From assembly GCA_964511495.1 (NCBI GenBank), contig CAZEFT010000002.1, positions 67,112 to 131,111 of the forward strand: a stretch of 64,000 nucleotides of DNA, read 5' to 3'. Positions 1-64,000 of the stretch are shown here, one piece after another. Origin of the DNA: an uncultured Algimonas sp. (lineage in GTDB: Bacteria > Pseudomonadota > Alphaproteobacteria > Caulobacterales > Maricaulaceae). A model generated the notes under the pieces. It saw only the letters and a program-made list of their open reading frames with translations. It searched no databases and had not been told where the DNA came from. The translations under genes were made by a program, and so were the position numbers. The first letter of the stretch is position 1. Each line of letters opens with the position of its first letter.

Positions 1-1105
1 CAATCATCGCGAATTGATATCGGGAGCGTTATCGACAGGGGGGCGCTATAAGTTATCGCCGGAACTCTCGTCCCTTTATTATGGTGATTTGGCTGTCGAC
101 CAGCAGGTGCAAGACTATGTCGCTTTGTGCCGCGACCTGATGGCGCTTTATCAATCTGCCGGATTAGAAGGCGTCAAGCAGGATGATGTTCATAATAAAA
201 TCGTCACGATTGCCAGAAACGGGTTTTTGGATAATTTGAATACGGCTGTTTTTCAATATGAAAAAGAGGCTAAGGCTAAAGTCGATTTTGTGAGTGTGAG
301 CGCCAAGGTACTTTTGGCTCTGGGCCTTTGTCTTCTTCTACTGGAAGCGTTTTTGATTTTCAGGCCGATTGTCAGGCGGGTCAGTGATAATGTGGACGCT
401 CTGGAAGTCTCTAATGCAGAATTGACGGAATTTTCTTATCGTATCTCCCATGATCTGCGCGCGCCTATCGTCTCTTCATTGGGTCTGGTAAAGGTGGCCA
501 AGAGCAGTGTTGAGGCAGAGAAAACAAACATCGCGCTCAGTGCGCTCGACCATATTCAAACCTCGATGAGCCGATTAGAATTCTTAATCGACGATATTAT
601 CAATCTCACAAAAATGAAGCTGACCAAGGTTGAAGCTGAGGCCGTCGATCTTGGAAAGGTTATCAAGAGCGCTGTTGAGACTATTTCGCATATGGACGAT
701 TTTGAACGGCTCACTGTCTCTGTTGAGAATGATGTGAGTGGTAGAATTTTGACCAAGCGACTTTATTTGGAGCAAAGCCTTCAAAACCTTCTCTCTAATG
801 CGGTAAAATACTATGACAAAACCGTGGCGGAACCATCCGTCACAATCCAAGCCTCTTTGGCTGGTGGGGACTGCGTTATCACCGTTGCGGATAATGGGAT
901 TGGTTTCCCCGAAGACTTCAGAGATGAGATATTCGGGATGTTCAAACGTTTTCATCCCAAAGCCTCTTTCGGCAGTGGTTTGGGATTATATCTGGTCGCG
1001 CAAAATCTTAACAGTTTAGATGGAACTGCGGTTTATAATCCCCTTTCGAAAGGCTCGCAATTTACTTTGCGCTTCCCCGTCACGCGTGTTCAGGACACAT
1101 CATAA
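1..1105 (+). CDS. Sensor histidine kinase (5'-partial, runs off left edge)
   Basis: The frame is open back to nt 2. H-box FSYRISHDLRAPI (HisKA). ATPase boxes LLSNAVKY, DNGIGF, GSGLGLYLV. One hydrophobic segment, AKVLLALGLCLLLLEAFLIF. Confidence 0.85.
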   Translation, partial: NHRELISGALSTGGRYKLSPELSSLYYGDLAVDQQVQDYVALCRDLMALYQSAGLEGVKQDDVHNKIVTIARNGFLDNLNTAVFQYEKEAKAKVDFVSVSAKVLLALGLCLLLLEAFLIFRPIVRRVSDNVDALEVSNAELTEFSYRISHDLRAPIVSSLGLVKVAKSSVEAEKTNIALSALDHIQTSMSRLEFLIDDIINLTKMKLTKVEAEAVDLGKVIKSAVETISHMDDFERLTVSVENDVSGRILTKRLYLEQSLQNLLSNAVKYYDKTVAEPSVTIQASLAGGDCVITVADNGIGFPEDFRDEIFGMFKRFHPKASFGSGLGLYLVAQNLNSLDGTAVYNPLSKGSQFTLRFPVTRVQDTS

Positions 1106-1485
1106 TGAAACGAATTTTGTTGATTGAAGATAATGAGGCTGACCAGTTTTTAGGCCAACATGTCATTCAAGCAACACGACCCGGACTAGAAGTCCAAATT
1201 GCTTCTGATGGGGTAGAGGCGCTTGAAATTTTATCCAAGATGGAAAGTGAGCCTGATGTCATCCTCTTGGACATTAATATGCCGCGCATGGACGGCCATG
1301 AATTTTTGAAAGTTTTCACTAATGATAATGATCGGGAAATTCCGGTTGTGGTCATGCTCACATCCTCTGATCAGACATTGGATAAAGATCGCAGCATGGC
1401 TTATAAATGTGTCAAAGACTATTTGCTCAAGCCTGTCAGCGAAGAGGATATTGTGGCCTTGGAAGCGCTTGTTACCAGTGTTTAA
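1105..1485 (+). CDS. Stand-alone CheY-like response regulator receiver domain
   Basis: 126 aa, receiver domain only. Acidic pocket IEDNEAD, phospho-acceptor context ILLDINMPRMDG, then MLTSS and LLKP. Start overlaps the kinase stop by 1 nt (TAATG). Confidence 0.85.
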   Translation: MKRILLIEDNEADQFLGQHVIQATRPGLEVQIASDGVEALEILSKMESEPDVILLDINMPRMDGHEFLKVFTNDNDREIPVVVMLTSSDQTLDKDRSMAYKCVKDYLLKPVSEEDIVALEALVTSV

Positions 1486-1637
1486 AATGACATTGCTGAG
1501 GATGTCTTGCCGTATTTTGAACGGCGTTTAGGCACTCTTCAAATCGCTTTTCAAGTTTTCAGTTTTTGCAGATGCGGCCAATCTTAATGTTTCGTCAACT
1601 CTTTCTTAACTCTTTGTTATTGTGTGTTAATTTATGG

Positions 1638-1658
1638 TTACCCACAGAGCTATCCACA
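1638..1658 (+). promoter_or_regulatory. Two direct DnaA-box-like 9-mers (TTACCCACA, CTATCCACA) upstream of mraZ
   Basis: Each matches TTATCCACA at 8 of 9 positions. They are 12 nt apart start to start. The second overlaps the palindrome CCACAGTGTGG (1654-1664). Confidence 0.3.
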
Positions 1659-1707
1659 GTGTGGAAAACGCGAAATATGGCTAATAATTCCCTAAATTGG
1701 CATTGTT

Positions 1708-1732
1708 TCCCATGAAATCCCATGGTATCCCA
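1708..1732 (-). promoter_or_regulatory. Three TGGGA direct repeats at exact 10-bp spacing (MraZ-box-like operator)
   Basis: TCCCA at 1708, 1718 and 1728 on the + strand (TGGGA on the - strand), 39-63 nt upstream of the mraZ ATG. This resembles the TGGGN-N5 triple repeat bound by E. coli MraZ. Confidence 0.4.
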
Positions 1733-1770
1733 AAATCGAGCGTATCGGGCGTTCATCTGAGGGAATATCA

Positions 1771-2235
1771 ATGTTTTTGTCGAGCGTGACAAATAAGGTG
1801 GATGCGAAAGGTAGGGTTTCCGTGCCGGCTGATTTCCGTGCTGTCGTCGCCGGTAGCGGTTTCGACGGCATTGTCGTTTGGCCAAGCTTTGACGGTCAAT
1901 ATCTCGAAGGTGGCGGTATGGCGTTGATGGAGGAATATCAGCGTTCATTAGACAGTCTCGATTATTATGACGAAGGCCGTATCGCGATGCAGCGTGCTAT
2001 TTTCGCGGCCAGCCGCCCTTTGCAATTCGATACGGGCGGACGGATTTCTTTACCGAAAGACCTACACGATTATGCCGGCTTGAATGGGCATGTGACCTTT
2101 GTCGGCCTTGGGCGGCGTTTTGAGATTTGGTCACCCGCAGCTCACGAAGAAAAAGCCGAGCAGATGCGCAAATTGGCAAGAGAGCATCGTCACCGTCTGC
2201 GGCCTGCCGCAAAAGAGCCGGGGAATGCGTCATGA
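1771..2235 (+). CDS. mraZ: Transcriptional regulator MraZ
   Basis: N-terminus MFLSSVTNKVDAKGRVSVPADFR and a second repeat FDTGGRISLPKDL (duplicated SpoVT/AbrB-like MraZ motifs). First gene of the dcw cluster. Confidence 0.95.
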   Translation: MFLSSVTNKVDAKGRVSVPADFRAVVAGSGFDGIVVWPSFDGQYLEGGGMALMEEYQRSLDSLDYYDEGRIAMQRAIFAASRPLQFDTGGRISLPKDLHDYAGLNGHVTFVGLGRRFEIWSPAAHEEKAEQMRKLAREHRHRLRPAAKEPGNAS

Positions 2236-3212
2236 AGCATTACCCCGTTATGTTACCCGAGGTTCTCGACGCTTTGAATGTCAAAGCGGGCGAAACCTAT
2301 ATTGACGGTACATTCGGTAATGGTGGTTATAGCGAAGCTTTCCTGAAAGCAGGAGAGTGTCAGGTTATCGGTTTGGATAGAGACCCGAATGTGACGCCCC
2401 GTGCTGACGCCTTATCCGCACTTTACAATGGCCGCTTCCGGTTGATCGAAACTGCCTTTTCACGTTTGGATGAATTAGGGCTCGATCCGGTCGAGGCAAT
2501 CATTCTGGATATCGGTGTTTCATCTATGCAGTTGGATGAGGGAGAGCGCGGATTTTCCTTCATGCGCGACGGACCTTTGGATATGCGCATGAGCCAATCA
2601 GGCCCGAGCGCAGCCGATGCAGTACAATATCTGTCTCAATCAGAATTAGAGCAAATTTTTCGGGTTTATGGCGAAGAAGCCCGAGCGCGCTATGCGGCAA
2701 AAATGATTGTTCAGGCGAGGGAAGAAAATCACTTAACACAAACCGCGCAATTGGCGGAGCTCTTAGAAAAGGCTTTGGGCCGCCGGGGTAAAACCCATCC
2801 GGCCACGAAAGTCTTTCAAGCGCTCCGCATCTATATAAATGATGAATTGGGCGAGCTTTACCGCGCGTTAATGGCGTCTGAGCACCAATTAGCTGTCGGT
2901 GGGCGATTGATCATTGTAACATTTCACTCTTTGGAAGACCGGATTGTGAAATCTTTCTTCCGCGACAGGGCAGGTGAGGTCGAAGGCGGTTCGCGCTATG
3001 CCCCTGCCATTGAGAGGGCAGGGCCTGAGCCCAGTTTCTCACTGCCCAAGCGCTCCGTGACAAAGCCATCAAAAAAAGAAATTTCTGAAAATCCGCGTTC
3101 ACGTTCTGCGAAAATGCGAGTCGCTATTCGCACGCAAGCCCCCGCATGGTCGGGCGGTTATGAACCGGCCTTCCGCGTGCCTAGCCTCATGGATTTGGAG
3201 GCGCGATTATGA
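2232..3212 (+). CDS. rsmH: 16S rRNA (cytosine1402-N4)-methyltransferase RsmH/MraW
   Basis: MKHYPVMLPEVLDAL, DGTFGNGGYS (SAM motif), LDIGVSSMQLD, SLEDRIVK. The ATG at 2232 forms an ATGA overlap with the mraZ stop. The longer ORF from 2127 is rejected. Confidence 0.95.
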   Translation: MKHYPVMLPEVLDALNVKAGETYIDGTFGNGGYSEAFLKAGECQVIGLDRDPNVTPRADALSALYNGRFRLIETAFSRLDELGLDPVEAIILDIGVSSMQLDEGERGFSFMRDGPLDMRMSQSGPSAADAVQYLSQSELEQIFRVYGEEARARYAAKMIVQAREENHLTQTAQLAELLEKALGRRGKTHPATKVFQALRIYINDELGELYRALMASEHQLAVGGRLIIVTFHSLEDRIVKSFFRDRAGEVEGGSRYAPAIERAGPEPSFSLPKRSVTKPSKKEISENPRSRSAKMRVAIRTQAPAWSGGYEPAFRVPSLMDLEARL

Positions 3213-3562
3213 GCCGTTACGCCCATGACCCTTCCGCCTCCAAACACCTTACGGGTTTTATCCTCTTCGTCATCGGAGTCGCTCTGACTGTGGGCTTGTT
3301 TTACGTCAAGACGCGGGCGCAAAGTGCTCAACAGCATGTCGAAATGATCGAAAATTCGATAGAAAAAGAAAAGGCGGCCATTGCTGTCTTGAGGGCCGAA
3401 ATTGCCTATCGCCAAAGCCCTGAACGCTTGGCGGCGCTTTCAAGGCAGCAATTAGGTCTGGGGCCCATCAAAACCGAGGCGACGGTAAAGTCGGAGGACA
3501 TTCCGAAGCTCATTCCTTTGCGAGATAAGCCTGCCAGTGAGGGAGGTGTGCGCGATGAGTAG
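3209..3562 (+). CDS. ftsL: Cell division protein FtsL (alphaproteobacterial type)
   Basis: 117 aa with a single TM (LTGFILFVIGVALTVGLFYV) followed by a helical segment. Sits between rsmH and ftsI. ATGA overlap with the rsmH stop. Confidence 0.7.
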   Translation: MSRYAHDPSASKHLTGFILFVIGVALTVGLFYVKTRAQSAQQHVEMIENSIEKEKAAIAVLRAEIAYRQSPERLAALSRQQLGLGPIKTEATVKSEDIPKLIPLRDKPASEGGVRDE

Positions 3563-5237
3563 TTATTCATCTCTCCAGCGTCACACCATGGAAGTGGAGG
3601 ACGACGAATTTATCGCCGTCTCCGAAGGGCGTATCCGTATTCGTATCGGCTTGGTGGCTTATCTTCTTGTTCTATGTCTTGTAATTGTGCGCTTGGCCGA
3701 GATTTCTTTATTCGCGCCGGAATATCGTTCGGAAAACACGCCTGAAACAGTGACGGCCTTCCGCGCTGATATTGTCGATCGACAAGGGGAGTTGTTGGCG
3801 ACGACTTTAAAAACTTATTCGCTGTTTGCGGAACCCAAGCGAGTTTGGAACCCGGAAGAAACGGCTATTCGTCTCAGCAATATTCGTCCTCATTTGGATA
3901 TTGATGAGTTGCAGGACAAACTCAGCCGTGATGATTTGCACTTTGTCTGGTTGGAGCGCGGCTTGACGCCTGCCGAAAAGCAATCTGTGTTTGAGTTGGG
4001 TTTGCCTGGCTTGAAGTTTAAAATGGAATCCAAACGGGTCTATCCCCGCCGGGAATTAGGTGCGCATTTTGTTGGTTTTACCAATGTGGATTTGGAAGGC
4101 TCAGGTGGTGTCGAACGCGCCTTGAATGACCGATTAAAACAAGAGGGAGCCCCACCCGTCGCCTTGTCTTTGGATATGCGCGTGCAATATGCTGTCACGG
4201 AAGTTTTGGATGCGAGTATCCAGCATTTCGATGCTTTATCAGGTGCCGCCACCGTTCTCGATATGAAAACCGGAGAGATTATTTCTCTAGTGTCCTTACC
4301 GTCTTTTGATCCGAATGTACCTGGCACAATCACGCCCGAAACCGGCTATAATCATGCCTCAATGTCCACTTATGATTTGGGCTCCGTCTTCAAACCTCTG
4401 ACCATGGCTATGGCATTAGAAGACGGCGTCGTTAATCATGAGGAGTTGTTTCAAGTGCAAAAGCCCTATCGTGTTTTGGATAAATGGATCCGCGATGACC
4501 ATCCATCCGCGGTGCCGTTAAATATTCGCGGTGTATTAGCGGAAAGCTCTAATCGCGGGACTGCGATGATTGCCCAACGTATCGGGAAAGAAAGACAGCA
4601 ATATCATCTGCGAAATCTCGGTTTAATGGATCGTGTGCCGATGGAGTTGGCAGAAAGTGCCAAGCCACAAATTCAAGAGTTTTGGGGCGAAATGGCCACT
4701 GTGACAGTATCTTACGGCCATGGCATCTCTGTCACGCCGTTGGCTCTGGCGGTGGCCACCGGAGCGATGCTGAATGATGGGATTTATGTTCGCCCGACAG
4801 TATTAAAGCGAAGTGCCGCCAATGAGGAACTCACTCATCGTGTGTTTTCAGAAAAGGTCTCTGATGATTTGCGCCATATGATGCGCGCCGTTGTGACAGA
4901 AGGCACAGGCGGAAAAGCTGATGTGCCGGGCTATGGCGTGATGGGTAAAACAGGTACGGCTGAAAAGCCCGCTTTAGGCGGATATGATCAAAAACGTCTG
5001 GTCACTAGTTTTGTGGCGGCTTTCCCACATTCTGACCCGCGTTATGTGCTGACGGTCACCTTTGATGAACCTAAGGGCCTGCCTGAAACTTATGGCTATG
5101 CGACAGCGGGCTGGAATGCGGCGCCGACAGCCGGTGAAATTATTGATCGTATTGGCCCCATGCTCCCTTATGCACGAGATATTCCCAAGGCCGCCTCTTT
5201 AAATGTGGACTCCATGGCAGAAGGTGTGACGCCATGA
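3555..5237 (+). CDS. ftsI: Peptidoglycan D,D-transpeptidase FtsI (PBP3)
   Basis: N-terminal TM, PBP dimer region and transpeptidase motifs STYDLGSVFK (SxxK), SSN and KTGTA. Start taken at ATG 3555. Confidence 0.9.
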   Translation: MSSYSSLQRHTMEVEDDEFIAVSEGRIRIRIGLVAYLLVLCLVIVRLAEISLFAPEYRSENTPETVTAFRADIVDRQGELLATTLKTYSLFAEPKRVWNPEETAIRLSNIRPHLDIDELQDKLSRDDLHFVWLERGLTPAEKQSVFELGLPGLKFKMESKRVYPRRELGAHFVGFTNVDLEGSGGVERALNDRLKQEGAPPVALSLDMRVQYAVTEVLDASIQHFDALSGAATVLDMKTGEIISLVSLPSFDPNVPGTITPETGYNHASMSTYDLGSVFKPLTMAMALEDGVVNHEELFQVQKPYRVLDKWIRDDHPSAVPLNIRGVLAESSNRGTAMIAQRIGKERQQYHLRNLGLMDRVPMELAESAKPQIQEFWGEMATVTVSYGHGISVTPLALAVATGAMLNDGIYVRPTVLKRSAANEELTHRVFSEKVSDDLRHMMRAVVTEGTGGKADVPGYGVMGKTGTAEKPALGGYDQKRLVTSFVAAFPHSDPRYVLTVTFDEPKGLPETYGYATAGWNAAPTAGEIIDRIGPMLPYARDIPKAASLNVDSMAEGVTP

Positions 5238-6673
5238 GTGAGGTTTATTCATCAAATAAAGATAAGGCTCTGATCACATCTCTTCAGGCGACAGGGCTGA
5301 CATGTGACAGTCGGGCGGTGCAGCCGGGTATGATTTTCGCAGCTTTGCCCGGAACGGTGGCTGATGGTCGGGATTATATCCCTCAGGCAATTGAGAAGGG
5401 GGCCGTCGCCATTCTGTCGCTACCGGACACCGAGACAGGCGGCACAGCTTTAATTGCCGACGAAAACCCGCGTTTGCGTTATGCGCATTTGGCTCGTTCA
5501 TTCTATCCGAAACAGCCGGAAACACTGGTCGCGATGACCGGGACGAATGGCAAAAGTTCGACTGTCGAATTCTTGCGCCAGATTTGGGCGTCAGCGGGTT
5601 ATAAGGCTGCCTGTTTTGGTACTTTGGGAGTGATGTCTGATAAGGGCTACGCGCCAATGAGCCATACGACGCCCGATGCTGTTGCCCTTCATAAGACATT
5701 GCATGAACTTGCAGAGCAGGGCGTCACCCATGTGGCCATGGAAGCTTCCTCCCACGGATTAGTGCAATATCGTTTGGATGCGGTGGATGTGACAGCTTCG
5801 GGCTTTTCAAATCTCACCCAAGACCATTTTGATTATCACACAGATGAAAAAGATTATTTTGAAGCCAAAGCCCGTCTCTTTACGGAATTGACGCCTGAAA
5901 ATGCGCCTGTTGTCTTAACGGTTGATGGTGAACATGGACGGGAATTGGTTAAACGCGCAAAGACGCGTGGACAGCCCGTCACACAGATTGGATGGGCCGG
6001 AGAAGATATTCGTATTGCGGAATTAATGCCGCATGCGGCTTCGCAGGATATGACTTTGGTTCTTGAGGGCAAACGACATAAAGTGAACCTCCCTCTCGCG
6101 GGAGAGTTTCAATCGCTAAATGCGGTTGCAGCCTTGGCTTTGGCGATGCAAACGGGCGTCAGTTTAGAGGCCGGATTAGAAGGGCTCGAAAGCCTGAGCG
6201 GCGTTGCAGGGCGTCTAGAACGCGCCGGGCAGACCTCAAAGGGTGCGCCTGTCTTTGTTGACTTTGCCCATACTGAAGACGGGCTCGAAAAACTTCTCCG
6301 ATCTGTTCGTCCGCATACGCGTGGCGATATTGTTATTGTCTTTGGCTGTGGTGGTGATCGCGACCCCGATAAGCGACCTAAAATGGGGGCAGTCGCTGCC
6401 AAGCTCGCTGACCATGTTATAGTTACGGATGATAATCCACGCACCGAAAACGCCAGTGACATTCGCAAGGCTGTCATGCTGGGATGTCCTGAAGCGCAAA
6501 ATATTGGCGATCGTGCGCAAGCTATCCGCACGGGCATCAATAAGCTCGGTGCCGATGATTGTTTGGTTATTGCCGGTAAAGGCCACGAGCAAGGACAAAT
6601 TGTTGGAACAAAAGTCATTCCATTTTCAGATGTTGATGTCGCTCGTAAAATTCTGATCGAGGCGGCATCATGA
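5234..6673 (+). CDS. murE: UDP-N-acetylmuramoyl-L-alanyl-D-glutamate--2,6-diaminopimelate ligase
   Basis: P-loop MTGTNGKSS, DNPR motif (VTDDNPRTE), Mur ligase central and C-terminal domains. ATGA overlap with ftsI. Confidence 0.95.
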   Translation: MSEVYSSNKDKALITSLQATGLTCDSRAVQPGMIFAALPGTVADGRDYIPQAIEKGAVAILSLPDTETGGTALIADENPRLRYAHLARSFYPKQPETLVAMTGTNGKSSTVEFLRQIWASAGYKAACFGTLGVMSDKGYAPMSHTTPDAVALHKTLHELAEQGVTHVAMEASSHGLVQYRLDAVDVTASGFSNLTQDHFDYHTDEKDYFEAKARLFTELTPENAPVVLTVDGEHGRELVKRAKTRGQPVTQIGWAGEDIRIAELMPHAASQDMTLVLEGKRHKVNLPLAGEFQSLNAVAALALAMQTGVSLEAGLEGLESLSGVAGRLERAGQTSKGAPVFVDFAHTEDGLEKLLRSVRPHTRGDIVIVFGCGGDRDPDKRPKMGAVAAKLADHVIVTDDNPRTENASDIRKAVMLGCPEAQNIGDRAQAIRTGINKLGADDCLVIAGKGHEQGQIVGTKVIPFSDVDVARKILIEAAS

Positions 6674-8034
6674 GCCTCTGGACTTCACAGGATATAGCAA
6701 GCGCGACGGGCGGAAAGGCCAGTGCAGAATTTGCCGTACACAGCCTGTCAATTGATACGCGGTCTTTGCAAAAGGGAGCGCTTTTTGTCCCACTGAAAGA
6801 CGCCCGTGATGGACATGATTTTATTGCCAATGCAATGGAGGCTGGAGCCTCCGGAACGCTGAGCGAACGGGATTTGGACGATGTCCCGCATGTGAAAGTA
6901 GACAGCAGTCTGGTGGCGCTTGAAAATCTGGCTAAGGCCGCAGCAAAACGCTCCTCGGCCCAACGTATTGCTGTGACTGGCAGTGTAGGGAAAACCAGTG
7001 TCAAAGATGCCTTGGCCGTTATGTTTTCCGCATTTGGTGATGTTCATTGGTCGCAGAAATCATTTAATAATCATTGGGGTGTCCCCCTGACATTGGCTTC
7101 TATGCCTAAAGCGTCTGATTTTGGCGTTTTCGAAATGGGGATGAATCACGCCGGCGAAATCTCAGCGCTCTCGCAATTAGTTGCGCCACATATTGGTTTG
7201 ATTACGACGGTTGCCCCCGCGCATTTAGCGCATTTTGAAAATGTTGAAGCGATTGCTGATGCCAAGGGTGAAATCATTCATGGATTGAGTGCGGACGGCA
7301 TTTTGATTTTAAACAGTGATAATGCCTACACGCCGCGTATTCGTGGGCAAGCCGGAGAGCGGCGCGTTCTTACTTTTGGTAAAGAAAAAGCCTCCGACGT
7401 TCATATTGAGGATGTAAAGGCAAGCGGCGACACGACACAAATTTCTCTGAATGTTGAGGGTGAAAACTTCACAATTCGTATCCCGATTGCGGGCGATCAT
7501 TGGGCTTATAATGCGGCCGCTTGTATGGCGGTGGGATTGGCCGCAAGATTGGACCTTCGTAAAGCGGCAAAAGCCTTGGAACTCATCTCGGCCTCACAGG
7601 GGCGTGGTGATATTTCGTCGCTCACCATAGACGGCAAAAAGATTACTTTGGTTGATGAGAGCTATAATGCCAATCCCGCTTCAATGCGCGCGGCGCTGTC
7701 GGCTTTATCGAACAAAGACGGGCGACGTCTCGCCATTTTGGGCGATATGTATGAGCTGGGTGCGGACGAGCTACGCTTACATGCGGAATTGGCAAGCCCG
7801 ATCGAGACGGCGGGTGTATCTCGCGTTATTGTCACGGGTGAATGTATGAGGGCATTACGCGGCGCTCTACCACGGGCTCTTCGCGGTGCTTGGGTGAGTG
7901 ATGCAGATGAGGCTTATCAAGCGCTCTTATCTGAAATAGAGGACGGTGACATTGTCATGGTCAAAGGATCGAATGCCACGGGGCTCGGTCGCTTAACGCG
8001 CCGATTGAAGCAGGAGTTCGCAGATGTTTTATGA
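6670..8034 (+). CDS. murF: UDP-N-acetylmuramoyl-tripeptide--D-alanyl-D-alanine ligase
   Basis: [10 protein letters not shown]-loop, [19 protein letters not shown] overlap with murE. Confidence 0.95.
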
Positions 8035-9118
8035 GTTATTCGGTCCAATGGCCGAAGATTTTCAGCTTTTCAATTTGTTTAATTACATCACCTTCCGAGT
8101 GGGCGGTGCTTTGATGACCTCTCTTTTGATTTTCTTCCTCTTTGGGGAGAAAATGATCAATGCGCTGCGCTCACGCCAAGGCAAAGGACAGCCAATTCGC
8201 GAAGATGGCCCCGAAAGTCATATTATCGCCAAGGCAGGAACACCGACCATGGGTGGTTTGATGATATTGCTGTCTGTCGTGATTTCGACATTGTTGTGGG
8301 GAGATTTGCGCAGCCCATTCCTCTGGACTGTCTTTTTCGTGACGGTTGGTTTTGGGGCTATTGGTTTTTATGATGATTATCTAAAAGTCTCCCGCCAATC
8401 TCATAAAGGATTTTCCGGTAAAATCCGTTTGGCTTTGGAGTTTTTAATTGCGGCCACTGCGGTGTGGTTTTTAACGACAATCTTCACGCCTGAAGGGGAC
8501 TTTGCGACCGGATTGGCGATACCCTTATTAAAGAACTTCACAATAAATCTGGGCCTGTTCTTTATTCCTTTTGGATGTCTAGTGATTGTCGGGTCGGCCA
8601 ATGCGGTGAACTTGACGGATGGTCTGGACGGATTGGCTATCGTTCCGGTCATGATTGCCTGTATGAGTTTGGCCTTTATCGCCTATTTGGTCGGGAATGC
8701 GATTTTCTCGGGTTATCTCGGTGTGCCACATGTGCCCGGCAGTGCGGAAATCACCATTTTCCTTGGCGCGATTATCGGCGCATCTCTCGGCTTCCTTTGG
8801 TATAATGCGCCACCCGCCATGGTGTTTATGGGGGATACAGGTTCATTGGCTCTGGGTGGCGCACTCGGCACGACAGCGGTCGCCATTAAGCATGAAATCG
8901 TTTTGGCCATAATTGGCGGGCTATTTGTTTTGGAGGCGGTCTCGGTCATTGTACAGGTCGCGAGCTTTAAACTCACCGGAAAACGCGTTTTCCGCATGGC
9001 ACCAATCCACCACCATTTCGAGAAAAAAGGCTGGGCAGAGCCCACCATCGTAATCCGGTTCTGGATTATCGCTATTGTGCTTGCCCTTATCGGGCTTTCA
9101 ACGCTGAAGTTACGTTAG
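8024..9118 (+). CDS. mraY: Phospho-N-acetylmuramoyl-pentapeptide transferase
   Basis: Polytopic membrane protein. Motifs [39 protein letters not shown]. Confidence 0.95.
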
Positions 9119-9136
9119 GGGCCGATTGAGAAAACA

Positions 9137-10591
9137 ATGATTAAAGCGGTTCAATATGCGGGTCAGACCCTCGCGGTTTTTGGCCTCGGCCGAAGCGGGA
9201 TTACGGCTGCGCTCTCCCTACAGGCGGGCGGAGCAACGGTTCTCGCATGGGATGACCGTGAAGAAGCCCGTGACAGCGCCGCAGAGCAGGGCGTCACGAT
9301 TTCTGATTTGCAAAAAGCAGATTGGAAGACGATTGATGCACTCGTCTTAAGTCCCGGCGTGCCGCATATCTTACCCGCTCCGCATTGGTCGGCGGCTCTT
9401 GCAACACAAGCCGATGTGCCGATCATTTGTGATATAGAGATTTTCGCGCGCGAAGTGGGGGCAGTGCCTGAGGACAACCGGCCAAAAATTATCGCAATCA
9501 CCGGTACAAATGGAAAGTCTACGACCACAGCTCTGATTGGTCATATTTTAACCGTATGCGGGAAAGACACACAAATCGGCGGGAATATTGGTCGCGGAGT
9601 TTTGGATTTGGACCGCATGCATTCCGGGTCCTATTTTGTGGTGGAATTGTCTTCTTACCAATTGGAGCGCACTTATAGTTTGCGTGCCAATTCTGCCGTT
9701 TATTTGAATCTTAGCCCCGATCATTTGGACCGTCACGGTGACCTTCGTGGTTATGCCAATGCGAAAACGCGCATTTTCCTCAATCAACGCAAGGGAGACG
9801 CTGCAATTATCGGTACGGATGACAGTAATGGCCAAGACTTGCTGTGTGAAATGAAGGCGGAAAAGAAAGCGAGAACAATTCCGATTTCTGCACGTCGTTC
9901 TATCGGTTCAGGTGTTTTTGTCTTGGGCGGAAAATTATTTTGCACGCAAGGTAAACGGGTCGAAGAGATTTGTAATTTGAACAAAGCCAAAGCTTTAGAA
10001 GGTCAGCATAATTGGCAAAATGCCGCTGCGGCCTTTGCCGCCGTTCAATCTCTCGGCTTAAAGCCGCGCGATATCGGCAAAGCCATTTTATCCTTCCCAG
10101 GCCTGTCTCACCGCATGGAAACCATCGGCAAAGCCGGGAAAGTCCGTTTCGTCAATGACAGTAAAGCGACCAATGCGGATGCCGCCAAACAGGCGCTTAA
10201 CAGCTATGATGAGATTTTTTGGATTGCAGGCGGCGTGGCGAAAGAAGGCGGGATTGAGCCGCTTCAACCGCTTTTCGACAACGTAGAAAAAGCTTACTTG
10301 ATCGGTGAGTCGTCCAAAGCCTTCGCTCGCACATTAAGTAAAAGCAAAGTCGATTATAAAGCTTCCGGCACTTTGGAAATGGCCGTGCTGTGTGCCACGC
10401 GTGACGCTTTGGAATCAAAAGCCCGCAATCCGATTGTTCTTTTAGCTCCAGCCTGTGCGAGTTTTGATCAATTCCCGAATTTCGAAGTGAGGGGCGAGGC
10501 TTTCCGTGATCAGGCGCAAAAAGTGATTGATTTGTTTGAAGATGAAATGAAAGCCAAACGTCGTAAAACCAAAAAGGCGATTGCCTCATGA
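9137..10591 (+). CDS. murD: UDP-N-acetylmuramoylalanine--D-glutamate ligase
   Basis: N-terminal Rossmann motif VFGLGRSG, P-loop ITGTNGKSTT, NDSKATN. Confidence 0.95.
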   Translation: MIKAVQYAGQTLAVFGLGRSGITAALSLQAGGATVLAWDDREEARDSAAEQGVTISDLQKADWKTIDALVLSPGVPHILPAPHWSAALATQADVPIICDIEIFAREVGAVPEDNRPKIIAITGTNGKSTTTALIGHILTVCGKDTQIGGNIGRGVLDLDRMHSGSYFVVELSSYQLERTYSLRANSAVYLNLSPDHLDRHGDLRGYANAKTRIFLNQRKGDAAIIGTDDSNGQDLLCEMKAEKKARTIPISARRSIGSGVFVLGGKLFCTQGKRVEEICNLNKAKALEGQHNWQNAAAAFAAVQSLGLKPRDIGKAILSFPGLSHRMETIGKAGKVRFVNDSKATNADAAKQALNSYDEIFWIAGGVAKEGGIEPLQPLFDNVEKAYLIGESSKAFARTLSKSKVDYKASGTLEMAVLCATRDALESKARNPIVLLAPACASFDQFPNFEVRGEAFRDQAQKVIDLFEDEMKAKRRKTKKAIAS

Positions 10592-11739
10592 TGGTTATGG
10601 GAAAGCAAGGCTTTTTATCTTCACGTTCTCGGCGGACATTGGTCGGGGAGTGGTGGCGTAGTGTCGACCAAACCCAACTTGTTCTGCTAATTGTTTTATT
10701 GGGCGCGGGCTTAATTTTGTCTATGGCCGCTTCACCCGCTGCGGCTTCACGATTAGGCTATGCCAGCCCTTTTTACTTTTTATATAAACACCTTATCTTT
10801 GCACTGGCAGGGATTGGCGGAGCTATTTTTGTATCATTTCTCGGGCCATTATGGGCGCGACGATTAGGTGTGATAACGCTTCTGGCGACCATCGCTCTGA
10901 TGGCCGCTTTGCCGTTTATCGGTTATGAGGTGAAAGGAGCGGTGCGATGGTTCCGCTTTCTAGGCTTCTCATTGCAACCTTCGGAATTTGCGAAACCGGC
11001 CTTTATAGTTTTCGCCGCTTGGATGTTTTCCGTCCATAAAAAAGATCCGGGCGTTCCGTCCATTGTCATTGTGATTGCGGTCTACATGCTTATGATTGCG
11101 TTACTTATTACACAACCTGATTTCGGTCAGTCTTTCCTTTTAACGCTTGGTTTTGCCGCCGTTTTCTTTTTTGCAGGATTATCCCTCGGTTGGGTCTTGT
11201 TTTTCTTGGCTGGTATTATTCTCAGCTCCGTTGCCGCCTATATGGCGCTGCCCCATGTCAGAGCGCGGGTGGAGGCCTTTATGTCGCCTAATTCGGCTGA
11301 TAGCTACCAGACCGATAAGGCGCTCGAAGCCATAGCTCACGGCGGGTTATTTGGTCGAGGGCCGGGAGAAGGTGCAGTGAAATTTGATATTCCTGATGGA
11401 CATACGGACTTTATCTTTGCCGTGACAGTCGAAGAATTTGGATTTTTGATCTCTGTCGTCCTAATCCTTCTTTTGGCGAGTTTCGTCATTCGCGCTTACC
11501 GTAATGCGTTACGATTGAATGATTATTTTTGCCAATTAGCGGTCGCAGGATTGGCCACTCTGGTCGGTATGCAAATGGTGATAAATTTGTTCGTAAATTT
11601 AAATATGGCCCCGTCTAAAGGTATGACGTTACCCTTTATTTCTTCGGGTGGGTCGTCTTTACTCTCTCTCTGTTTTACCGCTGGGCTCATATTGGCTTTC
11701 ACCGCCAAACGCCCTGGAGCCTATGGATATGGAGATTAG
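10588..11739 (+). CDS. ftsW: Peptidoglycan glycosyltransferase FtsW (SEDS family)
   Basis: About 10 TM segments. Motifs SLQPSEFAKP, TDFIFAV, PSKGMTLPFISSGGSS. ATGA overlap with murD. Confidence 0.9.
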   Translation: MMVMGKQGFLSSRSRRTLVGEWWRSVDQTQLVLLIVLLGAGLILSMAASPAAASRLGYASPFYFLYKHLIFALAGIGGAIFVSFLGPLWARRLGVITLLATIALMAALPFIGYEVKGAVRWFRFLGFSLQPSEFAKPAFIVFAAWMFSVHKKDPGVPSIVIVIAVYMLMIALLITQPDFGQSFLLTLGFAAVFFFAGLSLGWVLFFLAGIILSSVAAYMALPHVRARVEAFMSPNSADSYQTDKALEAIAHGGLFGRGPGEGAVKFDIPDGHTDFIFAVTVEEFGFLISVVLILLLASFVIRAYRNALRLNDYFCQLAVAGLATLVGMQMVINLFVNLNMAPSKGMTLPFISSGGSSLLSLCFTAGLILAFTAKRPGAYGYGD

Positions 11740-11742
11740 ATT

Positions 11743-12831
11743 GTGCCGAAATTACTCCTTGCCGCCGGTGGTACGGGCGGTCACATGTTTCCTGCACAAG
11801 CATTGGCTGAAATATTAAAAGCCAGAGGGTGGGACATCGCCATGATGACCGATGCTCGCGGTCATAAACATACAGGCAAAATTCCGGCTGACCCAATCAT
11901 AGATGTTGAAGCGGCGAGCCTGTCTTTGAAAAAACCGGTCTCCGCTGTGAAAGGGGTGTTTAAACTCCGCAAAGGCATCGCCCAAGCACGAAAATTTCTG
12001 AAATCATGGCAACCGGATATCGTAGTTGGATTTGGCGGATACCCCGCATTCCCTGCTTTAAAAGCCGCTCAAGCATTGAATATTCCAACCGTCCTGCATG
12101 AGCAAAACGCCGTTCTGGGACGGGTGAACCGCGTTTTCGCGGTCAAAGCCAAATGCGTCGTATCCGGCTTTGAAACTTTGGAACGTTTACCTCAAGGGGC
12201 CAAGCATGAAGTCTTGGGCAATCCTTTGCGTGAGCAGATTATTGAGGCTGTGCCTGAGCATTATGAATTACCGGATGAATTCATCAGTCTTTTGATTGTC
12301 GGTGGGAGTTTGGGCGCGCGTATTGTAGGCGAAGTCGTCCCGCAAGCGATAGCCTTATTGCCGGAACCTATGCGCAAGCGGTTAAAGGTCGTGCAACAGG
12401 CGCGCCCCGAACAACTCGAAAGCGTAAAACGTCTTTATGAAGCGGCTGGCGTAACGGCGTTATGTGAGCCTTTCTTTGGCGATATTGAAACACATTTGGC
12501 GAAAGCGCATTTCATTATTGGCCGCGCTGGCGCCTCTTCGGTCTCTGAAATCGCTGTGATGGGTAAGCCGAGTTTGCTTGTTCCCTTAGCGATTGCCATG
12601 GATGATCATCAAACGGTCAATGCGCGGTCACTGGAACGCCTTGGCGCTGCCGATATTTTGCCCGAATCCGAGTTTACACGTGACGCTGTGAAATCTATTC
12701 TTGAGGCACGGCTTAGTGATTCAATCTGGCTTAAAAACGCAGCAGACGCCGCCCGTCAAGCCGGGCGACCCCTCGCAGCAACCGACCTTGCAGCGCTGGT
12801 CTCTGCCATCGCCTTTAAATCGACCGTCTAA
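11743..12831 (+). CDS. murG: UDP-N-acetylglucosamine--N-acetylmuramyl-(pentapeptide) pyrophosphoryl-undecaprenol GlcNAc transferase
   Basis: [15 protein letters not shown]-loop, [25 protein letters not shown] start. Confidence 0.95.
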
Positions 12832-12859
12832 TGACAGGCAACGGGAAGATAAAAATAAT

Positions 12860-14278
12860 ATGCCCCAACCTGATTTAAAAACCCAATCACTGGCGACGAA
12901 AGTACCTTTTGATACGGGGCCTATCCATTTTGTCGGAATAGGCGGTATCGGCATGAGTGGCATAGCCGAAGTCTTGTTGAATTTGGGCTACCAAGTTCAA
13001 GGCTCGGACATGCGCGAGAGCGCAAATACGGAGCGCTTGCGTAAATTAGGGGCAGAAATTTTTATCGGTCAAAAAGAAGGTCAAGTCCAAGGCGCTGGTG
13101 CGGTAGTTCTCTCTTCAGCGATTAAATCCGATAATCCCGAATTAATGGATGCTCGTGCACAATCTATACCCGTTGTCCGTCGCGCTGAAATGCTGGCCGA
13201 ACTAATGCGTTTAAAATGGACAATCGCCGTCGGCGGAACGCATGGCAAAACAACCACAACCACGATGATTGCCGCTTTACTGGAAGGTGGGGACATCGAC
13301 CCGACCGTGATCAATGGGGGTATCATCAATGCTTATGGGTCTAACGCCAAGCTGGGCCTCGGTGATTGGATGGTCGTCGAAGCTGATGAAAGTGACGGCT
13401 CATTCCTCAAACTTTTGCCAACCGTGGCTGTTGTAACAAATATCGACGCAGAACATATGGAACATTACGGCGATTTTGAAACATTGAGAGGGGCTTTTCA
13501 CAGCTTTGTTCAAAACCTCCCTTTCTATGGCTTTTCCGTCTTATGTATTGATCACCCCGAAGTCCAAGCTTTGGTCAGTAAGGTCACAGACCGCCGCGTC
13601 ATCACTTATGGGTTTAATCCGCAAGCCGACGTTAGGGCAGAAAATCTCGAACTGGAACCTACAGGCTCCCGCTTTGATGTCGCCTTTGAGGACGGACCGG
13701 TTTGGAAAGATTTATTCCTGCCCATGGCCGGAAAACATAATACGCAAAATGTTCTTTCTGCCATCGCCGTCTCGCGCGAATTGGGTTTAACCGAAGCTCA
13801 GGTCAGAAGTGGCTTGGAAAGCTTTGGCGGCGTGAAACGGCGCTTTACCAAGGTCGGCGAATGGAATGGCGTCACTATTATTGATGATTATGGACACCAT
13901 CCTGTTGAAATTTCCGCCGTCTTACAAGCCGCTCGCCAAGTGGCCAGAGGTCGCGTCCATGCTGTGGTTCAACCCCATCGTTATTCACGATTATCTGATC
14001 ATTTTGAAGATTTCTCGACCTGTTTCAATGATGCGGATTTTGTCTATGTCGCAGATGTTTATGAGGCGGGTGAAGCGCCCATTGAAGGCATTAGCGGGCC
14101 GTCCTTAGCCAAAAGTGTGATGTCTCACGGCCATAAAAATGTCGGTTTAACGGGTAAGCAAACTTTGGCCGAAGACCTCAAACCTAATCTTGAAAGCAGT
14201 GATCTCATCGTCTGTTTGGGTGCAGGGGATATCACCTATTGGGCTGCCGATTTGGCAACACAACTGGACGCGCTTTGA
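12860..14278 (+). CDS. murC: UDP-N-acetylmuramate--L-alanine ligase
   Basis: [32 protein letters not shown]. Start taken at ATG 12860. The ORF-track extension from 12701 lies inside murG in another frame. Confidence 0.95.
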
Positions 14279-15189
14279 TGGCATTACTGGATCGACTGCC
14301 GACGGTTCGGGGATCCTTGAAAGCCGATGTCCCTTTGGCGCCTTATAGTTGGCTGCGGGTTGGTGGACCTGCCGAGGCTTTTTTTATGCCCAAGGATGAA
14401 GCCGATTTGGCGCATTTTCTGTCCTCTACACCTGATGATATTCCTGTCCAAGTTTTGGGTGTGGCGTCCAATACGCTCATTCGCGATGGGGGCGTCAAAG
14501 GTGTCGTCATCCGCTTAGGCCCGGCTTTTGCGAAAGTCCGCTGTGAGGGTACAACCGTTACAGCAGGGTCTAGCGCTCTGGATAATAAAGTTGCGAAAGA
14601 GGCCGCGAAGCATGGTATTGGTGGATTGGAGTTTTACGCAGGTATTCCCGGCACGATTGGCGGAGCGCTGCGGATGAATGCAGGCTGTTATGGCGCGGAG
14701 ACCAAAGATGTTTTGGTGGAGGCCGTCGCAATTGATCGCCGCGGCCGCCGCGAGGTTTTATCCGTTGAAGATTTCGGCTATCGCTATCGCGGTAGTGAGG
14801 CAGCGCCTGATTTGATCTTTACCGAAGCGGTTTTTCGAGGGCAGGCGGATAAGCCCGAGGCCGTGACAGAGCGTATGGATGCGATTACTCAAAAACGCGA
14901 AGAGAGCCAGCCTATTCGCGAAAAAACCGGAGGCTCGACCTTTAAAAACCCTGATCCTGAACAATCGGGCGGGCGTGGGGCTTGGCAGGTGATTGACGCC
15001 GCTGGCGGGAGAGGGTTTCGCGTTGGTGGGGCACAAATGAGCGAAAAACACTGCAATTTTATGATCAATACCGGGGAGGCAACTGCGGCTGACCTTGAAT
15101 CTTTGGGCGAGACTATCCGAGAAAAGGTGCGTGCCAGTGAGGGAGTTGATTTGGAGTGGGAAGTCAAACGCATTGGAGAGCCAAAATGA
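14278..15189 (+). CDS. murB: UDP-N-acetylenolpyruvoylglucosamine reductase
   Basis: FAD-binding region SWLRVGGPAE, GVASNTLIRDGG, GGSTFKNP, and a MurB C-terminal domain. ATG 14278 overlaps the murC stop by 1 nt. Confidence 0.95.
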   Translation: MALLDRLPTVRGSLKADVPLAPYSWLRVGGPAEAFFMPKDEADLAHFLSSTPDDIPVQVLGVASNTLIRDGGVKGVVIRLGPAFAKVRCEGTTVTAGSSALDNKVAKEAAKHGIGGLEFYAGIPGTIGGALRMNAGCYGAETKDVLVEAVAIDRRGRREVLSVEDFGYRYRGSEAAPDLIFTEAVFRGQADKPEAVTERMDAITQKREESQPIREKTGGSTFKNPDPEQSGGRGAWQVIDAAGGRGFRVGGAQMSEKHCNFMINTGEATAADLESLGETIREKVRASEGVDLEWEVKRIGEPK

Positions 15190-16109
15190 AGGTCGCGGTT
15201 CTAAAAGGGGGGCTATCCTCAGAACGTGAAGTCTCTCTCGTGTCCGGTGCGGCTTGCGCCAAAGCCCTACGCGAAGAAGGGTTCGACGTTGTCGAGATTG
15301 ACGTCACACGCGAGCTTTGGAACCAATTGGAAAGCGTACAGCCCGATGTCATCTTTAATGCCCTTCATGGGGATTGGGGTGAGGACGGACGTGTGCAAGG
15401 CGTTTTAGATATGTTTGGCAAACCCTATACTCATTCCGGTGTGATGGCCTCTGCTTTGGCGATGGATAAGCATCGCGCCAAACATGTTTTGAAAGCCGTC
15501 GGTATTGATGTGCCTGAAGGAGGTTTGTTTAATCGCTTAGACGTCGCGCAAGCCCACCCTATTGCGCCGCCTTATGTGGTCAAACCCAATGGGCAAGGCT
15601 CGTCTAAATCTGTTTACATTATACAAGATGAAGACAGCAATCTTTGCTCTGCTATCGCCGAAGATACAGAGATGGGGGAGGCGGTCATTGTCGAAGCCTA
15701 TATTCCGGGACGGGAACTGACCGTGGCCGTGATGGACGGGAAAGCGCTCGCTGTGACGGAAATCATCCCGCAAACCGAATGGTACGACTATGAGGCAAAA
15801 TATGCCGATGGGGGCTCGGTTCATGTTGTCCCGGCGGACATTTCCGAAGATGTGACCGAGATTTGTAAAGATTGGGCCGAAAAAGCCCATACAGCCTTAG
15901 GGTGTCGTGGATTATCGCGTGCAGATTTCAGATTTTATGAAAAAAATGCAATTTCTGGTACCATAGTAAACAAAATCGTAATGCTTGAAGTGAATACTCA
16001 ACCCGGAATGACTCCGATGTCCCTCGCGCCTGAACAGGCCGCACATGTCGGAATTACGTTTGGACAGCTTTGCCGCTGGTTGGTTGAGGACGCTACATGG
16101 CCAAGATAA
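15186..16109 (+). CDS. ddl: D-alanine--D-alanine ligase
   Basis: MKVAVLKGGLSSEREVSLVSG, ALHGDWGEDGRVQG, ATP-grasp domain, EVNTQPGMTPMSL. ATGA overlap with murB. Confidence 0.95.
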   Translation: MKVAVLKGGLSSEREVSLVSGAACAKALREEGFDVVEIDVTRELWNQLESVQPDVIFNALHGDWGEDGRVQGVLDMFGKPYTHSGVMASALAMDKHRAKHVLKAVGIDVPEGGLFNRLDVAQAHPIAPPYVVKPNGQGSSKSVYIIQDEDSNLCSAIAEDTEMGEAVIVEAYIPGRELTVAVMDGKALAVTEIIPQTEWYDYEAKYADGGSVHVVPADISEDVTEICKDWAEKAHTALGCRGLSRADFRFYEKNAISGTIVNKIVMLEVNTQPGMTPMSLAPEQAAHVGITFGQLCRWLVEDATWPR

Positions 16110-16978
16110 AGAAAAAATCGTCCTATGTGAATGGGTCGGTGCAACGGGTCTCCCCATTAAAGCCCGGATTACGCGGTGCGAAAGCGTGGACAGCTTCTAA
16201 AGTCCGCGCTGCCGGACATTCCCGCAAAAGCTTTTTACAATTTACCGGAGGCGTGGCCGCCATTTTTGTGGCCATTACAGTCGTGGCGCTCTGGTTGGGT
16301 GGCTTCTGGCCACTCATCATCAAAAATGCGACTATCTATAAGCAAAGCCGCCTTATGGATATGGGTTTTGTAGTTTCACAAGTTGATGTGATGGGGGAAG
16401 GGCGTCTCGATGAAGCGGAAGTGCGCCGCGCTTTGAACATCCGCCCGGGTGATTATTTCTTTGGTGTCGATTTGCGTAAGGCCCAATTACGAACGGAAAG
16501 CCTGCCTTGGGTTGATCGGGCTGTGGTGCGTCGCCTCTGGCCGAACCGCATCGTCGTCCAACTGGTCGAAGATCAACCTTATGCGCTTTGGCAGAATGAA
16601 GGGGCGTTATCCCTCGTTGATGTTGACGGCACAGTCATCGCACCGATTGGCGGTCGTATTACAATTCCCGAAGGCATTTTTCACGTTGTCGGAAAAGGTG
16701 CCGCGCAAAATACGGCTAAATTAGAGACCTTGCTCGTTCAATGGCCGGGGTTGAAATCTCGTGTGTCCTCTGCCGTTTACGTCTCCGAGAAACGTTGGAA
16801 TGTGATTATTGATGAAAAAATTACGGTCAAATTACCCGTGAAAAACCTTGAACAAGCCTTTGCTCAACTCGCCAGATTACAGGCGGAAACTCAAATTTTG
16901 GATCGCAAGCTGAGCATAATCGACTTGCGCTTGCCTGATCGCGTCACTTTGCGTCCCTTTGACGAGACACAGGCCTGA
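16097..16978 (+). CDS. ftsQ: Cell division protein FtsQ
   Basis: Basic N-terminus, one TM (GGVAAIFVAITVVALWLGGFW), then POTRA-like and FtsQ domains (VRRLWPNRIVVQLVE). Sits between ddl and ftsA. Confidence 0.85.
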   Translation: MAKIKKKSSYVNGSVQRVSPLKPGLRGAKAWTASKVRAAGHSRKSFLQFTGGVAAIFVAITVVALWLGGFWPLIIKNATIYKQSRLMDMGFVVSQVDVMGEGRLDEAEVRRALNIRPGDYFFGVDLRKAQLRTESLPWVDRAVVRRLWPNRIVVQLVEDQPYALWQNEGALSLVDVDGTVIAPIGGRITIPEGIFHVVGKGAAQNTAKLETLLVQWPGLKSRVSSAVYVSEKRWNVIIDEKITVKLPVKNLEQAFAQLARLQAETQILDRKLSIIDLRLPDRVTLRPFDETQA

Positions 16979-16986
16979 TATAGACG

Positions 16987-18258
16987 ATGTTTAGGCGTTC
17001 CCCTCAAAAATCTGCTGAGACGGTGGCTGTCCTCGACATCGGGTCGAGCAAAGTCGTCTGTCTGATTGGCAAGGTCGAGCCAGATATCGGTGTCCGCCTG
17101 ATTGGCACGGGTTTTGGCGTCAGCGCCGGGGTGAAAAACGGAGCTGTTATAGATTTGGAAGCGGCGGAAGCCGGAATACGCGCCGCCGTTGAAAAAGCCG
17201 AGCGGTCTGCCGGTGTGACCGTTCATGCCGTCAAAGTAAACGTCGCTTTACGCTCTTTACGCTCGCAGCATATGCGCGTTCAGACGGAATTTGCGAGTGG
17301 CGGTGTCGCCGATCGAGATTTGAAACGTGTCCTAAACTCAAGCCTGTCAGAGCTCTCGCAACCGGATTATGCCATCTTACATGCCATTCCGATGAATTGG
17401 AGTGTGGACGGCGAAACGGGCATTGATGATCCCCGCGGGATGTTCGGCAAGACGCTCGGCGTTGATATGCATTTCGTTTTGGGCGGGGTTGGGCCTTTGC
17501 GTAACTTGGCCCATTGTATTGAGCGATGCCATCTTCAAATCCGTTCCGTTACTGCATCGCCTTATGCCTCGGCTTTGTCCGTCTTGACCGAAGATGAACG
17601 TGATCTCGGCACAACCGTGATTGATATGGGGGCAGGGGTCACGTCCGTTGCCGTCTTCCGTGACCGTGTTCTGATGCATGTTGATGCCATTGGCGTAGGC
17701 GGAATCAGTGTAACACAAGACATTGCACGCGGTCTTGCCACGCCGCCCGAAGCCGCAGAGCGCATCAAAACTATATATGGCTCCGCCCTACACGGCATTG
17801 ATGATGACCATATGACTGTGCCGTGCCCTCCGGTTGGCGCGCAAGACACATTGCAACATCACCCGCGAGCCGTTGTGACCGAAGTTATCCGTTCCCGTAT
17901 CGAAGAGATATTTGAATTGATTGCAGAGCGCTTGCTTCAGTCAGGGATGGATGAAATTTCAGGCCGTCAAATCGTTCTGACAGGTGGTGGCGCGCAGCTT
18001 AATGGCGTCCGGGAATTGGCCGAATTAAAATTTAATAAGCGTGTTCGCATTGGCCAGCCACACGGAATTTTCAGCCTTAGCGATACGCTGCTCTCCTCAG
18101 ATTTTGCTGTGGCAACGGGCATGTTAAAACAATCATTTGAAGCTTGCGGCGAAGCTATATCAGGCCCACCGGATTTATCAGGACGGCGCTTCCGTGAACG
18201 CCGCTATTCTGGTCATGCTCTGGGGCGTTCTTTCCAGTGGTTGCGTGAAAACTTTTAA
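16987..18258 (+). CDS. ftsA: Cell division protein FtsA
   Basis: Actin-fold motifs VLDIGSSKVVCL, VIDMGAGVTSVAVF, LTGGGAQLNGV. Confidence 0.95.
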   Translation: MFRRSPQKSAETVAVLDIGSSKVVCLIGKVEPDIGVRLIGTGFGVSAGVKNGAVIDLEAAEAGIRAAVEKAERSAGVTVHAVKVNVALRSLRSQHMRVQTEFASGGVADRDLKRVLNSSLSELSQPDYAILHAIPMNWSVDGETGIDDPRGMFGKTLGVDMHFVLGGVGPLRNLAHCIERCHLQIRSVTASPYASALSVLTEDERDLGTTVIDMGAGVTSVAVFRDRVLMHVDAIGVGGISVTQDIARGLATPPEAAERIKTIYGSALHGIDDDHMTVPCPPVGAQDTLQHHPRAVVTEVIRSRIEEIFELIAERLLQSGMDEISGRQIVLTGGGAQLNGVRELAELKFNKRVRIGQPHGIFSLSDTLLSSDFAVATGMLKQSFEACGEAISGPPDLSGRRFRERRYSGHALGRSFQWLRENF

Positions 18259-18336
18259 TGATTCGCCTTTTGGCGAGCTACCCAAGGTTTACAAACACTG
18301 CATAAAAGCATGAATTTCACCTGAAATTTACGTTTC

Positions 18337-18351
18337 TTAATCGCCCTTTAA
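18337..18351 (+). promoter_or_regulatory. Perfect TTAA-N7-TTAA (CtrA-type) box upstream of ftsZ
   Basis: TTAAtcgccctTTAA, 55-69 nt upstream of the ftsZ ATG. An additional half-site-like TTAACCAA lies at 18373-18380 and a GANTC (GATTC) at 18260-18264. Confidence 0.45.
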
Positions 18352-18405
18352 CGGTTTGCCCGCATCACTGTCTTAACCAAACATTGACTATAATCGGGAA
18401 ACGTC

Positions 18406-19878
18406 ATGCCAATTAATCTGTCACTACCCAAGGCGGTTGAACTTAAACCTCGCATCGTTGTTATCGGTGTCGGCGGCGCAGGCGGAAATGCCGTCAATAA
18501 TATGATCGGGGCTGGTCTTGATGGCGTCGAATTTGTTGTCGCTAATACAGATGCTCAAGCTCTCTCTCTTTCACGCGCCGATCGTCGTGTGCAAATGGGA
18601 ACAGGCGTCACGCAAGGCTTAGGCGCGGGTATGCGTCCGGAAATTGGTGAAGAATCCGCCGAAGACAGTTTAGAAGAAATCATGGAACATCTCGACGGCG
18701 CACACATGTTGTTCGTTGCCGCCGGTATGGGCGGCGGTACAGGAACAGGGGCTGCTCCGGTTATTGCTCGTGCTGCACGTGAAAAAGGAATTTTGACGGT
18801 CGGTATCGTGACAAAGCCCTTCATGTTTGAAGGCTCCCGCCGCATGAAATTGGCCGAACAGGGTATCGAAAATCTCTACGCTTCTGTCGATACGATGATT
18901 ACAATTCCGAACCAGAATCTTTTCCGGGTCGCGACAGAAAATACGACAATGTCTGACGCTTTCGCTATGGCCGATGAAGTTCTGCATAGTGGTGTACGCG
19001 GTGTGACCGATTTAATGGTCGTTCCGGGCTTAATCAACCTTGATTTCAATGATGTTCGCACAATTATGGACGAAATGGGCAAAGCCATGATGGGTACAGG
19101 GGAGGCAACAGGCGAACGGCGCGCTGTTGAAGCTGCTGAGTCTGCCATTAACAACCCGCTTCTGGATGATGTCTCTTTGAAAGGCGCGAAAGGCGTTCTC
19201 ATCAATATTACCGGCGGTAACGATTTGACACTCTACGAAGTGGATGAAGCCGCCTCACTAATCCGCGGTCAGGTCGATGAAAACGCTAATATTATCGTTG
19301 GTTCTGCTTTGGACCACGATTTGGACGGCATCATACGTGTGTCTGTTGTGGCAACAGGTGTTGATTCTGAAGCTCGTGAAGGAACACCGCCTGTGGCGTT
19401 CGCCCGTCGCGAAAGTGCAGCGCAAGCCCAAATCCCGGCCCAAACTATTGTTCAAGACAGTACAATGGCGACAATGGCCAAACCCGAAGACGATAAGTTT
19501 TCAGCCTTTAATCCGGTTGCCGAGATGCAAAAAGAAGTCGAGCAAGAGTTTACGCAAGTGGCCCCTGCACCTTCCATTGAGGCGGCTGCGCCTCCGCCTT
19601 ACGTCGCGCCGCGTCCGTTCCCACCAAAAGTTGAGTCGGAAGCGCCTGCACCTGTTCAACAAATGCCTCACGTTACGCCTGCATCGCAGCCAACCATTCC
19701 GGATCCTGCACCTCAGCAAAAAGCCCGTTCAGCCTTCGGCCTGTTTGGTTTTGGTAAGAAGGCCACGCAATCACCCATCAAAACGCAAACAACGAAGCCA
19801 CCTATGGGGGATTTGTTCGCCGATGATATGGAAGACGAATTAGAAATTCCAAGCTTCTTGCGACGTCAGAGTCGTTAG
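18406..19878 (+). CDS. ftsZ: Cell division GTPase FtsZ
   Basis: [13 protein letters not shown], tubulin signature [13 protein letters not shown], long P/A/Q-rich linker, C-terminal peptide [12 protein letters not shown]. Confidence 0.97.
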
Positions 19879-19929
19879 AAAGCTGTCCGTAAAGCTTCTA
19901 AAGCCTTACAATTCAGTTAGATAAGTCCA

Positions 19930-19960
19930 AAACCCGACATATTTGTCGGGTTTTTTTGTT
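19930..19960 (+). terminator. Rho-independent terminator after ftsZ
   Basis: Stem ACCCGACA / TGTCGGGT with a 4-nt loop, followed by TTTTTTTGTTTTT. Confidence 0.7.
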
Positions 19961-20024
19961 TTTGTAACACGCTGTAACATGAGGTTTATTGTCGATAGAC
20001 GGTGGCTGACGTTACGTCCAAACT

Positions 20025-20963
20025 ATGCCGAATGTAAGACGACAATCGACGCTTAAAGCTCCTGCCGTTTGTGCGGGTGTGGCGCTTCATGGTGGGAATC
20101 ATACTCGCCTTGTGATGCGCCCTGCGCCTATCAATACGGGATTAGTATTTGTCCGCACCGATATCACTGACCGTGACAATCGTATTATTGTGAGTCCCGA
20201 TGCCGTTTGTAATGTGCGTAATTGTACGACGATTTCTAATGCGGCTCAGGCTAAAATCTCAACGATAGAGCATTTAATGGCGGCCTTAGCTGCGGTAGGT
20301 ATCGATAACCTCTATTTGGAATTGGACGGGCAGGAATTACCGGCCTTGGACGGTTCGGCAGAGCCTTTTTTGAAGCTGATTGAGCAAGTCGGCTTTATCC
20401 GCCAGGAAGCTCCTCGGCGTTATGTCGAGGTTTTAAAACCCGTTGAAGTTCGTAGAGGTGAAGCATTTGCCCGTATGGCCCCAGCCAAAAAAATGTCGCT
20501 TAATGTTTCAATCGATTTCGAAGATAAAGCCATCGGGCAACAATCCGTCGAGATTGTCCCGAATGTCAGAGCTTTTCGTGAAAGGTTGGCTTCGGCTCGG
20601 ACTTTTGCCCGTCTCCACGAGGTTGCGGCGCTTCAAGCGGCGGGCTTATCCAAAGGTGGCTCAATGGATAATGCGATTATCGTTGACGGCGATAAGGTGT
20701 TGAACCCGGATGGTTTACGCTTTGCGGATGAATTTGTACGGCATAAGGCGCTGGATCTCTTAGGGGATCTCTATTTAGGGGGGCCTATTTTGGGCCGTGT
20801 TGAAACCCATGCCTCTGGCCACGGTCTGAATCATGATTTGTTGACCGCCCTTTTTGCACAAGCGGATGCTTGGCGTTTTGTCTCTCTTTACGAGAAAACC
20901 GGACAAACACGGTTGGAATCGGGCTTTGAAACGGCTGAGTCACTGCAAAGCATGAGCGCCTGA
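20025..20963 (+). CDS. lpxC: UDP-3-O-acyl-N-acetylglucosamine deacetylase
   Basis: GVALHGG, STIEHLMAAL, FVRHKALDLLGDLYL, HASGH. Confidence 0.95.
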   Translation: MPNVRRQSTLKAPAVCAGVALHGGNHTRLVMRPAPINTGLVFVRTDITDRDNRIIVSPDAVCNVRNCTTISNAAQAKISTIEHLMAALAAVGIDNLYLELDGQELPALDGSAEPFLKLIEQVGFIRQEAPRRYVEVLKPVEVRRGEAFARMAPAKKMSLNVSIDFEDKAIGQQSVEIVPNVRAFRERLASARTFARLHEVAALQAAGLSKGGSMDNAIIVDGDKVLNPDGLRFADEFVRHKALDLLGDLYLGGPILGRVETHASGHGLNHDLLTALFAQADAWRFVSLYEKTGQTRLESGFETAESLQSMSA

Positions 20964-20997
20964 ACATTTTCTCACTTTCCGCCGCGCAGTCCATCCT

Positions 20998-21012
20998 TTA
21001 AGAGACGCTTAA
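20998..21012 (+). promoter_or_regulatory. Perfect TTAA-N7-TTAA (CtrA-type) box upstream of bamD
   Basis: TTAAgagacgcTTAA in the lpxC-bamD spacer, about 80 nt upstream of the proposed bamD start. Confidence 0.35.
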
Positions 21013-21091
21013 AGAATACATAAGGGCTGTCAGAATCAGGCCTTAATTGCGGATAGGCTCTATGGCTTCACAACTTTATTTTACGCAGATA

Positions 21092-21922
21092 ATGCGCTTT
21101 GCTCTGATCGGGATGATGGCCTTCATGATTTCCGGTTGCTCTCTTTTGGGCGGCAAGGATAAGAAAGAGCGTCTGGCCTATATCGAACGCCCGGCGGAAC
21201 TGATCTATAACGAAGCTTTGGATCGTGTAGAACGTAACGATTGGGATCGGGCTAAGCTTTATTTTCAAGAGGTTGAGCGCCAGCATCCTTTCTCCAAATG
21301 GGCGCGCCGCGCCATGTTAATGAGCGCTTATGCCTCTTACCGGACAGCGGATTACGAAGAAAGCATTGCCACAGCGCAGCGTTTTATCAGCCTTCACCCC
21401 GGTAATGAGAGTACGCCCTACGCCTATTACCTTGTGGCGATTAACTATTATGACCAGATTTATGATGTCGGACGAGACCAAGCGACCACAGTGAGTGCGG
21501 AGGCCGCTTTGCAACAAGTTGTCCGACGTTACCCCGAAAGTGATTATGCGCGAGATGCTCGTCTTAAACTAGAGCTAACCCAAGATCATTTGGCGGGTAA
21601 AGAAATGGCGATTGGTCGCTATTATCTCAAAGAAAATCAACAACTTGCGGCGATTGGGCGGTTTAAAAACGTGGTCAAGAACTTTGAAACCACATCGCAA
21701 ACCGAGGAAGCCTTACATCGCTTGGTTGAAGCCTATGTGTCGTTGGGCATTATTAGCGAAGCCAAATTGGTCGGCTCTGTCTTGGGTTATAATTACCCTG
21801 CGAGTGAGTGGTACGAGGATAGCTATAAATTGCTTGAAGGTTATGGCGTTGATCTAGAAGCCGAGCGAAAGAAGAACCGTCGGGACGGTTATTGGCGTCG
21901 CCTGCAAGAGCGTTTGTTCTAA
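21092..21922 (+). CDS. bamD: Outer membrane protein assembly factor BamD (lipoprotein, TPR)
   Basis: Lipoprotein signal MRFALIGMMAFMISGC (lipobox ISGC) and a YfiO/BamD-like TPR body (PFSKWARRAMLMSAY, YPESDYARDA). Start chosen to give a normal signal peptide. Confidence 0.85.
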   Translation: MRFALIGMMAFMISGCSLLGGKDKKERLAYIERPAELIYNEALDRVERNDWDRAKLYFQEVERQHPFSKWARRAMLMSAYASYRTADYEESIATAQRFISLHPGNESTPYAYYLVAINYYDQIYDVGRDQATTVSAEAALQQVVRRYPESDYARDARLKLELTQDHLAGKEMAIGRYYLKENQQLAAIGRFKNVVKNFETTSQTEEALHRLVEAYVSLGIISEAKLVGSVLGYNYPASEWYEDSYKLLEGYGVDLEAERKKNRRDGYWRRLQERLF

Positions 21923-21933
21923 GAGGGAAGCTC

Positions 21934-26122
<4,189 letters not shown>

Positions 26123-26236
26123 CACTGTTCCGCGTTTCTTAAGCGGTCGCGGTCATTTATATATTGCCTTCGAGAGGCTGGGCGGTGGTAGCCTCTTCAT
26201 CAACGCTTTGCGTTCGGATTATCCCCAAAGCGGTAG

Positions 26237-26788
26237 TTAGTTATTAAAGAAATCTGCTGGAAAAATATGTGCTGGATCAAAAGCTGTAACAATACCAGTT
26301 GCATAGAAAAAATGCGGGCCGCTTATACATTCGCATGTAGCTCCGGGAATTTTGCACGCTGCTGGTATTTTCTTGGTGCTACGTTTATTTTCATTTGTTA
26401 CCAAGCAATAGCCATAATGAGAAGCCACAGCGATGAGCCATGGGTCGGCTGGATCGCTGGTTGTTCCTCCGGTTTGAGGCCATAAATGTGCTGCTTGGTC
26501 ACTTATTAGCGTGATTTTTGCTGCTACCTCTGCGCAATATTGATCTTCTGTTTTAATTTCCAATAGTTTTTTATGGGGCAATATTTCAGTTTTTAAGATG
26601 GGGTCGTGTTTCATTTCTTTGAACACTTGGCGCACGGTCTTTACATAGCCTGCTTTTGCAAGATTCAAAATACCAGCGAATAATATGGGCGCGTCATCGC
26701 GACTTTTGATGCTCATAAAAACATCTGAATCGATTAGGTAGACTTTTTCACTACTAGACAAGCGATAAAGCTTTGTGCTTATCGACAT
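26237..26788 (-). CDS. DUF4411 family PIN-like nuclease (putative effector/toxin)
   Basis: Hallmarks VYLIDSDVF (first acidic residue), VFKEM, ADPWLIAVA, LVTNE, KIPAACK..C. The start is ATG 26788 or TTG 26761; either overlaps the upstream gene's stop at 26754-26756. Low GC: 37 G+C in nt 26241-26340 by hand count. Confidence 0.75.
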   Translation of the reverse strand: MSISTKLYRLSSSEKVYLIDSDVFMSIKSRDDAPILFAGILNLAKAGYVKTVRQVFKEMKHDPILKTEILPHKKLLEIKTEDQYCAEVAAKITLISDQAAHLWPQTGGTTSDPADPWLIAVASHYGYCLVTNENKRSTKKIPAACKIPGATCECISGPHFFYATGIVTAFDPAHIFPADFFNN

Positions 26789-27893
26789 ATTCCGACACCT
26801 TGCCGAAATGTTTGCCATTGATGCTTAGATATTCTTCTGCATTGGATTTTGAAATCGCGCCGCGTTGATAAGCCTCAAAAATAGCGCCCGTGTAAGCATT
26901 GCCAAGTTCAGAAAGTGTATTAGCGATACCGTCGCCTCCCTTACCTTGCTTGCGAGGTGTATATCCAGAATGCCAGCTAAATTTTCTGGAAAAGCCCTTT
27001 GGCGCGAGGCCTAACCCTTCAAGTCTTAGTGCCAAAGCAATTCGACTGACTTTGAGACGTGAGGCCCAATGTTTGATTTGTTTTTCTTCCCAATCAACAG
27101 GAGAATTAGGCCATATTTTGATAAGTAACCGTAGGGTATCACGTGGCATTAAAATGGCGGCAGCAAATTTATTACAATAAGCTTCGACTTTGTTCCGGTT
27201 ATCCAAGTCGGACAGACCGGGTTCTCCTATGAGTAAATGGCAATATTCGTGTAAAAGTGTGAAAGTTCGAGCTACTTTAAACGGTTCTGATTTATTAATA
27301 ACGATTATTGGGTTTGATCCCACATGATTAAGAGTAAATCCGCGGCAATCTGTTAGCGGGAACTTTTTGATAAATACTGGTACACCTTGGCTTTCCAAGA
27401 GTGCCCGCCATCTATTAAAGGCTTCATTGCTTTTCCAAGATATGGGGATGTCAGCAGATAGACCCAAGCGTTCACGTTCTCTTTTAGCAACCGTTTCGGG
27501 GTCTGTATCCATAGAGTAGCGAGGAATATTGACATCGGGATATTCATCATCCTCATTTGAGACGATGTCTAAGACTCTTCGAAAATTGTCAACTGCGCTA
27601 AATGCAACACTAAACTCAAAACTATGTTTTGGTATACCGCCTTCGATAGTCCTAAAATCATTTGGTAGATTAGGAACCTCGGGTGGCTTCTTCATAAACA
27701 GAGTTGCTTGGGGCAATCTATACTTTGTCGCAATCTCTTCAAATAGCGATAAAGATGGCAATTCTTCACCTGTTTCCAAAGCTTCTAATTTTTTAGGATC
27801 AATATTAAGGCGTTCAGCAGCGTCAGCTCGGGATAATGACCGAAACTCTCTGGCCCAAACCAAAACATCTTTTTGGACAGGAATAAGACTCAT
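26754..27893 (-). CDS. XRE-family HTH fused to an ImmA/IrrE (COG2856, M78) zinc metallopeptidase domain
   Basis: N-terminal HTH LSRADAAERLNIDPKKLEALETGEELPSL. Central HExxH zinc motif in TLLHEYCHLLIGE. About 130-aa C-terminal extension. Start taken at ATG 27893 (the ORF-track TTG at 27938 is possible). Confidence 0.85.
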   Translation of the reverse strand: MSLIPVQKDVLVWAREFRSLSRADAAERLNIDPKKLEALETGEELPSLSLFEEIATKYRLPQATLFMKKPPEVPNLPNDFRTIEGGIPKHSFEFSVAFSAVDNFRRVLDIVSNEDDEYPDVNIPRYSMDTDPETVAKRERERLGLSADIPISWKSNEAFNRWRALLESQGVPVFIKKFPLTDCRGFTLNHVGSNPIIVINKSEPFKVARTFTLLHEYCHLLIGEPGLSDLDNRNKVEAYCNKFAAAILMPRDTLRLLIKIWPNSPVDWEEKQIKHWASRLKVSRIALALRLEGLGLAPKGFSRKFSWHSGYTPRKQGKGGDGIANTLSELGNAYTGAIFEAYQRGAISKSNAEEYLSINGKHFGKVSEYVDKHKALSLV

Positions 27894-28452
27894 GCAGTTA
27901 TGCTCATAATTGTAAACACTACGCTTACTATTGGGCAAATATCAACATATATTGAAAATTTCTAACGTCCGCTATGCCCCGAAAGCAGAATGATCCTCAC
28001 TTAGCATTTCAAAACCCTCAATAAATTCAGTCTGTTGTGAGAAAATCGAGAGAATGATCCACGGTCTGTGAAACTGTGTCATATTAGGTTTGTTCTTTTC
28101 ACAGGGCAGATCGAGTGCGCATTGACTTGTTTGGTGGAAAGATAGTGTTTGTCATTGAGGAAGCGTGAGTAATGCCGCGTGAAATCTTTGGCTCAGCGTG
28201 TTGCTGATCAGTCGGATCGCGAGATCCGGTTCGGCCGCTGATGGAAAAAGACACTACTGCGGTGCTTCGCTTTGACCCTCAATCGAGGTGAGGAGTGGGG
28301 TTGTAAAAAATCACACTAGACACATGGTTCCCACCTTCAACTCCACAACACCGCAGACAGCCCATTTTTTCCAAGACTGAACTGAAACGAAACTGAAACG
28401 AACAAGCGAAAGATAAAAAGATAAGAAACGAAGACAGAGAGAAACAAAGACA

Positions 28453-28785
28453 TTGAGCCGAAGACCATCATCAAAAACATACAACGTCAAAAAACGAAGG
28501 CGAAAGTTACGCGCCTTACAAATCGAGGCGAAAATTCACGCTTTGAAATCAGCGCGTAAACCCGCAGTGCCAAAGCCCATATCCGAACGTGAAAAGCATT
28601 TGTTAAAAGCCGTGATGGATGCGCGGCGGGCGGCCTATTTTGAATGTCTCGAACTTGAATTAGTCAATCATCAACGCGCGATGACAGGTTTGCCACCGCT
28701 GAAATCCGTACCCCCCGATACGCCGCAAGCGCGTAAAATCATGCGGATGGAACGAGAGATGATGGGCATATTGGAGCGGCTTTGA
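28453..28785 (+). CDS. Hypothetical basic protein (coding status uncertain)
   Basis: 110-aa ORF whose only upstream start is a TTG; the first ATG is at codon 55. Lys/Arg-rich N-terminus KKRRRKLR. No recognisable domain. Preceded by a purine-rich tract. Confidence 0.3.
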   Translation: MSRRPSSKTYNVKKRRRKLRALQIEAKIHALKSARKPAVPKPISEREKHLLKAVMDARRAAYFECLELELVNHQRAMTGLPPLKSVPPDTPQARKIMRMEREMMGILERL

Positions 28786-28865
28786 AATGAACAAAAGAGT
28801 GTAAAGCTTTCCAGTGACGTGGGAGCCTCCTTACTAACGCGCTTCGCGCGCCGCGTTCGGATGGA

Positions 28866-30692
28866 CTATAACGGCGCGCAAGCTTGTTTTAGCCATTCCA
28901 AGACCTCCCCCTCCAATCGGGGGCCGATGTCTTTGAGAACTTGGGCATGATAGCTATTGACGTAATGTTTTTCAGCGAGGCTCAATAGGTCTAAATCAAT
29001 CAGGTCTCTGTGAATGGGGGCGAAGGTGAGGGTTTCGAAACCCATCATCGGGCGTTCTCCGCCAGAAATGTTTTGCCCTTCCGTCACATATTGCAGATTT
29101 TCAATGCGAATGCCGTATTCCCCGGCTTTGTAATATCCGGGCTCGTTGGAGACAATCATACCGGGGCGCAGAGCGACGGAATTGGCCGCTTTGGAAATGC
29201 GTTGCGGGCCTTCATGGACGCCGAGGAACACGCCAACGCCGTGACCTGTGCCGTGGTCATAATCCAACCCGGCCGCCCAAAGCGGCGCGCGCGCGAAGCT
29301 GTCTAGCGCGGGTCCGGTCGTCCCTTCGGGGAAGCGGATTGTGGCCAAAGCAATATGCCCCTGTAAGACGCGCGTGAAGCGATCGCGCATTTCATCACTG
29401 GGGGTACCGATAGGAACCGTTCGGGTAATATCCGTTGTGCCGTCCTGATATTGGCCGCCACTATCAACCAGATAAAGCGAGTTCTTTTCGAGTTTTAGGC
29501 TCGTCGCGACTGACACGCGATAATGGCACAAAGCCCCGTTGGAGGCTGCCCCTGAAATGGTCTCGAAGCTTAAATCTTTCAGCCCGTCATATTCACGGCG
29601 AAACAGCTCTAATTTTGTGGCCGCTTCAATCTCGTCATACTCGCCGGATTGGGCATCGGTATCAAGCCAATGCAGAAATTTGGTGATCGCGACGGCGTCA
29701 CGTCGATGCGCTTCGGCGGACCCTTCGAGCTCGGCTTTGTTTTTACAGGCTTTAGGAAGAGCGACTGGATCCATGGCTTTTTTGATTTTAGCCCCCGCTG
29801 TTTCCGCCGTTTCGAAATGCCAAGCCGATGTTGTGTTGGGGTCCATCATGACGGTTTTGCCCGAGAGGTTTTTCAGCGCCCCTTCGAGATCTTCTTCTTT
29901 ATGGATAGAGATTTCATTGCCCAAATGTTGACTGACCTCAGAGGAAAGTTTTTGAGCATTGACGAAGAAATCCACATGGCCGGTATTGTGAATAATGGCC
30001 GTCGACAAAGGGAGAGGTGTGCATTGCACATCGCCGCCACGGATGTTGAGCAGCCACGCAATCGAGGCCGGTGCCGTGATCAGAGCCGAGTCTGCGCGTT
30101 TGGCTTTCAGGGCTTCGGCAATCTCCTGCCGTTTTTCATGGTGGCTTTTTCCGGCCAAGGCTTCGGGTTGAATTTGAATGGGTTCGAGCGGAGCTGGTGG
30201 GCGGTCTGTCCACGCAACATCAATCGGATTTGGCGACAGAGCCACGGCTTGCCCGCCTGCGTTTTCAATAGCCTCAATCAATTTGGCGAGGGCGGCAGGG
30301 CTGTGTAATTTCGGGTCAAACCCGATTGTCTGACCGTCTTTGACAGTGTGACGCAACCAGTGTGCAACGCCGGCATTTTCAAGGTCTTCATAGCTGAACA
30401 AGTCACCATCGACCTGTTGGCGGACTTGGATTGTGTATCGCCCATCGGTGAAAATTGCGGCGCTGTCCTGCATCACCACTCCGGCTCCGGCTGACCCGGT
30501 AAAGCCGCTCACCCATTGCAGGCGATCTGTAGATTCGGGTAAATATTCGTTCTGATATTCGTCTTCATGGGGGACGATGAAACCATCCAAGTTCTGCGCT
30601 TTTAATGCGGCCTGTAAGGTCGGGAGGTTTTGACGTCCTAATTCTGGGCCGCCTTTAACATCGAAATTTTGGAAGAGAGTAATATCATTCAT
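28866..30692 (-). CDS. pepP: Xaa-Pro aminopeptidase (aminopeptidase P, M24B)
   Basis: 608 aa with N-terminal creatinase-like domains. Pita-bread metal ligands DSGGQY..DITRT, HGTGHGVG, SNEPGYY, IRIEN. Confidence 0.9.
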   Translation of the reverse strand: MNDITLFQNFDVKGGPELGRQNLPTLQAALKAQNLDGFIVPHEDEYQNEYLPESTDRLQWVSGFTGSAGAGVVMQDSAAIFTDGRYTIQVRQQVDGDLFSYEDLENAGVAHWLRHTVKDGQTIGFDPKLHSPAALAKLIEAIENAGGQAVALSPNPIDVAWTDRPPAPLEPIQIQPEALAGKSHHEKRQEIAEALKAKRADSALITAPASIAWLLNIRGGDVQCTPLPLSTAIIHNTGHVDFFVNAQKLSSEVSQHLGNEISIHKEEDLEGALKNLSGKTVMMDPNTTSAWHFETAETAGAKIKKAMDPVALPKACKNKAELEGSAEAHRRDAVAITKFLHWLDTDAQSGEYDEIEAATKLELFRREYDGLKDLSFETISGAASNGALCHYRVSVATSLKLEKNSLYLVDSGGQYQDGTTDITRTVPIGTPSDEMRDRFTRVLQGHIALATIRFPEGTTGPALDSFARAPLWAAGLDYDHGTGHGVGVFLGVHEGPQRISKAANSVALRPGMIVSNEPGYYKAGEYGIRIENLQYVTEGQNISGGERPMMGFETLTFAPIHRDLIDLDLLSLAEKHYVNSYHAQVLKDIGPRLEGEVLEWLKQACAPL

Positions 30693-31097
30693 AACGGGAA
30701 GGCACTTTCGCTTTTGGCAAGGGGCTAACAGCTAGACTCTACTTAGGCAATCGATGGGCTGAAGGGAAGGGGTGGCTTAATACGAGGCCAATCTCTTAAC
30801 GAATGGTTTTCGCGAGCTTTGCAATTTTGCATAGCTGTTCCAATCAAGCTGGCTATACCCAAAAATGACAGACCACACTATATGCGTGTTGTCGTCACAG
30901 AGGCGGCATAACGTCAGTAATGGTAGAAAAGCAATGACCACCGAATTTAACGGAACAGAATTTACAACAATGGACAACCGGACTTTCCGTCCGACATTTG
31001 AAGGCGCGCAAGCCCGTCGCCCTCAAGCTGATTTTACGACAGGCAGCTTAATCTCGCGTCGCAATGCGCGCCGTGACCGCCGCGCCAATCGCGCGCT

Positions 31098-31958
31098 TTA
31101 AGGTTTAACCGCCAGAAGTGACGTCCACTCATCCAAAGTGATTTTGGGCGTCACCTCAAAGCCTGCGGCCTCAAAGGTCGCCGCTACCGTTTCGGCCTGT
31201 TCGGTGAGGATGCCGGAGAGAATGACATGACCGCCGGATTGGGCGGCGGCGTAGATATCTGCCGCTAAGCCCATAAGTGGCCCTGCCAGAATATTGGCAA
31301 AGATTAACTCAAATTGTCGACCCGAGAGTTCTGCTGCTTCAAATCCATCTGCTTGAAATGCTTTAACTGCGTTTGAAACCTGATTGAGGTGCGCATTTTC
31401 ATCTGTCACATCTATCGCATCTTTGTCGATATCACTGGCCAGAATTTCGCTCTTCGGTAAAGCCTTAGCTGCGGCGATGGCCAAGATTCCTGCTCCGCAC
31501 CCCAAATCGAGAATTGTCTCGGGCGTGTGGCCTGATTGAAGCAGCGTATCAAAAATAATCAAACAGCCCTTGGTCGTGCCGTGATGGCCCGTGCCGAAAG
31601 CCATGCCTGCATCTATCAAAATGGGGAATTCCGTTTCTGAAGGAATATTGTCTGTGTCATGTGACCCATGGACGAAAAATCGACCGGCGTGAACGGGGGC
31701 GAGCCCCGACTGAGTCTGTGCGACCCAATCTTGATCTTCGAGAGGGGTGACATCTCCTCCGACAGTTTTTTGAGCAGATCGGGCTTCGCTCTCTGTCGCA
31801 TAAAGCGCTTGTACGGTCATATGGGCTTGGCCCTGCCCTTGCGGCTCGATGAGAGAGACAGCGAGGGCGTCTTGGGCGTTGAGAAAGCCCAGCTTTTCAG
31901 CAATCTCGAAAGCCTTTTCAGACGGTGCATCCACGGAAACTTGCCAGACAGCACTCAT
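31098..31958 (-). CDS. prmA: Ribosomal protein L11 methyltransferase
   Basis: GMAFGTGHHGTT, SAM motif LDLGCGAGILAIAA, ASDID, ANIL. Start taken at MSAVWQV (31958) to avoid overlapping the upstream gene. Confidence 0.9.
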   Translation of the reverse strand: MSAVWQVSVDAPSEKAFEIAEKLGFLNAQDALAVSLIEPQGQGQAHMTVQALYATESEARSAQKTVGGDVTPLEDQDWVAQTQSGLAPVHAGRFFVHGSHDTDNIPSETEFPILIDAGMAFGTGHHGTTKGCLIIFDTLLQSGHTPETILDLGCGAGILAIAAAKALPKSEILASDIDKDAIDVTDENAHLNQVSNAVKAFQADGFEAAELSGRQFELIFANILAGPLMGLAADIYAAAQSGGHVILSGILTEQAETVAATFEAAGFEVTPKITLDEWTSLLAVKP

Positions 31959-31965
31959 AACGGCT

Positions 31966-33330
31966 CTATTTCTTATTGGTGAAGATGACGCCGCAGCCGT
32001 CAATTTTCACGTCACGGCCATTGGCCCCACACAGAATATATTCCATCACGCGTGGCTGTTGCACATGGCCATTATGGGCGAATAACGGGTCGACGAAACT
32101 TTTAACGAGCGGAATGAGAGGCGGAGCAAATTCGACCCGCATATCAATGACATTAAAGCCGAGTGTTTCCACCAAACGCCGACGGTCAAATGTATCAAAT
32201 GTCTCGCCAGTATAGTCAGGATCAATTTTTGAATGTTTGTAGAGTTGTTCATAAAACGGGACGAGTTCATAAGTCAGAAAGTCGTTAATTTCTGAAAAAG
32301 CGACAAAGGTCGGGCGTTGTTCCGTAGAATAATTTGAGGGCTTAAATGGCTCCGTACTGGAAATGTCGGATAAGCCCAATAACGGGATTTGATTGGCCAG
32401 CATGAAGACTTGCGTCCCTCTGATCATATCATCATGTACGGTTTCCTGATCATCCGTCATCACTTCGCGGATAAGGTCCAGTGCAATTTTTGACCCGAGG
32501 GATTCTGTTACGAAGGCAAAGGGGTCGGTCTCAATCGTCGTCCCATTGGCGATTTCGCAAATGCGCTCATAATTCACTTTGTGCCCGAGATTGGAAAATT
32601 TCACGCCAGCGGCATCGAGCGAAGCCGCGCACATCGCCCCACGAATAGCCGCACGAATTTCATTGCCCGCCGGACCAAGATACATGACGGCATCGGAGAA
32701 TCCGAAATTGACGAGCTTGTCTTTCAGACTCCGGTTCACGCCCTTGCGCAAGGACGCAAAGGTTTTACTCTCGCCGTTGAAATCATCCTGTCCAACATGA
32801 GCAAATTGGAGGCTTTCCCACATTAATTCATCCCAGAAGATGCGGTAAATCACATATTCTAAGTCATTCCCGACAGGCAGTATCTGTTTATCCATACAGA
32901 CCAACGTGTCCAATTCGAGGTTTCGTCCCGGGATAGAGGTGCGGTAAAGCTTGGGATTGGCCTCTTCTATCAAGATATGATTGAGCGCTGATTTATCTTC
33001 ATCTTTTTCATCTCTGCCACAGAGTGAACTGACGGCCTTTTCCGGAGTTTCCAGATTATAAGCCTTCGCAACACCTTGGATGAAACTATTGGCCAGCGGT
33101 TTGTCTTCGCGATTTTCAACCCAACCAATGCCATGCAGAAAGATAATATTGACGCGCTTTGTTTGTGTTCGAGGCGCGCGTTTGGCAAGATATTCCAGAC
33201 CTTCAAATTCACCTTCGCCACTTTGCTGCGCAGAAAGGGAATTTATCTCCAACACATTGAATTTTGTGGAAGCGCAGGCGCCGAGTGTCAGAGACAATAA
33301 AAGGACAATTATTAAGCGTGTCATGTTCAT
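31966..33330 (-). CDS. Lipoprotein, putative alpha/beta-hydrolase-like, unknown function
   Basis: Signal peptide plus lipobox MNMTRLIIVLLLSLTLGAC. FLHGIGW and a nucleophile-elbow-like TESLGS. ATGA overlap with the uvrD stop. Confidence 0.7.
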   Translation of the reverse strand: MNMTRLIIVLLLSLTLGACASTKFNVLEINSLSAQQSGEGEFEGLEYLAKRAPRTQTKRVNIIFLHGIGWVENREDKPLANSFIQGVAKAYNLETPEKAVSSLCGRDEKDEDKSALNHILIEEANPKLYRTSIPGRNLELDTLVCMDKQILPVGNDLEYVIYRIFWDELMWESLQFAHVGQDDFNGESKTFASLRKGVNRSLKDKLVNFGFSDAVMYLGPAGNEIRAAIRGAMCAASLDAAGVKFSNLGHKVNYERICEIANGTTIETDPFAFVTESLGSKIALDLIREVMTDDQETVHDDMIRGTQVFMLANQIPLLGLSDISSTEPFKPSNYSTEQRPTFVAFSEINDFLTYELVPFYEQLYKHSKIDPDYTGETFDTFDRRRLVETLGFNVIDMRVEFAPPLIPLVKSFVDPLFAHNGHVQQPRVMEYILCGANGRDVKIDGCGVIFTNKK

Positions 33331-35684
33331 GCCCGTTCCAAAAATCCGTCGAGGACATTTTTATCACCGGCTTTTTCAAAAGCGACCGCTAATTTATTTC
33401 CGTCTGAGGCTGTAACCCGTCCGTAACCGAATTTTTGATGAAAGACGCGGTCTCCGACTTTATACGCGCTTTGTGCTTTTTTAGCTGGGCGACGAATAGC
33501 ATGGCCTTCAATCTCTTTGGGCCCGCGTCCGAAGTTTTTGCCTTTATTGGCTTCATATCGCTGCCACCCCGGTGAACGCGCTCTTTGGCTTTGCGCGCTC
33601 TCAAAGCTTGCTGAAAATTCTCTTGCTACTTCCTGAGCGATGCGGCTTTTTTGTGCGTATTGACCGGACTCGCTTTCGGCTTCGACATGTTGGATGGGTA
33701 ATTCGTCAATGAAGCGGGAGGGGACGCTAGACTGCCAAGATCCGTAAACCTGCCGATTGGCGGCGAAGTAAATCTTGGCCTGTTCCCGCGCACGGGTAAT
33801 GCCGACATAAGCCAGGCGGCGTTCTTCTTCTAACCCTGCCAGACCGTTTTCGTCCATGCTCTTCTGACTCGGGAAAACACCTTCTTCCCAACCTGGAAGA
33901 AAGACCAAGGGGAACTCCAGACCTTTGGCAGAATGCAATGTCATGAGTGAAATTTCATCTTCCTGAGGCCCGCTTTCAACATCCAAGACCAAGCTCACAT
34001 GTTCAAGATAGGCGTCCAAGGTGTCAAACTCTCCCATGGCTTGGATGAGTTCTTTGAGGTTTTCGAGACGACCCGCAGATTTTGCATCCTTATTGTCCCG
34101 CCACATTTGGGTGTACCCACTCTCATCCAATATACGCTCGGCGATTTCTGTGTGGCGAATGTCTTTGGCTTCACTTCGCCAACGATCCACATCCAGAATG
34201 AAGGCGCGCAGCGCCGTGCGGGCTTTGCCGCGAATTTCATCGGTTTTCGTAAGCTCGCGCGTTGCAGCTTCAAGGCTGATGTTCATCATCCGGGCCGCTG
34301 TCTGTAGCTTTTGTAAAGTCGTTGCTCCGATGCCGCGCTTTGGTACGTTTACAATCCGTTCAAAGGCTAAATCATCCGTGTTGGATTTTAGCACGCGCAG
34401 ATAGGCATGAGCGTCTCTTATTTCTTGTCGTTCGAAGAAGCGCGGGCCGCCAATGACGCGATAGGGCAGGCCAAGTTGAATGAAGCGTTCTTCGAAACTG
34501 CGCATTTGGCGTGAAGCGCGTACCAATATGGCGACATCATTATAATCCCGTCCTTTGCCGCGCCAATTTTCGATTTCTCCGGAAATAATACGAGCCTCAG
34601 CGGGGGCATCCCAAACACCCGTGACAGTTACTTTGTGGCCGCCATCATCTTCGGTCCAAAGGGTTTTCCCAAGTCGGTCTTGATTGGCCGCAATCAGGCC
34701 TGAGGCTGCACCAAGAATATGTTCGGTCGAGCGGTAATTACGCTCCAGCTTTACGACTTTTGCGCCGGGAAAATCTTTCTCGAAGCGTAGAATATTATCG
34801 ACTTCGGCCCCGCGCCACCCGTAAATGGATTGATCATCATCCCCGACCACGCAGAGGTTTTGTGACCCTTGAGCCAAAAGACGCAGCCAGAGATACTGGC
34901 AAACATTCGTATCTTGATATTCGTCCACGAGAATATAACGGAATTTTTGGTGATATTTTTTCAGTATATCAGGATTTTCGGTGAACAAGGTGAGGTTTAA
35001 GAGGAGGAGGTCGCCAAAATCACAGGCGTTCAGCGTTTTGAGCCTTTGCTGATAGGTCTTGTAGAGTTCAGCCCCTTTGCCATCAGCGAATTTAAAGGCT
35101 TCATTGCTATTCAATTTATCCGGCGTCAGTCCCTTATTCTTCCACCCATCAACCAAGGCCGCCAGATAACGTCCTGTCCAACGTTTTTCATCAATATCAG
35201 CGGCTTTGATAATTTGTTTAAGAAGGCGAATTTGATCGTCTGTATCCAGAATGGTGAAATTTGATTTCAGTCCGACCAATTCTGCATGAATGCGCAGGAT
35301 CTTTGCGGCGATGGAGTGAAATGTTCCCAACCAAGGAAGGCCTTCGACCTGTTCGCCAATCAAATGCCCCACACGCTCACGCATTTCCCTCGCCGCTTTG
35401 TTGGTAAAGGTCACCGAGAGAATTTGGCTTGGATAAGCACGGCGCGTAGTCAGAATATGGGCCAAGCGACATGTTAAAACGCGCGTTTTACCCGTGCCCG
35501 CCCCGGCCAATACCAAGAGAGGGCCGTCTATTGTGAGAACGGCTTCTGACTGTTCAGCATTCAAACCATTCAGATAATCTTGGTTGCCTCCTGCCAAATC
35601 ACCCCGAACAGGCATAGCCTGTTGAGAAATGGACCGCCTGTTAGGAGGGGGCGGCGCCGGTTGAAAAGAATCAGCGGAAGACAT
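33327..35684 (-). CDS. uvrD: ATP-dependent DNA helicase UvrD/PcrA family (SF1)
   Basis: Walker A AGAGTGKTRVL, VDEYQDTN, YRST, TLHSAKGLEF, VGITRA, and a C-terminal Tudor-like tail VGDRVFHQKFGYGRV. Confidence 0.93.
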   Translation of the reverse strand: MSSADSFQPAPPPPNRRSISQQAMPVRGDLAGGNQDYLNGLNAEQSEAVLTIDGPLLVLAGAGTGKTRVLTCRLAHILTTRRAYPSQILSVTFTNKAAREMRERVGHLIGEQVEGLPWLGTFHSIAAKILRIHAELVGLKSNFTILDTDDQIRLLKQIIKAADIDEKRWTGRYLAALVDGWKNKGLTPDKLNSNEAFKFADGKGAELYKTYQQRLKTLNACDFGDLLLLNLTLFTENPDILKKYHQKFRYILVDEYQDTNVCQYLWLRLLAQGSQNLCVVGDDDQSIYGWRGAEVDNILRFEKDFPGAKVVKLERNYRSTEHILGAASGLIAANQDRLGKTLWTEDDGGHKVTVTGVWDAPAEARIISGEIENWRGKGRDYNDVAILVRASRQMRSFEERFIQLGLPYRVIGGPRFFERQEIRDAHAYLRVLKSNTDDLAFERIVNVPKRGIGATTLQKLQTAARMMNISLEAATRELTKTDEIRGKARTALRAFILDVDRWRSEAKDIRHTEIAERILDESGYTQMWRDNKDAKSAGRLENLKELIQAMGEFDTLDAYLEHVSLVLDVESGPQEDEISLMTLHSAKGLEFPLVFLPGWEEGVFPSQKSMDENGLAGLEEERRLAYVGITRAREQAKIYFAANRQVYGSWQSSVPSRFIDELPIQHVEAESESGQYAQKSRIAQEVAREFSASFESAQSQRARSPGWQRYEANKGKNFGRGPKEIEGHAIRRPAKKAQSAYKVGDRVFHQKFGYGRVTASDGNKLAVAFEKAGDKNVLDGFLERA

Positions 35685-35760
35685 AGCGCGAACATAAGGG
35701 TTCGATTTGACTTTGGCTATGGGGGAAGTGTGACCCGTGAGGCGTCTTTAGAGTAGTCTG

Positions 35761-36174
35761 TCAGGCGAGGGCAGATTGGCGCTTTTCAGCTTCTATTTCA
35801 TTCGATTTGGATTGGTATTTACCGTGGCGAATAGGTCGCCCATCATCATCCACATTGACGAACACAATTTCATCAATGGAAATGATTTCTTGTTTCGTGT
35901 GCTTAATCCGCACGTGGCAACTGACTGTAATTGTACAATGCCCAACTCCGACTGTCTCAACGCCAATTTCTACGACATCACCTTGACGAGCCGGGGCAAG
36001 GAAGTTGATATCTGACATGGATTTGGTGACGAGCGTTTGGGTTTCCATCTGACAGGCGGCATAAACGCCGCACTCTTCGTCAATCCACTCCAATAACCGT
36101 CCGCCAAAGAGTGTATTACGCGAGTTTAAATCACCCGGTTTGACAACTTTTCGCGTGCGAAAGATTAGAGACAT
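35761..36174 (-). CDS. Acyl-CoA thioesterase, hotdog fold (YciA-like)
   Basis: 137 aa. PGDLNSRNTLFGGRLLEWIDE..., VTKSMSDINFLAPARQGDVVE. Confidence 0.8.
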   Translation of the reverse strand: MSLIFRTRKVVKPGDLNSRNTLFGGRLLEWIDEECGVYAACQMETQTLVTKSMSDINFLAPARQGDVVEIGVETVGVGHCTITVSCHVRIKHTKQEIISIDEIVFVNVDDDGRPIRHGKYQSKSNEIEAEKRQSALA

Positions 36175-36269
36175 AAGGCGACATAAATGAGAATCGGCAG
36201 GTTTTGCAAGGGCAGAGCTTCTCGCGAGAGTTTATTTGTAAACCCTGTCGGTTTTATGTGCGGTTACAC

Positions 36270-36512
36270 TCACTCTGGTTTTGGAATGGGGGTATCCTTT
36301 GACACATGATTGAGTGCCCAGACCCGCAAATGCGAAGCCAAGTTTCGACCTTGGCCGTTCTCCAAGCGTAAATCATCCTGTTCGCGGAGAAACTGCGCCA
36401 AACTCTGATTGGTTTGAACGATGTAATTATCAATAACCTGCCAAAATTCTGGTTCGAGCGCTAAAGATGTTTGATGCCCGTAGAGAGAGACCGACCGCTT
36501 CTTGAAACTCAT
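36270..36512 (-). CDS. Ribbon-helix-helix domain protein (RHH_4-like)
   Basis: 80 aa. KRSVSLYGHQTSLALEPEFWQVI... NLASHLRVWAL matches my recollection of the RHH_4 family. ATGA overlap with the upstream DUF4169 gene. Confidence 0.7.
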   Translation of the reverse strand: MSFKKRSVSLYGHQTSLALEPEFWQVIDNYIVQTNQSLAQFLREQDDLRLENGQGRNLASHLRVWALNHVSKDTPIPKPE

Positions 36513-36727
36513 TGAGGCTTATCGCCCGGATCATCTGTTTTTGATGATGCACTTGTGAGCTTATGGGCGTCTAATTTGGATTGCAGTTTCTCTGCCAATT
36601 TGGCTTTCTTATCTTTATGGGCTTTATTCTGCCCGAAACGCGCTCGGTTTTCAGCCGCTTTGGCGTCCTTTTTGACGCGTTTCACAGCCTTCGCCGCTTT
36701 GCCGAATTTTATGACATTATCGTTCAT
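36509..36727 (-). CDS. DUF4169-like small lysine-rich protein
   Basis: 72 aa. NVIKFGKAAKAVKRVKKDAKAAENRARFGQNKAHK. Start overlaps the fumC stop by 1 nt (TAATG). Confidence 0.65.
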   Translation of the reverse strand: MNDNVIKFGKAAKAVKRVKKDAKAAENRARFGQNKAHKDKKAKLAEKLQSKLDAHKLTSASSKTDDPGDKPQ

Positions 36728-38121
36728 TAGCGTGGTTTTATCATCAGTTCTGGACGAACGATTTTGTCGAATTCTTTTTCAGTGACAAAACCCAAACGTA
36801 CGGCTTCTTCGCGTAATGTTGTTCCTCGCTTATGGGCAGTTTTCGCTACGGTTGTCGCGTTATCATAACCGATGGTTGGAGCGAGGGCCGTAACCAGCAT
36901 AAGGGAACGCCCCATCAAATCAGCAATGCGGTCTTCATTGGCTTTAATGCCTGTCACGCATTTATCCGCGAAGGCCATGGAGGAGTCTGTCAATAATTTG
37001 ATTGACTGTAGCATATTATAGGCCATGACAGGCTTGTATACATTCAGCTCGAAATGGCCTTGGCTACCGGCCAGCGACATCGTGGTTTGATTGCCCATAA
37101 CCTGCGCGCAGACCATGGTTAGAGCTTCGCACTGGGTTGGATTGACTTTACCCGGCATGATGGATGAACCGGGTTCATTGGCGGGAAGGGAGAGTTCCCC
37201 GAGGCCCGAGCGCGGGCCTGAGCCCAGAAAGCGAATATCATTGGCAATTTTGAACAATGACGCCGCGACAGTATTCAACGCGCCATGAGCGGAAACATAG
37301 GCGTCATGCGCGGCTAAGGCTTCAAATTTGTTCGATGCAGTTTTAAACGGCATTTTCGTATAGGCGGCAACTTCATCGGCGAAGGCTTTCGCAAAGCCGG
37401 GTTTGGCATTCAGGCCTGTCCCGACAGCTGTGCCGCCTTGCGCCAAAGGATAAAGTTCTTTCAGGCCGTTTTTGACGCGTTTTATGCCTAGGTCGAGTTG
37501 AGCAACGTAACCGGAAAACTCCTGACCCAATGTGATCGGCGTGGCGTCTTGTGTATGAGTTCGACCAATTTTGATAATTTTCTTAAACTCCTGAGCCTTA
37601 TCATTCAGCGCATTGCGGAGATATTGAAGGGCCGGGAGCAGGCTGTGGTGAATTTCTTCTGCGGCTGCGATGTGCATCGCCGTTGGAAAGGTGTCATTGG
37701 ATGATTGGCTCTTATTGACATGGTCATTTGGGTGAACGGGGTCTTTGGAGCCAATCTCACCGCCAAGAATTTCAATCGCCCGATTGGAAATCACTTCGTT
37801 GGCATTCATATTGGACTGTGTGCCGGACCCGGTTTGCCAAACTGAGAGCGGGAAATTATCATCCAATTTGCCCTCGGCGACATCTTTTGCCGCTTTTACA
37901 ATCGCGTTGGCGCGTTTGGCATCAAGATTTTTAAGTGACTTATTGGCCTTGGCCGCGCTCATTTTAATAATACCCAATGCACGAATGACGGAAGGGGGCA
38001 TGGTTTCAACCCCGATCGGAAAATTGATTAAAGAGCGGGCTGTCTGCGCGCCATAATATTTGTCGGCAGGTACTTTCAATTTGCCGAAGCTATCAGATTC
38101 AGTGCGGGTGTTTTGCGTCAT
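36727..38121 (-). CDS. fumC: Class II fumarate hydratase
   Basis: 464 aa with the signature [15 protein letters not shown] and the lyase_1 fold. Confidence 0.97.
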
Positions 38122-38257
38122 GAAATAACTCTGTTTTTAACGGTATAGGAAATGTCGCCATTCAAAGGCGTAAAATTGCCAGATTTAAGATGGAAAGAGA
38201 AGAGCGGCTGTCACTGAATAATATCGAATGTTTTATCATCGACCCGGTCTGAACGCG

Positions 38258-38818
38258 TTATTTTTTGCGGAAAGCATCCAAGCTGACAACGTTTTCGCCT
38301 TCTTCTTTACTCTCATCAGTATCAGCGGATTTGTCAGTGTCTTCTGCCTTGACTTTAGCCGCAGGCTTTTTCGTCCCGATATTTTCTGTCACAGTGTTGT
38401 CTTCATCCCCTTTAACAGGACGAAGTTCAGTGGTCTTATTTGCGGCGGGCTCCATCTCGGCAGGGGCATCGAATTGCAAGGCGAAACCGACACTGGGATC
38501 ATGGAAGCGGGTAATGGCGTGATAAGGCACTTTTAAATATTTCGGGATACCGCCGAATTTAAGCGTGACTTCGAACTCTTCAGCATAGGCGTTTAAGTCC
38601 CAAAATTGATGTTCGAGAACAATCGTAATTTCGTCGGGATATTTGTCGGCGAGACCTTGATCAATTTCGACGCCAGGGTAGCGCGTCAGAAATGTAATGT
38701 AGAAATGATGCGCACCGGGCAAGCCGTCTTCACGGATAACCCGCCGTATCGCATCTCTGACCACACCCCGCAAAGCGAGCTGTGTCATCTGATCATAATT
38801 CATCAGGTCTTGGCTCAT
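38258..38818 (-). CDS. sspB: ClpXP adaptor SspB (alphaproteobacterial SspB-alpha type)
   Basis: ALRGVVRDAIRRV, GAHHFYITFLTRYPGVE, ITIVLEHQFWDL, then an acidic/disordered tail ending in a basic ClpX-binding-like peptide LDAFRKK. Confidence 0.8.
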   Translation of the reverse strand: MSQDLMNYDQMTQLALRGVVRDAIRRVIREDGLPGAHHFYITFLTRYPGVEIDQGLADKYPDEITIVLEHQFWDLNAYAEEFEVTLKFGGIPKYLKVPYHAITRFHDPSVGFALQFDAPAEMEPAANKTTELRPVKGDEDNTVTENIGTKKPAAKVKAEDTDKSADTDESKEEGENVVSLDAFRKK

Positions 38819-38925
38819 ATCTTTACCCTAGACCTCTTATTCCAAATATCAACCTACGTTTACCGGGCAGGCTGATTTTATTTACATTTTGGCGCTCTGG
38901 GCAAGCCCTGATACGTAGAGAGTTT

Positions 38926-40314
38926 ATGGCTCATTCGAAACCCGATCTTTCAGCTCGATATGATGAGGCAGGTCGCTTCATTCCCCCTCATGCCAAACCT
39001 CTTACGGGGCAAGAGGGTTTTGTGCGTGCGACATGGACATTTTTGCGCAATCCAATAGAGGGTTTTGGCCCGCTAGCCTATTCGCAGCCCATTGTCAGCG
39101 TGCCGAGTTTCGGAAAGAAACTTCACGTTATAACCGACCCCGAAGGCATGATGACTGTGTTGGCCAAAGAGGCGGGAAAGTTTACAAAGACCGCGATTGA
39201 TGCGCGCATCCTCGGCCCGGCGACGAAAGAAGGTTTGCTGTCCGTTCATGGGGCGCAATGGAAACGGCAGCGTAAGAGTGTCGCCCCTATGTTTCGAAAG
39301 CGACACATGGCCGATTTGGCTCCGATGATAAATGATGTCTTGGAAGCTTTTTGCGAAAAACTCGATCATGCTCCTGCGATTGAGCTGAACAGCGCTATGG
39401 CTGATCTGACATTTGACATTTTGGCCAAAGCTTTACTTGGAGACCCAAAAGGGTTGGATAGGGAACGGCTGAAATATGCCACTCGTAAAGTCGTGACGAG
39501 TGCGGGGACTTTGCGGCCTGATGACCTCGTGCCTTGGCCCCGTTGGGTGCCCCGTCCCATTTCACTGTCCGGGAAGCGGGCTTTAAAGGCTTTGAAAAGA
39601 GCTGCCGATGCGTTGCTCGATTCTCGTCGGGAAGGGCCTGCTCAAGACGATTTGGTAAGCCTCTTGATTTCGGCTGGTGCCACGGAGGCAGATGAAGGGC
39701 TAAGCCGACGAGAGCAGCGCGATAACCTCATCGGTTTCTTTATCGCCGGGCATGAAACGACGGCGCTGACATTGACTTGGGCGCTCTATCTTGTGGGCAG
39801 CCATGATAAGACGGCCAAACGGATACGCGCCGAAGTCGAAAAGGTCTGCGCTCAAAAAGCTGTCACCTATGCCGACATTTCGAAGCTAACATTCACTCAA
39901 GCCGTTATTGATGAGACAATGCGTCTCTATCCGCCCGCGCCCATGCTCAACCGTGAATGTCACGAGGCCACAGAGGTTCATGGACGAAAAATCAATGTTG
40001 GGGATACTTTTCTTCTCTGTAATTACGTGATGCATAGAACGGAAAGACTGTGGGAAGAGCCTCTCGTGTTTGATCCTGATCGCTTTTTGCTTAATCCGTC
40101 TCTTAAAAGCAAAGGCGCGCCTTTCATGCCTTTCGGGGCTGGGCCACGCATCTGCGTTGGGGCTGCCTTTGCAACAATGGAAGCCGTTATGGCTCTGGCC
40201 ACTCTGGTGAAGGGATATGATATTCAGATAAAAGGTAATGCTTACCCCCGCCCATTAATGACAGTGACATTGCGTCCTGAAGGCGGCATTGAAGCTAGAT
40301 TAGTGAAGAGATAA
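38926..40314 (+). CDS. Cytochrome P450
   Basis: I-helix FIAGHETT, ExxR (ETMR), heme loop FGAGPRICVGAAFA. Start taken at ATG 38926 (MAHSKPDL). Confidence 0.9.
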   Translation: MAHSKPDLSARYDEAGRFIPPHAKPLTGQEGFVRATWTFLRNPIEGFGPLAYSQPIVSVPSFGKKLHVITDPEGMMTVLAKEAGKFTKTAIDARILGPATKEGLLSVHGAQWKRQRKSVAPMFRKRHMADLAPMINDVLEAFCEKLDHAPAIELNSAMADLTFDILAKALLGDPKGLDRERLKYATRKVVTSAGTLRPDDLVPWPRWVPRPISLSGKRALKALKRAADALLDSRREGPAQDDLVSLLISAGATEADEGLSRREQRDNLIGFFIAGHETTALTLTWALYLVGSHDKTAKRIRAEVEKVCAQKAVTYADISKLTFTQAVIDETMRLYPPAPMLNRECHEATEVHGRKINVGDTFLLCNYVMHRTERLWEEPLVFDPDRFLLNPSLKSKGAPFMPFGAGPRICVGAAFATMEAVMALATLVKGYDIQIKGNAYPRPLMTVTLRPEGGIEARLVKR

Positions 40315-40321
40315 ATCAAAG

Positions 40322-40645
40322 TGGGAGGTTTCTGTTGCCAGCTACCTCCCGAAGCCCGCCTAGCCGTCTGAAGGGCTAGGAGTTAAAGTCGGAATGTCCG
40401 AACTGCTTACGCAGCTAGGGCAAATTCCTCAGAATAATTGTCATTTGCAATTATAAAAACGGGCATTTAACGGTACCCATACGGAAGAAAGCTAACCCTT
40501 TTGAACGTCTGTCGATCCTATTTCGGCCCCATCAAAAGCTCTCAATGTTTTGAGAGTTTATGGTGGAGCCGCCGGGTACCGCCCCCGGGTCCAGTCCGTC
40601 TATTATGAGCGCGTTTATCCTCATAGTCAGCAAGCTGACGCTTCA
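40322..40645 (-). ncRNA. ssrA: Two-piece (circularly permuted) tmRNA
   Basis: Read on the - strand. The acceptor piece ends ...CCGGGGGCGGTACCCGGCGGCTCCACCA at 40561. A 30-nt spacer follows with hairpin CTCTCAA/TTGAGAG. The coding piece starts GGGGCCG (40530-40524), which pairs with CGGCTCC and gives a G3:U wobble. The tag ORF GCA AAT GAC AAT TAT TCT GAG GAA TTT GCC CTA GCT GCG TAA (40448-40407) encodes ANDNYSEEFALAA. A terminal hairpin GGGAGGT..ACCTCCC is followed by T-rich sequence. The outer ends are approximate. Confidence 0.85.
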
Positions 40646-40879
40646 TATGTAGGAGAAATATCTGAGAATAAAAGCCTGATTCCCGTTTCCATGTGTTGAT
40701 TTTTGCTGAAACTCGACTAAATATCGGCTCAGATAAGTGAAATGCCCCGGTTTTATGAATGTTACATGAATAAAATTTGGAACAATGGGCAGGTTGTGAC
40801 GTTTTTCTTACGAAGTGTTTGAAATTTGATATTTCTATCTGTAAGGGTAGAAAAAATTGGAATCCGTGGGAGGATAATT

Positions 40880-41605
40880 ATGAAAAGACTTACCGCAACT
40901 TTAGCATCTATCAGTGCTTTAGCTCTAACGGCAGTCGCACCAAGTGCGGCAGCGCAAGATTTGAACATCTGTACGCAAGAGAGCATTACGCAGCTTGTTT
41001 ACTTTGAATTTGCCAAGGCTCAGTCGGCTGAGACCATGTCACAAATGCAATCTGTAAGAGATATTGCAAACTTGTGTGATGTGCGTTCAATCGAGTTGGT
41101 AGGCCATACTGATACTGTTGGTTCTGCTGCCGCAAACCAAACATTATCTGTTCGTCGTGCAAATGATGTGAAAGCCGAGCTCGTGAAAATGGGTATCTCT
41201 GGCGATCTTATCTCCACATCTGGTGCAGGTGAAACTCAGCCTTTCATCCCAACAGCTGATAATGTGAAGGAACAACTTAACCGCCGTGTTGAAGTTCGTT
41301 TGGTCTTGAACCCTCTCGTCATTCAGCAAGAGCCTGTCTATGTTGAACCAGAGCCAGTTTATGTTGAGCCGGAGCCCGTCTACGTTGAGCCAGAACCCGT
41401 TTTCGTTGAACCAACGCCAGCTCCTACTCCTGAGCCCACACCAGTTGTAGAGGTTGCCCCAACTCCAGCACCTACGCCACCAGCGCCAACACCGGTTGCT
41501 GGTCCTGCTGCAAGTAGCAACACAGCCTTGCTTCTCGCTGGCGCGGCCGCTGCTGCAGGTGGATTATTCCTTATTTTGGATGATGATACACCCGCTTCAC
41601 CATAA
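40880..41605 (+). CDS. OmpA-family peptidoglycan-binding protein with Pro-rich repeat linker and C-terminal hydrophobic anchor
   Basis: SD GGGAGGA before ATG 40880. Signal peptide MKRLTATLASISALALTAVAPSAAAQ. OmpA_C-like core ELVGHTDTVGSAAANQTLSVRRANDV...NRRVEV. Then 4x EPVYVEP, a TP/AP-rich stretch and the hydrophobic tail ALLLAGAAAAAGGLFLIL. Confidence 0.85.
   Translation: MKRLTATLASISALALTAVAPSAAAQDLNICTQESITQLVYFEFAKAQSAETMSQMQSVRDIANLCDVRSIELVGHTDTVGSAAANQTLSVRRANDVKAELVKMGISGDLISTSGAGETQPFIPTADNVKEQLNRRVEVRLVLNPLVIQQEPVYVEPEPVYVEPEPVYVEPEPVFVEPTPAPTPEPTPVVEVAPTPAPTPPAPTPVAGPAASSNTALLLAGAAAAAGGLFLILDDDTPASP
41330..41413 (+). repeat. Four tandem 21-nt (7-codon EPVYVEP) repeats inside the OmpA-like gene
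   Basis: gagcctgtctatgttgaacca / gagccagtttatgttgagccg / gagcccgtctacgttgagcca / gaacccgttttcgttgaacca. Apart from one Y-to-F replacement in unit 4, the differences between units are synonymous. Confidence 0.9.
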
Positions 41606-41626
41606 GTTTGAGCACATTTGATATTA

Positions 41627-41655
41627 AACCCGGTCTTTGAGGCCGGGTTTTTTTA
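41627..41655 (+). terminator. Rho-independent terminator after the OmpA-like gene
   Basis: ACCCGGTC tttga GGCCGGGT followed by TTTTTTT. Confidence 0.75.
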
Positions 41656-41674
41656 TGCCTTGGCTTAAGACGTC

Positions 41675-41711
41675 AAAAAAATAGCGCGAATGGGTTTGAC
41701 CAAATCGCGCT
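41675..41711 (-). terminator. Putative rho-independent terminator for the DUF2853 gene
   Basis: On the - strand: TAGCGCGA, a 14-nt loop, TCGCGCTA, then TTTTTTT. The loop is large. Confidence 0.5.
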
Positions 41712-41744
41712 AAATTTTGTTAAGCTAGTTGTTTAAAGTAAGAA

Positions 41745-42062
41745 CTAGAGGCCTTCTAACTTTCCGGCATTTTTGGTTAGGATGTAGAGGAATGTGACAC
41801 GTTGTTTGTTGCGATCACCCTTCATCGTTTCACAAACAGCATCCACAGCCGCTCCGGCTTCATCAGTGTCCATGCCCAACTTCTTTTTGCAAAACCCGTC
41901 TCTGACGCGGTTTTTTTCAGTTTCGTCAGAACAGGAGACAAGTGATGAGTCACGATTCTGTAGTGCAATACCACAATAATTTACAATTTTTTGAACGTGT
42001 GCTTCAGACGCGCCCGCGTCATAACGTTTCACGTCTTCTATATAATCTGCAGCTTTCGCCAT
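41745..42062 (-). CDS. DUF2853-like small protein
   Basis: 105 aa. YIEDVKRYDAGASEAHVQKIVNYCGIALQNRDSSLVSCSD matches my recollection of DUF2853. Confidence 0.7.
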   Translation of the reverse strand: MAKAADYIEDVKRYDAGASEAHVQKIVNYCGIALQNRDSSLVSCSDETEKNRVRDGFCKKKLGMDTDEAGAAVDAVCETMKGDRNKQRVTFLYILTKNAGKLEGL

Positions 42063-42263
42063 AAGTCTCTCCTCAATAGTTAATAAAACTATACTAATAT
42101 TGAGTGTGATCTAATTTCAAGCTTAAGTTTAGGCTCGTTGTCTCATTCTTGACATGTTTAAACCTCATTCGAGGGTATGATTTTTGCCCGTGAAGCGTTA
42201 TCCAATAAGCGGGCGCGAAGTTGAAAAAGAGAATCGTCTATTTCCGGCAAGCAAAATAAAACT

Positions 42264-43391
42264 CTGTCACGAACGCTTGATTACCTAGATGAGCTTGTTC
42301 GTTTCGACACCCGAAACGGCCAAGGCGATGAGATGGTCTGTGTCGACTGGTTGTCAGAGACACTTAAACAATTCTCCCCTGATAAGCTGATCAAAAATTC
42401 AGTGAAACGCTCCCGTGGTAAGTCAGAGAGTGCTTATGTCTTAGCAATTTGGGGGCGACCTGAGCTTCTTTTGAATGTTCATATTGATACAGTCCCCAGC
42501 GGGGAAGGATGGCTCGCGGACCCTTTGATATTACGGCAAGAGACAGATCGTGTGATCGGTCTGGGGGCGTGCGATATAAAAGGGGCGGCAGCTTGCATTT
42601 TGGCTGCTCTCGAGTCGTCAAAGCCTAACAATTTGGCTGTTTTATTTTCCGGTGATGAAGAACATGGCAGTGAAGTTATGCCTGCGATAGTTCAAGCGGG
42701 TCATTTAGACGGCGTCAAATCGGCAATCGTTTGCGAACCCACAGGATGCAAAGTCGGCAAGAGACATCGAGGTATGCTCGCTGTCAGAGCTGATTTTTCA
42801 GGGCCGGGTGGTCATAGCTCATTGGCAGACAGTTTAGAGGCACCTTGTTTGCAAGCTGCAAAACTTGCCTCATCAATCGGGGAATACGGTCGAGAGCATA
42901 GGCTTTTCGGAACTGAGCCTTTCAAAGGCCTATGTACCAATATTGGCGATATTAAAAGTGATGGAGTTTACAATGTCGTTCCGACGACGGCCTCTCTTTG
43001 GGTGTCTATGCGGCCCCCACCCGGGGATGATGTTCGTGCTCGTGAAGCTGACATTTACGAAATGGGCCGAGCGGTAAAGGCAGAATTAGATACAATCGTT
43101 GCTTTCGAACCTTTCGAGACAAAAGACATCATATATTTTGAAAAACTGTTCCAAGGTTTTGAATTTATTGATCTTCCTTATTGGACGGAAGCGGCTATGT
43201 TATCCGAAGCAGGCATCAATACGGTTGTATTTGGGCCAGGATATATTGAACAAGCCCATAAGCCCGAAGAATGGGTGAGCCTGTCACAATTACAGAAAGC
43301 AGTCGAGTTTTTTGAGGTTTTGATAAAGACGAGAGCCCCTACAAAAGGCGCGGAGAAAAAAGGGGCAAAGACGGAAGGTTCATCAGCATGA
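42264..43391 (+). CDS. argE: M20-family N-acetylornithine/N-acetylcitrulline deacetylase (ArgE-like); start codon unresolved
   Basis: LNVHIDTVP, DRVIGLGACDIKGAAA, FSGDEEHG, HRGM, PGYIEQAHKPEEWV. The conserved N-terminal segment TLDYLDELVRFDTRN lies upstream of the first ATG (42333). The only in-frame candidates are CTG 42264 and ATT 42240. Confidence 0.8.
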   Translation: MSRTLDYLDELVRFDTRNGQGDEMVCVDWLSETLKQFSPDKLIKNSVKRSRGKSESAYVLAIWGRPELLLNVHIDTVPSGEGWLADPLILRQETDRVIGLGACDIKGAAACILAALESSKPNNLAVLFSGDEEHGSEVMPAIVQAGHLDGVKSAIVCEPTGCKVGKRHRGMLAVRADFSGPGGHSSLADSLEAPCLQAAKLASSIGEYGREHRLFGTEPFKGLCTNIGDIKSDGVYNVVPTTASLWVSMRPPPGDDVRAREADIYEMGRAVKAELDTIVAFEPFETKDIIYFEKLFQGFEFIDLPYWTEAAMLSEAGINTVVFGPGYIEQAHKPEEWVSLSQLQKAVEFFEVLIKTRAPTKGAEKKGAKTEGSSA

Positions 43392-44545
43392 ATTCCAAAT
43401 CCGTTCGACAAACCGTTCTGACCAGTCTGTCAGCAATCGGAGCCAGTCGCGAAGCTCGCTTTTATGCAGACCTTTTCGCCAAACAAGATGCTGAACGCTT
43501 TGCGCTGATTGTAATTGATCCGCGATGTTTGAAGAACCCATTGCTTGAGGCTCTTGTCAGTAATCTCAAACTTCTCTTTGATTTGGGGTTGTCTCCTATT
43601 TTACTGGTTGGGGCGATGGATGAAGACCGGACGTCCGTTAAATTTCAAGCCCAACGTTTATCCCGGGAGTTAGATCAAGCGTCTGTTCGCGCCACTAAAT
43701 TGAATACACGCTCATATGGATTGATTCCTGATGTCAGAAAGAAAGCCAAATCCGGTCTAATGCCGATTTTGGAAATGACCGAAAGACGCGGTGAGATGAA
43801 TTTGAACGCGCTCGTTAGGGAGATTAATCCCTATAAAGTCATTTTCCTGCAACCCTCTGGCGGCTTGGTCAAACGAGGGCGACGCATTCGCAATTTAGAC
43901 ACGGAGAGTGTCTCTGACTGGCTAGAAGACGAGAACCACCTTTCCGAGGGGCAAAGGCAGTTTCTGCGCTTTGTCCATGAAATGAAAAATGCTTCAGACG
44001 AACTTTCCCAAAGGCACCGCTCCTATATCATGGCCTCGCCACTCAACCTGTTGCCTGAATTGTTCACAACGAAAGGTTCAGGAACACTGATAAGGCGTCG
44101 CGCCCTCATTTCGAAATATACAAGGTTTTCTGATCTGGATGTGCCGCGTTTGCGTCAGTCCATTGAAGACGCCTTTGGAAAAATATTATCTGAAACCTAT
44201 TTCGAAAATTCCATTCACTCCGCTTATGTCGAGGATAATTACAGAGGCGGGGCGGTTTTTGTGAAAGTTGCAGATCACTTATATCTCTCAAAATTTTGGG
44301 TTATTGAAGAGGCGCGCGGTGAGGGGTTGGCCAAGGAAATCTGGGAGTCTATGTCGCAGGGGGACAACCAATTTTTTTGGCGTTCACGCTTGAAAAACCC
44401 ATTTAATGATTGGTACATGAAAAAGTGCGACGGCATGCAAATCACTCCGCCGTGGCGTCTATTCTGGAAAGGCCTAAGGCAGGATGCTTTAGCCGAAACG
44501 ATGTCTTATGCTGTTTCACAGCCCGAAGACTTTATAGCACCTTAA
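43388..44545 (+). CDS. Vertebrate-like N-acetylglutamate synthase (amino-acid-kinase-like domain + DUF619/NAT domain)
   Basis: The C-terminus YLSKFWVIEEARGEGLAKEIWESM...FFWRSRLKNPFNDWYMKKCDGMQ...LFWKGL resembles the NAT domain of mammalian NAGS. The N-terminal AAK-like fold is ARFYADLF...FALIVIDPRCL...LGLSPILLVG. ATGA overlap with argE. Confidence 0.8.
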   Translation: MNSKSVRQTVLTSLSAIGASREARFYADLFAKQDAERFALIVIDPRCLKNPLLEALVSNLKLLFDLGLSPILLVGAMDEDRTSVKFQAQRLSRELDQASVRATKLNTRSYGLIPDVRKKAKSGLMPILEMTERRGEMNLNALVREINPYKVIFLQPSGGLVKRGRRIRNLDTESVSDWLEDENHLSEGQRQFLRFVHEMKNASDELSQRHRSYIMASPLNLLPELFTTKGSGTLIRRRALISKYTRFSDLDVPRLRQSIEDAFGKILSETYFENSIHSAYVEDNYRGGAVFVKVADHLYLSKFWVIEEARGEGLAKEIWESMSQGDNQFFWRSRLKNPFNDWYMKKCDGMQITPPWRLFWKGLRQDALAETMSYAVSQPEDFIAP

Positions 44546-44577
44546 AATGAAGACCTCAAAGAAAGTTACCTATCCCC

Positions 44578-45702
44578 ATGACGATTAATGTGACGAGCGC
44601 TTTTGACGGCGGCAATATTGAGGTTATTCGGGCGGATGACCCGCAGGACATTTGCCTGAACATTGAAAAGGATAATGCGTCTGATTTTTACCAATGGTTT
44701 TATTTTCGTCTGACCGGTGCGAAAGAGGAAGACTGTCGGATGGTCTTGGAAAATGCTAAAAATGCTGCTTTTGTCGGCGGTTGGGAGAATTACCGCGCAT
44801 GTGCCAGTTATGACCGTAAACACTGGTTTCGCGTTGAAACGACCTCCTATGAAAATGGTCAACTCATCATAAATCATAAACCGGTGCAGGACAGTATTTA
44901 TTACGCTTATTTCGCACCTTACAGCATTGAGCGTCATCATGACCGTATCGCTGAATACGCCCAAAATGAGGGTGTGGCCTTACGGGTTATTGGGCATTCT
45001 ATTGAGGGACAAACGCTAGACTGTCTCGAAATTGGTGAAGGCGACATCAATATATGGGTAATCGCGCGTCAACATCCCGGGGAAACCATGGCGGAATGGT
45101 GGATGGATGGGTTTATCACCCATCTCATTCGCGGTCAGGACGAAGCGACATGCACGCTACGCGAAAAAGCCAAACTTTTTATTGTGCCGAATATGAACCC
45201 TGATGGGAGTTGTCGCGGAAATTTGCGTACCAATGTGGCCGGGGCAAATCTGAACCGGGAATGGGGTGTGGCGACTTTGGAGAAGTCTCCTGAAGTGGTG
45301 CATACGGTCGAGGCGATGGATGAGAACCCTCCGCGATTATGTTTAGATGTCCACGGAGATGAAGCACTGCCTTATAATTTTATAGCCGGGGCGGAAGGTA
45401 TTCCGGGCTATACGGAGAAGCAGGCGAAAAATCTCGCAGATTTCCTTCAGGCTTACAAAAAATCCTCTCCCGATTTCCAGACGGAGAAGGGTTATGGACT
45501 GTCGGCACCGGGTGAAGGCAATTTGACCATGTGCACGAATTTCACTGCGCATCGTTATGACTGTTTGGCAATGACACTGGAAATGCCGTTTAAAGATAAT
45601 GCCAATCGCCCAGACGATGTTGTCGGGTGGTCGCCTGAACGCTCGGCTGAATTAGGGGAAGCTGTTATTCAGGCGATGGTGAATGTTCTTGATCAGCTTT
45701 AG
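44578..45702 (+). CDS. M14-family zinc carboxypeptidase, cytosolic-carboxypeptidase-like (N-terminal beta-sandwich + catalytic domain)
   Basis: N-terminal domain FDGGNIEVI...YQWFYFRL. Zinc motif ARQHPGET (HxxE). LDVHGDE. No signal peptide. Confidence 0.8.
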   Translation: MTINVTSAFDGGNIEVIRADDPQDICLNIEKDNASDFYQWFYFRLTGAKEEDCRMVLENAKNAAFVGGWENYRACASYDRKHWFRVETTSYENGQLIINHKPVQDSIYYAYFAPYSIERHHDRIAEYAQNEGVALRVIGHSIEGQTLDCLEIGEGDINIWVIARQHPGETMAEWWMDGFITHLIRGQDEATCTLREKAKLFIVPNMNPDGSCRGNLRTNVAGANLNREWGVATLEKSPEVVHTVEAMDENPPRLCLDVHGDEALPYNFIAGAEGIPGYTEKQAKNLADFLQAYKKSSPDFQTEKGYGLSAPGEGNLTMCTNFTAHRYDCLAMTLEMPFKDNANRPDDVVGWSPERSAELGEAVIQAMVNVLDQL

Positions 45703-46022
45703 GCCGGGTTGGCTTTAACAAATTCATATATATCGCGAATTTTTATCATGTTCAGTTCGCGCGTGCGATTGCCGATTAGAAAGCAATCAATGATGACCCA
45801 AATGCCAAGGCCGCCAAAGGTTAAGAGCTTCAACACACCCGCTAATATATCACCGACAATAAAGCGGTCGACGCCAAAATTACCCAACCACATATTCCAA
45901 CCAAACATAGCGACCGGATTGAGCGTTTCGTTTTGAACAATATCCATAAATTTGAAACGGTCAGCATCATTTAATGATGCGGCCATATCCACCAATTCGC
46001 GATCATATCTAAAGCGGTTCAT
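45699..46022 (-). CDS. TM2-domain membrane protein
   Basis: 107 aa. WLGNFGVDRFIVGDILAGVLKLLTFGGLGIWVIIDCFLI (TM2 pattern). Convergent 4-nt overlap with the M14 gene end. Confidence 0.7.
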   Translation of the reverse strand: MNRFRYDRELVDMAASLNDADRFKFMDIVQNETLNPVAMFGWNMWLGNFGVDRFIVGDILAGVLKLLTFGGLGIWVIIDCFLIGNRTRELNMIKIRDIYEFVKANPA

Positions 46023-46172
46023 TCTCTCTCCTTTGCACCGTTCTTATTGTTAATCGATATGGTTCTACTTCCGACCTTTTTCAAGAGGTGAAGGTCCGTT
46101 TTGTCAAAAATTCGATGTGGACAATATCTCAAACCCCTCTGCCCGAATCGGGAAAGGGCTCTATAAAGACTT

Positions 46173-46967
46173 ATGCAACAATATCTCGACCTTCTCTCCC
46201 ACGTTATGGAAAATGGCACGGATCGTATGGACAGAACGGGTACGGGGACACGCGGTGTCTTTGGCTATCAAATGCGATTTGACCTCTCACAGGGTTTTCC
46301 CATGGTCACCACCAAGAAACTGCACAAAAAATCAATCGTCCATGAGCTCATTTGGTTTCTCGCCGGGGATACGAATATAAACTACCTCAAAGAAAACGGT
46401 GTCCGTATCTGGGATGAATGGGCGGATGAAAACGGTGATCTCGGCCCGGTCTATGGAAAACAATGGCGACGATGGGAAGGCCCGGAGGGCCGTGTTATTG
46501 ATCAAGTCAAAAATGTTGTAGAGGCCATAAAAAACAATCCCTATTCCCGCCGACATATTGTCAGCGCGTGGAACCCGTCCGATGTGGATGATATGGCTCT
46601 GCCGCCATGTCACTGCTTGTTTCAGTTTCATGTGGCTAATGGCAAATTGAGTTGTCAGCTTTACCAGCGCAGTGCCGATATATTTCTTGGTGTTCCCTTC
46701 AATATCGCGAGCTACGCCTTACTGACTCACATGATGGCGCAGGTTTGCGATCTGGAGGTCGGCGATTTCGTCCATAGTTTTGGCGATGCACATATTTATT
46801 CCAATCACTTTGAACAGGTGAAGCTACAGCTCACGAGAGAGCCTATGCCTCTGCCAAAACTAACACTGAATTCGGATGTGAAGGAAATTGATGGGTTTCA
46901 ATACTCTGATGTGAAAATCACAGGATACAAATCGCACCCACATATTGCGGGGAAAGTGGCGGTTTAA
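46173..46967 (+). CDS. thyA: Thymidylate synthase (ThyA)
   Basis: [15 protein letters not shown], active-site LPPCH, DAHIY. 264 aa. Confidence 0.97.
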
Positions 46968-46987
46968 TTTGCCTCATGCGTGCCAGG

Positions 46988-47320
46988 TCACGCTTTCTTT
47001 ACAAACATTGTTTTCAGCTTCATCGCGCCAATTCCGTCGATTTTACAATCAATATCGTGATCTTCATCGATCAGTCGATTGATTTTTACCTTCGTCCCGA
47101 CCTTGGCGACCTTTGATGTGCCTTTGACTTTAAGATCCTTAATGAGAGTAACAATGTCACCGTCTTGCAAGACATTGCCATTGGCGTCTTTGTAAATTCT
47201 TTCGCCCGGATTGGGCATATTGGGGTTCCATTCATGCGCACATTCGGGACAGACCAGAAGTGCACCGTCTTCATAGGTGTAGGTGCAGGCACAAGCGGGG
47301 CAGGGCGGGTTGTCGGACAT
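46988..47320 (-). CDS. yjdM: Zinc-ribbon protein YjdM/PhnA
   Basis: CPACA...CPECAHEW zinc ribbon followed by the conserved C-terminal domain [11 protein letters not shown]...DLKVKG...GTKV. Confidence 0.9.
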
Positions 47321-47401
47321 TGTCTAAGCTTTCTTATTTGGCTTCTACTTGCACTCCCTGTCTTTCTGCGCCATCAAAAACTTAGGGTATAAGAGGAGAT
47401 C

Positions 47402-48784
47402 ATGATGAAATATTTATTGGCAGGCACAGCCGTTTTGCTAGCGTTAGGCACATCTTTTGGCGCGCTAGCGGATGATTTAACCAAAACTGTTTCGAAAGAT
47501 TATGATTACGTTTTCGATCTCTACAAACATTTCCATGAAAACCCTGAATTGTCCTTCAAGGAAGAAAAATCGTCAGAACGTTTGTCTCAAGAATTACGCT
47601 CTTTAGGATTCGAGGTTACGGAGCGGGTCGGTGATAAATGGGTAAAAAAGAAAGTAAAAAAGGACGTGGGTGAAGTGCTGCCCGGCGTCGGCGGATATGG
47701 TGTCGTTGCCGTGCTGAAAAATGGCGATGGCCCGACCGTTATGTTACGCGCCGATATGGATGCCCTGCCATTGGAAGAAAAAACAGGTTTAAGCTACACC
47801 TCCAAAGTCGTTGCGACGGATCATTATGGGAAAGAAGCGCCCGTTATGCATGCCTGTGCCCATGATAGCCATATGGCCATTATGGTCGGCGCTGCGAGGC
47901 AATTGGTGAAGCGAAAGGACGAATGGAAAGGGACGTTGGTTTTGATTGGCCAGCCGGCCGAAGAGATTGGCTTGGGGGCCATAGCTATGCTCGAAGACGG
48001 GCTGATGACACGCTTTCCAAAACCGGATTATGTGTTGGCGACCCATACATCAGGATGGGACCCTGCGGGGATGATTACCTATACGTCCGGCTATGCCTTA
48101 GCCAATGTGGACTCCGTTGATATTCTTATCAAAGGTGTCGGCGCGCATGGTTCCGCCCCGCATATGGGCAAAGACCCGATTGTGATTGGCTCGCAGATAG
48201 TCAATGCGTTGCAAACTCTGGTTTCACGCGAAGTCAATCCTCTTGAGGCCGGTGTCGTGACCGTAGGTTCCTTCCGTGCGGGCTATAAACACAATATCAT
48301 TCCGGACGAAGCGAAGCTCCAAATCACAGTGCGGTCTTATGACGATGATGTGCGGAAAACCTTATTGGACGGGATTGAGCGGATTGCTCTAGCGCAAGCG
48401 CGTTCAGCAGGATTGCCCGAAGAGTTGATGCCGGAAGTGTCTTATGAGAGCGACTACACGCCTTCGACGTTTAATGACCCTGAAATGACCGAGCGGGTAA
48501 TGGGTGCGATCAAAGCTTCAATTGGCGAGGAGAAAGTGGGCACACGACCACCGAGCATGGGAGGTGAGGATTTCTCCCAATTCCACCGCTATGACCGTGA
48601 CATTCCGACCTTAATTTTCTGGACGGGCGGCGCTGAGCCTAAAGCCTTCAAGAAGGCCGTGGAAACAGGCGGTAGCCTTCCACCGGCCAATCACTCGCCT
48701 TTCTTTGCGCCTCTGCCGGAGCCTTCACTGAAGCTGGGTGTGCAATCAATGACAGCGGGCGCGTTGGAGCTGTTTTCAGAATAA
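47402..48784 (+). CDS. Secreted M20D-family amidohydrolase (hippurate-hydrolase-like)
   Basis: Signal peptide MMKYLLAGTAVLLALGTSFGALA. HENPELSFKE, LRADMDALP, HACAHDSH, GQPAEE. Confidence 0.85.
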   Translation: MMKYLLAGTAVLLALGTSFGALADDLTKTVSKDYDYVFDLYKHFHENPELSFKEEKSSERLSQELRSLGFEVTERVGDKWVKKKVKKDVGEVLPGVGGYGVVAVLKNGDGPTVMLRADMDALPLEEKTGLSYTSKVVATDHYGKEAPVMHACAHDSHMAIMVGAARQLVKRKDEWKGTLVLIGQPAEEIGLGAIAMLEDGLMTRFPKPDYVLATHTSGWDPAGMITYTSGYALANVDSVDILIKGVGAHGSAPHMGKDPIVIGSQIVNALQTLVSREVNPLEAGVVTVGSFRAGYKHNIIPDEAKLQITVRSYDDDVRKTLLDGIERIALAQARSAGLPEELMPEVSYESDYTPSTFNDPEMTERVMGAIKASIGEEKVGTRPPSMGGEDFSQFHRYDRDIPTLIFWTGGAEPKAFKKAVETGGSLPPANHSPFFAPLPEPSLKLGVQSMTAGALELFSE

Positions 48785-48811
48785 TTTTATAAGCGTTTAT
48801 TGGTGAGCTTT

Positions 48812-49396
48812 TCAAGTCTCCGCTCGCGTCTCTCTTGGTTTCTCAATGCGTTGACGAATGAGCCACCATATGACGATGGCACCGACCATTTTTCCAGCGA
48901 CGCTCATAATGATATTGGGGGCAGTTAATTGACCATCTCGAATGAAGCTGGCCCCAAACAGAAATGCCGTCGTGTCTATGGGTGCGGCGATCGCTGAAGA
49001 TAACAAAACGCGCGTGGATAATTTGTATTTTGTGAAAGTGAACATCGCATAATCCACGAGTTCGGAGATCAAAAAGGCCGCACCGCTAGCCAAGGCGAGC
49101 GCACCGCCACTGGTAACATATGTTAGACCTAATGCGATCGCCATGGCGAGTAGGACTTCATGCCCGATTTCGCGCTGTGAAAAATCGCGGACCACTAAAA
49201 CCAGACCTGTCACAACCGTTACTGGATTGAACGCCCAAGCGGCCAAACCCGGTAGATTGACCATTGGTGCCCAAGTGAAGCTCCAATTGATAAACGGAAT
49301 CAAAAGAATATAGAGCAGCGTATATTTAACGCTTAATAGGCTCGTTTTAGGCGTTGCCCTTTCTGTTTGGGTATCAGTGGTGTCTTGCTTTACCAT
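48812..49396 (-). CDS. VUT/YhhQ-family (DUF165) membrane transporter, putative queuosine-precursor transporter
   Basis: Polytopic membrane protein. VRDFSQREIG, SELVDYAMF, APIDTTAFLF resemble the YhhQ family. Assignment is by eye only. Confidence 0.55.
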   Translation of the reverse strand: MVKQDTTDTQTERATPKTSLLSVKYTLLYILLIPFINWSFTWAPMVNLPGLAAWAFNPVTVVTGLVLVVRDFSQREIGHEVLLAMAIALGLTYVTSGGALALASGAAFLISELVDYAMFTFTKYKLSTRVLLSSAIAAPIDTTAFLFGASFIRDGQLTAPNIIMSVAGKMVGAIVIWWLIRQRIEKPRETRAET

Positions 49397-49482
49397 GTGT
49401 TCCGCCTGTCATTCTTACAAACTGAAAATCTCGAAGAGAGTCATGCTATACGGCAAGTGACTATCCGTGTAACCCTTTGCCT

Positions 49483-50010
49483 ATGGCAACGAATCCTAAA
49501 TTATCTTTGATTGTGGCACGGGCCCAAAACGGTGTAATTGGGAGGGAGGGGGACTTGCCGTGGCGTCTCCCGTCCGATTTGAAATTTTTCAAGGCAACAA
49601 CTTTGGGGAAACCCGTCCTGATGGGGCGCAAAACATGGGAAAGCCTGCCTTTCCCCTTACCGGGTCGTCCTAACCTGGTGTTGACGAGAGACATATCTTA
49701 TCAAGCCCTCAAAGCCGAAGTGTTTACAGAATTAAGCGAAATGGTCGGGCGTGGGTTTGAACTGGCCGGAAAAACAAACATCGATGAAATTATGGTGATT
49801 GGGGGGGCGGAGCTATACCGAACACTTATGCCATATATAGATAGACAATATGTGACGCAGATTTTGTCTGATGTAGAAGGGGATGCTTATTTCGATGCAC
49901 CTGACCCGCAATATTGGCATTTGACGGAGCGGCGAACAGGTCTAAAAACAGACAGAGACGATTATGATTTTGCAGTAGAAATTTGGGATCGCAGACGCGA
50001 TAAGTCTTAA
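49483..50010 (+). CDS. folA: Dihydrofolate reductase
   Basis: LSLIVARAQNGVIGREGDLPWRLPSDLKFFKATTLGKPVLMGRKTWESL, VIGGAELY. Confidence 0.93.
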   Translation: MATNPKLSLIVARAQNGVIGREGDLPWRLPSDLKFFKATTLGKPVLMGRKTWESLPFPLPGRPNLVLTRDISYQALKAEVFTELSEMVGRGFELAGKTNIDEIMVIGGAELYRTLMPYIDRQYVTQILSDVEGDAYFDAPDPQYWHLTERRTGLKTDRDDYDFAVEIWDRRRDKS

Positions 50011-50087
50011 AAGGGAATCTACACGTATCACCCTTGTAATGAGACGCAGCGCGACCAAGTAAGAAGAAACACTTTTCGGAGACATTT

Positions 50088-51224
50088 GTGGCAGACGATA
50101 AGAATAATAGTCCTTGGGGAAAGCCTAAAGGACAATCCGGAAACGGAAACAACCCTTGGGGTCAGGGCAAACCTGACCGTAACAGACCCAAACCGGGCGA
50201 AGGTTCACCCGATTTGGACAATGTTATCCAAGGATTTAAAACGCGCGTCAAACGCGGCGGTTCTGGTGGTGGGGGCCGTGGAGGCTTTCCCGGCGGCGGA
50301 GCCGGCGCGGGCGAGTTCAAAGTGCCGAAATGGGCATTTGCAGCTGCGGCTGTGGTGTTTTTAGGGATCAATTCGATCTTTACGGTTCAGGGTAACGAGC
50401 AAGCTGTGGTCCTTCGCTTTGGCGATTATGTCCGCAAAGCCGGCCCCGGCCTTCACTTTAAATTGCCATTGGTCGAAACCAAAGAGGTCGTAAATGTGAC
50501 GACCCAACGTGAAACTCAAGTTGGCGTGACGTCGAGTGGTCGAAACGTTGCCGAAGAGTCGTTGATGCTGACGGGCGACGAAAATATTGTCGATATTGAT
50601 TTTACCGTTCTTTGGGTCATTCGTGATTTGCAGGATTACCTTTTCAAAGTCGATCAACCCGATGATCTTGTGAAGTCGGCGGCTGAGTCGGTTGTACGTG
50701 AAATTATTGGTAAAAATGAGCTCGACCCGATTATCACGACAGGCCGTCAGGAATTAGTCGGTACGGTGACGACACAACTTCAATCATTACTGGATGAATA
50801 CGAAGCCGGTGTTCTTATTCAGGACGTTCAGTTCCAAAAAACCGACCCGCCTGCTTCTGTCGAAGATGACTTTCTTGACGTTGTGAACGCAGATCAGGAA
50901 GCGGAACGCGTTATCAATGAAGCCCGCGCTTATCGCAATAAACAAGTGCTGGAAGCCGAAGGTACAGCCGCCCGCCTCATCCAAGAAGCTGAGGGTTACC
51001 GTGATGCTGTTATCGCCGATGCCGAAGGTGAAGCCGAGCGCTTTCGCCTCATTTATCAGGAATATAAACTGGCGCCGCGCGTGACGCGACAACGTATGTA
51101 TTTAGAGACAATCGAGGACGTCTATCGCGATGCCGATAAAATTATTCTCGATGATAATGCAGGGTCAGGCGTTGTGCCTTATCTGCCGCTGGATAAGCTG
51201 ACTCGTCCCGGAGGAGCACAATAA
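50088..51224 (+). CDS. hflK: Protease modulator HflK
   Basis: Gly-rich N-terminus, one TM and an SPFH/band-7 domain. GTG start. Immediately followed by hflC. Confidence 0.93.
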   Translation: MADDKNNSPWGKPKGQSGNGNNPWGQGKPDRNRPKPGEGSPDLDNVIQGFKTRVKRGGSGGGGRGGFPGGGAGAGEFKVPKWAFAAAAVVFLGINSIFTVQGNEQAVVLRFGDYVRKAGPGLHFKLPLVETKEVVNVTTQRETQVGVTSSGRNVAEESLMLTGDENIVDIDFTVLWVIRDLQDYLFKVDQPDDLVKSAAESVVREIIGKNELDPIITTGRQELVGTVTTQLQSLLDEYEAGVLIQDVQFQKTDPPASVEDDFLDVVNADQEAERVINEARAYRNKQVLEAEGTAARLIQEAEGYRDAVIADAEGEAERFRLIYQEYKLAPRVTRQRMYLETIEDVYRDADKIILDDNAGSGVVPYLPLDKLTRPGGAQ

Positions 51225-52129
51225 TGAATAGTAATCGCTTAGTCGGAGGAGCTATTCTCCTCGCTATCCTCGTCTTCTTGGCCTCACTTTGCATGTACAC
51301 GGTCCGAGAAGATAAGCAGGCTCTCGTTCTGCGTTTTGGTGAACCCATTCGGGATGAAAACGCTTATAATAGGGAAGAAAATGCAGGACTTAAATTTAAG
51401 TTCCCGCCACCTATTGAAAGTGTGCGCCAATATGACCGCAAAAATCTGGTCTTGGATCTTGATTCCCAATCTATTCTGGCTTCTGATCAAGAGCGTTTGA
51501 TTGTGGATGCCTTTATCCGCTACCGCATTACGGATGTCAGACAGTTCTATGAGCGTTTCAACACGCGTAGAGCCGCTGAATTACAGTTAAAAAACATTCT
51601 CGACTCTTTGATTCGTGACACATTAGGTGGCGTAGAAAGTCAGGAGATTATTTCCGGCCAACGGGTCGATTTGATGCAAGCTATTGAGGATCGGGCCAAT
51701 GCACGGGCAGAAGGCCAGACCTTTGGTCTGAAAATCGAAGATGTGCGCATCAAGCGCGCTGACCTTCCGAATGAAAACGCCGAGCGGGTTTTCGAACGTA
51801 TGGCGGCCGATCGTCAGGAGGTGTCTGCTGAAAAACGCGGTCAGGGTGAGCGGGCTAACCGTACTATTCGCGCGGAAGCCGACAAAGACGTTCAAATTCT
51901 CATTGCGAATGCACGGAAAGAATCCGAAATTATCCGTGGTGAAGGTGATAAGAACCGGAACCGGATTTATGCGGAAGCCTATAACCTTGATCCTGAATTC
52001 TTTGCCTTTTATCGCTCAATGCAAGCTTACAAGGAAGGCTTAGGCAATCGATCAACTTACGTACTGTCACCGGATAGTGACTTCCTGGGTTATTTGGATG
52101 ACCAGAATGGCCCGAGTAGCCGTCGCTAA
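51224..52129 (+). CDS. hflC: Protease modulator HflC
   Basis: N-terminal TM and an SPFH domain. TAATG 1-nt overlap with hflK. Confidence 0.93.
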   Translation: MNSNRLVGGAILLAILVFLASLCMYTVREDKQALVLRFGEPIRDENAYNREENAGLKFKFPPPIESVRQYDRKNLVLDLDSQSILASDQERLIVDAFIRYRITDVRQFYERFNTRRAAELQLKNILDSLIRDTLGGVESQEIISGQRVDLMQAIEDRANARAEGQTFGLKIEDVRIKRADLPNENAERVFERMAADRQEVSAEKRGQGERANRTIRAEADKDVQILIANARKESEIIRGEGDKNRNRIYAEAYNLDPEFFAFYRSMQAYKEGLGNRSTYVLSPDSDFLGYLDDQNGPSSRR

Positions 52130-52141
52130 TAACACGATGCT

Positions 52142-52348
52142 ATGAATATAAGCGCAATTGTGCTCATTGCCATTGGCGGTGCACTCGCGATTGAAGGGGC
52201 TGCTTGGGCGATTTTCCCGGGCGGCCTTCGTCGTGTTTATCAAGAGATGGTCTCACAGATGAGTGAGAGAGACCTTCATTTGTCGGGTCTTCTATCCGTC
52301 TTTTTCGGTATTATTCTGCTTATGGTTGGCGCTAACCTGCTGGCCTAA
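52142..52348 (+). CDS. DUF2065-like small membrane protein
   Basis: 68 aa with two TM segments. Sits directly after hflC, a position I recall as typical for this family. Confidence 0.7.
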   Translation: MNISAIVLIAIGGALAIEGAAWAIFPGGLRRVYQEMVSQMSERDLHLSGLLSVFFGIILLMVGANLLA

Positions 52349-52445
52349 TCGTTTTCACGCTATTCTGACGCTTTTGTAAGCTATTATTCTGCGCTGTGCC
52401 GATACGACCTCTTGGCAAATCGGTTATGGTGTCTAAAGTCTCTTC

Positions 52446-53855
52446 ATGATCAGACTGCTCTCTATCACATTGGCCTTTATGGTTTTGTTTTCGGTTTCGG
52501 CATTGGCCCGACCTGTGCCGGAGGGCTTTACCGAACTGACGAAACGGCTCAGCCCGTCTGTGGTCAATATTTCAACGGCGCAGACAATTGAAATCAATAC
52601 GGAAGAAGCGCCTGCCTTTCCCGAGGGTTCGCCCCTAGAAAGGTTTAATGACTTTTTCGGGCGCGGAAATGACCGTGACGGTCGTGTTTCAAAATCACTG
52701 GGTTCAGGATTTGTCATTGATAAAGACGGTCATATCGTCACGAATAATCACGTCATTGAAGATGCTGACTTAATTGAAGTCACATTTTCTAACGGCGATA
52801 CTTATGAAGCTGAACTGATTGGACGTGATCCGGCTACGGATATCGCCGTTCTAAAACTCGATACCGGCAAAGATATGCCTTTTGTGAGCTTCGGTGACTC
52901 TGATAAAGCCGAAGTAGGTGAATGGGTCATCGCGATTGGCAATCCCTTTGGTTATTCCGGCTCTGTTGCCGCGGGTATTATTTCGGCGCGAAACCGCGAT
53001 ATTTCCCATGGTAGTTATGATGATTTTATTCAAACAGATGTGGCCATTAATCGCGGTAATTCAGGGGGGCCGCTTTTCAATATGCAAGGTGATGTCATTG
53101 GCGTGAATACGGCAATCCTCTCCCCTACAGGCTACAGTGTCGGGATAAGTTTCTCTGTTCCCGCCGAACTCGCCGAGTCAGTCGTTGAACAACTCATAGC
53201 TTTTGGTGAAACACGTCGCGGTTATTTGGGTGTTCGACCGCAAAAAGTGAGTGCGGGATTGGCGAAATCCTATGGCTTAGATGGAACTTATGGGGCGTTG
53301 ATCACATCTGTTGTGGCTGACTCGCCAGCGGATAAAGCAGGTCTGCGTAAGGGCGATCTTATTACTGAAATTGGTGGAGAGCGCCTTGAGAGCTCCCGTC
53401 TTCTATCACGCCGTATAGCAGACGCGCCTATAGATAAGGCATTGGAGATAACCTATATCCGCAAGCGCAAGGAGCGCACGGCTTCTGTTCTAATCGAACG
53501 ATTGAAAGAGCAAGTTACCGAGGAAGAAAAAGCGCGACGCGAACAAGAAGAAAATGAGGCCGAGCGCTCAGTTAATGGAATTTACGTCGAAGCTTTGACG
53601 GATGAAACTCGGACGAAATACCGGATCGACTCTACGACCAAAGGCGTTCGTGTCGTGAAAGTTGATAAACGCGCTACGGCCAGCGGTAAAATCTTGGTGG
53701 GTGACATCATAGAAGAGGTCGGTTTTGAGGCCGTCGAAACACCGAAAGCGTTCGAAGATGCGGTAGACGCTTCAAAAGCGTTTAACTCACCCGTTACGTT
53801 CCTGATTAACCGCGGTGGGAATTACATTTTCTATGCTTTGGACGTGACGTCTTAG
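52446..53855 (+). CDS. degP: Periplasmic serine endoprotease DegP/HtrA (Do family)
   Basis: Signal peptide, catalytic H (TNNHV), D (DIAVLK) and S (GNSGGPL), and two PDZ domains. Confidence 0.93.
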   Translation: MIRLLSITLAFMVLFSVSALARPVPEGFTELTKRLSPSVVNISTAQTIEINTEEAPAFPEGSPLERFNDFFGRGNDRDGRVSKSLGSGFVIDKDGHIVTNNHVIEDADLIEVTFSNGDTYEAELIGRDPATDIAVLKLDTGKDMPFVSFGDSDKAEVGEWVIAIGNPFGYSGSVAAGIISARNRDISHGSYDDFIQTDVAINRGNSGGPLFNMQGDVIGVNTAILSPTGYSVGISFSVPAELAESVVEQLIAFGETRRGYLGVRPQKVSAGLAKSYGLDGTYGALITSVVADSPADKAGLRKGDLITEIGGERLESSRLLSRRIADAPIDKALEITYIRKRKERTASVLIERLKEQVTEEEKARREQEENEAERSVNGIYVEALTDETRTKYRIDSTTKGVRVVKVDKRATASGKILVGDIIEEVGFEAVETPKAFEDAVDASKAFNSPVTFLINRGGNYIFYALDVTS

Positions 53856-54745
53856 CCCAAATCTTTAAAATCTTTCTCTTCATAGCCTTGGAAGTAAAGT
53901 GCCGTGCGTAAATCCGTATAATTGATCGCGCAGTGCGCCGCCGCCGCAACAGCCGGTTTGGCATCATAAGCGATACCCAAACCTGCCGCTTGAATCATAG
54001 CCAGGTCATTAGCGCCGTCACCAATAGCGACGGCTTGGGATGCTCCTCCCAAATTCTTTGAATATTCATTTAACCGCTCAAGTTTTGCCTCTCTCCCCAA
54101 AATCGGCAATGCCACTGATCCGGTCAGTTCATGACCATTATCCAACAGAACATTTGCGTGATGGTTTTCAAAACCGATGGCCTCGGCCACGCGGGATGAG
54201 AAAAAGGTGAATCCGCCTGAAACGATAACGGTCGCGGCGCCTTGCGCTTTCATTGTAGCGCAGAGAGTCTTTGCGCCTTTATTGACCGTAATCCGTTCAT
54301 CGAAACATTTTTGTAGATCGGAGAGCGGTAAGTCTTTCAATAGGGCGACGCGATCCGTGAGTGCGCCTTCAAAACCGATTTCCCCGCGCATGGCGCGTTC
54401 CGTTATGGCGCTGACTTTGTCTTTAAACCCTGCAAAATCCGCGAGTTCGTCAATACATTCCTGACCGATAAGGGTTGAGTCCATATCGCAAATCAGGAGT
54501 GTTTTTTTGCGAGGCTGATCAGATTGGAGACAAAAATCAGCTTTCACATTGTTTTCTCTCAGACGGTTCTCAATGTTGTCTTTGGTGACATGAGAGGGGG
54601 CATAACCTTCAACGGCTACCCCTTCTGAAAGTGTCTTTATTTGGGTGAGCTGAAAGGCTTCAGCCAAGCTATGTAAATGCGTGGGGTCCTTTTTTGGAAG
54701 GACAAGTGTCAAAATTTGGTTTAACGCCTCAACCATGTCAGCCAT
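53852..54745 (-). CDS. serB: Phosphoserine phosphatase
   Basis: HAD motifs LICDMDSTLI, VSGGF, GDGANDL. Convergent 4-nt overlap with degP. Confidence 0.9.
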   Translation of the reverse strand: MADMVEALNQILTLVLPKKDPTHLHSLAEAFQLTQIKTLSEGVAVEGYAPSHVTKDNIENRLRENNVKADFCLQSDQPRKKTLLICDMDSTLIGQECIDELADFAGFKDKVSAITERAMRGEIGFEGALTDRVALLKDLPLSDLQKCFDERITVNKGAKTLCATMKAQGAATVIVSGGFTFFSSRVAEAIGFENHHANVLLDNGHELTGSVALPILGREAKLERLNEYSKNLGGASQAVAIGDGANDLAMIQAAGLGIAYDAKPAVAAAAHCAINYTDLRTALYFQGYEEKDFKDLG

Positions 54746-54781
54746 GCTCCAAATATACTGGGTTGTCCTGTGAATCCTCTT

Positions 54782-55699
54782 ATGAACCCCGTGTTGTGTA
54801 TTGCAGGGCCGACTGCGAGCGGCAAGAGCGCAGTGGCGCTTGAATTGGCAAAAGCTGTTGATGGGGAAATCATAAATACGGATGCTCTACAGGTTTACCG
54901 TGATATCCGTATCTTATCGGCTCGACCATCTAAAGCGGACACGCAGGATGTACCGCATCACCTCTATGGTCTGGTGGACGGAGGCGTACACTTTTCAAGT
55001 GGGCATTTTGTGAAGGCCGTAATGCTCGTCATTTTTGATGTCTTAGCCCGCCAGAAAACACCAATTTTGGTGGGGGGGACAGGTCTCTATTTCAAAGCGC
55101 TATTTGAGGGCTTAGCGGCCGTACCAAAAATAGACCCAGCGTTAGTACAAGAGATTGAAGCCAGAATTGAAAGCGAAGGCATTTCAACTATTCTAGAAGA
55201 AGCCAAAACGCTCGACCCTGTTGGTGTGAAACGCCTATTGGGTCATGATCCACAAAGACTGACGCGCTTGCTCAGCGTTGTCAAACAGACGGGACACGCT
55301 CTGCATGAATGGCAGGCCCAGACTCGTCCTGAAATACCATCCGCACAGGCTTTACGATTTGTAATCCTGCCCCCGCGTGAAAGGCTTTATGCTAGGATTA
55401 ACGACAGATTTGAAACAATGGTAGAGCAGGGCGGTATGGATGAGGCTAAAAAAGTTCACGCGCAATATGGTCAGGCAAATCTACCCATGTTGAAGGCCAT
55501 CGGATTATCTCATCTGCTTCGATATTTGCGGGGTGAGTTGAGTTATGACAAAGCGATGGAGTTGGCCAAACGGGATACGCGCCGCTTTGCAAAACGACAA
55601 ATGACGTGGTTCCGCAACCAATGTCGGGATTGGACACATGTCGAGAACCTGAAAGCAGAGGAAGTATTGGCGTCTATTGAGAAGTGGAGAAAAGGATGA
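54782..55699 (+). CDS. miaA: tRNA dimethylallyltransferase
   Basis: P-loop GPTASGKS, DALQVYRD, VGGTGLYFKAL, RRFAKRQMTWFRN. Confidence 0.93.
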   Translation: MNPVLCIAGPTASGKSAVALELAKAVDGEIINTDALQVYRDIRILSARPSKADTQDVPHHLYGLVDGGVHFSSGHFVKAVMLVIFDVLARQKTPILVGGTGLYFKALFEGLAAVPKIDPALVQEIEARIESEGISTILEEAKTLDPVGVKRLLGHDPQRLTRLLSVVKQTGHALHEWQAQTRPEIPSAQALRFVILPPRERLYARINDRFETMVEQGGMDEAKKVHAQYGQANLPMLKAIGLSHLLRYLRGELSYDKAMELAKRDTRRFAKRQMTWFRNQCRDWTHVENLKAEEVLASIEKWRKG

Positions 55700-56373
55700 A
55701 ACTATCTCCATCTCTTATTTTCACTCTGTTTATTTCATTCATCATTTTGGCTGTTTTGATCGGTGGTTTGACAGGTGGTGCGATTAACTTTGAAGCCGTT
55801 CAATCGCTGATTTCGGGCATTCGCGACTCAAACAGCGCGGTTTTAGTCGTCATAATAATTTTTATCACTGCATCGTTTTTAGGGGCGCCACAATGGGCTT
55901 TGATTACGGCCTGTGTCGTTGGGTTTGGCCCTTTATGGGGCGCTGTTTATGCGTGGACCGCGACTTTATGCTCGGCGACAGTGAATTTTTTTGTCGCTCG
56001 TATTTTGGGGCAAAAACGGTTGAGTCGTTTGAAAGGCCCAAGGCTTGCGCGTTTATTAGACCGAGTTGAACAAAACGGCGTTTTGTGGAGTTTTGTTGTG
56101 CGTCTGGTGCCGACAGGCCCGTTTATCTTGGTCAATTTCGCGGCAGGCCTCTCAACCATTCGATATCCCGCATTTCTGACAGGGACGGCATTTGGTATCG
56201 TTCCCAAAATTCTTGTTATGGCGTTGATAGCCAAAGGAATATTTGTAGGTCTTAATGGTAAGCTTATATCGTTGATGTTCATTGGCTTGGCTTTGATAGC
56301 CATCATCATGACATTCTGGTTTCAGCGAAATTACGGGCGAAGCAAAGCGGCTCTTGAAAGTCAACAAAGCTAG
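55696..56373 (+). CDS. TVP38/TMEM64 (DedA-related) family membrane protein
   Basis: RLVPTGPFILVNFAAGLSTIRYPAFLTGTAFGIVP. ATGA overlap with miaA. Confidence 0.8.
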   Translation: MKLSPSLIFTLFISFIILAVLIGGLTGGAINFEAVQSLISGIRDSNSAVLVVIIIFITASFLGAPQWALITACVVGFGPLWGAVYAWTATLCSATVNFFVARILGQKRLSRLKGPRLARLLDRVEQNGVLWSFVVRLVPTGPFILVNFAAGLSTIRYPAFLTGTAFGIVPKILVMALIAKGIFVGLNGKLISLMFIGLALIAIIMTFWFQRNYGRSKAALESQQS

Positions 56374-57641
56374 CGTGTTTTGCGGTTAAGCCTCATCCAA
56401 TCCCTTTTGGGGCGCTCGTAAAGTTCATCCAAAAACTCCAATTGGAGGCCGATGGGCTCGTAATGGGGGCTGTTCCACATCATCGCAATGCCGCTACGCT
56501 TATCGGGGTCAAAAAGGATAAGTGCGCGGTAGCCCTGCACCCCACCTCGGTGGCCGACGACCTTATTGCCGTAATAATCATAGACGCGGAAACCCATGCC
56601 ATAATGCGCATTTTTAAGGCCGCCAAACCGGCGATTAATATAGCGTTGCTCTCTCAAGGTAGACACGCGGGGAGCTTGTAAGACCTGCTGAATGGCTTCC
56701 TGTTGTGAGAGGGTGGCGTCGTCTCCATCGGGCATTTGCCCAATCATCCATTTCGCTAAATCTGTCACAGAAGAATTAACCCCGGCCGCAGCAGGCACGC
56801 GGTAATAAGTCGGTTTAACAGACCTATAGGCACGGCCACGCTTACTATGAGGCTTAGCCCAGCTTTTGGATTGTTTGAGTCCGTTCAAACTCACACTGGC
56901 GCTTTTCATATCAAGCTGATCAAAAATTTCAGTTTGCACTACGGATTTGTAAGGAAGGCCTGTGAGGGTTTCGACGATTTCACCCGCAGAATCATAAGCG
57001 ACATTTTGATAGCTGTGGCAGGTCGCGGGCGCGCAATTATATTTCAGCTTACCAAGTTTCTTTCGTGTTTCCTTAGCACTGCGACCATCTTCAATATGGC
57101 CGTCATAAGCATTGGGGACGATTCCGACTTGGTGGGCCAATAAATGAGCAACGGAGATATTGGTTTCGCTAGGAGGCAGGTCGAGAGAATATGTGAAATC
57201 TTTCACGGCATCGTCCAAAGAAATTCTATTCTCTGCCGCCATAGAGACCAATAAATAGGCCGCCACACCTTTCGAGACAGAGGCCCAACGAAAAACCGTG
57301 TCTTGGGTTACTTTATCGCCAGAACCGCGCTTTGTTTCTCCATAACCATTGGCAAAAGTGATGTCGCCATTTTCGACAATCGCCACAGACAGGCCCGTCA
57401 TGGAGACTTCACGCATAAGACGTTTCGCGCGTTTATCGAGATAGGCTGTGTCGACTTTTGACTGGGGTTTGGGGGCCGCTTTCGCAGGACTGTTTCGCGG
57501 GGGCGTCGCAGTAATAGCCGTTGAGGTTTCTACCAATGTCTTGAACGATTGTGCAAAATAGGGTTGGGCCTCTGAGGTAAAAGGCACCGCCAGCATAGTG
57601 AGCAGAAAGCCAATACTGATTGTTTTACCACTTATTCGCAT
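56370..57641 (-). CDS. Secreted serine hydrolase, beta-lactamase/PBP4*-like family
   Basis: Signal peptide, SxxK motif in FRWASVSKG, later YQNVAY and HRGG. Confidence 0.8.
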   Translation of the reverse strand: MRISGKTISIGFLLTMLAVPFTSEAQPYFAQSFKTLVETSTAITATPPRNSPAKAAPKPQSKVDTAYLDKRAKRLMREVSMTGLSVAIVENGDITFANGYGETKRGSGDKVTQDTVFRWASVSKGVAAYLLVSMAAENRISLDDAVKDFTYSLDLPPSETNISVAHLLAHQVGIVPNAYDGHIEDGRSAKETRKKLGKLKYNCAPATCHSYQNVAYDSAGEIVETLTGLPYKSVVQTEIFDQLDMKSASVSLNGLKQSKSWAKPHSKRGRAYRSVKPTYYRVPAAAGVNSSVTDLAKWMIGQMPDGDDATLSQQEAIQQVLQAPRVSTLREQRYINRRFGGLKNAHYGMGFRVYDYYGNKVVGHRGGVQGYRALILFDPDKRSGIAMMWNSPHYEPIGLQLEFLDELYERPKRDWMRLNRKTR

Positions 57642-57759
57642 TATTGCGGGCTCCGAATACGGAAATGACCCGCTACTGAGGTAAGGTTACTTACACAATA
57701 AGAATATAAGATTTCATTATTCTGGAAATGTCTCATGCTGCCCCGCTTTATCACATCCA

Positions 57760-58578
57760 TCACCCTCCAAGCATTATCCATGCCAGTAAAGCTCCACCCA
57801 AGGCAATTCTATAAAGCATAAAAGGGAGCATTCCGATTTTACTCACCCATTTCATGAAAAGTGAAATACAGGCGAAAGCAGAAATGAAAGACAAAAGGGC
57901 AACCCACAGCCCGTCCGTTAGTGTAGCACCGGCTAATTCAGCCGGGTCTGCCGTGCTCAGACTATAAAGGGCGAAGAGGCCTCCAACACCGATAATCGGC
58001 AGGCTCATAAGCATGGAAAACCGCGCTGCCTCGACGCGGGTAAAGCCCATAGCTCTCGCGGCTGTCATTGTTATGCCGGAGCGTGACGTGCCAGGAATGA
58101 GGGCAATAGCTTGTGCTAGGCCCAATCCAAAGGCCCCTTTCCAAGTAAGATCTTCGGTCGAGCGTTCCTGTTTCCCCCAGATATCTGAGAGCCAAAGTAA
58201 GATACCAAAAAATATTGTCGTGAAAGCAATCAATAAAGGGGATCTTATCATTTCATCAAAACCCCCGAACCGCAGAAAAGCGCCAAATAAGAGAGCAGGG
58301 GGGGTTGCGATAATCAAATTAAGGGCCAGCAGAGAGCGTGTATTCAATTGGCGTCTAAGCAAATCCCATAATCCTGTGAAGATGGAGCCAACATCCTTTC
58401 GGAAATAGGCCATCACGGCAAAAAGCGAGCCAAAATGTGCCATAACATCGATGAGCGGACCTTGATCTACCCAACCAAGTATTTTGGCGGGTAAGATCAG
58501 ATGCGCGGAACTTGAAATAGGCAAAAATTCCGTCAATCCCTGTATGAGCGCGAGTAATGTGAGCTGCAACCAAGACAT
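57760..58578 (-). CDS. uppP: Undecaprenyl-diphosphate phosphatase
   Basis: GLTEFLPISSSAHL, PGTSRSGITM. 8-TM protein. Confidence 0.93.
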   Translation of the reverse strand: MSWLQLTLLALIQGLTEFLPISSSAHLILPAKILGWVDQGPLIDVMAHFGSLFAVMAYFRKDVGSIFTGLWDLLRRQLNTRSLLALNLIIATPPALLFGAFLRFGGFDEMIRSPLLIAFTTIFFGILLWLSDIWGKQERSTEDLTWKGAFGLGLAQAIALIPGTSRSGITMTAARAMGFTRVEAARFSMLMSLPIIGVGGLFALYSLSTADPAELAGATLTDGLWVALLSFISAFACISLFMKWVSKIGMLPFMLYRIALGGALLAWIMLGG

Positions 58579-58916
58579 TTGCGCCTCTATTATAGTGTGA
58601 TTGACCTAAGGCTTCGCGGTACGGGCATAAGTCCTAAACTTCAATTAAAATCACCGAGTAAATTGGAGCTTGGTTGGTGAATCATACGAAAAATATGTGA
58701 TAATAAAAATACTTTCAAAATTTTATTTTTCATAGTGGAGTGCGTATTTGAAAAATAATTCAATTAAAACAATATATTATATATATTATTGCATAAATAC
58801 ATTTTGCGAAAATATCAAATATTGACAAATTGTCGCATCTTGCGTGTGCTTTGTTTTATGTATAGGCGCAATCGGGACAGCCTAAGAGGCTATGGAAAAT
58901 ACGGAGATTGGCGGTT

Positions 58917-60350
58917 ATGGCGGCGTCTAACAAAATGTTGCAGTTCATCCGCACAGAGCGCGATATGCCCGAAAAGCGCGATGCTGAAGAGCGGCGCGAG
59001 GATTTTCTCGAAATTTATGGTGATTACATAGATACTAAGGCGCAGGAACAAGCCTCTCGTTGTTCCCAATGCGGTGTACCTTTTTGCCAAAACCACTGCC
59101 CGCTTGGGAATGATATTCCGGATTGGTTGAAACTAACGGCTGAAGGTCGGGTGAAAGAAGCGTGGGAAGTCTCCAGCGCCACGAATAATATGCCCGAAAT
59201 ATGTGGGCGTATCTGCCCGCAGGACCGCTTGTGTGAAGGATCTTGCGTTATTGAGCAATCCGGCCACGGAACCGTGACAATCGGGTCTGTTGAAAGATTT
59301 TTATCGGATACCGCTTGGGAAGAGGACTGGATCACGCCGATTAAGCCGCGACGCGAGCGCGCCGAAAGTGTGGGCATCATTGGCGCAGGGCCAGCGGGAT
59401 TGGCTGCCGCTGAGCAATTGCGCATAGAAGGGTGGCAGGTTACAATTTATGACCGCCATGACCGAGCCGGTGGTTTGTTGATTTACGGGATTCCGAATTT
59501 TAAGCTCGAAAAAGAGATTGTTCAACGCCGTACTAAAAGGCTTGAAGTAAGCGGTATCGAATTCGTCATGAACTGCGATGTGGGCGTGGATGTAAGCTTT
59601 GCAAAACTTCGCGAGAAACATCAGGCCGTTTTGATTGCAACCGGCGTTTACAAAGCGCGGAACCTGACCTGTGAAGGCGGTGACGCGGAAGGCGTTACGG
59701 CGGCTCTACCCTTCTTGATTGAAAGCAATAAGAGAGGGCTCGGCGACACAATTGAGGGAGAAACCGCGAAGGGTAAGAAAGTGGTTGTTATCGGCGGCGG
59801 TGACACGGCAATGGACTGTGTTCGTACCGCCATTCGTCAAGGCGCCGAGTCCGTGACTTGTTTGTACCGGAGAGACCATGCCAACATGCCAGGCTCCCGA
59901 CGGGAAACAGCCAATGCGCAGGAAGAAGGCGTAAAGTTTGAATGGTTGGCTTCCCCTAAGTCTATTCAGTCAAGCGATGGAAAAGCCAAGGCGGTCAGCA
60001 CATATCGTATGCGTTTAGGCCAGAAAGATGCGTCAGGTCGGCAATCTCCTGTCGTCCTAGAAGGGGCAGATTTTGACGTTGATGCCGATTTGGTGATTAA
60101 GGCGCTGGGCTTCACCCCTGAGGATATGAGTATTTTGAGTGAGGAACTGGCGATTAGCCGTTGGAATACTGTCAAAGTAAACCCCGTAACATTCGAAACC
60201 AACCTGCCCGGAGTTTATGCTGCCGGAGATATTGTACGCGGCGCATCTCTCGTGGTTTGGGCCATTCGAGAAGGCCGTGATGCTGCCGCTCATATGCATG
60301 GTTATCTGTCTGATCTGGAGCGTCAAAACGCGAAACAGGCCGCAGAATAA
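58917..60350 (+). CDS. gltD: Glutamate synthase (NADPH) small subunit
   Basis: Fe-S Cys clusters CSQCGVPFCQNHCP and CGRICP..C..C. GIIGAGPAGLAAA, VIGGGDTAMDC. Confidence 0.95.
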   Translation: MAASNKMLQFIRTERDMPEKRDAEERREDFLEIYGDYIDTKAQEQASRCSQCGVPFCQNHCPLGNDIPDWLKLTAEGRVKEAWEVSSATNNMPEICGRICPQDRLCEGSCVIEQSGHGTVTIGSVERFLSDTAWEEDWITPIKPRRERAESVGIIGAGPAGLAAAEQLRIEGWQVTIYDRHDRAGGLLIYGIPNFKLEKEIVQRRTKRLEVSGIEFVMNCDVGVDVSFAKLREKHQAVLIATGVYKARNLTCEGGDAEGVTAALPFLIESNKRGLGDTIEGETAKGKKVVVIGGGDTAMDCVRTAIRQGAESVTCLYRRDHANMPGSRRETANAQEEGVKFEWLASPKSIQSSDGKAKAVSTYRMRLGQKDASGRQSPVVLEGADFDVDADLVIKALGFTPEDMSILSEELAISRWNTVKVNPVTFETNLPGVYAAGDIVRGASLVVWAIREGRDAAAHMHGYLSDLERQNAKQAAE

Positions 60351-60775
60351 TGACGAAGCGAAGCGGTAAATGTCTTTGTGGAGCTGTGACTTTCACCGTC
60401 GCAGGAGAAATGACCGAAACGGATGCGTGTCATTGCTCTATGTGCCGTCGCCAAAATGCGGGCAGTGCGTTTATTGGTGTCCATTTCTCGGACGGCGTGA
60501 CGCTCCAAAACACAAAGAGTTTAGGTCTCTATAAAGGGTCTGATTGGGGCGAGCGGGGCTTTTGCATGGAATGCGGAACCACATTATTTTGGCGTTTGCA
60601 GGGTGAAGAGAAAGATTTTGCGATCGCCGCAGGCGCTTTAGATGACCTGTCAGGCATTAAGCTTGATGCGCATATTTTTACGGACGAAGCGCCAACATAT
60701 TACAGAGTGCCAACAGACGCCCCGCACAAAACCGGGGCTCAAGTTATCAAAGAATTTGAAGAGAAAATGACATGA
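60350..60775 (+). CDS. GFA-family (glutathione-dependent formaldehyde-activating-like) zinc-binding protein
   Basis: 141 aa. Cys pattern CLCGAV...CHCSMCRR...CMECGT. Overlaps the gltD stop (TAATG) and the gltB start (ATGA). Confidence 0.8.
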   Translation: MTKRSGKCLCGAVTFTVAGEMTETDACHCSMCRRQNAGSAFIGVHFSDGVTLQNTKSLGLYKGSDWGERGFCMECGTTLFWRLQGEEKDFAIAAGALDDLSGIKLDAHIFTDEAPTYYRVPTDAPHKTGAQVIKEFEEKMT

Positions 60776-63700
60776 CAGACTGGCTCAAAGACTTTGAAGC
60801 AAAGCGCGAACATCTTATCGCGGCTCATGCTTATGATCCGGAACATGAACGAGCTAATTGCGGCGTTGGTTTAGTGGCGTCTATTGATGGAACCGCGCGG
60901 CGCGATGTGGTTGAAAAATCCATTCAGGCTTTGAAAAATGTCTGGCATCGCGGCGCCGTTGATGCGGATGGAAAAACCGGCGACGGGGCCGGTATTCGCT
61001 TGGATATTCCTCAGGAATTTTTCCGCGCCCAAGTAGAAGAAACAGGCCATAAAGCCAGCTCTGCCAAAATTGCTGTCGGTATGATTTTTTTACCGCGGAC
61101 GGATTTTAATGCGCAGGAAGCGGCACGGACCATTGTTGAGTCTGAACTTCTGAAAGAAGGCTTCTATATTTACGGTTGGCGACAGGTTCCTATCAATATT
61201 GATATAATCGGCGAAAAGGCCAAGGCAACGCGTCCGGCCATTGAACAGGTTTTATTCCGCGATCCTAAAGGCCGTAAAGGCAATGCGCTTGAGCGGGAAT
61301 TATACATTGTGCGGCGGCGTATCGAAAAGCGTGTGATTGCAGAGGCGATACCCAGTTTTTATATCTGTTCGCTGTCTGTCCAAACCCTGATTTATAAAGG
61401 AATGTTTCTGGCGCAGGACATCGACAATTTTTTCACCGACCTGAAGGATGAGCGTTTCATTTCACGGGCTGCGATTTATCACCAGCGTTACTCAACCAAT
61501 ACTTTCCCGCAATGGTGGTTGGCACAACCCTTCCGCATGTTGGCCCATAATGGTGAGATTAATACGCTGAAAGCTAACCGTAACTTCATGAAGAGTCATG
61601 AGATTAAGATGGCCAATAGTGCTTTCGGGGAACGCGAAGAAGACGTGAAACCCGTCATTCAAAAAGGCAGCTCAGACTCTGCGGCGTTGGACGCCGTGTT
61701 TGAATTATTAGTGCGTGCCGGACGGACGGCCCCAATGGCCAAGACCTTGCTCGTCCCTGAGGCCTATTCGAAGCGTGGTGACCTCATGCCTGAAAACTGG
61801 CGCGCTCTTTATGAGTATTGCAATGCTGTGATGGAGCCGTGGGACGGCCCAGCGGCTTTGGCCGCCTATGACGGACGCTGGGTCATGGCAGGATTAGATC
61901 GAAATGGCTTGCGTCCTCTGCGTTATGCGATTTCTGACAACGGTATCATTGCCGTTGGCTCAGAAGCGGGAATGTGTCCAATGGATGAGAAGGACATCAT
62001 TAAAAAAGGAGCCTTGAAGCCAGGCCGCATGATTGCTGTAGATCTGGAAGATGGCAAATTTTATTCCTCCAAAGCCATTATGAATGAATTGGCGGATAAA
62101 CGGCCTTACCAAAAATGGTTGAAAAAAGTTGTCAATCTCGATGAGGCGTTATCCGGCTCAGAGCCTGCTGCCGCCTTGAAAGGGGAAGACCTTGTGCGTC
62201 GGCAGGTGTCCTGCGGTCAAACATTGGAAGATCAAGAGCTTATTCTGACCCCTATGGCCGAGACAGGCAAAGAATCGGTCGGTTCTATGGGAGATGACAC
62301 GCCTTTGGCTGTGTTGTCTGATATTTACAGACCGCTTTCGCATTACTTCCGTCAGAATTTCTCTCAGGTTACAAACCCACCAATTGATCCATTGCGCGAA
62401 ACGCGCGTCATGGGCTTGAAAACGCGTTTCCGTAATCTGCGTAATATTTTGGCAGAAGCTGGAAGCCAAACGAATGAAATGTTGGTTCTTGATAGTCCGG
62501 TGATGACAAATGGTATGTTTGACCGTTTCAAGGATATGGTTGGGAATAAACTTGTTGAGTTGGATTGTACCTTCCCGGTTCCTGAAGATGAGGGCTCACA
62601 AGGCCGCGCTTTACGGGATGTTTTGAGACGCATTCGGGAGCAAGCCAAAGAGGCGGTACTTAGCGGTGCAGAAAATATCGTTTTAACCGATGAAAATACA
62701 GGGGAGAGCAGAGCTGCTGCGCCTATGATTTTATGTACTGGGGCTGTGCAAACGGCTTTGGTCAATGAAGGTTTACGTTCATCTTGTTCAATTTTGGTGC
62801 GGTCTGCCGAGTGTCTTGACACGCATTATTTCGCTGTCCTGATTGGTGCGGGAGCAACGGCAGTAAATGCGTATATGGCTCAGGACTCCTTAGTTGATCG
62901 CGTGAATCGCGGCTTATTGGATATGAGCGCAGATGAGGCCGTCGCCCAATACAAAAAAGCGATTGAAGGCGGATTGTTGAAGATTATCTCCAAAATGGGG
63001 ATTTCTGTGATTTCATCCTATCGAGGCGGAAATAATTTCGAAGCGATTGGCCTGTCACGGGCCTTGGTCGGGGCAAACTTCCCGGGCATGACCAGTCGAA
63101 TTTCCGGCATTGGTTTGGCCGGCTTGGAAGCCAAAATTCTTGAAATTCACACTAGAGCTTATGACCCTTCTGTCGTCAGGCTGCCTATCGGCGGCCTTTA
63201 TCGCGTCCGCGCAAAAGGAGAGAGACACGCTTACCAAGCGGATATGATCCACATGTTGCAGGAAGCGGTTGGGCGCGAAGATTATGGGCTGTATAAGAAA
63301 TATGCGGAGGTCGTAAACTCTGCCAAGGCCATTCAAATTCGTGATCTTCTGGACATTAAGCCTGCGGGTAAGTCCCTACCACTTCATCGCGTTCAGAGCG
63401 TGAATGAAATCCGTCGACGTTTCTGTACGCCCGGAATGTCATTAGGAGCACTATCACCGGAGGCCCATGGCACATTGAATATCGCCATGAACCGTATTGG
63501 AGCGAAATCCGTTTCAGGCGAGGGCGGTGAAGATCGTGCGCGCTACAAACCACTTCCCAATGGCGATAATCCAAATTCGGCCGTCAAACAAATTGCCTCT
63601 GGGCGATTTGGTGTGAACGCCGAATATTTGAACCAATGTCGCGAGATTGAAATCAAGGTTGCGCAAGGTGCAAAACCGGGCGAGGGCGGCCAATTGCCGG

Positions 63701-64000
63701 GCTTTAAGGTCACGGAAATGATTGCGAAATTCCGGAATGCCACACCGGGTGTGACGTTGATATCACCGCCACCGCATCATGACATTTATTCTATCGAAGA
63801 TTTGGCGCAGTTGATTTATGATTTAAAACAAATCAACCCAACTGCGCGCGTTGCGGTCAAGCTTGTCGCCGCGTCCGGTGTTGGGACGATTGCAGCCGGT
63901 GTTGCCAAAGCCAAGGCTGATACTATCCTGATCGCTGGGCATAATGGCGGAACTGGGGCCTCACCAAATACGTCTTTGAAATATGCTGGATTGCCGTGGG
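60772..64000 (+). CDS. gltB: Glutamate synthase large subunit (3'-partial, runs off right edge)
   Basis: Not in the ORF track because it has no stop in the window. The frame is open from ATG 60772. N-terminal CGVGLVASIDG (Ntn amidotransferase Cys1), HQRYSTNTFP, and FMN-domain GHNGGTGASP near the edge. Confidence 0.95.
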   Translation, partial: MTDWLKDFEAKREHLIAAHAYDPEHERANCGVGLVASIDGTARRDVVEKSIQALKNVWHRGAVDADGKTGDGAGIRLDIPQEFFRAQVEETGHKASSAKIAVGMIFLPRTDFNAQEAARTIVESELLKEGFYIYGWRQVPINIDIIGEKAKATRPAIEQVLFRDPKGRKGNALERELYIVRRRIEKRVIAEAIPSFYICSLSVQTLIYKGMFLAQDIDNFFTDLKDERFISRAAIYHQRYSTNTFPQWWLAQPFRMLAHNGEINTLKANRNFMKSHEIKMANSAFGEREEDVKPVIQKGSSDSAALDAVFELLVRAGRTAPMAKTLLVPEAYSKRGDLMPENWRALYEYCNAVMEPWDGPAALAAYDGRWVMAGLDRNGLRPLRYAISDNGIIAVGSEAGMCPMDEKDIIKKGALKPGRMIAVDLEDGKFYSSKAIMNELADKRPYQKWLKKVVNLDEALSGSEPAAALKGEDLVRRQVSCGQTLEDQELILTPMAETGKESVGSMGDDTPLAVLSDIYRPLSHYFRQNFSQVTNPPIDPLRETRVMGLKTRFRNLRNILAEAGSQTNEMLVLDSPVMTNGMFDRFKDMVGNKLVELDCTFPVPEDEGSQGRALRDVLRRIREQAKEAVLSGAENIVLTDENTGESRAAAPMILCTGAVQTALVNEGLRSSCSILVRSAECLDTHYFAVLIGAGATAVNAYMAQDSLVDRVNRGLLDMSADEAVAQYKKAIEGGLLKIISKMGISVISSYRGGNNFEAIGLSRALVGANFPGMTSRISGIGLAGLEAKILEIHTRAYDPSVVRLPIGGLYRVRAKGERHAYQADMIHMLQEAVGREDYGLYKKYAEVVNSAKAIQIRDLLDIKPAGKSLPLHRVQSVNEIRRRFCTPGMSLGALSPEAHGTLNIAMNRIGAKSVSGEGGEDRARYKPLPNGDNPNSAVKQIASGRFGVNAEYLNQCREIEIKVAQGAKPGEGGQLPGFKVTEMIAKFRNATPGVTLISPPPHHDIYSIEDLAQLIYDLKQINPTARVAVKLVAASGVGTIAAGVAKAKADTILIAGHNGGTGASPNTSLKYAGLPW

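Follow-up and report, generated by a model that had tools for sequence, protein, structure and literature searches.

Two overlapping minus-strand genes in a 64,000-nucleotide stretch of DNA (the window) from an uncultured alphaproteobacterium very probably form a type II toxin-antitoxin cassette, inserted in the chromosome and related in kind to VapBC52 and RosmerTA. The first gene encodes the candidate antitoxin, in which an XRE helix-turn-helix (HTH), an ImmA/IrrE-type peptidase (Peptidase_M78) and a C-terminal helical domain are joined in one polypeptide, while the second encodes the candidate toxin, a DUF4411 protein with a PIN fold. Domain assignments obtained from Pfam, PADLOC and NCBIfam support this explanation. 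The general logic put forward in an earlier note on this DNA, namely a sensor-protease antitoxin set over a PIN nuclease toxin, with DNA damage or phage infection as possible triggers, is supported. The same note regarded the pair as uncharacterised and the DUF4411 pairing as lacking a defined function, a claim refuted by the studies on VapBC52 of Mycobacterium tuberculosis (PMC6504116, PMC13273310) and by the predictions of a DUF4411 and HTH-DUF955 pairing made in 2009 (PMC2701414) and 2017 (PMC5499597). Since the homologous VapBC52 has already been predicted, validated and solved, the pair is an addition to a family and not an uncharacterised system.

VapBC52 and its mechanism

VapBC52 consists of Rv2515c (VapB52) and Rv2514c (VapC52), which were demonstrated in 2019, by toxicity and rescue, to be a toxin and its neutralising antitoxin (PMC6504116). 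Its crystal structure followed in 2026 along with a mechanism proposed for it (PMC13273310), and the system is represented in the PDB by entries 9vzy and 9vzz. The complex has a 1:2 composition, with one antitoxin holding two toxins; in particular, the N-terminal HTH domain of VapB52 is essential for toxin binding and the C-terminal domain occludes the toxin active site (PMC13273310). VapC52 cuts tRNA. The protease of VapB52 is held off by the cysteine C229, which acts as a fourth zinc ligand, and single-stranded DNA (ssDNA) sets off self-cleavage near an "FR" motif (PMC13273310). The fusion is the antitoxin itself: it attaches directly to the toxin, and what it cuts is its own chain and not a separate repressor (PMC13273310). 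This refines the earlier proposal, which offered either control of the nuclease by the fusion or a joint neutralisation of the two. VapC52 is the only DUF4411 protein we found for which the structure is solved and the biochemistry has been studied. Unlike VapBC52, the present pair belongs to an uncultured alphaproteobacterium.

The antitoxin gene and its domains

The antitoxin gene (gene 1; 26754..27893, minus strand) was defined from the list of open reading frames and the strand sequence; it runs from ATG 27893 to the stop codon TAG at 26756-26754 and encodes 379 aa. Its product matches VapB52 (PDB 9vzy_A) from residue 6 to residue 369 (chain residues 2-386, E=1.8e-35), and the two proteins are collinear over their full length, sharing the HTH domain, the M78 domain with its HEXXH...E signature and the helical C-terminal domain, although their identity is only 29.3% over 389 columns (blastp, E=3.8e-43). 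In Pfam, Peptidase_M78 (PF06114) is assigned to residues 167-291 (E=4.8e-13) and HTH_31 to residues 14-63 (E=7.2e-7), the latter accompanied by HTH_25 (E=4.3e-6) and HTH_19, so that the three HTH models together span residues 11-68. These matches bear out the earlier assignment of an XRE HTH fused to an ImmA/IrrE domain with an intact zinc site, and all the peptides quoted for the two genes (LSRADAAERLNIDPKKLEALETGEELPSL, TLLHEYCHLLIGE, YLIDSDVF, VFKEM, ADPWLIAVA and LVTNE) are present. In PADLOC, 16 RmrA models match gene 1, the best with E=1.5e-21 over residues 9-297, and capP matches with E=8.7e-14.

The AlphaFold2 model of gene 1 has three domains (pLDDT 91.1, pTM 0.90), with flexible linkers directly past the FR motif and ahead of the C-terminal domain. 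The best Foldseek matches of this model are CapP (7t5t) and IrrE (3dti), which are relatives also named for VapB52 (PMC13273310); VapB52 was not returned because the fold library ends on 2026-04-08. The N-terminal HTH domain (residues ~1-75; 27669..27893, minus strand) is delimited by Pfam, the model and Foldseek, and comprises five modelled helices, from H8-17 to H62-65. Its Foldseek matches are the HTH domains of C.BclI, DdrO and ImmR. The C-terminal helical domain (residues ~320-379, ~60 aa; 26757..26936, minus strand) was placed by the 9vzy_A alignment and the model, in which a Gly-rich, low-confidence linker (residues 311-320) precedes the helices H322-330, H332-343, H349-356 and H360-376. 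A C-terminal extension of ~130 aa had been noticed before; according to the VapB52 alignment, it is really made up of the helical subdomain of the IrrE-like middle domain and of this ~60-aa C-terminal domain.

Protease site, FR motif and switch residue

Conservation within the family was counted over 153 sampled gene 1 family members. The zinc-binding and catalytic motif HEYCH (H215, E216, H219; 27237..27251, minus strand), read directly from the sequence, has its three residues invariant in 153/153 members. The third zinc ligand is Glu237 (27183..27185, minus strand), which is equivalent to E245 of VapB52 in the 9vzy_A alignment and is followed by C240-N241; E237, C240 and N241 are each kept in 152 of the 153 members. 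Taken together, H215, E216, H219 and E237 align with H216, E217, H220 and E245 of VapB52. The FR motif is represented by F80-R81 in NDFRTIEG (27651..27656, minus strand), aligns to DFRR of 9vzy_A and lies, as in VapBC52, at the junction between the N-terminal and middle domains. R81 is invariant in all 153 members and is preceded by F, Y or H, and in the gene 1 model the pLDDT goes down to 67 at residues 81-90, directly past the motif. F80-R81 sits where VapB52 is proposed to cut itself, and we infer from that precedent (PMC13273310) that the antitoxin would cleave itself here.

A difference from VapB52 is found at the switch position, where C229 is replaced by Ser228 (27210..27212, minus strand; GLSD here and GLCD in VapB52). 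Across the 153 members this position is occupied by Ser in 115, Phe in 18, Tyr in 14 and Cys in 5, with a gap in 1, and the residue is other than Cys in 148. The cysteine switch belongs to the published mechanism and, on these counts, does not hold across the sampled family. Because Ser228 stands in place of the cysteine, the way in which the protease is gated, and perhaps its trigger, may differ from those of VapB52. We propose, tentatively, that the published model of an ssDNA-released, CapP-like cysteine switch may not fit most members, gene 1 included. Indeed, the switch residue is rarely Cys, yet the protease site and the FR arginine are invariant, and Ser-type antitoxins could therefore be gated otherwise. 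Candidates for such gating could be toxin binding, steric action of the loop or Cys240, a conserved residue next to the zinc-ligand Glu, and the trigger of Ser-type antitoxins might be other than ssDNA.

The toxin gene

The toxin gene (gene 2; 26237..26788, minus strand) encodes a DUF4411 PIN-fold protein of 183 aa when it is read from ATG 26788, or of 174 aa from TTG 26761. Its open reading frame (26237-26818) has three candidate starts, ATG 26818, ATG 26788 and TTG 26761. The N-termini of homologues and the low model confidence at residues 1-10 favour TTG 26761, and direct reading places a Shine-Dalgarno-like AAGGTG 7 nt upstream of ATG 26788, so that either of these two starts has some support.

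Pfam assigns DUF4411 to residues 17-149 (E=5.1e-13), a value which, like those of the Pfam matches of gene 1, is well past what chance would give, and the acidic positions are well conserved across homologues, D20 in at least 90% and E58, D115 and E133 without exception, which upholds the earlier DUF4411/PIN assignment with its acidic positions. The acidic catalytic set is complete, and the protein shares with VapC52 both its nature as a DUF4411 PIN protein and the conserved acidic site. The AlphaFold2 model (pLDDT 89.3) has as its best Foldseek matches the VapC PIN toxins 3h87, 5ecw and 3zvk. The likeness to VapC52 itself is visible by profile only: a single-sequence PDB search with gene 2 missed VapC52, whereas a profile built from 35 gene 2 homologues matches the VapC52 chains 9vzy_D and 9vzz_A (E=5.7e-9) over positions 26-140 of 176. 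The single-sequence search also gave matches to designer PPR repeat proteins, which were discarded as spurious because each individual stretch had E>100. Outside the VapC52 alignment, the clade of gene 2 carries a C-terminal extension of ~40 aa of its own. A zinc-knuckle reading of this C-terminus (CxCISGPH) was considered and dropped because its Cys/His positions vary among homologues. No PADLOC model, toxin models included, matches gene 2 at E<=0.1.

Operon layout and pairing across genomes

As in VapBC52, the two genes form an operon with the antitoxin first and the toxin second. Here they overlap (26754..26788, minus strand) by 35 nt when the toxin starts at ATG 26788 or by 8 nt (TTGTCTAG) when it starts at TTG 26761. 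The overlap of two minus-strand genes described before is therefore real, and the operon structure is supported. Homologues are numerous for the two proteins, the best E-values being 1e-119 and 4e-233. A survey of the conservation of the pair, which the earlier note had suggested, gave a uniform result: in 38/38 genome loci with a relative of gene 2, a gene 1 homologue is adjacent and directly upstream, and the antitoxin reading frame ends at or within the start of the toxin gene. These loci belong to Alphaproteobacteria, Binataceae, Dehalococcoidia, Lachnospiraceae, Selenomonadaceae and Bifidobacterium.

Upstream of the antitoxin gene, a conserved block (27909..27947, minus strand) was delimited by a consensus scan and a two-sequence alignment. 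The scan places a promoter-like site at 27938-27909 (TTGCCC, 18 nt, TACAAT), next to the conserved TGTTGATAT at 27939-27947; TGTTGATAT and TAAGCGTA are the blocks conserved between this locus and an independent copy in a different genomic context (L043), the only two upstream sequences compared. The block is likely to be the promoter of the operon, as predicted from its sequence, and possibly holds a putative operator; no palindromic operator is supported in this region by the two sequences. The spacer of 500 nt further upstream (27948-28450) contains no credible additional gene. A terminator scan gave a single match, which sits within the toxin gene and was disregarded.

Genomic setting and mobility

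The mobile cassette spans 26247..27947 (minus strand), with edges drawn from the comparison with the L043 copy: the two share 80.7% nucleotide identity over 1702 nt and no similarity beyond this span, the homology stopping at 27947, and the L043 copy has other neighbours, among them a DUF3768 protein. The GC content is 0.39-0.44 over about 26200-28200 and 0.50-0.58 in the flanking ligA and pepP, confirming the lower GC reported earlier as a signature of horizontal acquisition. The pair had also been described as embedded between ligA (23607-25679, plus strand) and pepP (28866-30692, minus strand). Both genes do flank it, but neither is an immediate neighbour, as a membrane-like open reading frame of 154 aa (25658-26122) lies on the ligA side and a basic one of 110 aa without Pfam matches (28453-28785) on the pepP side. 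The gene pair is absent from all 80 loci of pepP relatives, and in 9 of these the ends of pepP and ligA are 12-36 bp apart. Repeats (direct or inverted), a tRNA gene and an integrase were sought beside the low-GC stretch as marks of island borders, and none was convincing; its edges were set by the L043 copy and by the empty sites of relatives. On this comparative evidence the cassette is best described as mobile and horizontally inserted in the chromosome, in an event that looks recent.

A cassette of this kind could also be a selfish addiction or stabilisation module, acting by post-segregational killing, that came in horizontally and is now a neutral chromosomal passenger, with neither a defence role nor a specific stress trigger, and we consider this rather unlikely. 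It is minimal and mobile, and 85 plasmid records, including 60 from conjugative or mobilizable plasmids, carry homologues of gene 1; plasmid copies are annotated as ImmA/IrrE or XRE beside a 'DUF4411 family protein'. The surroundings in the window are housekeeping genes (a cell-division cluster, recN, ligA, pepP and uvrD) and not a defence island, and the neighbours at the 38 loci are mixed. Among 127 neighbouring open reading frames, counted without a baseline, many are housekeeping, while some match restriction-modification, Dpd, AbiQ, DISARM-like, PbeA or mad2 genes; the restriction-modification, Dpd, AbiQ and DISARM-type neighbours, together with the SIR2 or HEPN plus dcm genes that adjoin plasmid copies, might speak against a neutral passenger. 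Phage data exist for VapBC52: in M. smegmatis infected with phage D29, VapC52 alone was protective and co-expression of VapB52 and VapC52 was not (PMC13273310), a result that suits an addiction module and leaves defence by the intact operon unproven even for VapBC52. Phage protection by an intact HTH-M78/DUF4411 operon has not been reported so far. On the other side, RosmerTA, which has the same antitoxin type, protects from phages under native promoters, and the invariant protease site and FR motif in 153 members point to a self-cleavage that is selected and regulated, more than to an antitoxin that is simply unstable.

Proposed mechanism

By homology with VapBC52, the antitoxin would bind the toxin dimer directly, its HTH domain holding the toxin and its C-terminal domain covering the toxin active site. 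Upon self-cleavage at the FR motif, the complex would come apart and set free the PIN nuclease, which would then cut tRNAs in their anticodon or variable loops; translation would halt, with arrested growth or an abortive infection as the outcome. The HTH domain probably represses the promoter of the operon as well, a step that we purely infer; no report of DNA binding or autoregulation by this domain was found in the literature for any family member.

The target of the toxin could also be DNA or an RNA other than tRNA, such as rRNA or mRNA, in which case only the architecture would be common to VapBC52. The likeness to VapC52 is distant, the C-terminal extension of ~40 aa is specific to the clade, and PIN toxins that are close relatives can differ in target, tRNA versus rRNA (PMC10440598). 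Nevertheless, the fold and the catalytic residues agree with VapC-type RNases, and the sole DUF4411 protein found to be solved and biochemically studied cuts tRNA, so that a different target is unlikely. It is very improbable that gene 1 is mainly a self-cleaving repressor of other genes (of the ImmR/ImmA or DdrO/IrrE type, acting for example on a regulon that responds to DNA damage or on what is left of a mobile element) and the PIN protein an accessory and not a toxin, a possibility that Makarova et al. (PMC2701414) considered for COG2856-Xre fusions. In its favour are DdrO and ImmR among the best structural matches of the HTH, a protease domain resembling IrrE and CapP, and the nearby recN, ligA and uvrD. 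Against it, the repair-gene setting varies, as the pair is missing there in relatives and a near-identical copy lies elsewhere; no integrase or phage genes are called beside the pair in the source contigs; and the toxin-covering C-terminal domain is conserved. An overlapping PIN gene at 38/38 loci and the direct binding of VapC52 by VapB52 also fit a toxin-antitoxin system.

Relation to other known systems

As a toxin-antitoxin cassette, the pair can be compared with several known systems. Defence against phages has been demonstrated by experiment for RosmerTA (Millman et al. 2022; Ernits et al. 2023), the wider family with Zn-peptidase antitoxins, whose antitoxin hub pairs with many toxins, PIN-like ones included (PMC10440598). 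Gene 1 is similar to this family as an HTH protein with an ImmA-type Zn-peptidase of the RmrA type (PADLOC-DB v2), whereas gene 2 has no match to the RmrT toxin models (PADLOC-DB v2); the RmrT toxins that have been characterised differ in kind, one example being the RmrT of Gordonia phage Kita, which depolarises membranes. The gene order also varies in RosmerTA (58% toxin first), while the antitoxin comes first here.

The M78 protease fold of gene 1 is shared with CapP/CapH of CBASS, IrrE/DdrO of Deinococcus and ImmA/ImmR of ICEBs1, in all of which an XRE HTH protein undergoes proteolysis linked to DNA damage. In these systems the HTH substrate is a protein distinct from the protease and the outcome is transcriptional de-repression, whereas in gene 1 the two are fused and the output, by homology, would be the release of a bound toxin. 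Among the called neighbours of the pair there is no second XRE gene, no CD-NTase and no attached CBASS, mobile-element or repair-regulon gene. Canonical VapBC systems have in common with the pair the VapC-like PIN fold of gene 2 and an overlapping antitoxin gene upstream, but canonical VapB antitoxins are RHH, AbrB or Phd proteins of ~70-90 aa, while gene 1 is a multidomain protease fusion of 379 aa.

Significance

As another copy of a family that annotation pipelines already label, the locus in itself adds little. Nevertheless, the cassette of 1.7 kb, which brings a short promoter region along and whose empty site is defined in relatives, makes a convenient cloning unit. On the other hand, VapB52 looks atypical, as its central switch residue is missing in gene 1 and in most sampled relatives, and a Ser-type member would therefore be a better model of the general mechanism. 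If the cysteine switch model is not general, gene 1 would represent a natural test case for the majority Ser form.

Architecture of the Gene Pair and Its Homology to VapBC52

The pair consists of two overlapping genes on the minus strand. The antitoxin gene (gene 1) runs from an ATG at 27893 to a TAG at 26756-26754 and encodes 379 aa according to both the ORF list and the sequence, while the toxin gene (gene 2) ends at 26237 and starts either at the ATG at 26788 (183 aa, 35-nt overlap with gene 1) or at the TTG at 26761 on the same strand (174 aa, 8-nt overlap, TTGTCTAG). All the coordinates of the earlier note hold up against that list and that sequence, and every peptide motif that it quoted is found there. 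Its two domain assignments, an XRE helix-turn-helix (HTH) with an ImmA/IrrE domain and a DUF4411 protein, are backed by Pfam: gene 1 matches Peptidase_M78 at residues 167-291 (E=4.8e-13) and XRE-type HTH models (HTH_31, E=7.2e-7), and gene 2 matches DUF4411 (E=5.1e-13).

Searched against PDB sequences, gene 1 matches 9vzy_A along its full length (E=1.8e-35, residues 6-369 of 379). This chain is VapB52 (Rv2515c), because, according to the data-availability statement of PMC13273310, 9vzy is the Mycobacterium tuberculosis VapBC52 complex and 9vzz is VapC52. Gene 1 and VapB52 share 29.3% identity across 389 columns. The AlphaFold2 model of gene 1 is confident (pLDDT 91.1, pTM 0.90), and residues 81-90 and residues 311-320 each form a flexible linker in it. 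In a fold library older than 9vzy, the closest folds to the model are CapP (7t5t), IrrE (3dti) and small XRE HTH proteins; CapP and IrrE are also the relatives reported for VapB52 (PMC13273310). PADLOC recognizes gene 1 as RmrA, the RosmerTA antitoxin (E=1.5e-21); its match to capP is weaker.

For gene 2, a single-sequence PDB search returned nothing meaningful and the PADLOC models gave no match. A profile of 35 gene-2 homologues matches the VapC52 chains 9vzy_D and 9vzz_A (E=5.7e-9), both labelled 'DUF4411 family protein'. In the 35-sequence alignment the PIN acidic residues E58, D115 and E133 are invariant and D20 is kept in at least 90%, and the best superpositions of the model (pLDDT 89.3) are with VapC toxins from M. 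tuberculosis, Shigella and Rickettsia. The alignment between the profile and VapC52 stops short of a C-terminal extension, ~40 aa long, that this toxin clade carries (IPAAC...CxCISGPHF...PAHI; residues ~145-183, 26237-26356, minus strand); its Cys and His are kept in most homologues, not all.

Prior Knowledge of the Pairing

In 2009, COG2856-Xre fusions, with Rv2515c named, were described as frequent operon partners of PIN or RelE toxins, and a three-component system was proposed for them (Makarova et al., PMC2701414). DUF4411.1 proteins were then listed as potential toxins downstream of fused DUF955-HTH genes (Matelska et al. 2017, PMC5499597), and Rv2514c was found to be toxic in M. smegmatis and rescued by Rv2515c (TASmania 2019, PMC6504116). 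RosmerTA systems, which combine a Zn-peptidase antitoxin with varied toxins, defend against phages, and PIN-like toxins are among the partners of the ImmA/Rosmer antitoxin hub (Millman et al.; Ernits et al., 2022-2023).

The structure and mechanism of VapBC52 were reported in Nucleic Acids Res. in June 2026 (PMC13273310). There, a toxin dimer is bound by one antitoxin. The antitoxin cannot bind without its N-terminal domain, and with its C-terminal domain it occludes the active site. The zinc ligands are H216, H220, E245 and a 'cysteine switch', C229. Upon triggering by ssDNA, VapB52 undergoes protease-dependent self-cleavage near a conserved FR motif, which frees the N-terminal domain, and VapC52 cleaves tRNAs of both host and phage. 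In M. smegmatis challenged with phage D29, the toxin alone was protective and toxin plus antitoxin was not (PMC13273310). The earlier note held that the DUF4411 pairing had no experimentally defined function; this is out of date in view of the 2019 and 2026 work (PMC6504116, PMC13273310).

Conserved Motifs and the Switch Position

Antitoxin residues were surveyed in 153 family members, with equivalences taken from the alignment to 9vzy_A; VapB52 is in this set, and so is the ORF upstream of the gene-2 relative in each of the 38 genome loci. The FR motif is F80-R81 in gene 1 and F75-R76 in VapB52; its Arg is present in 153/153, preceded by F, Y or H. The HEXXH residues H215, E216 and H219 (H216, E217 and H220 in VapB52) are each kept in all 153, and the third zinc ligand, E237 (E245 in VapB52), in 152. 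C240-N241, after the zinc-ligand Glu, are each found in 152 of the 153, VapB52 having EARCN. The alignment reaches residue 369 in the C-terminal domain, the one that occludes the toxin site in VapB52. The Cys240 codon lies at 27174-27176 (minus strand), three residues past the zinc-ligand Glu in an E-x-x-C-N arrangement common to VapB52. Ala is usual at this position in IrrE and ImmA.

The cysteine switch is the only tested VapB52 feature that gene 1 lacks: C229 (GLCD) corresponds to Ser228 (GLSD). Across the family this position is Ser in 115 members, Phe in 18, Tyr in 14, Cys in 5 and a gap in one, so that, judged by the surveyed sequences, the studied M. tuberculosis protein appears as the unusual one. 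The adjacent D229 is Asp in 107 and Asn in 44 of the 153, and is therefore not an obligate metal ligand either.

Conservation of the Pair

A scan of one genome per species yielded 38 loci with a gene-2 relative. A gene-1 homologue lies directly upstream in 26 by tblastn and in all 38 by a more sensitive ORF and phmmer pass; in 38/38 the upstream ORF ends at or inside the toxin gene start. The hosts are Alphaproteobacteria, Binataceae, Dehalococcoidia, many Lachnospiraceae, Selenomonadaceae and Bifidobacterium. Gene-1 homologues also occur in 85 plasmid records. In Methylorubrum and Bradyrhizobium plasmids the following gene is annotated 'DUF4411 family protein', and in Pseudosulfitobacter plasmid P7 (L125, 2489-6113) a PIN gene comes next, then a Swt1-type HEPN gene and a dcm methyltransferase. 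In Bradyrhizobium pBs5S5a (L126, 1-4114) a SIR2-family protein adjoins the antitoxin-PIN pair; the pairs on both of these plasmids have other conflict-type genes alongside. Phage records gave only five matches, all weak. Family size is moderate: a profile run against 1.84 billion representative proteins matched 1,434 clusters at E<=1e-3, of which 134 reach E<=1e-10. Defence genes among the neighbours of the pair gave a mixed picture in a survey without a baseline.

Insertion Site and Upstream Region

The pair has low GC, as noted earlier (0.39-0.44 versus 0.50-0.58 in ligA and pepP). Both genes do flank it as the earlier note stated, although two ORFs separate the pair from them. One, hydrophobic and membrane-like (25658-26122, plus strand, 154 aa), overlaps the ligA 3' end by 22 nt. 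Its Pfam matches (Cation_efflux, DUF3995) are all below threshold, and it has no tblastn match (E<=1e-5) in 80 pepP-relative loci. The other, very basic with a Lys/Arg-rich N-terminus (28453-28785, plus strand, 110 aa), is a gene call in the JGI and ENA contigs; it has no Pfam match, and the pepP-relative loci lack it. It belongs to the low-GC region that separates the cassette from pepP, and it is not part of the 1.7 kb that the window has in common with L043, a locus with a second cassette copy. Elsewhere in the window, an alphaproteobacterial two-piece (permuted) tmRNA gene lies at 40320-40677 (minus strand; Rfam alpha_tmRNA, 257 bits) and marks the host as an alphaproteobacterium. This host is uncultured, and contigs identical to the window come from metagenomes.

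The L043 copy stands in a different context (toxin 87%, antitoxin 92% protein identity), and at the nucleotide level the two copies are similar (80.7%) over exactly 26247-27947 of the window, a span made up of the two genes and ~55 nt upstream. The pair is present in 0/80 kept pepP-relative loci. The convergent pepP-ligA gap measures 12-36 bp in L047, L050, L051, L052, L055, L067, L069, L070 and L076, and the closest relative, L044 (pepP 78%, ligA 79% identity), has a 409-aa MFS-like membrane transporter there instead; in the window the gap spans 25680-28865 (3.2 kb, three or four genes). With gaps empty or differently filled, the pair is therefore an insertion, at a site between the convergent pepP and ligA whose inserted content varies. 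Nearness to recN, ligA and uvrD is incidental.

At 27938-27909, within the block conserved with L043, there is a promoter-like site (TTGCCC, 18 nt, TACAAT); the upstream comparison, of two sequences only, defined no operator. An exact 10-nt direct repeat, GGATCATTCT, lies just upstream of the cassette edge and outside it, at 27987-27996 and 28051-28060 (minus strand, 64 nt apart). These are its only copies in the window (0.15 expected; two copies reached in 2/100 shuffles).

Proposed Mechanism and Standing

The architecture of the two genes, their homology and strict pairing, their mobility, and the conservation of catalytic and cleavage motifs are observed here. The pair belongs, as a new member, to a toxin-antitoxin family that is already known and structurally characterized. 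The earlier note, which read it as an uncharacterised defence or toxin-antitoxin-like module, was right in outline and wrong as to novelty, the family being known. By analogy with VapBC52, the N- and C-terminal antitoxin domains would directly neutralise a toxin dimer; signal-dependent self-cleavage after the N-terminal domain would then release a tRNA-cleaving PIN nuclease, and growth arrest or abortive infection may follow. The RNA target is uncertain for so distant a toxin with its ~40-aa C-terminal extension, and so are autoregulation by the HTH domain, phage defence by the intact operon, and the trigger and gating of a gene-1 protease in which the cysteine switch is absent. The sole point of wider interest is the Ser-type switch, which is the majority form in the sample and is not explained by the published model.
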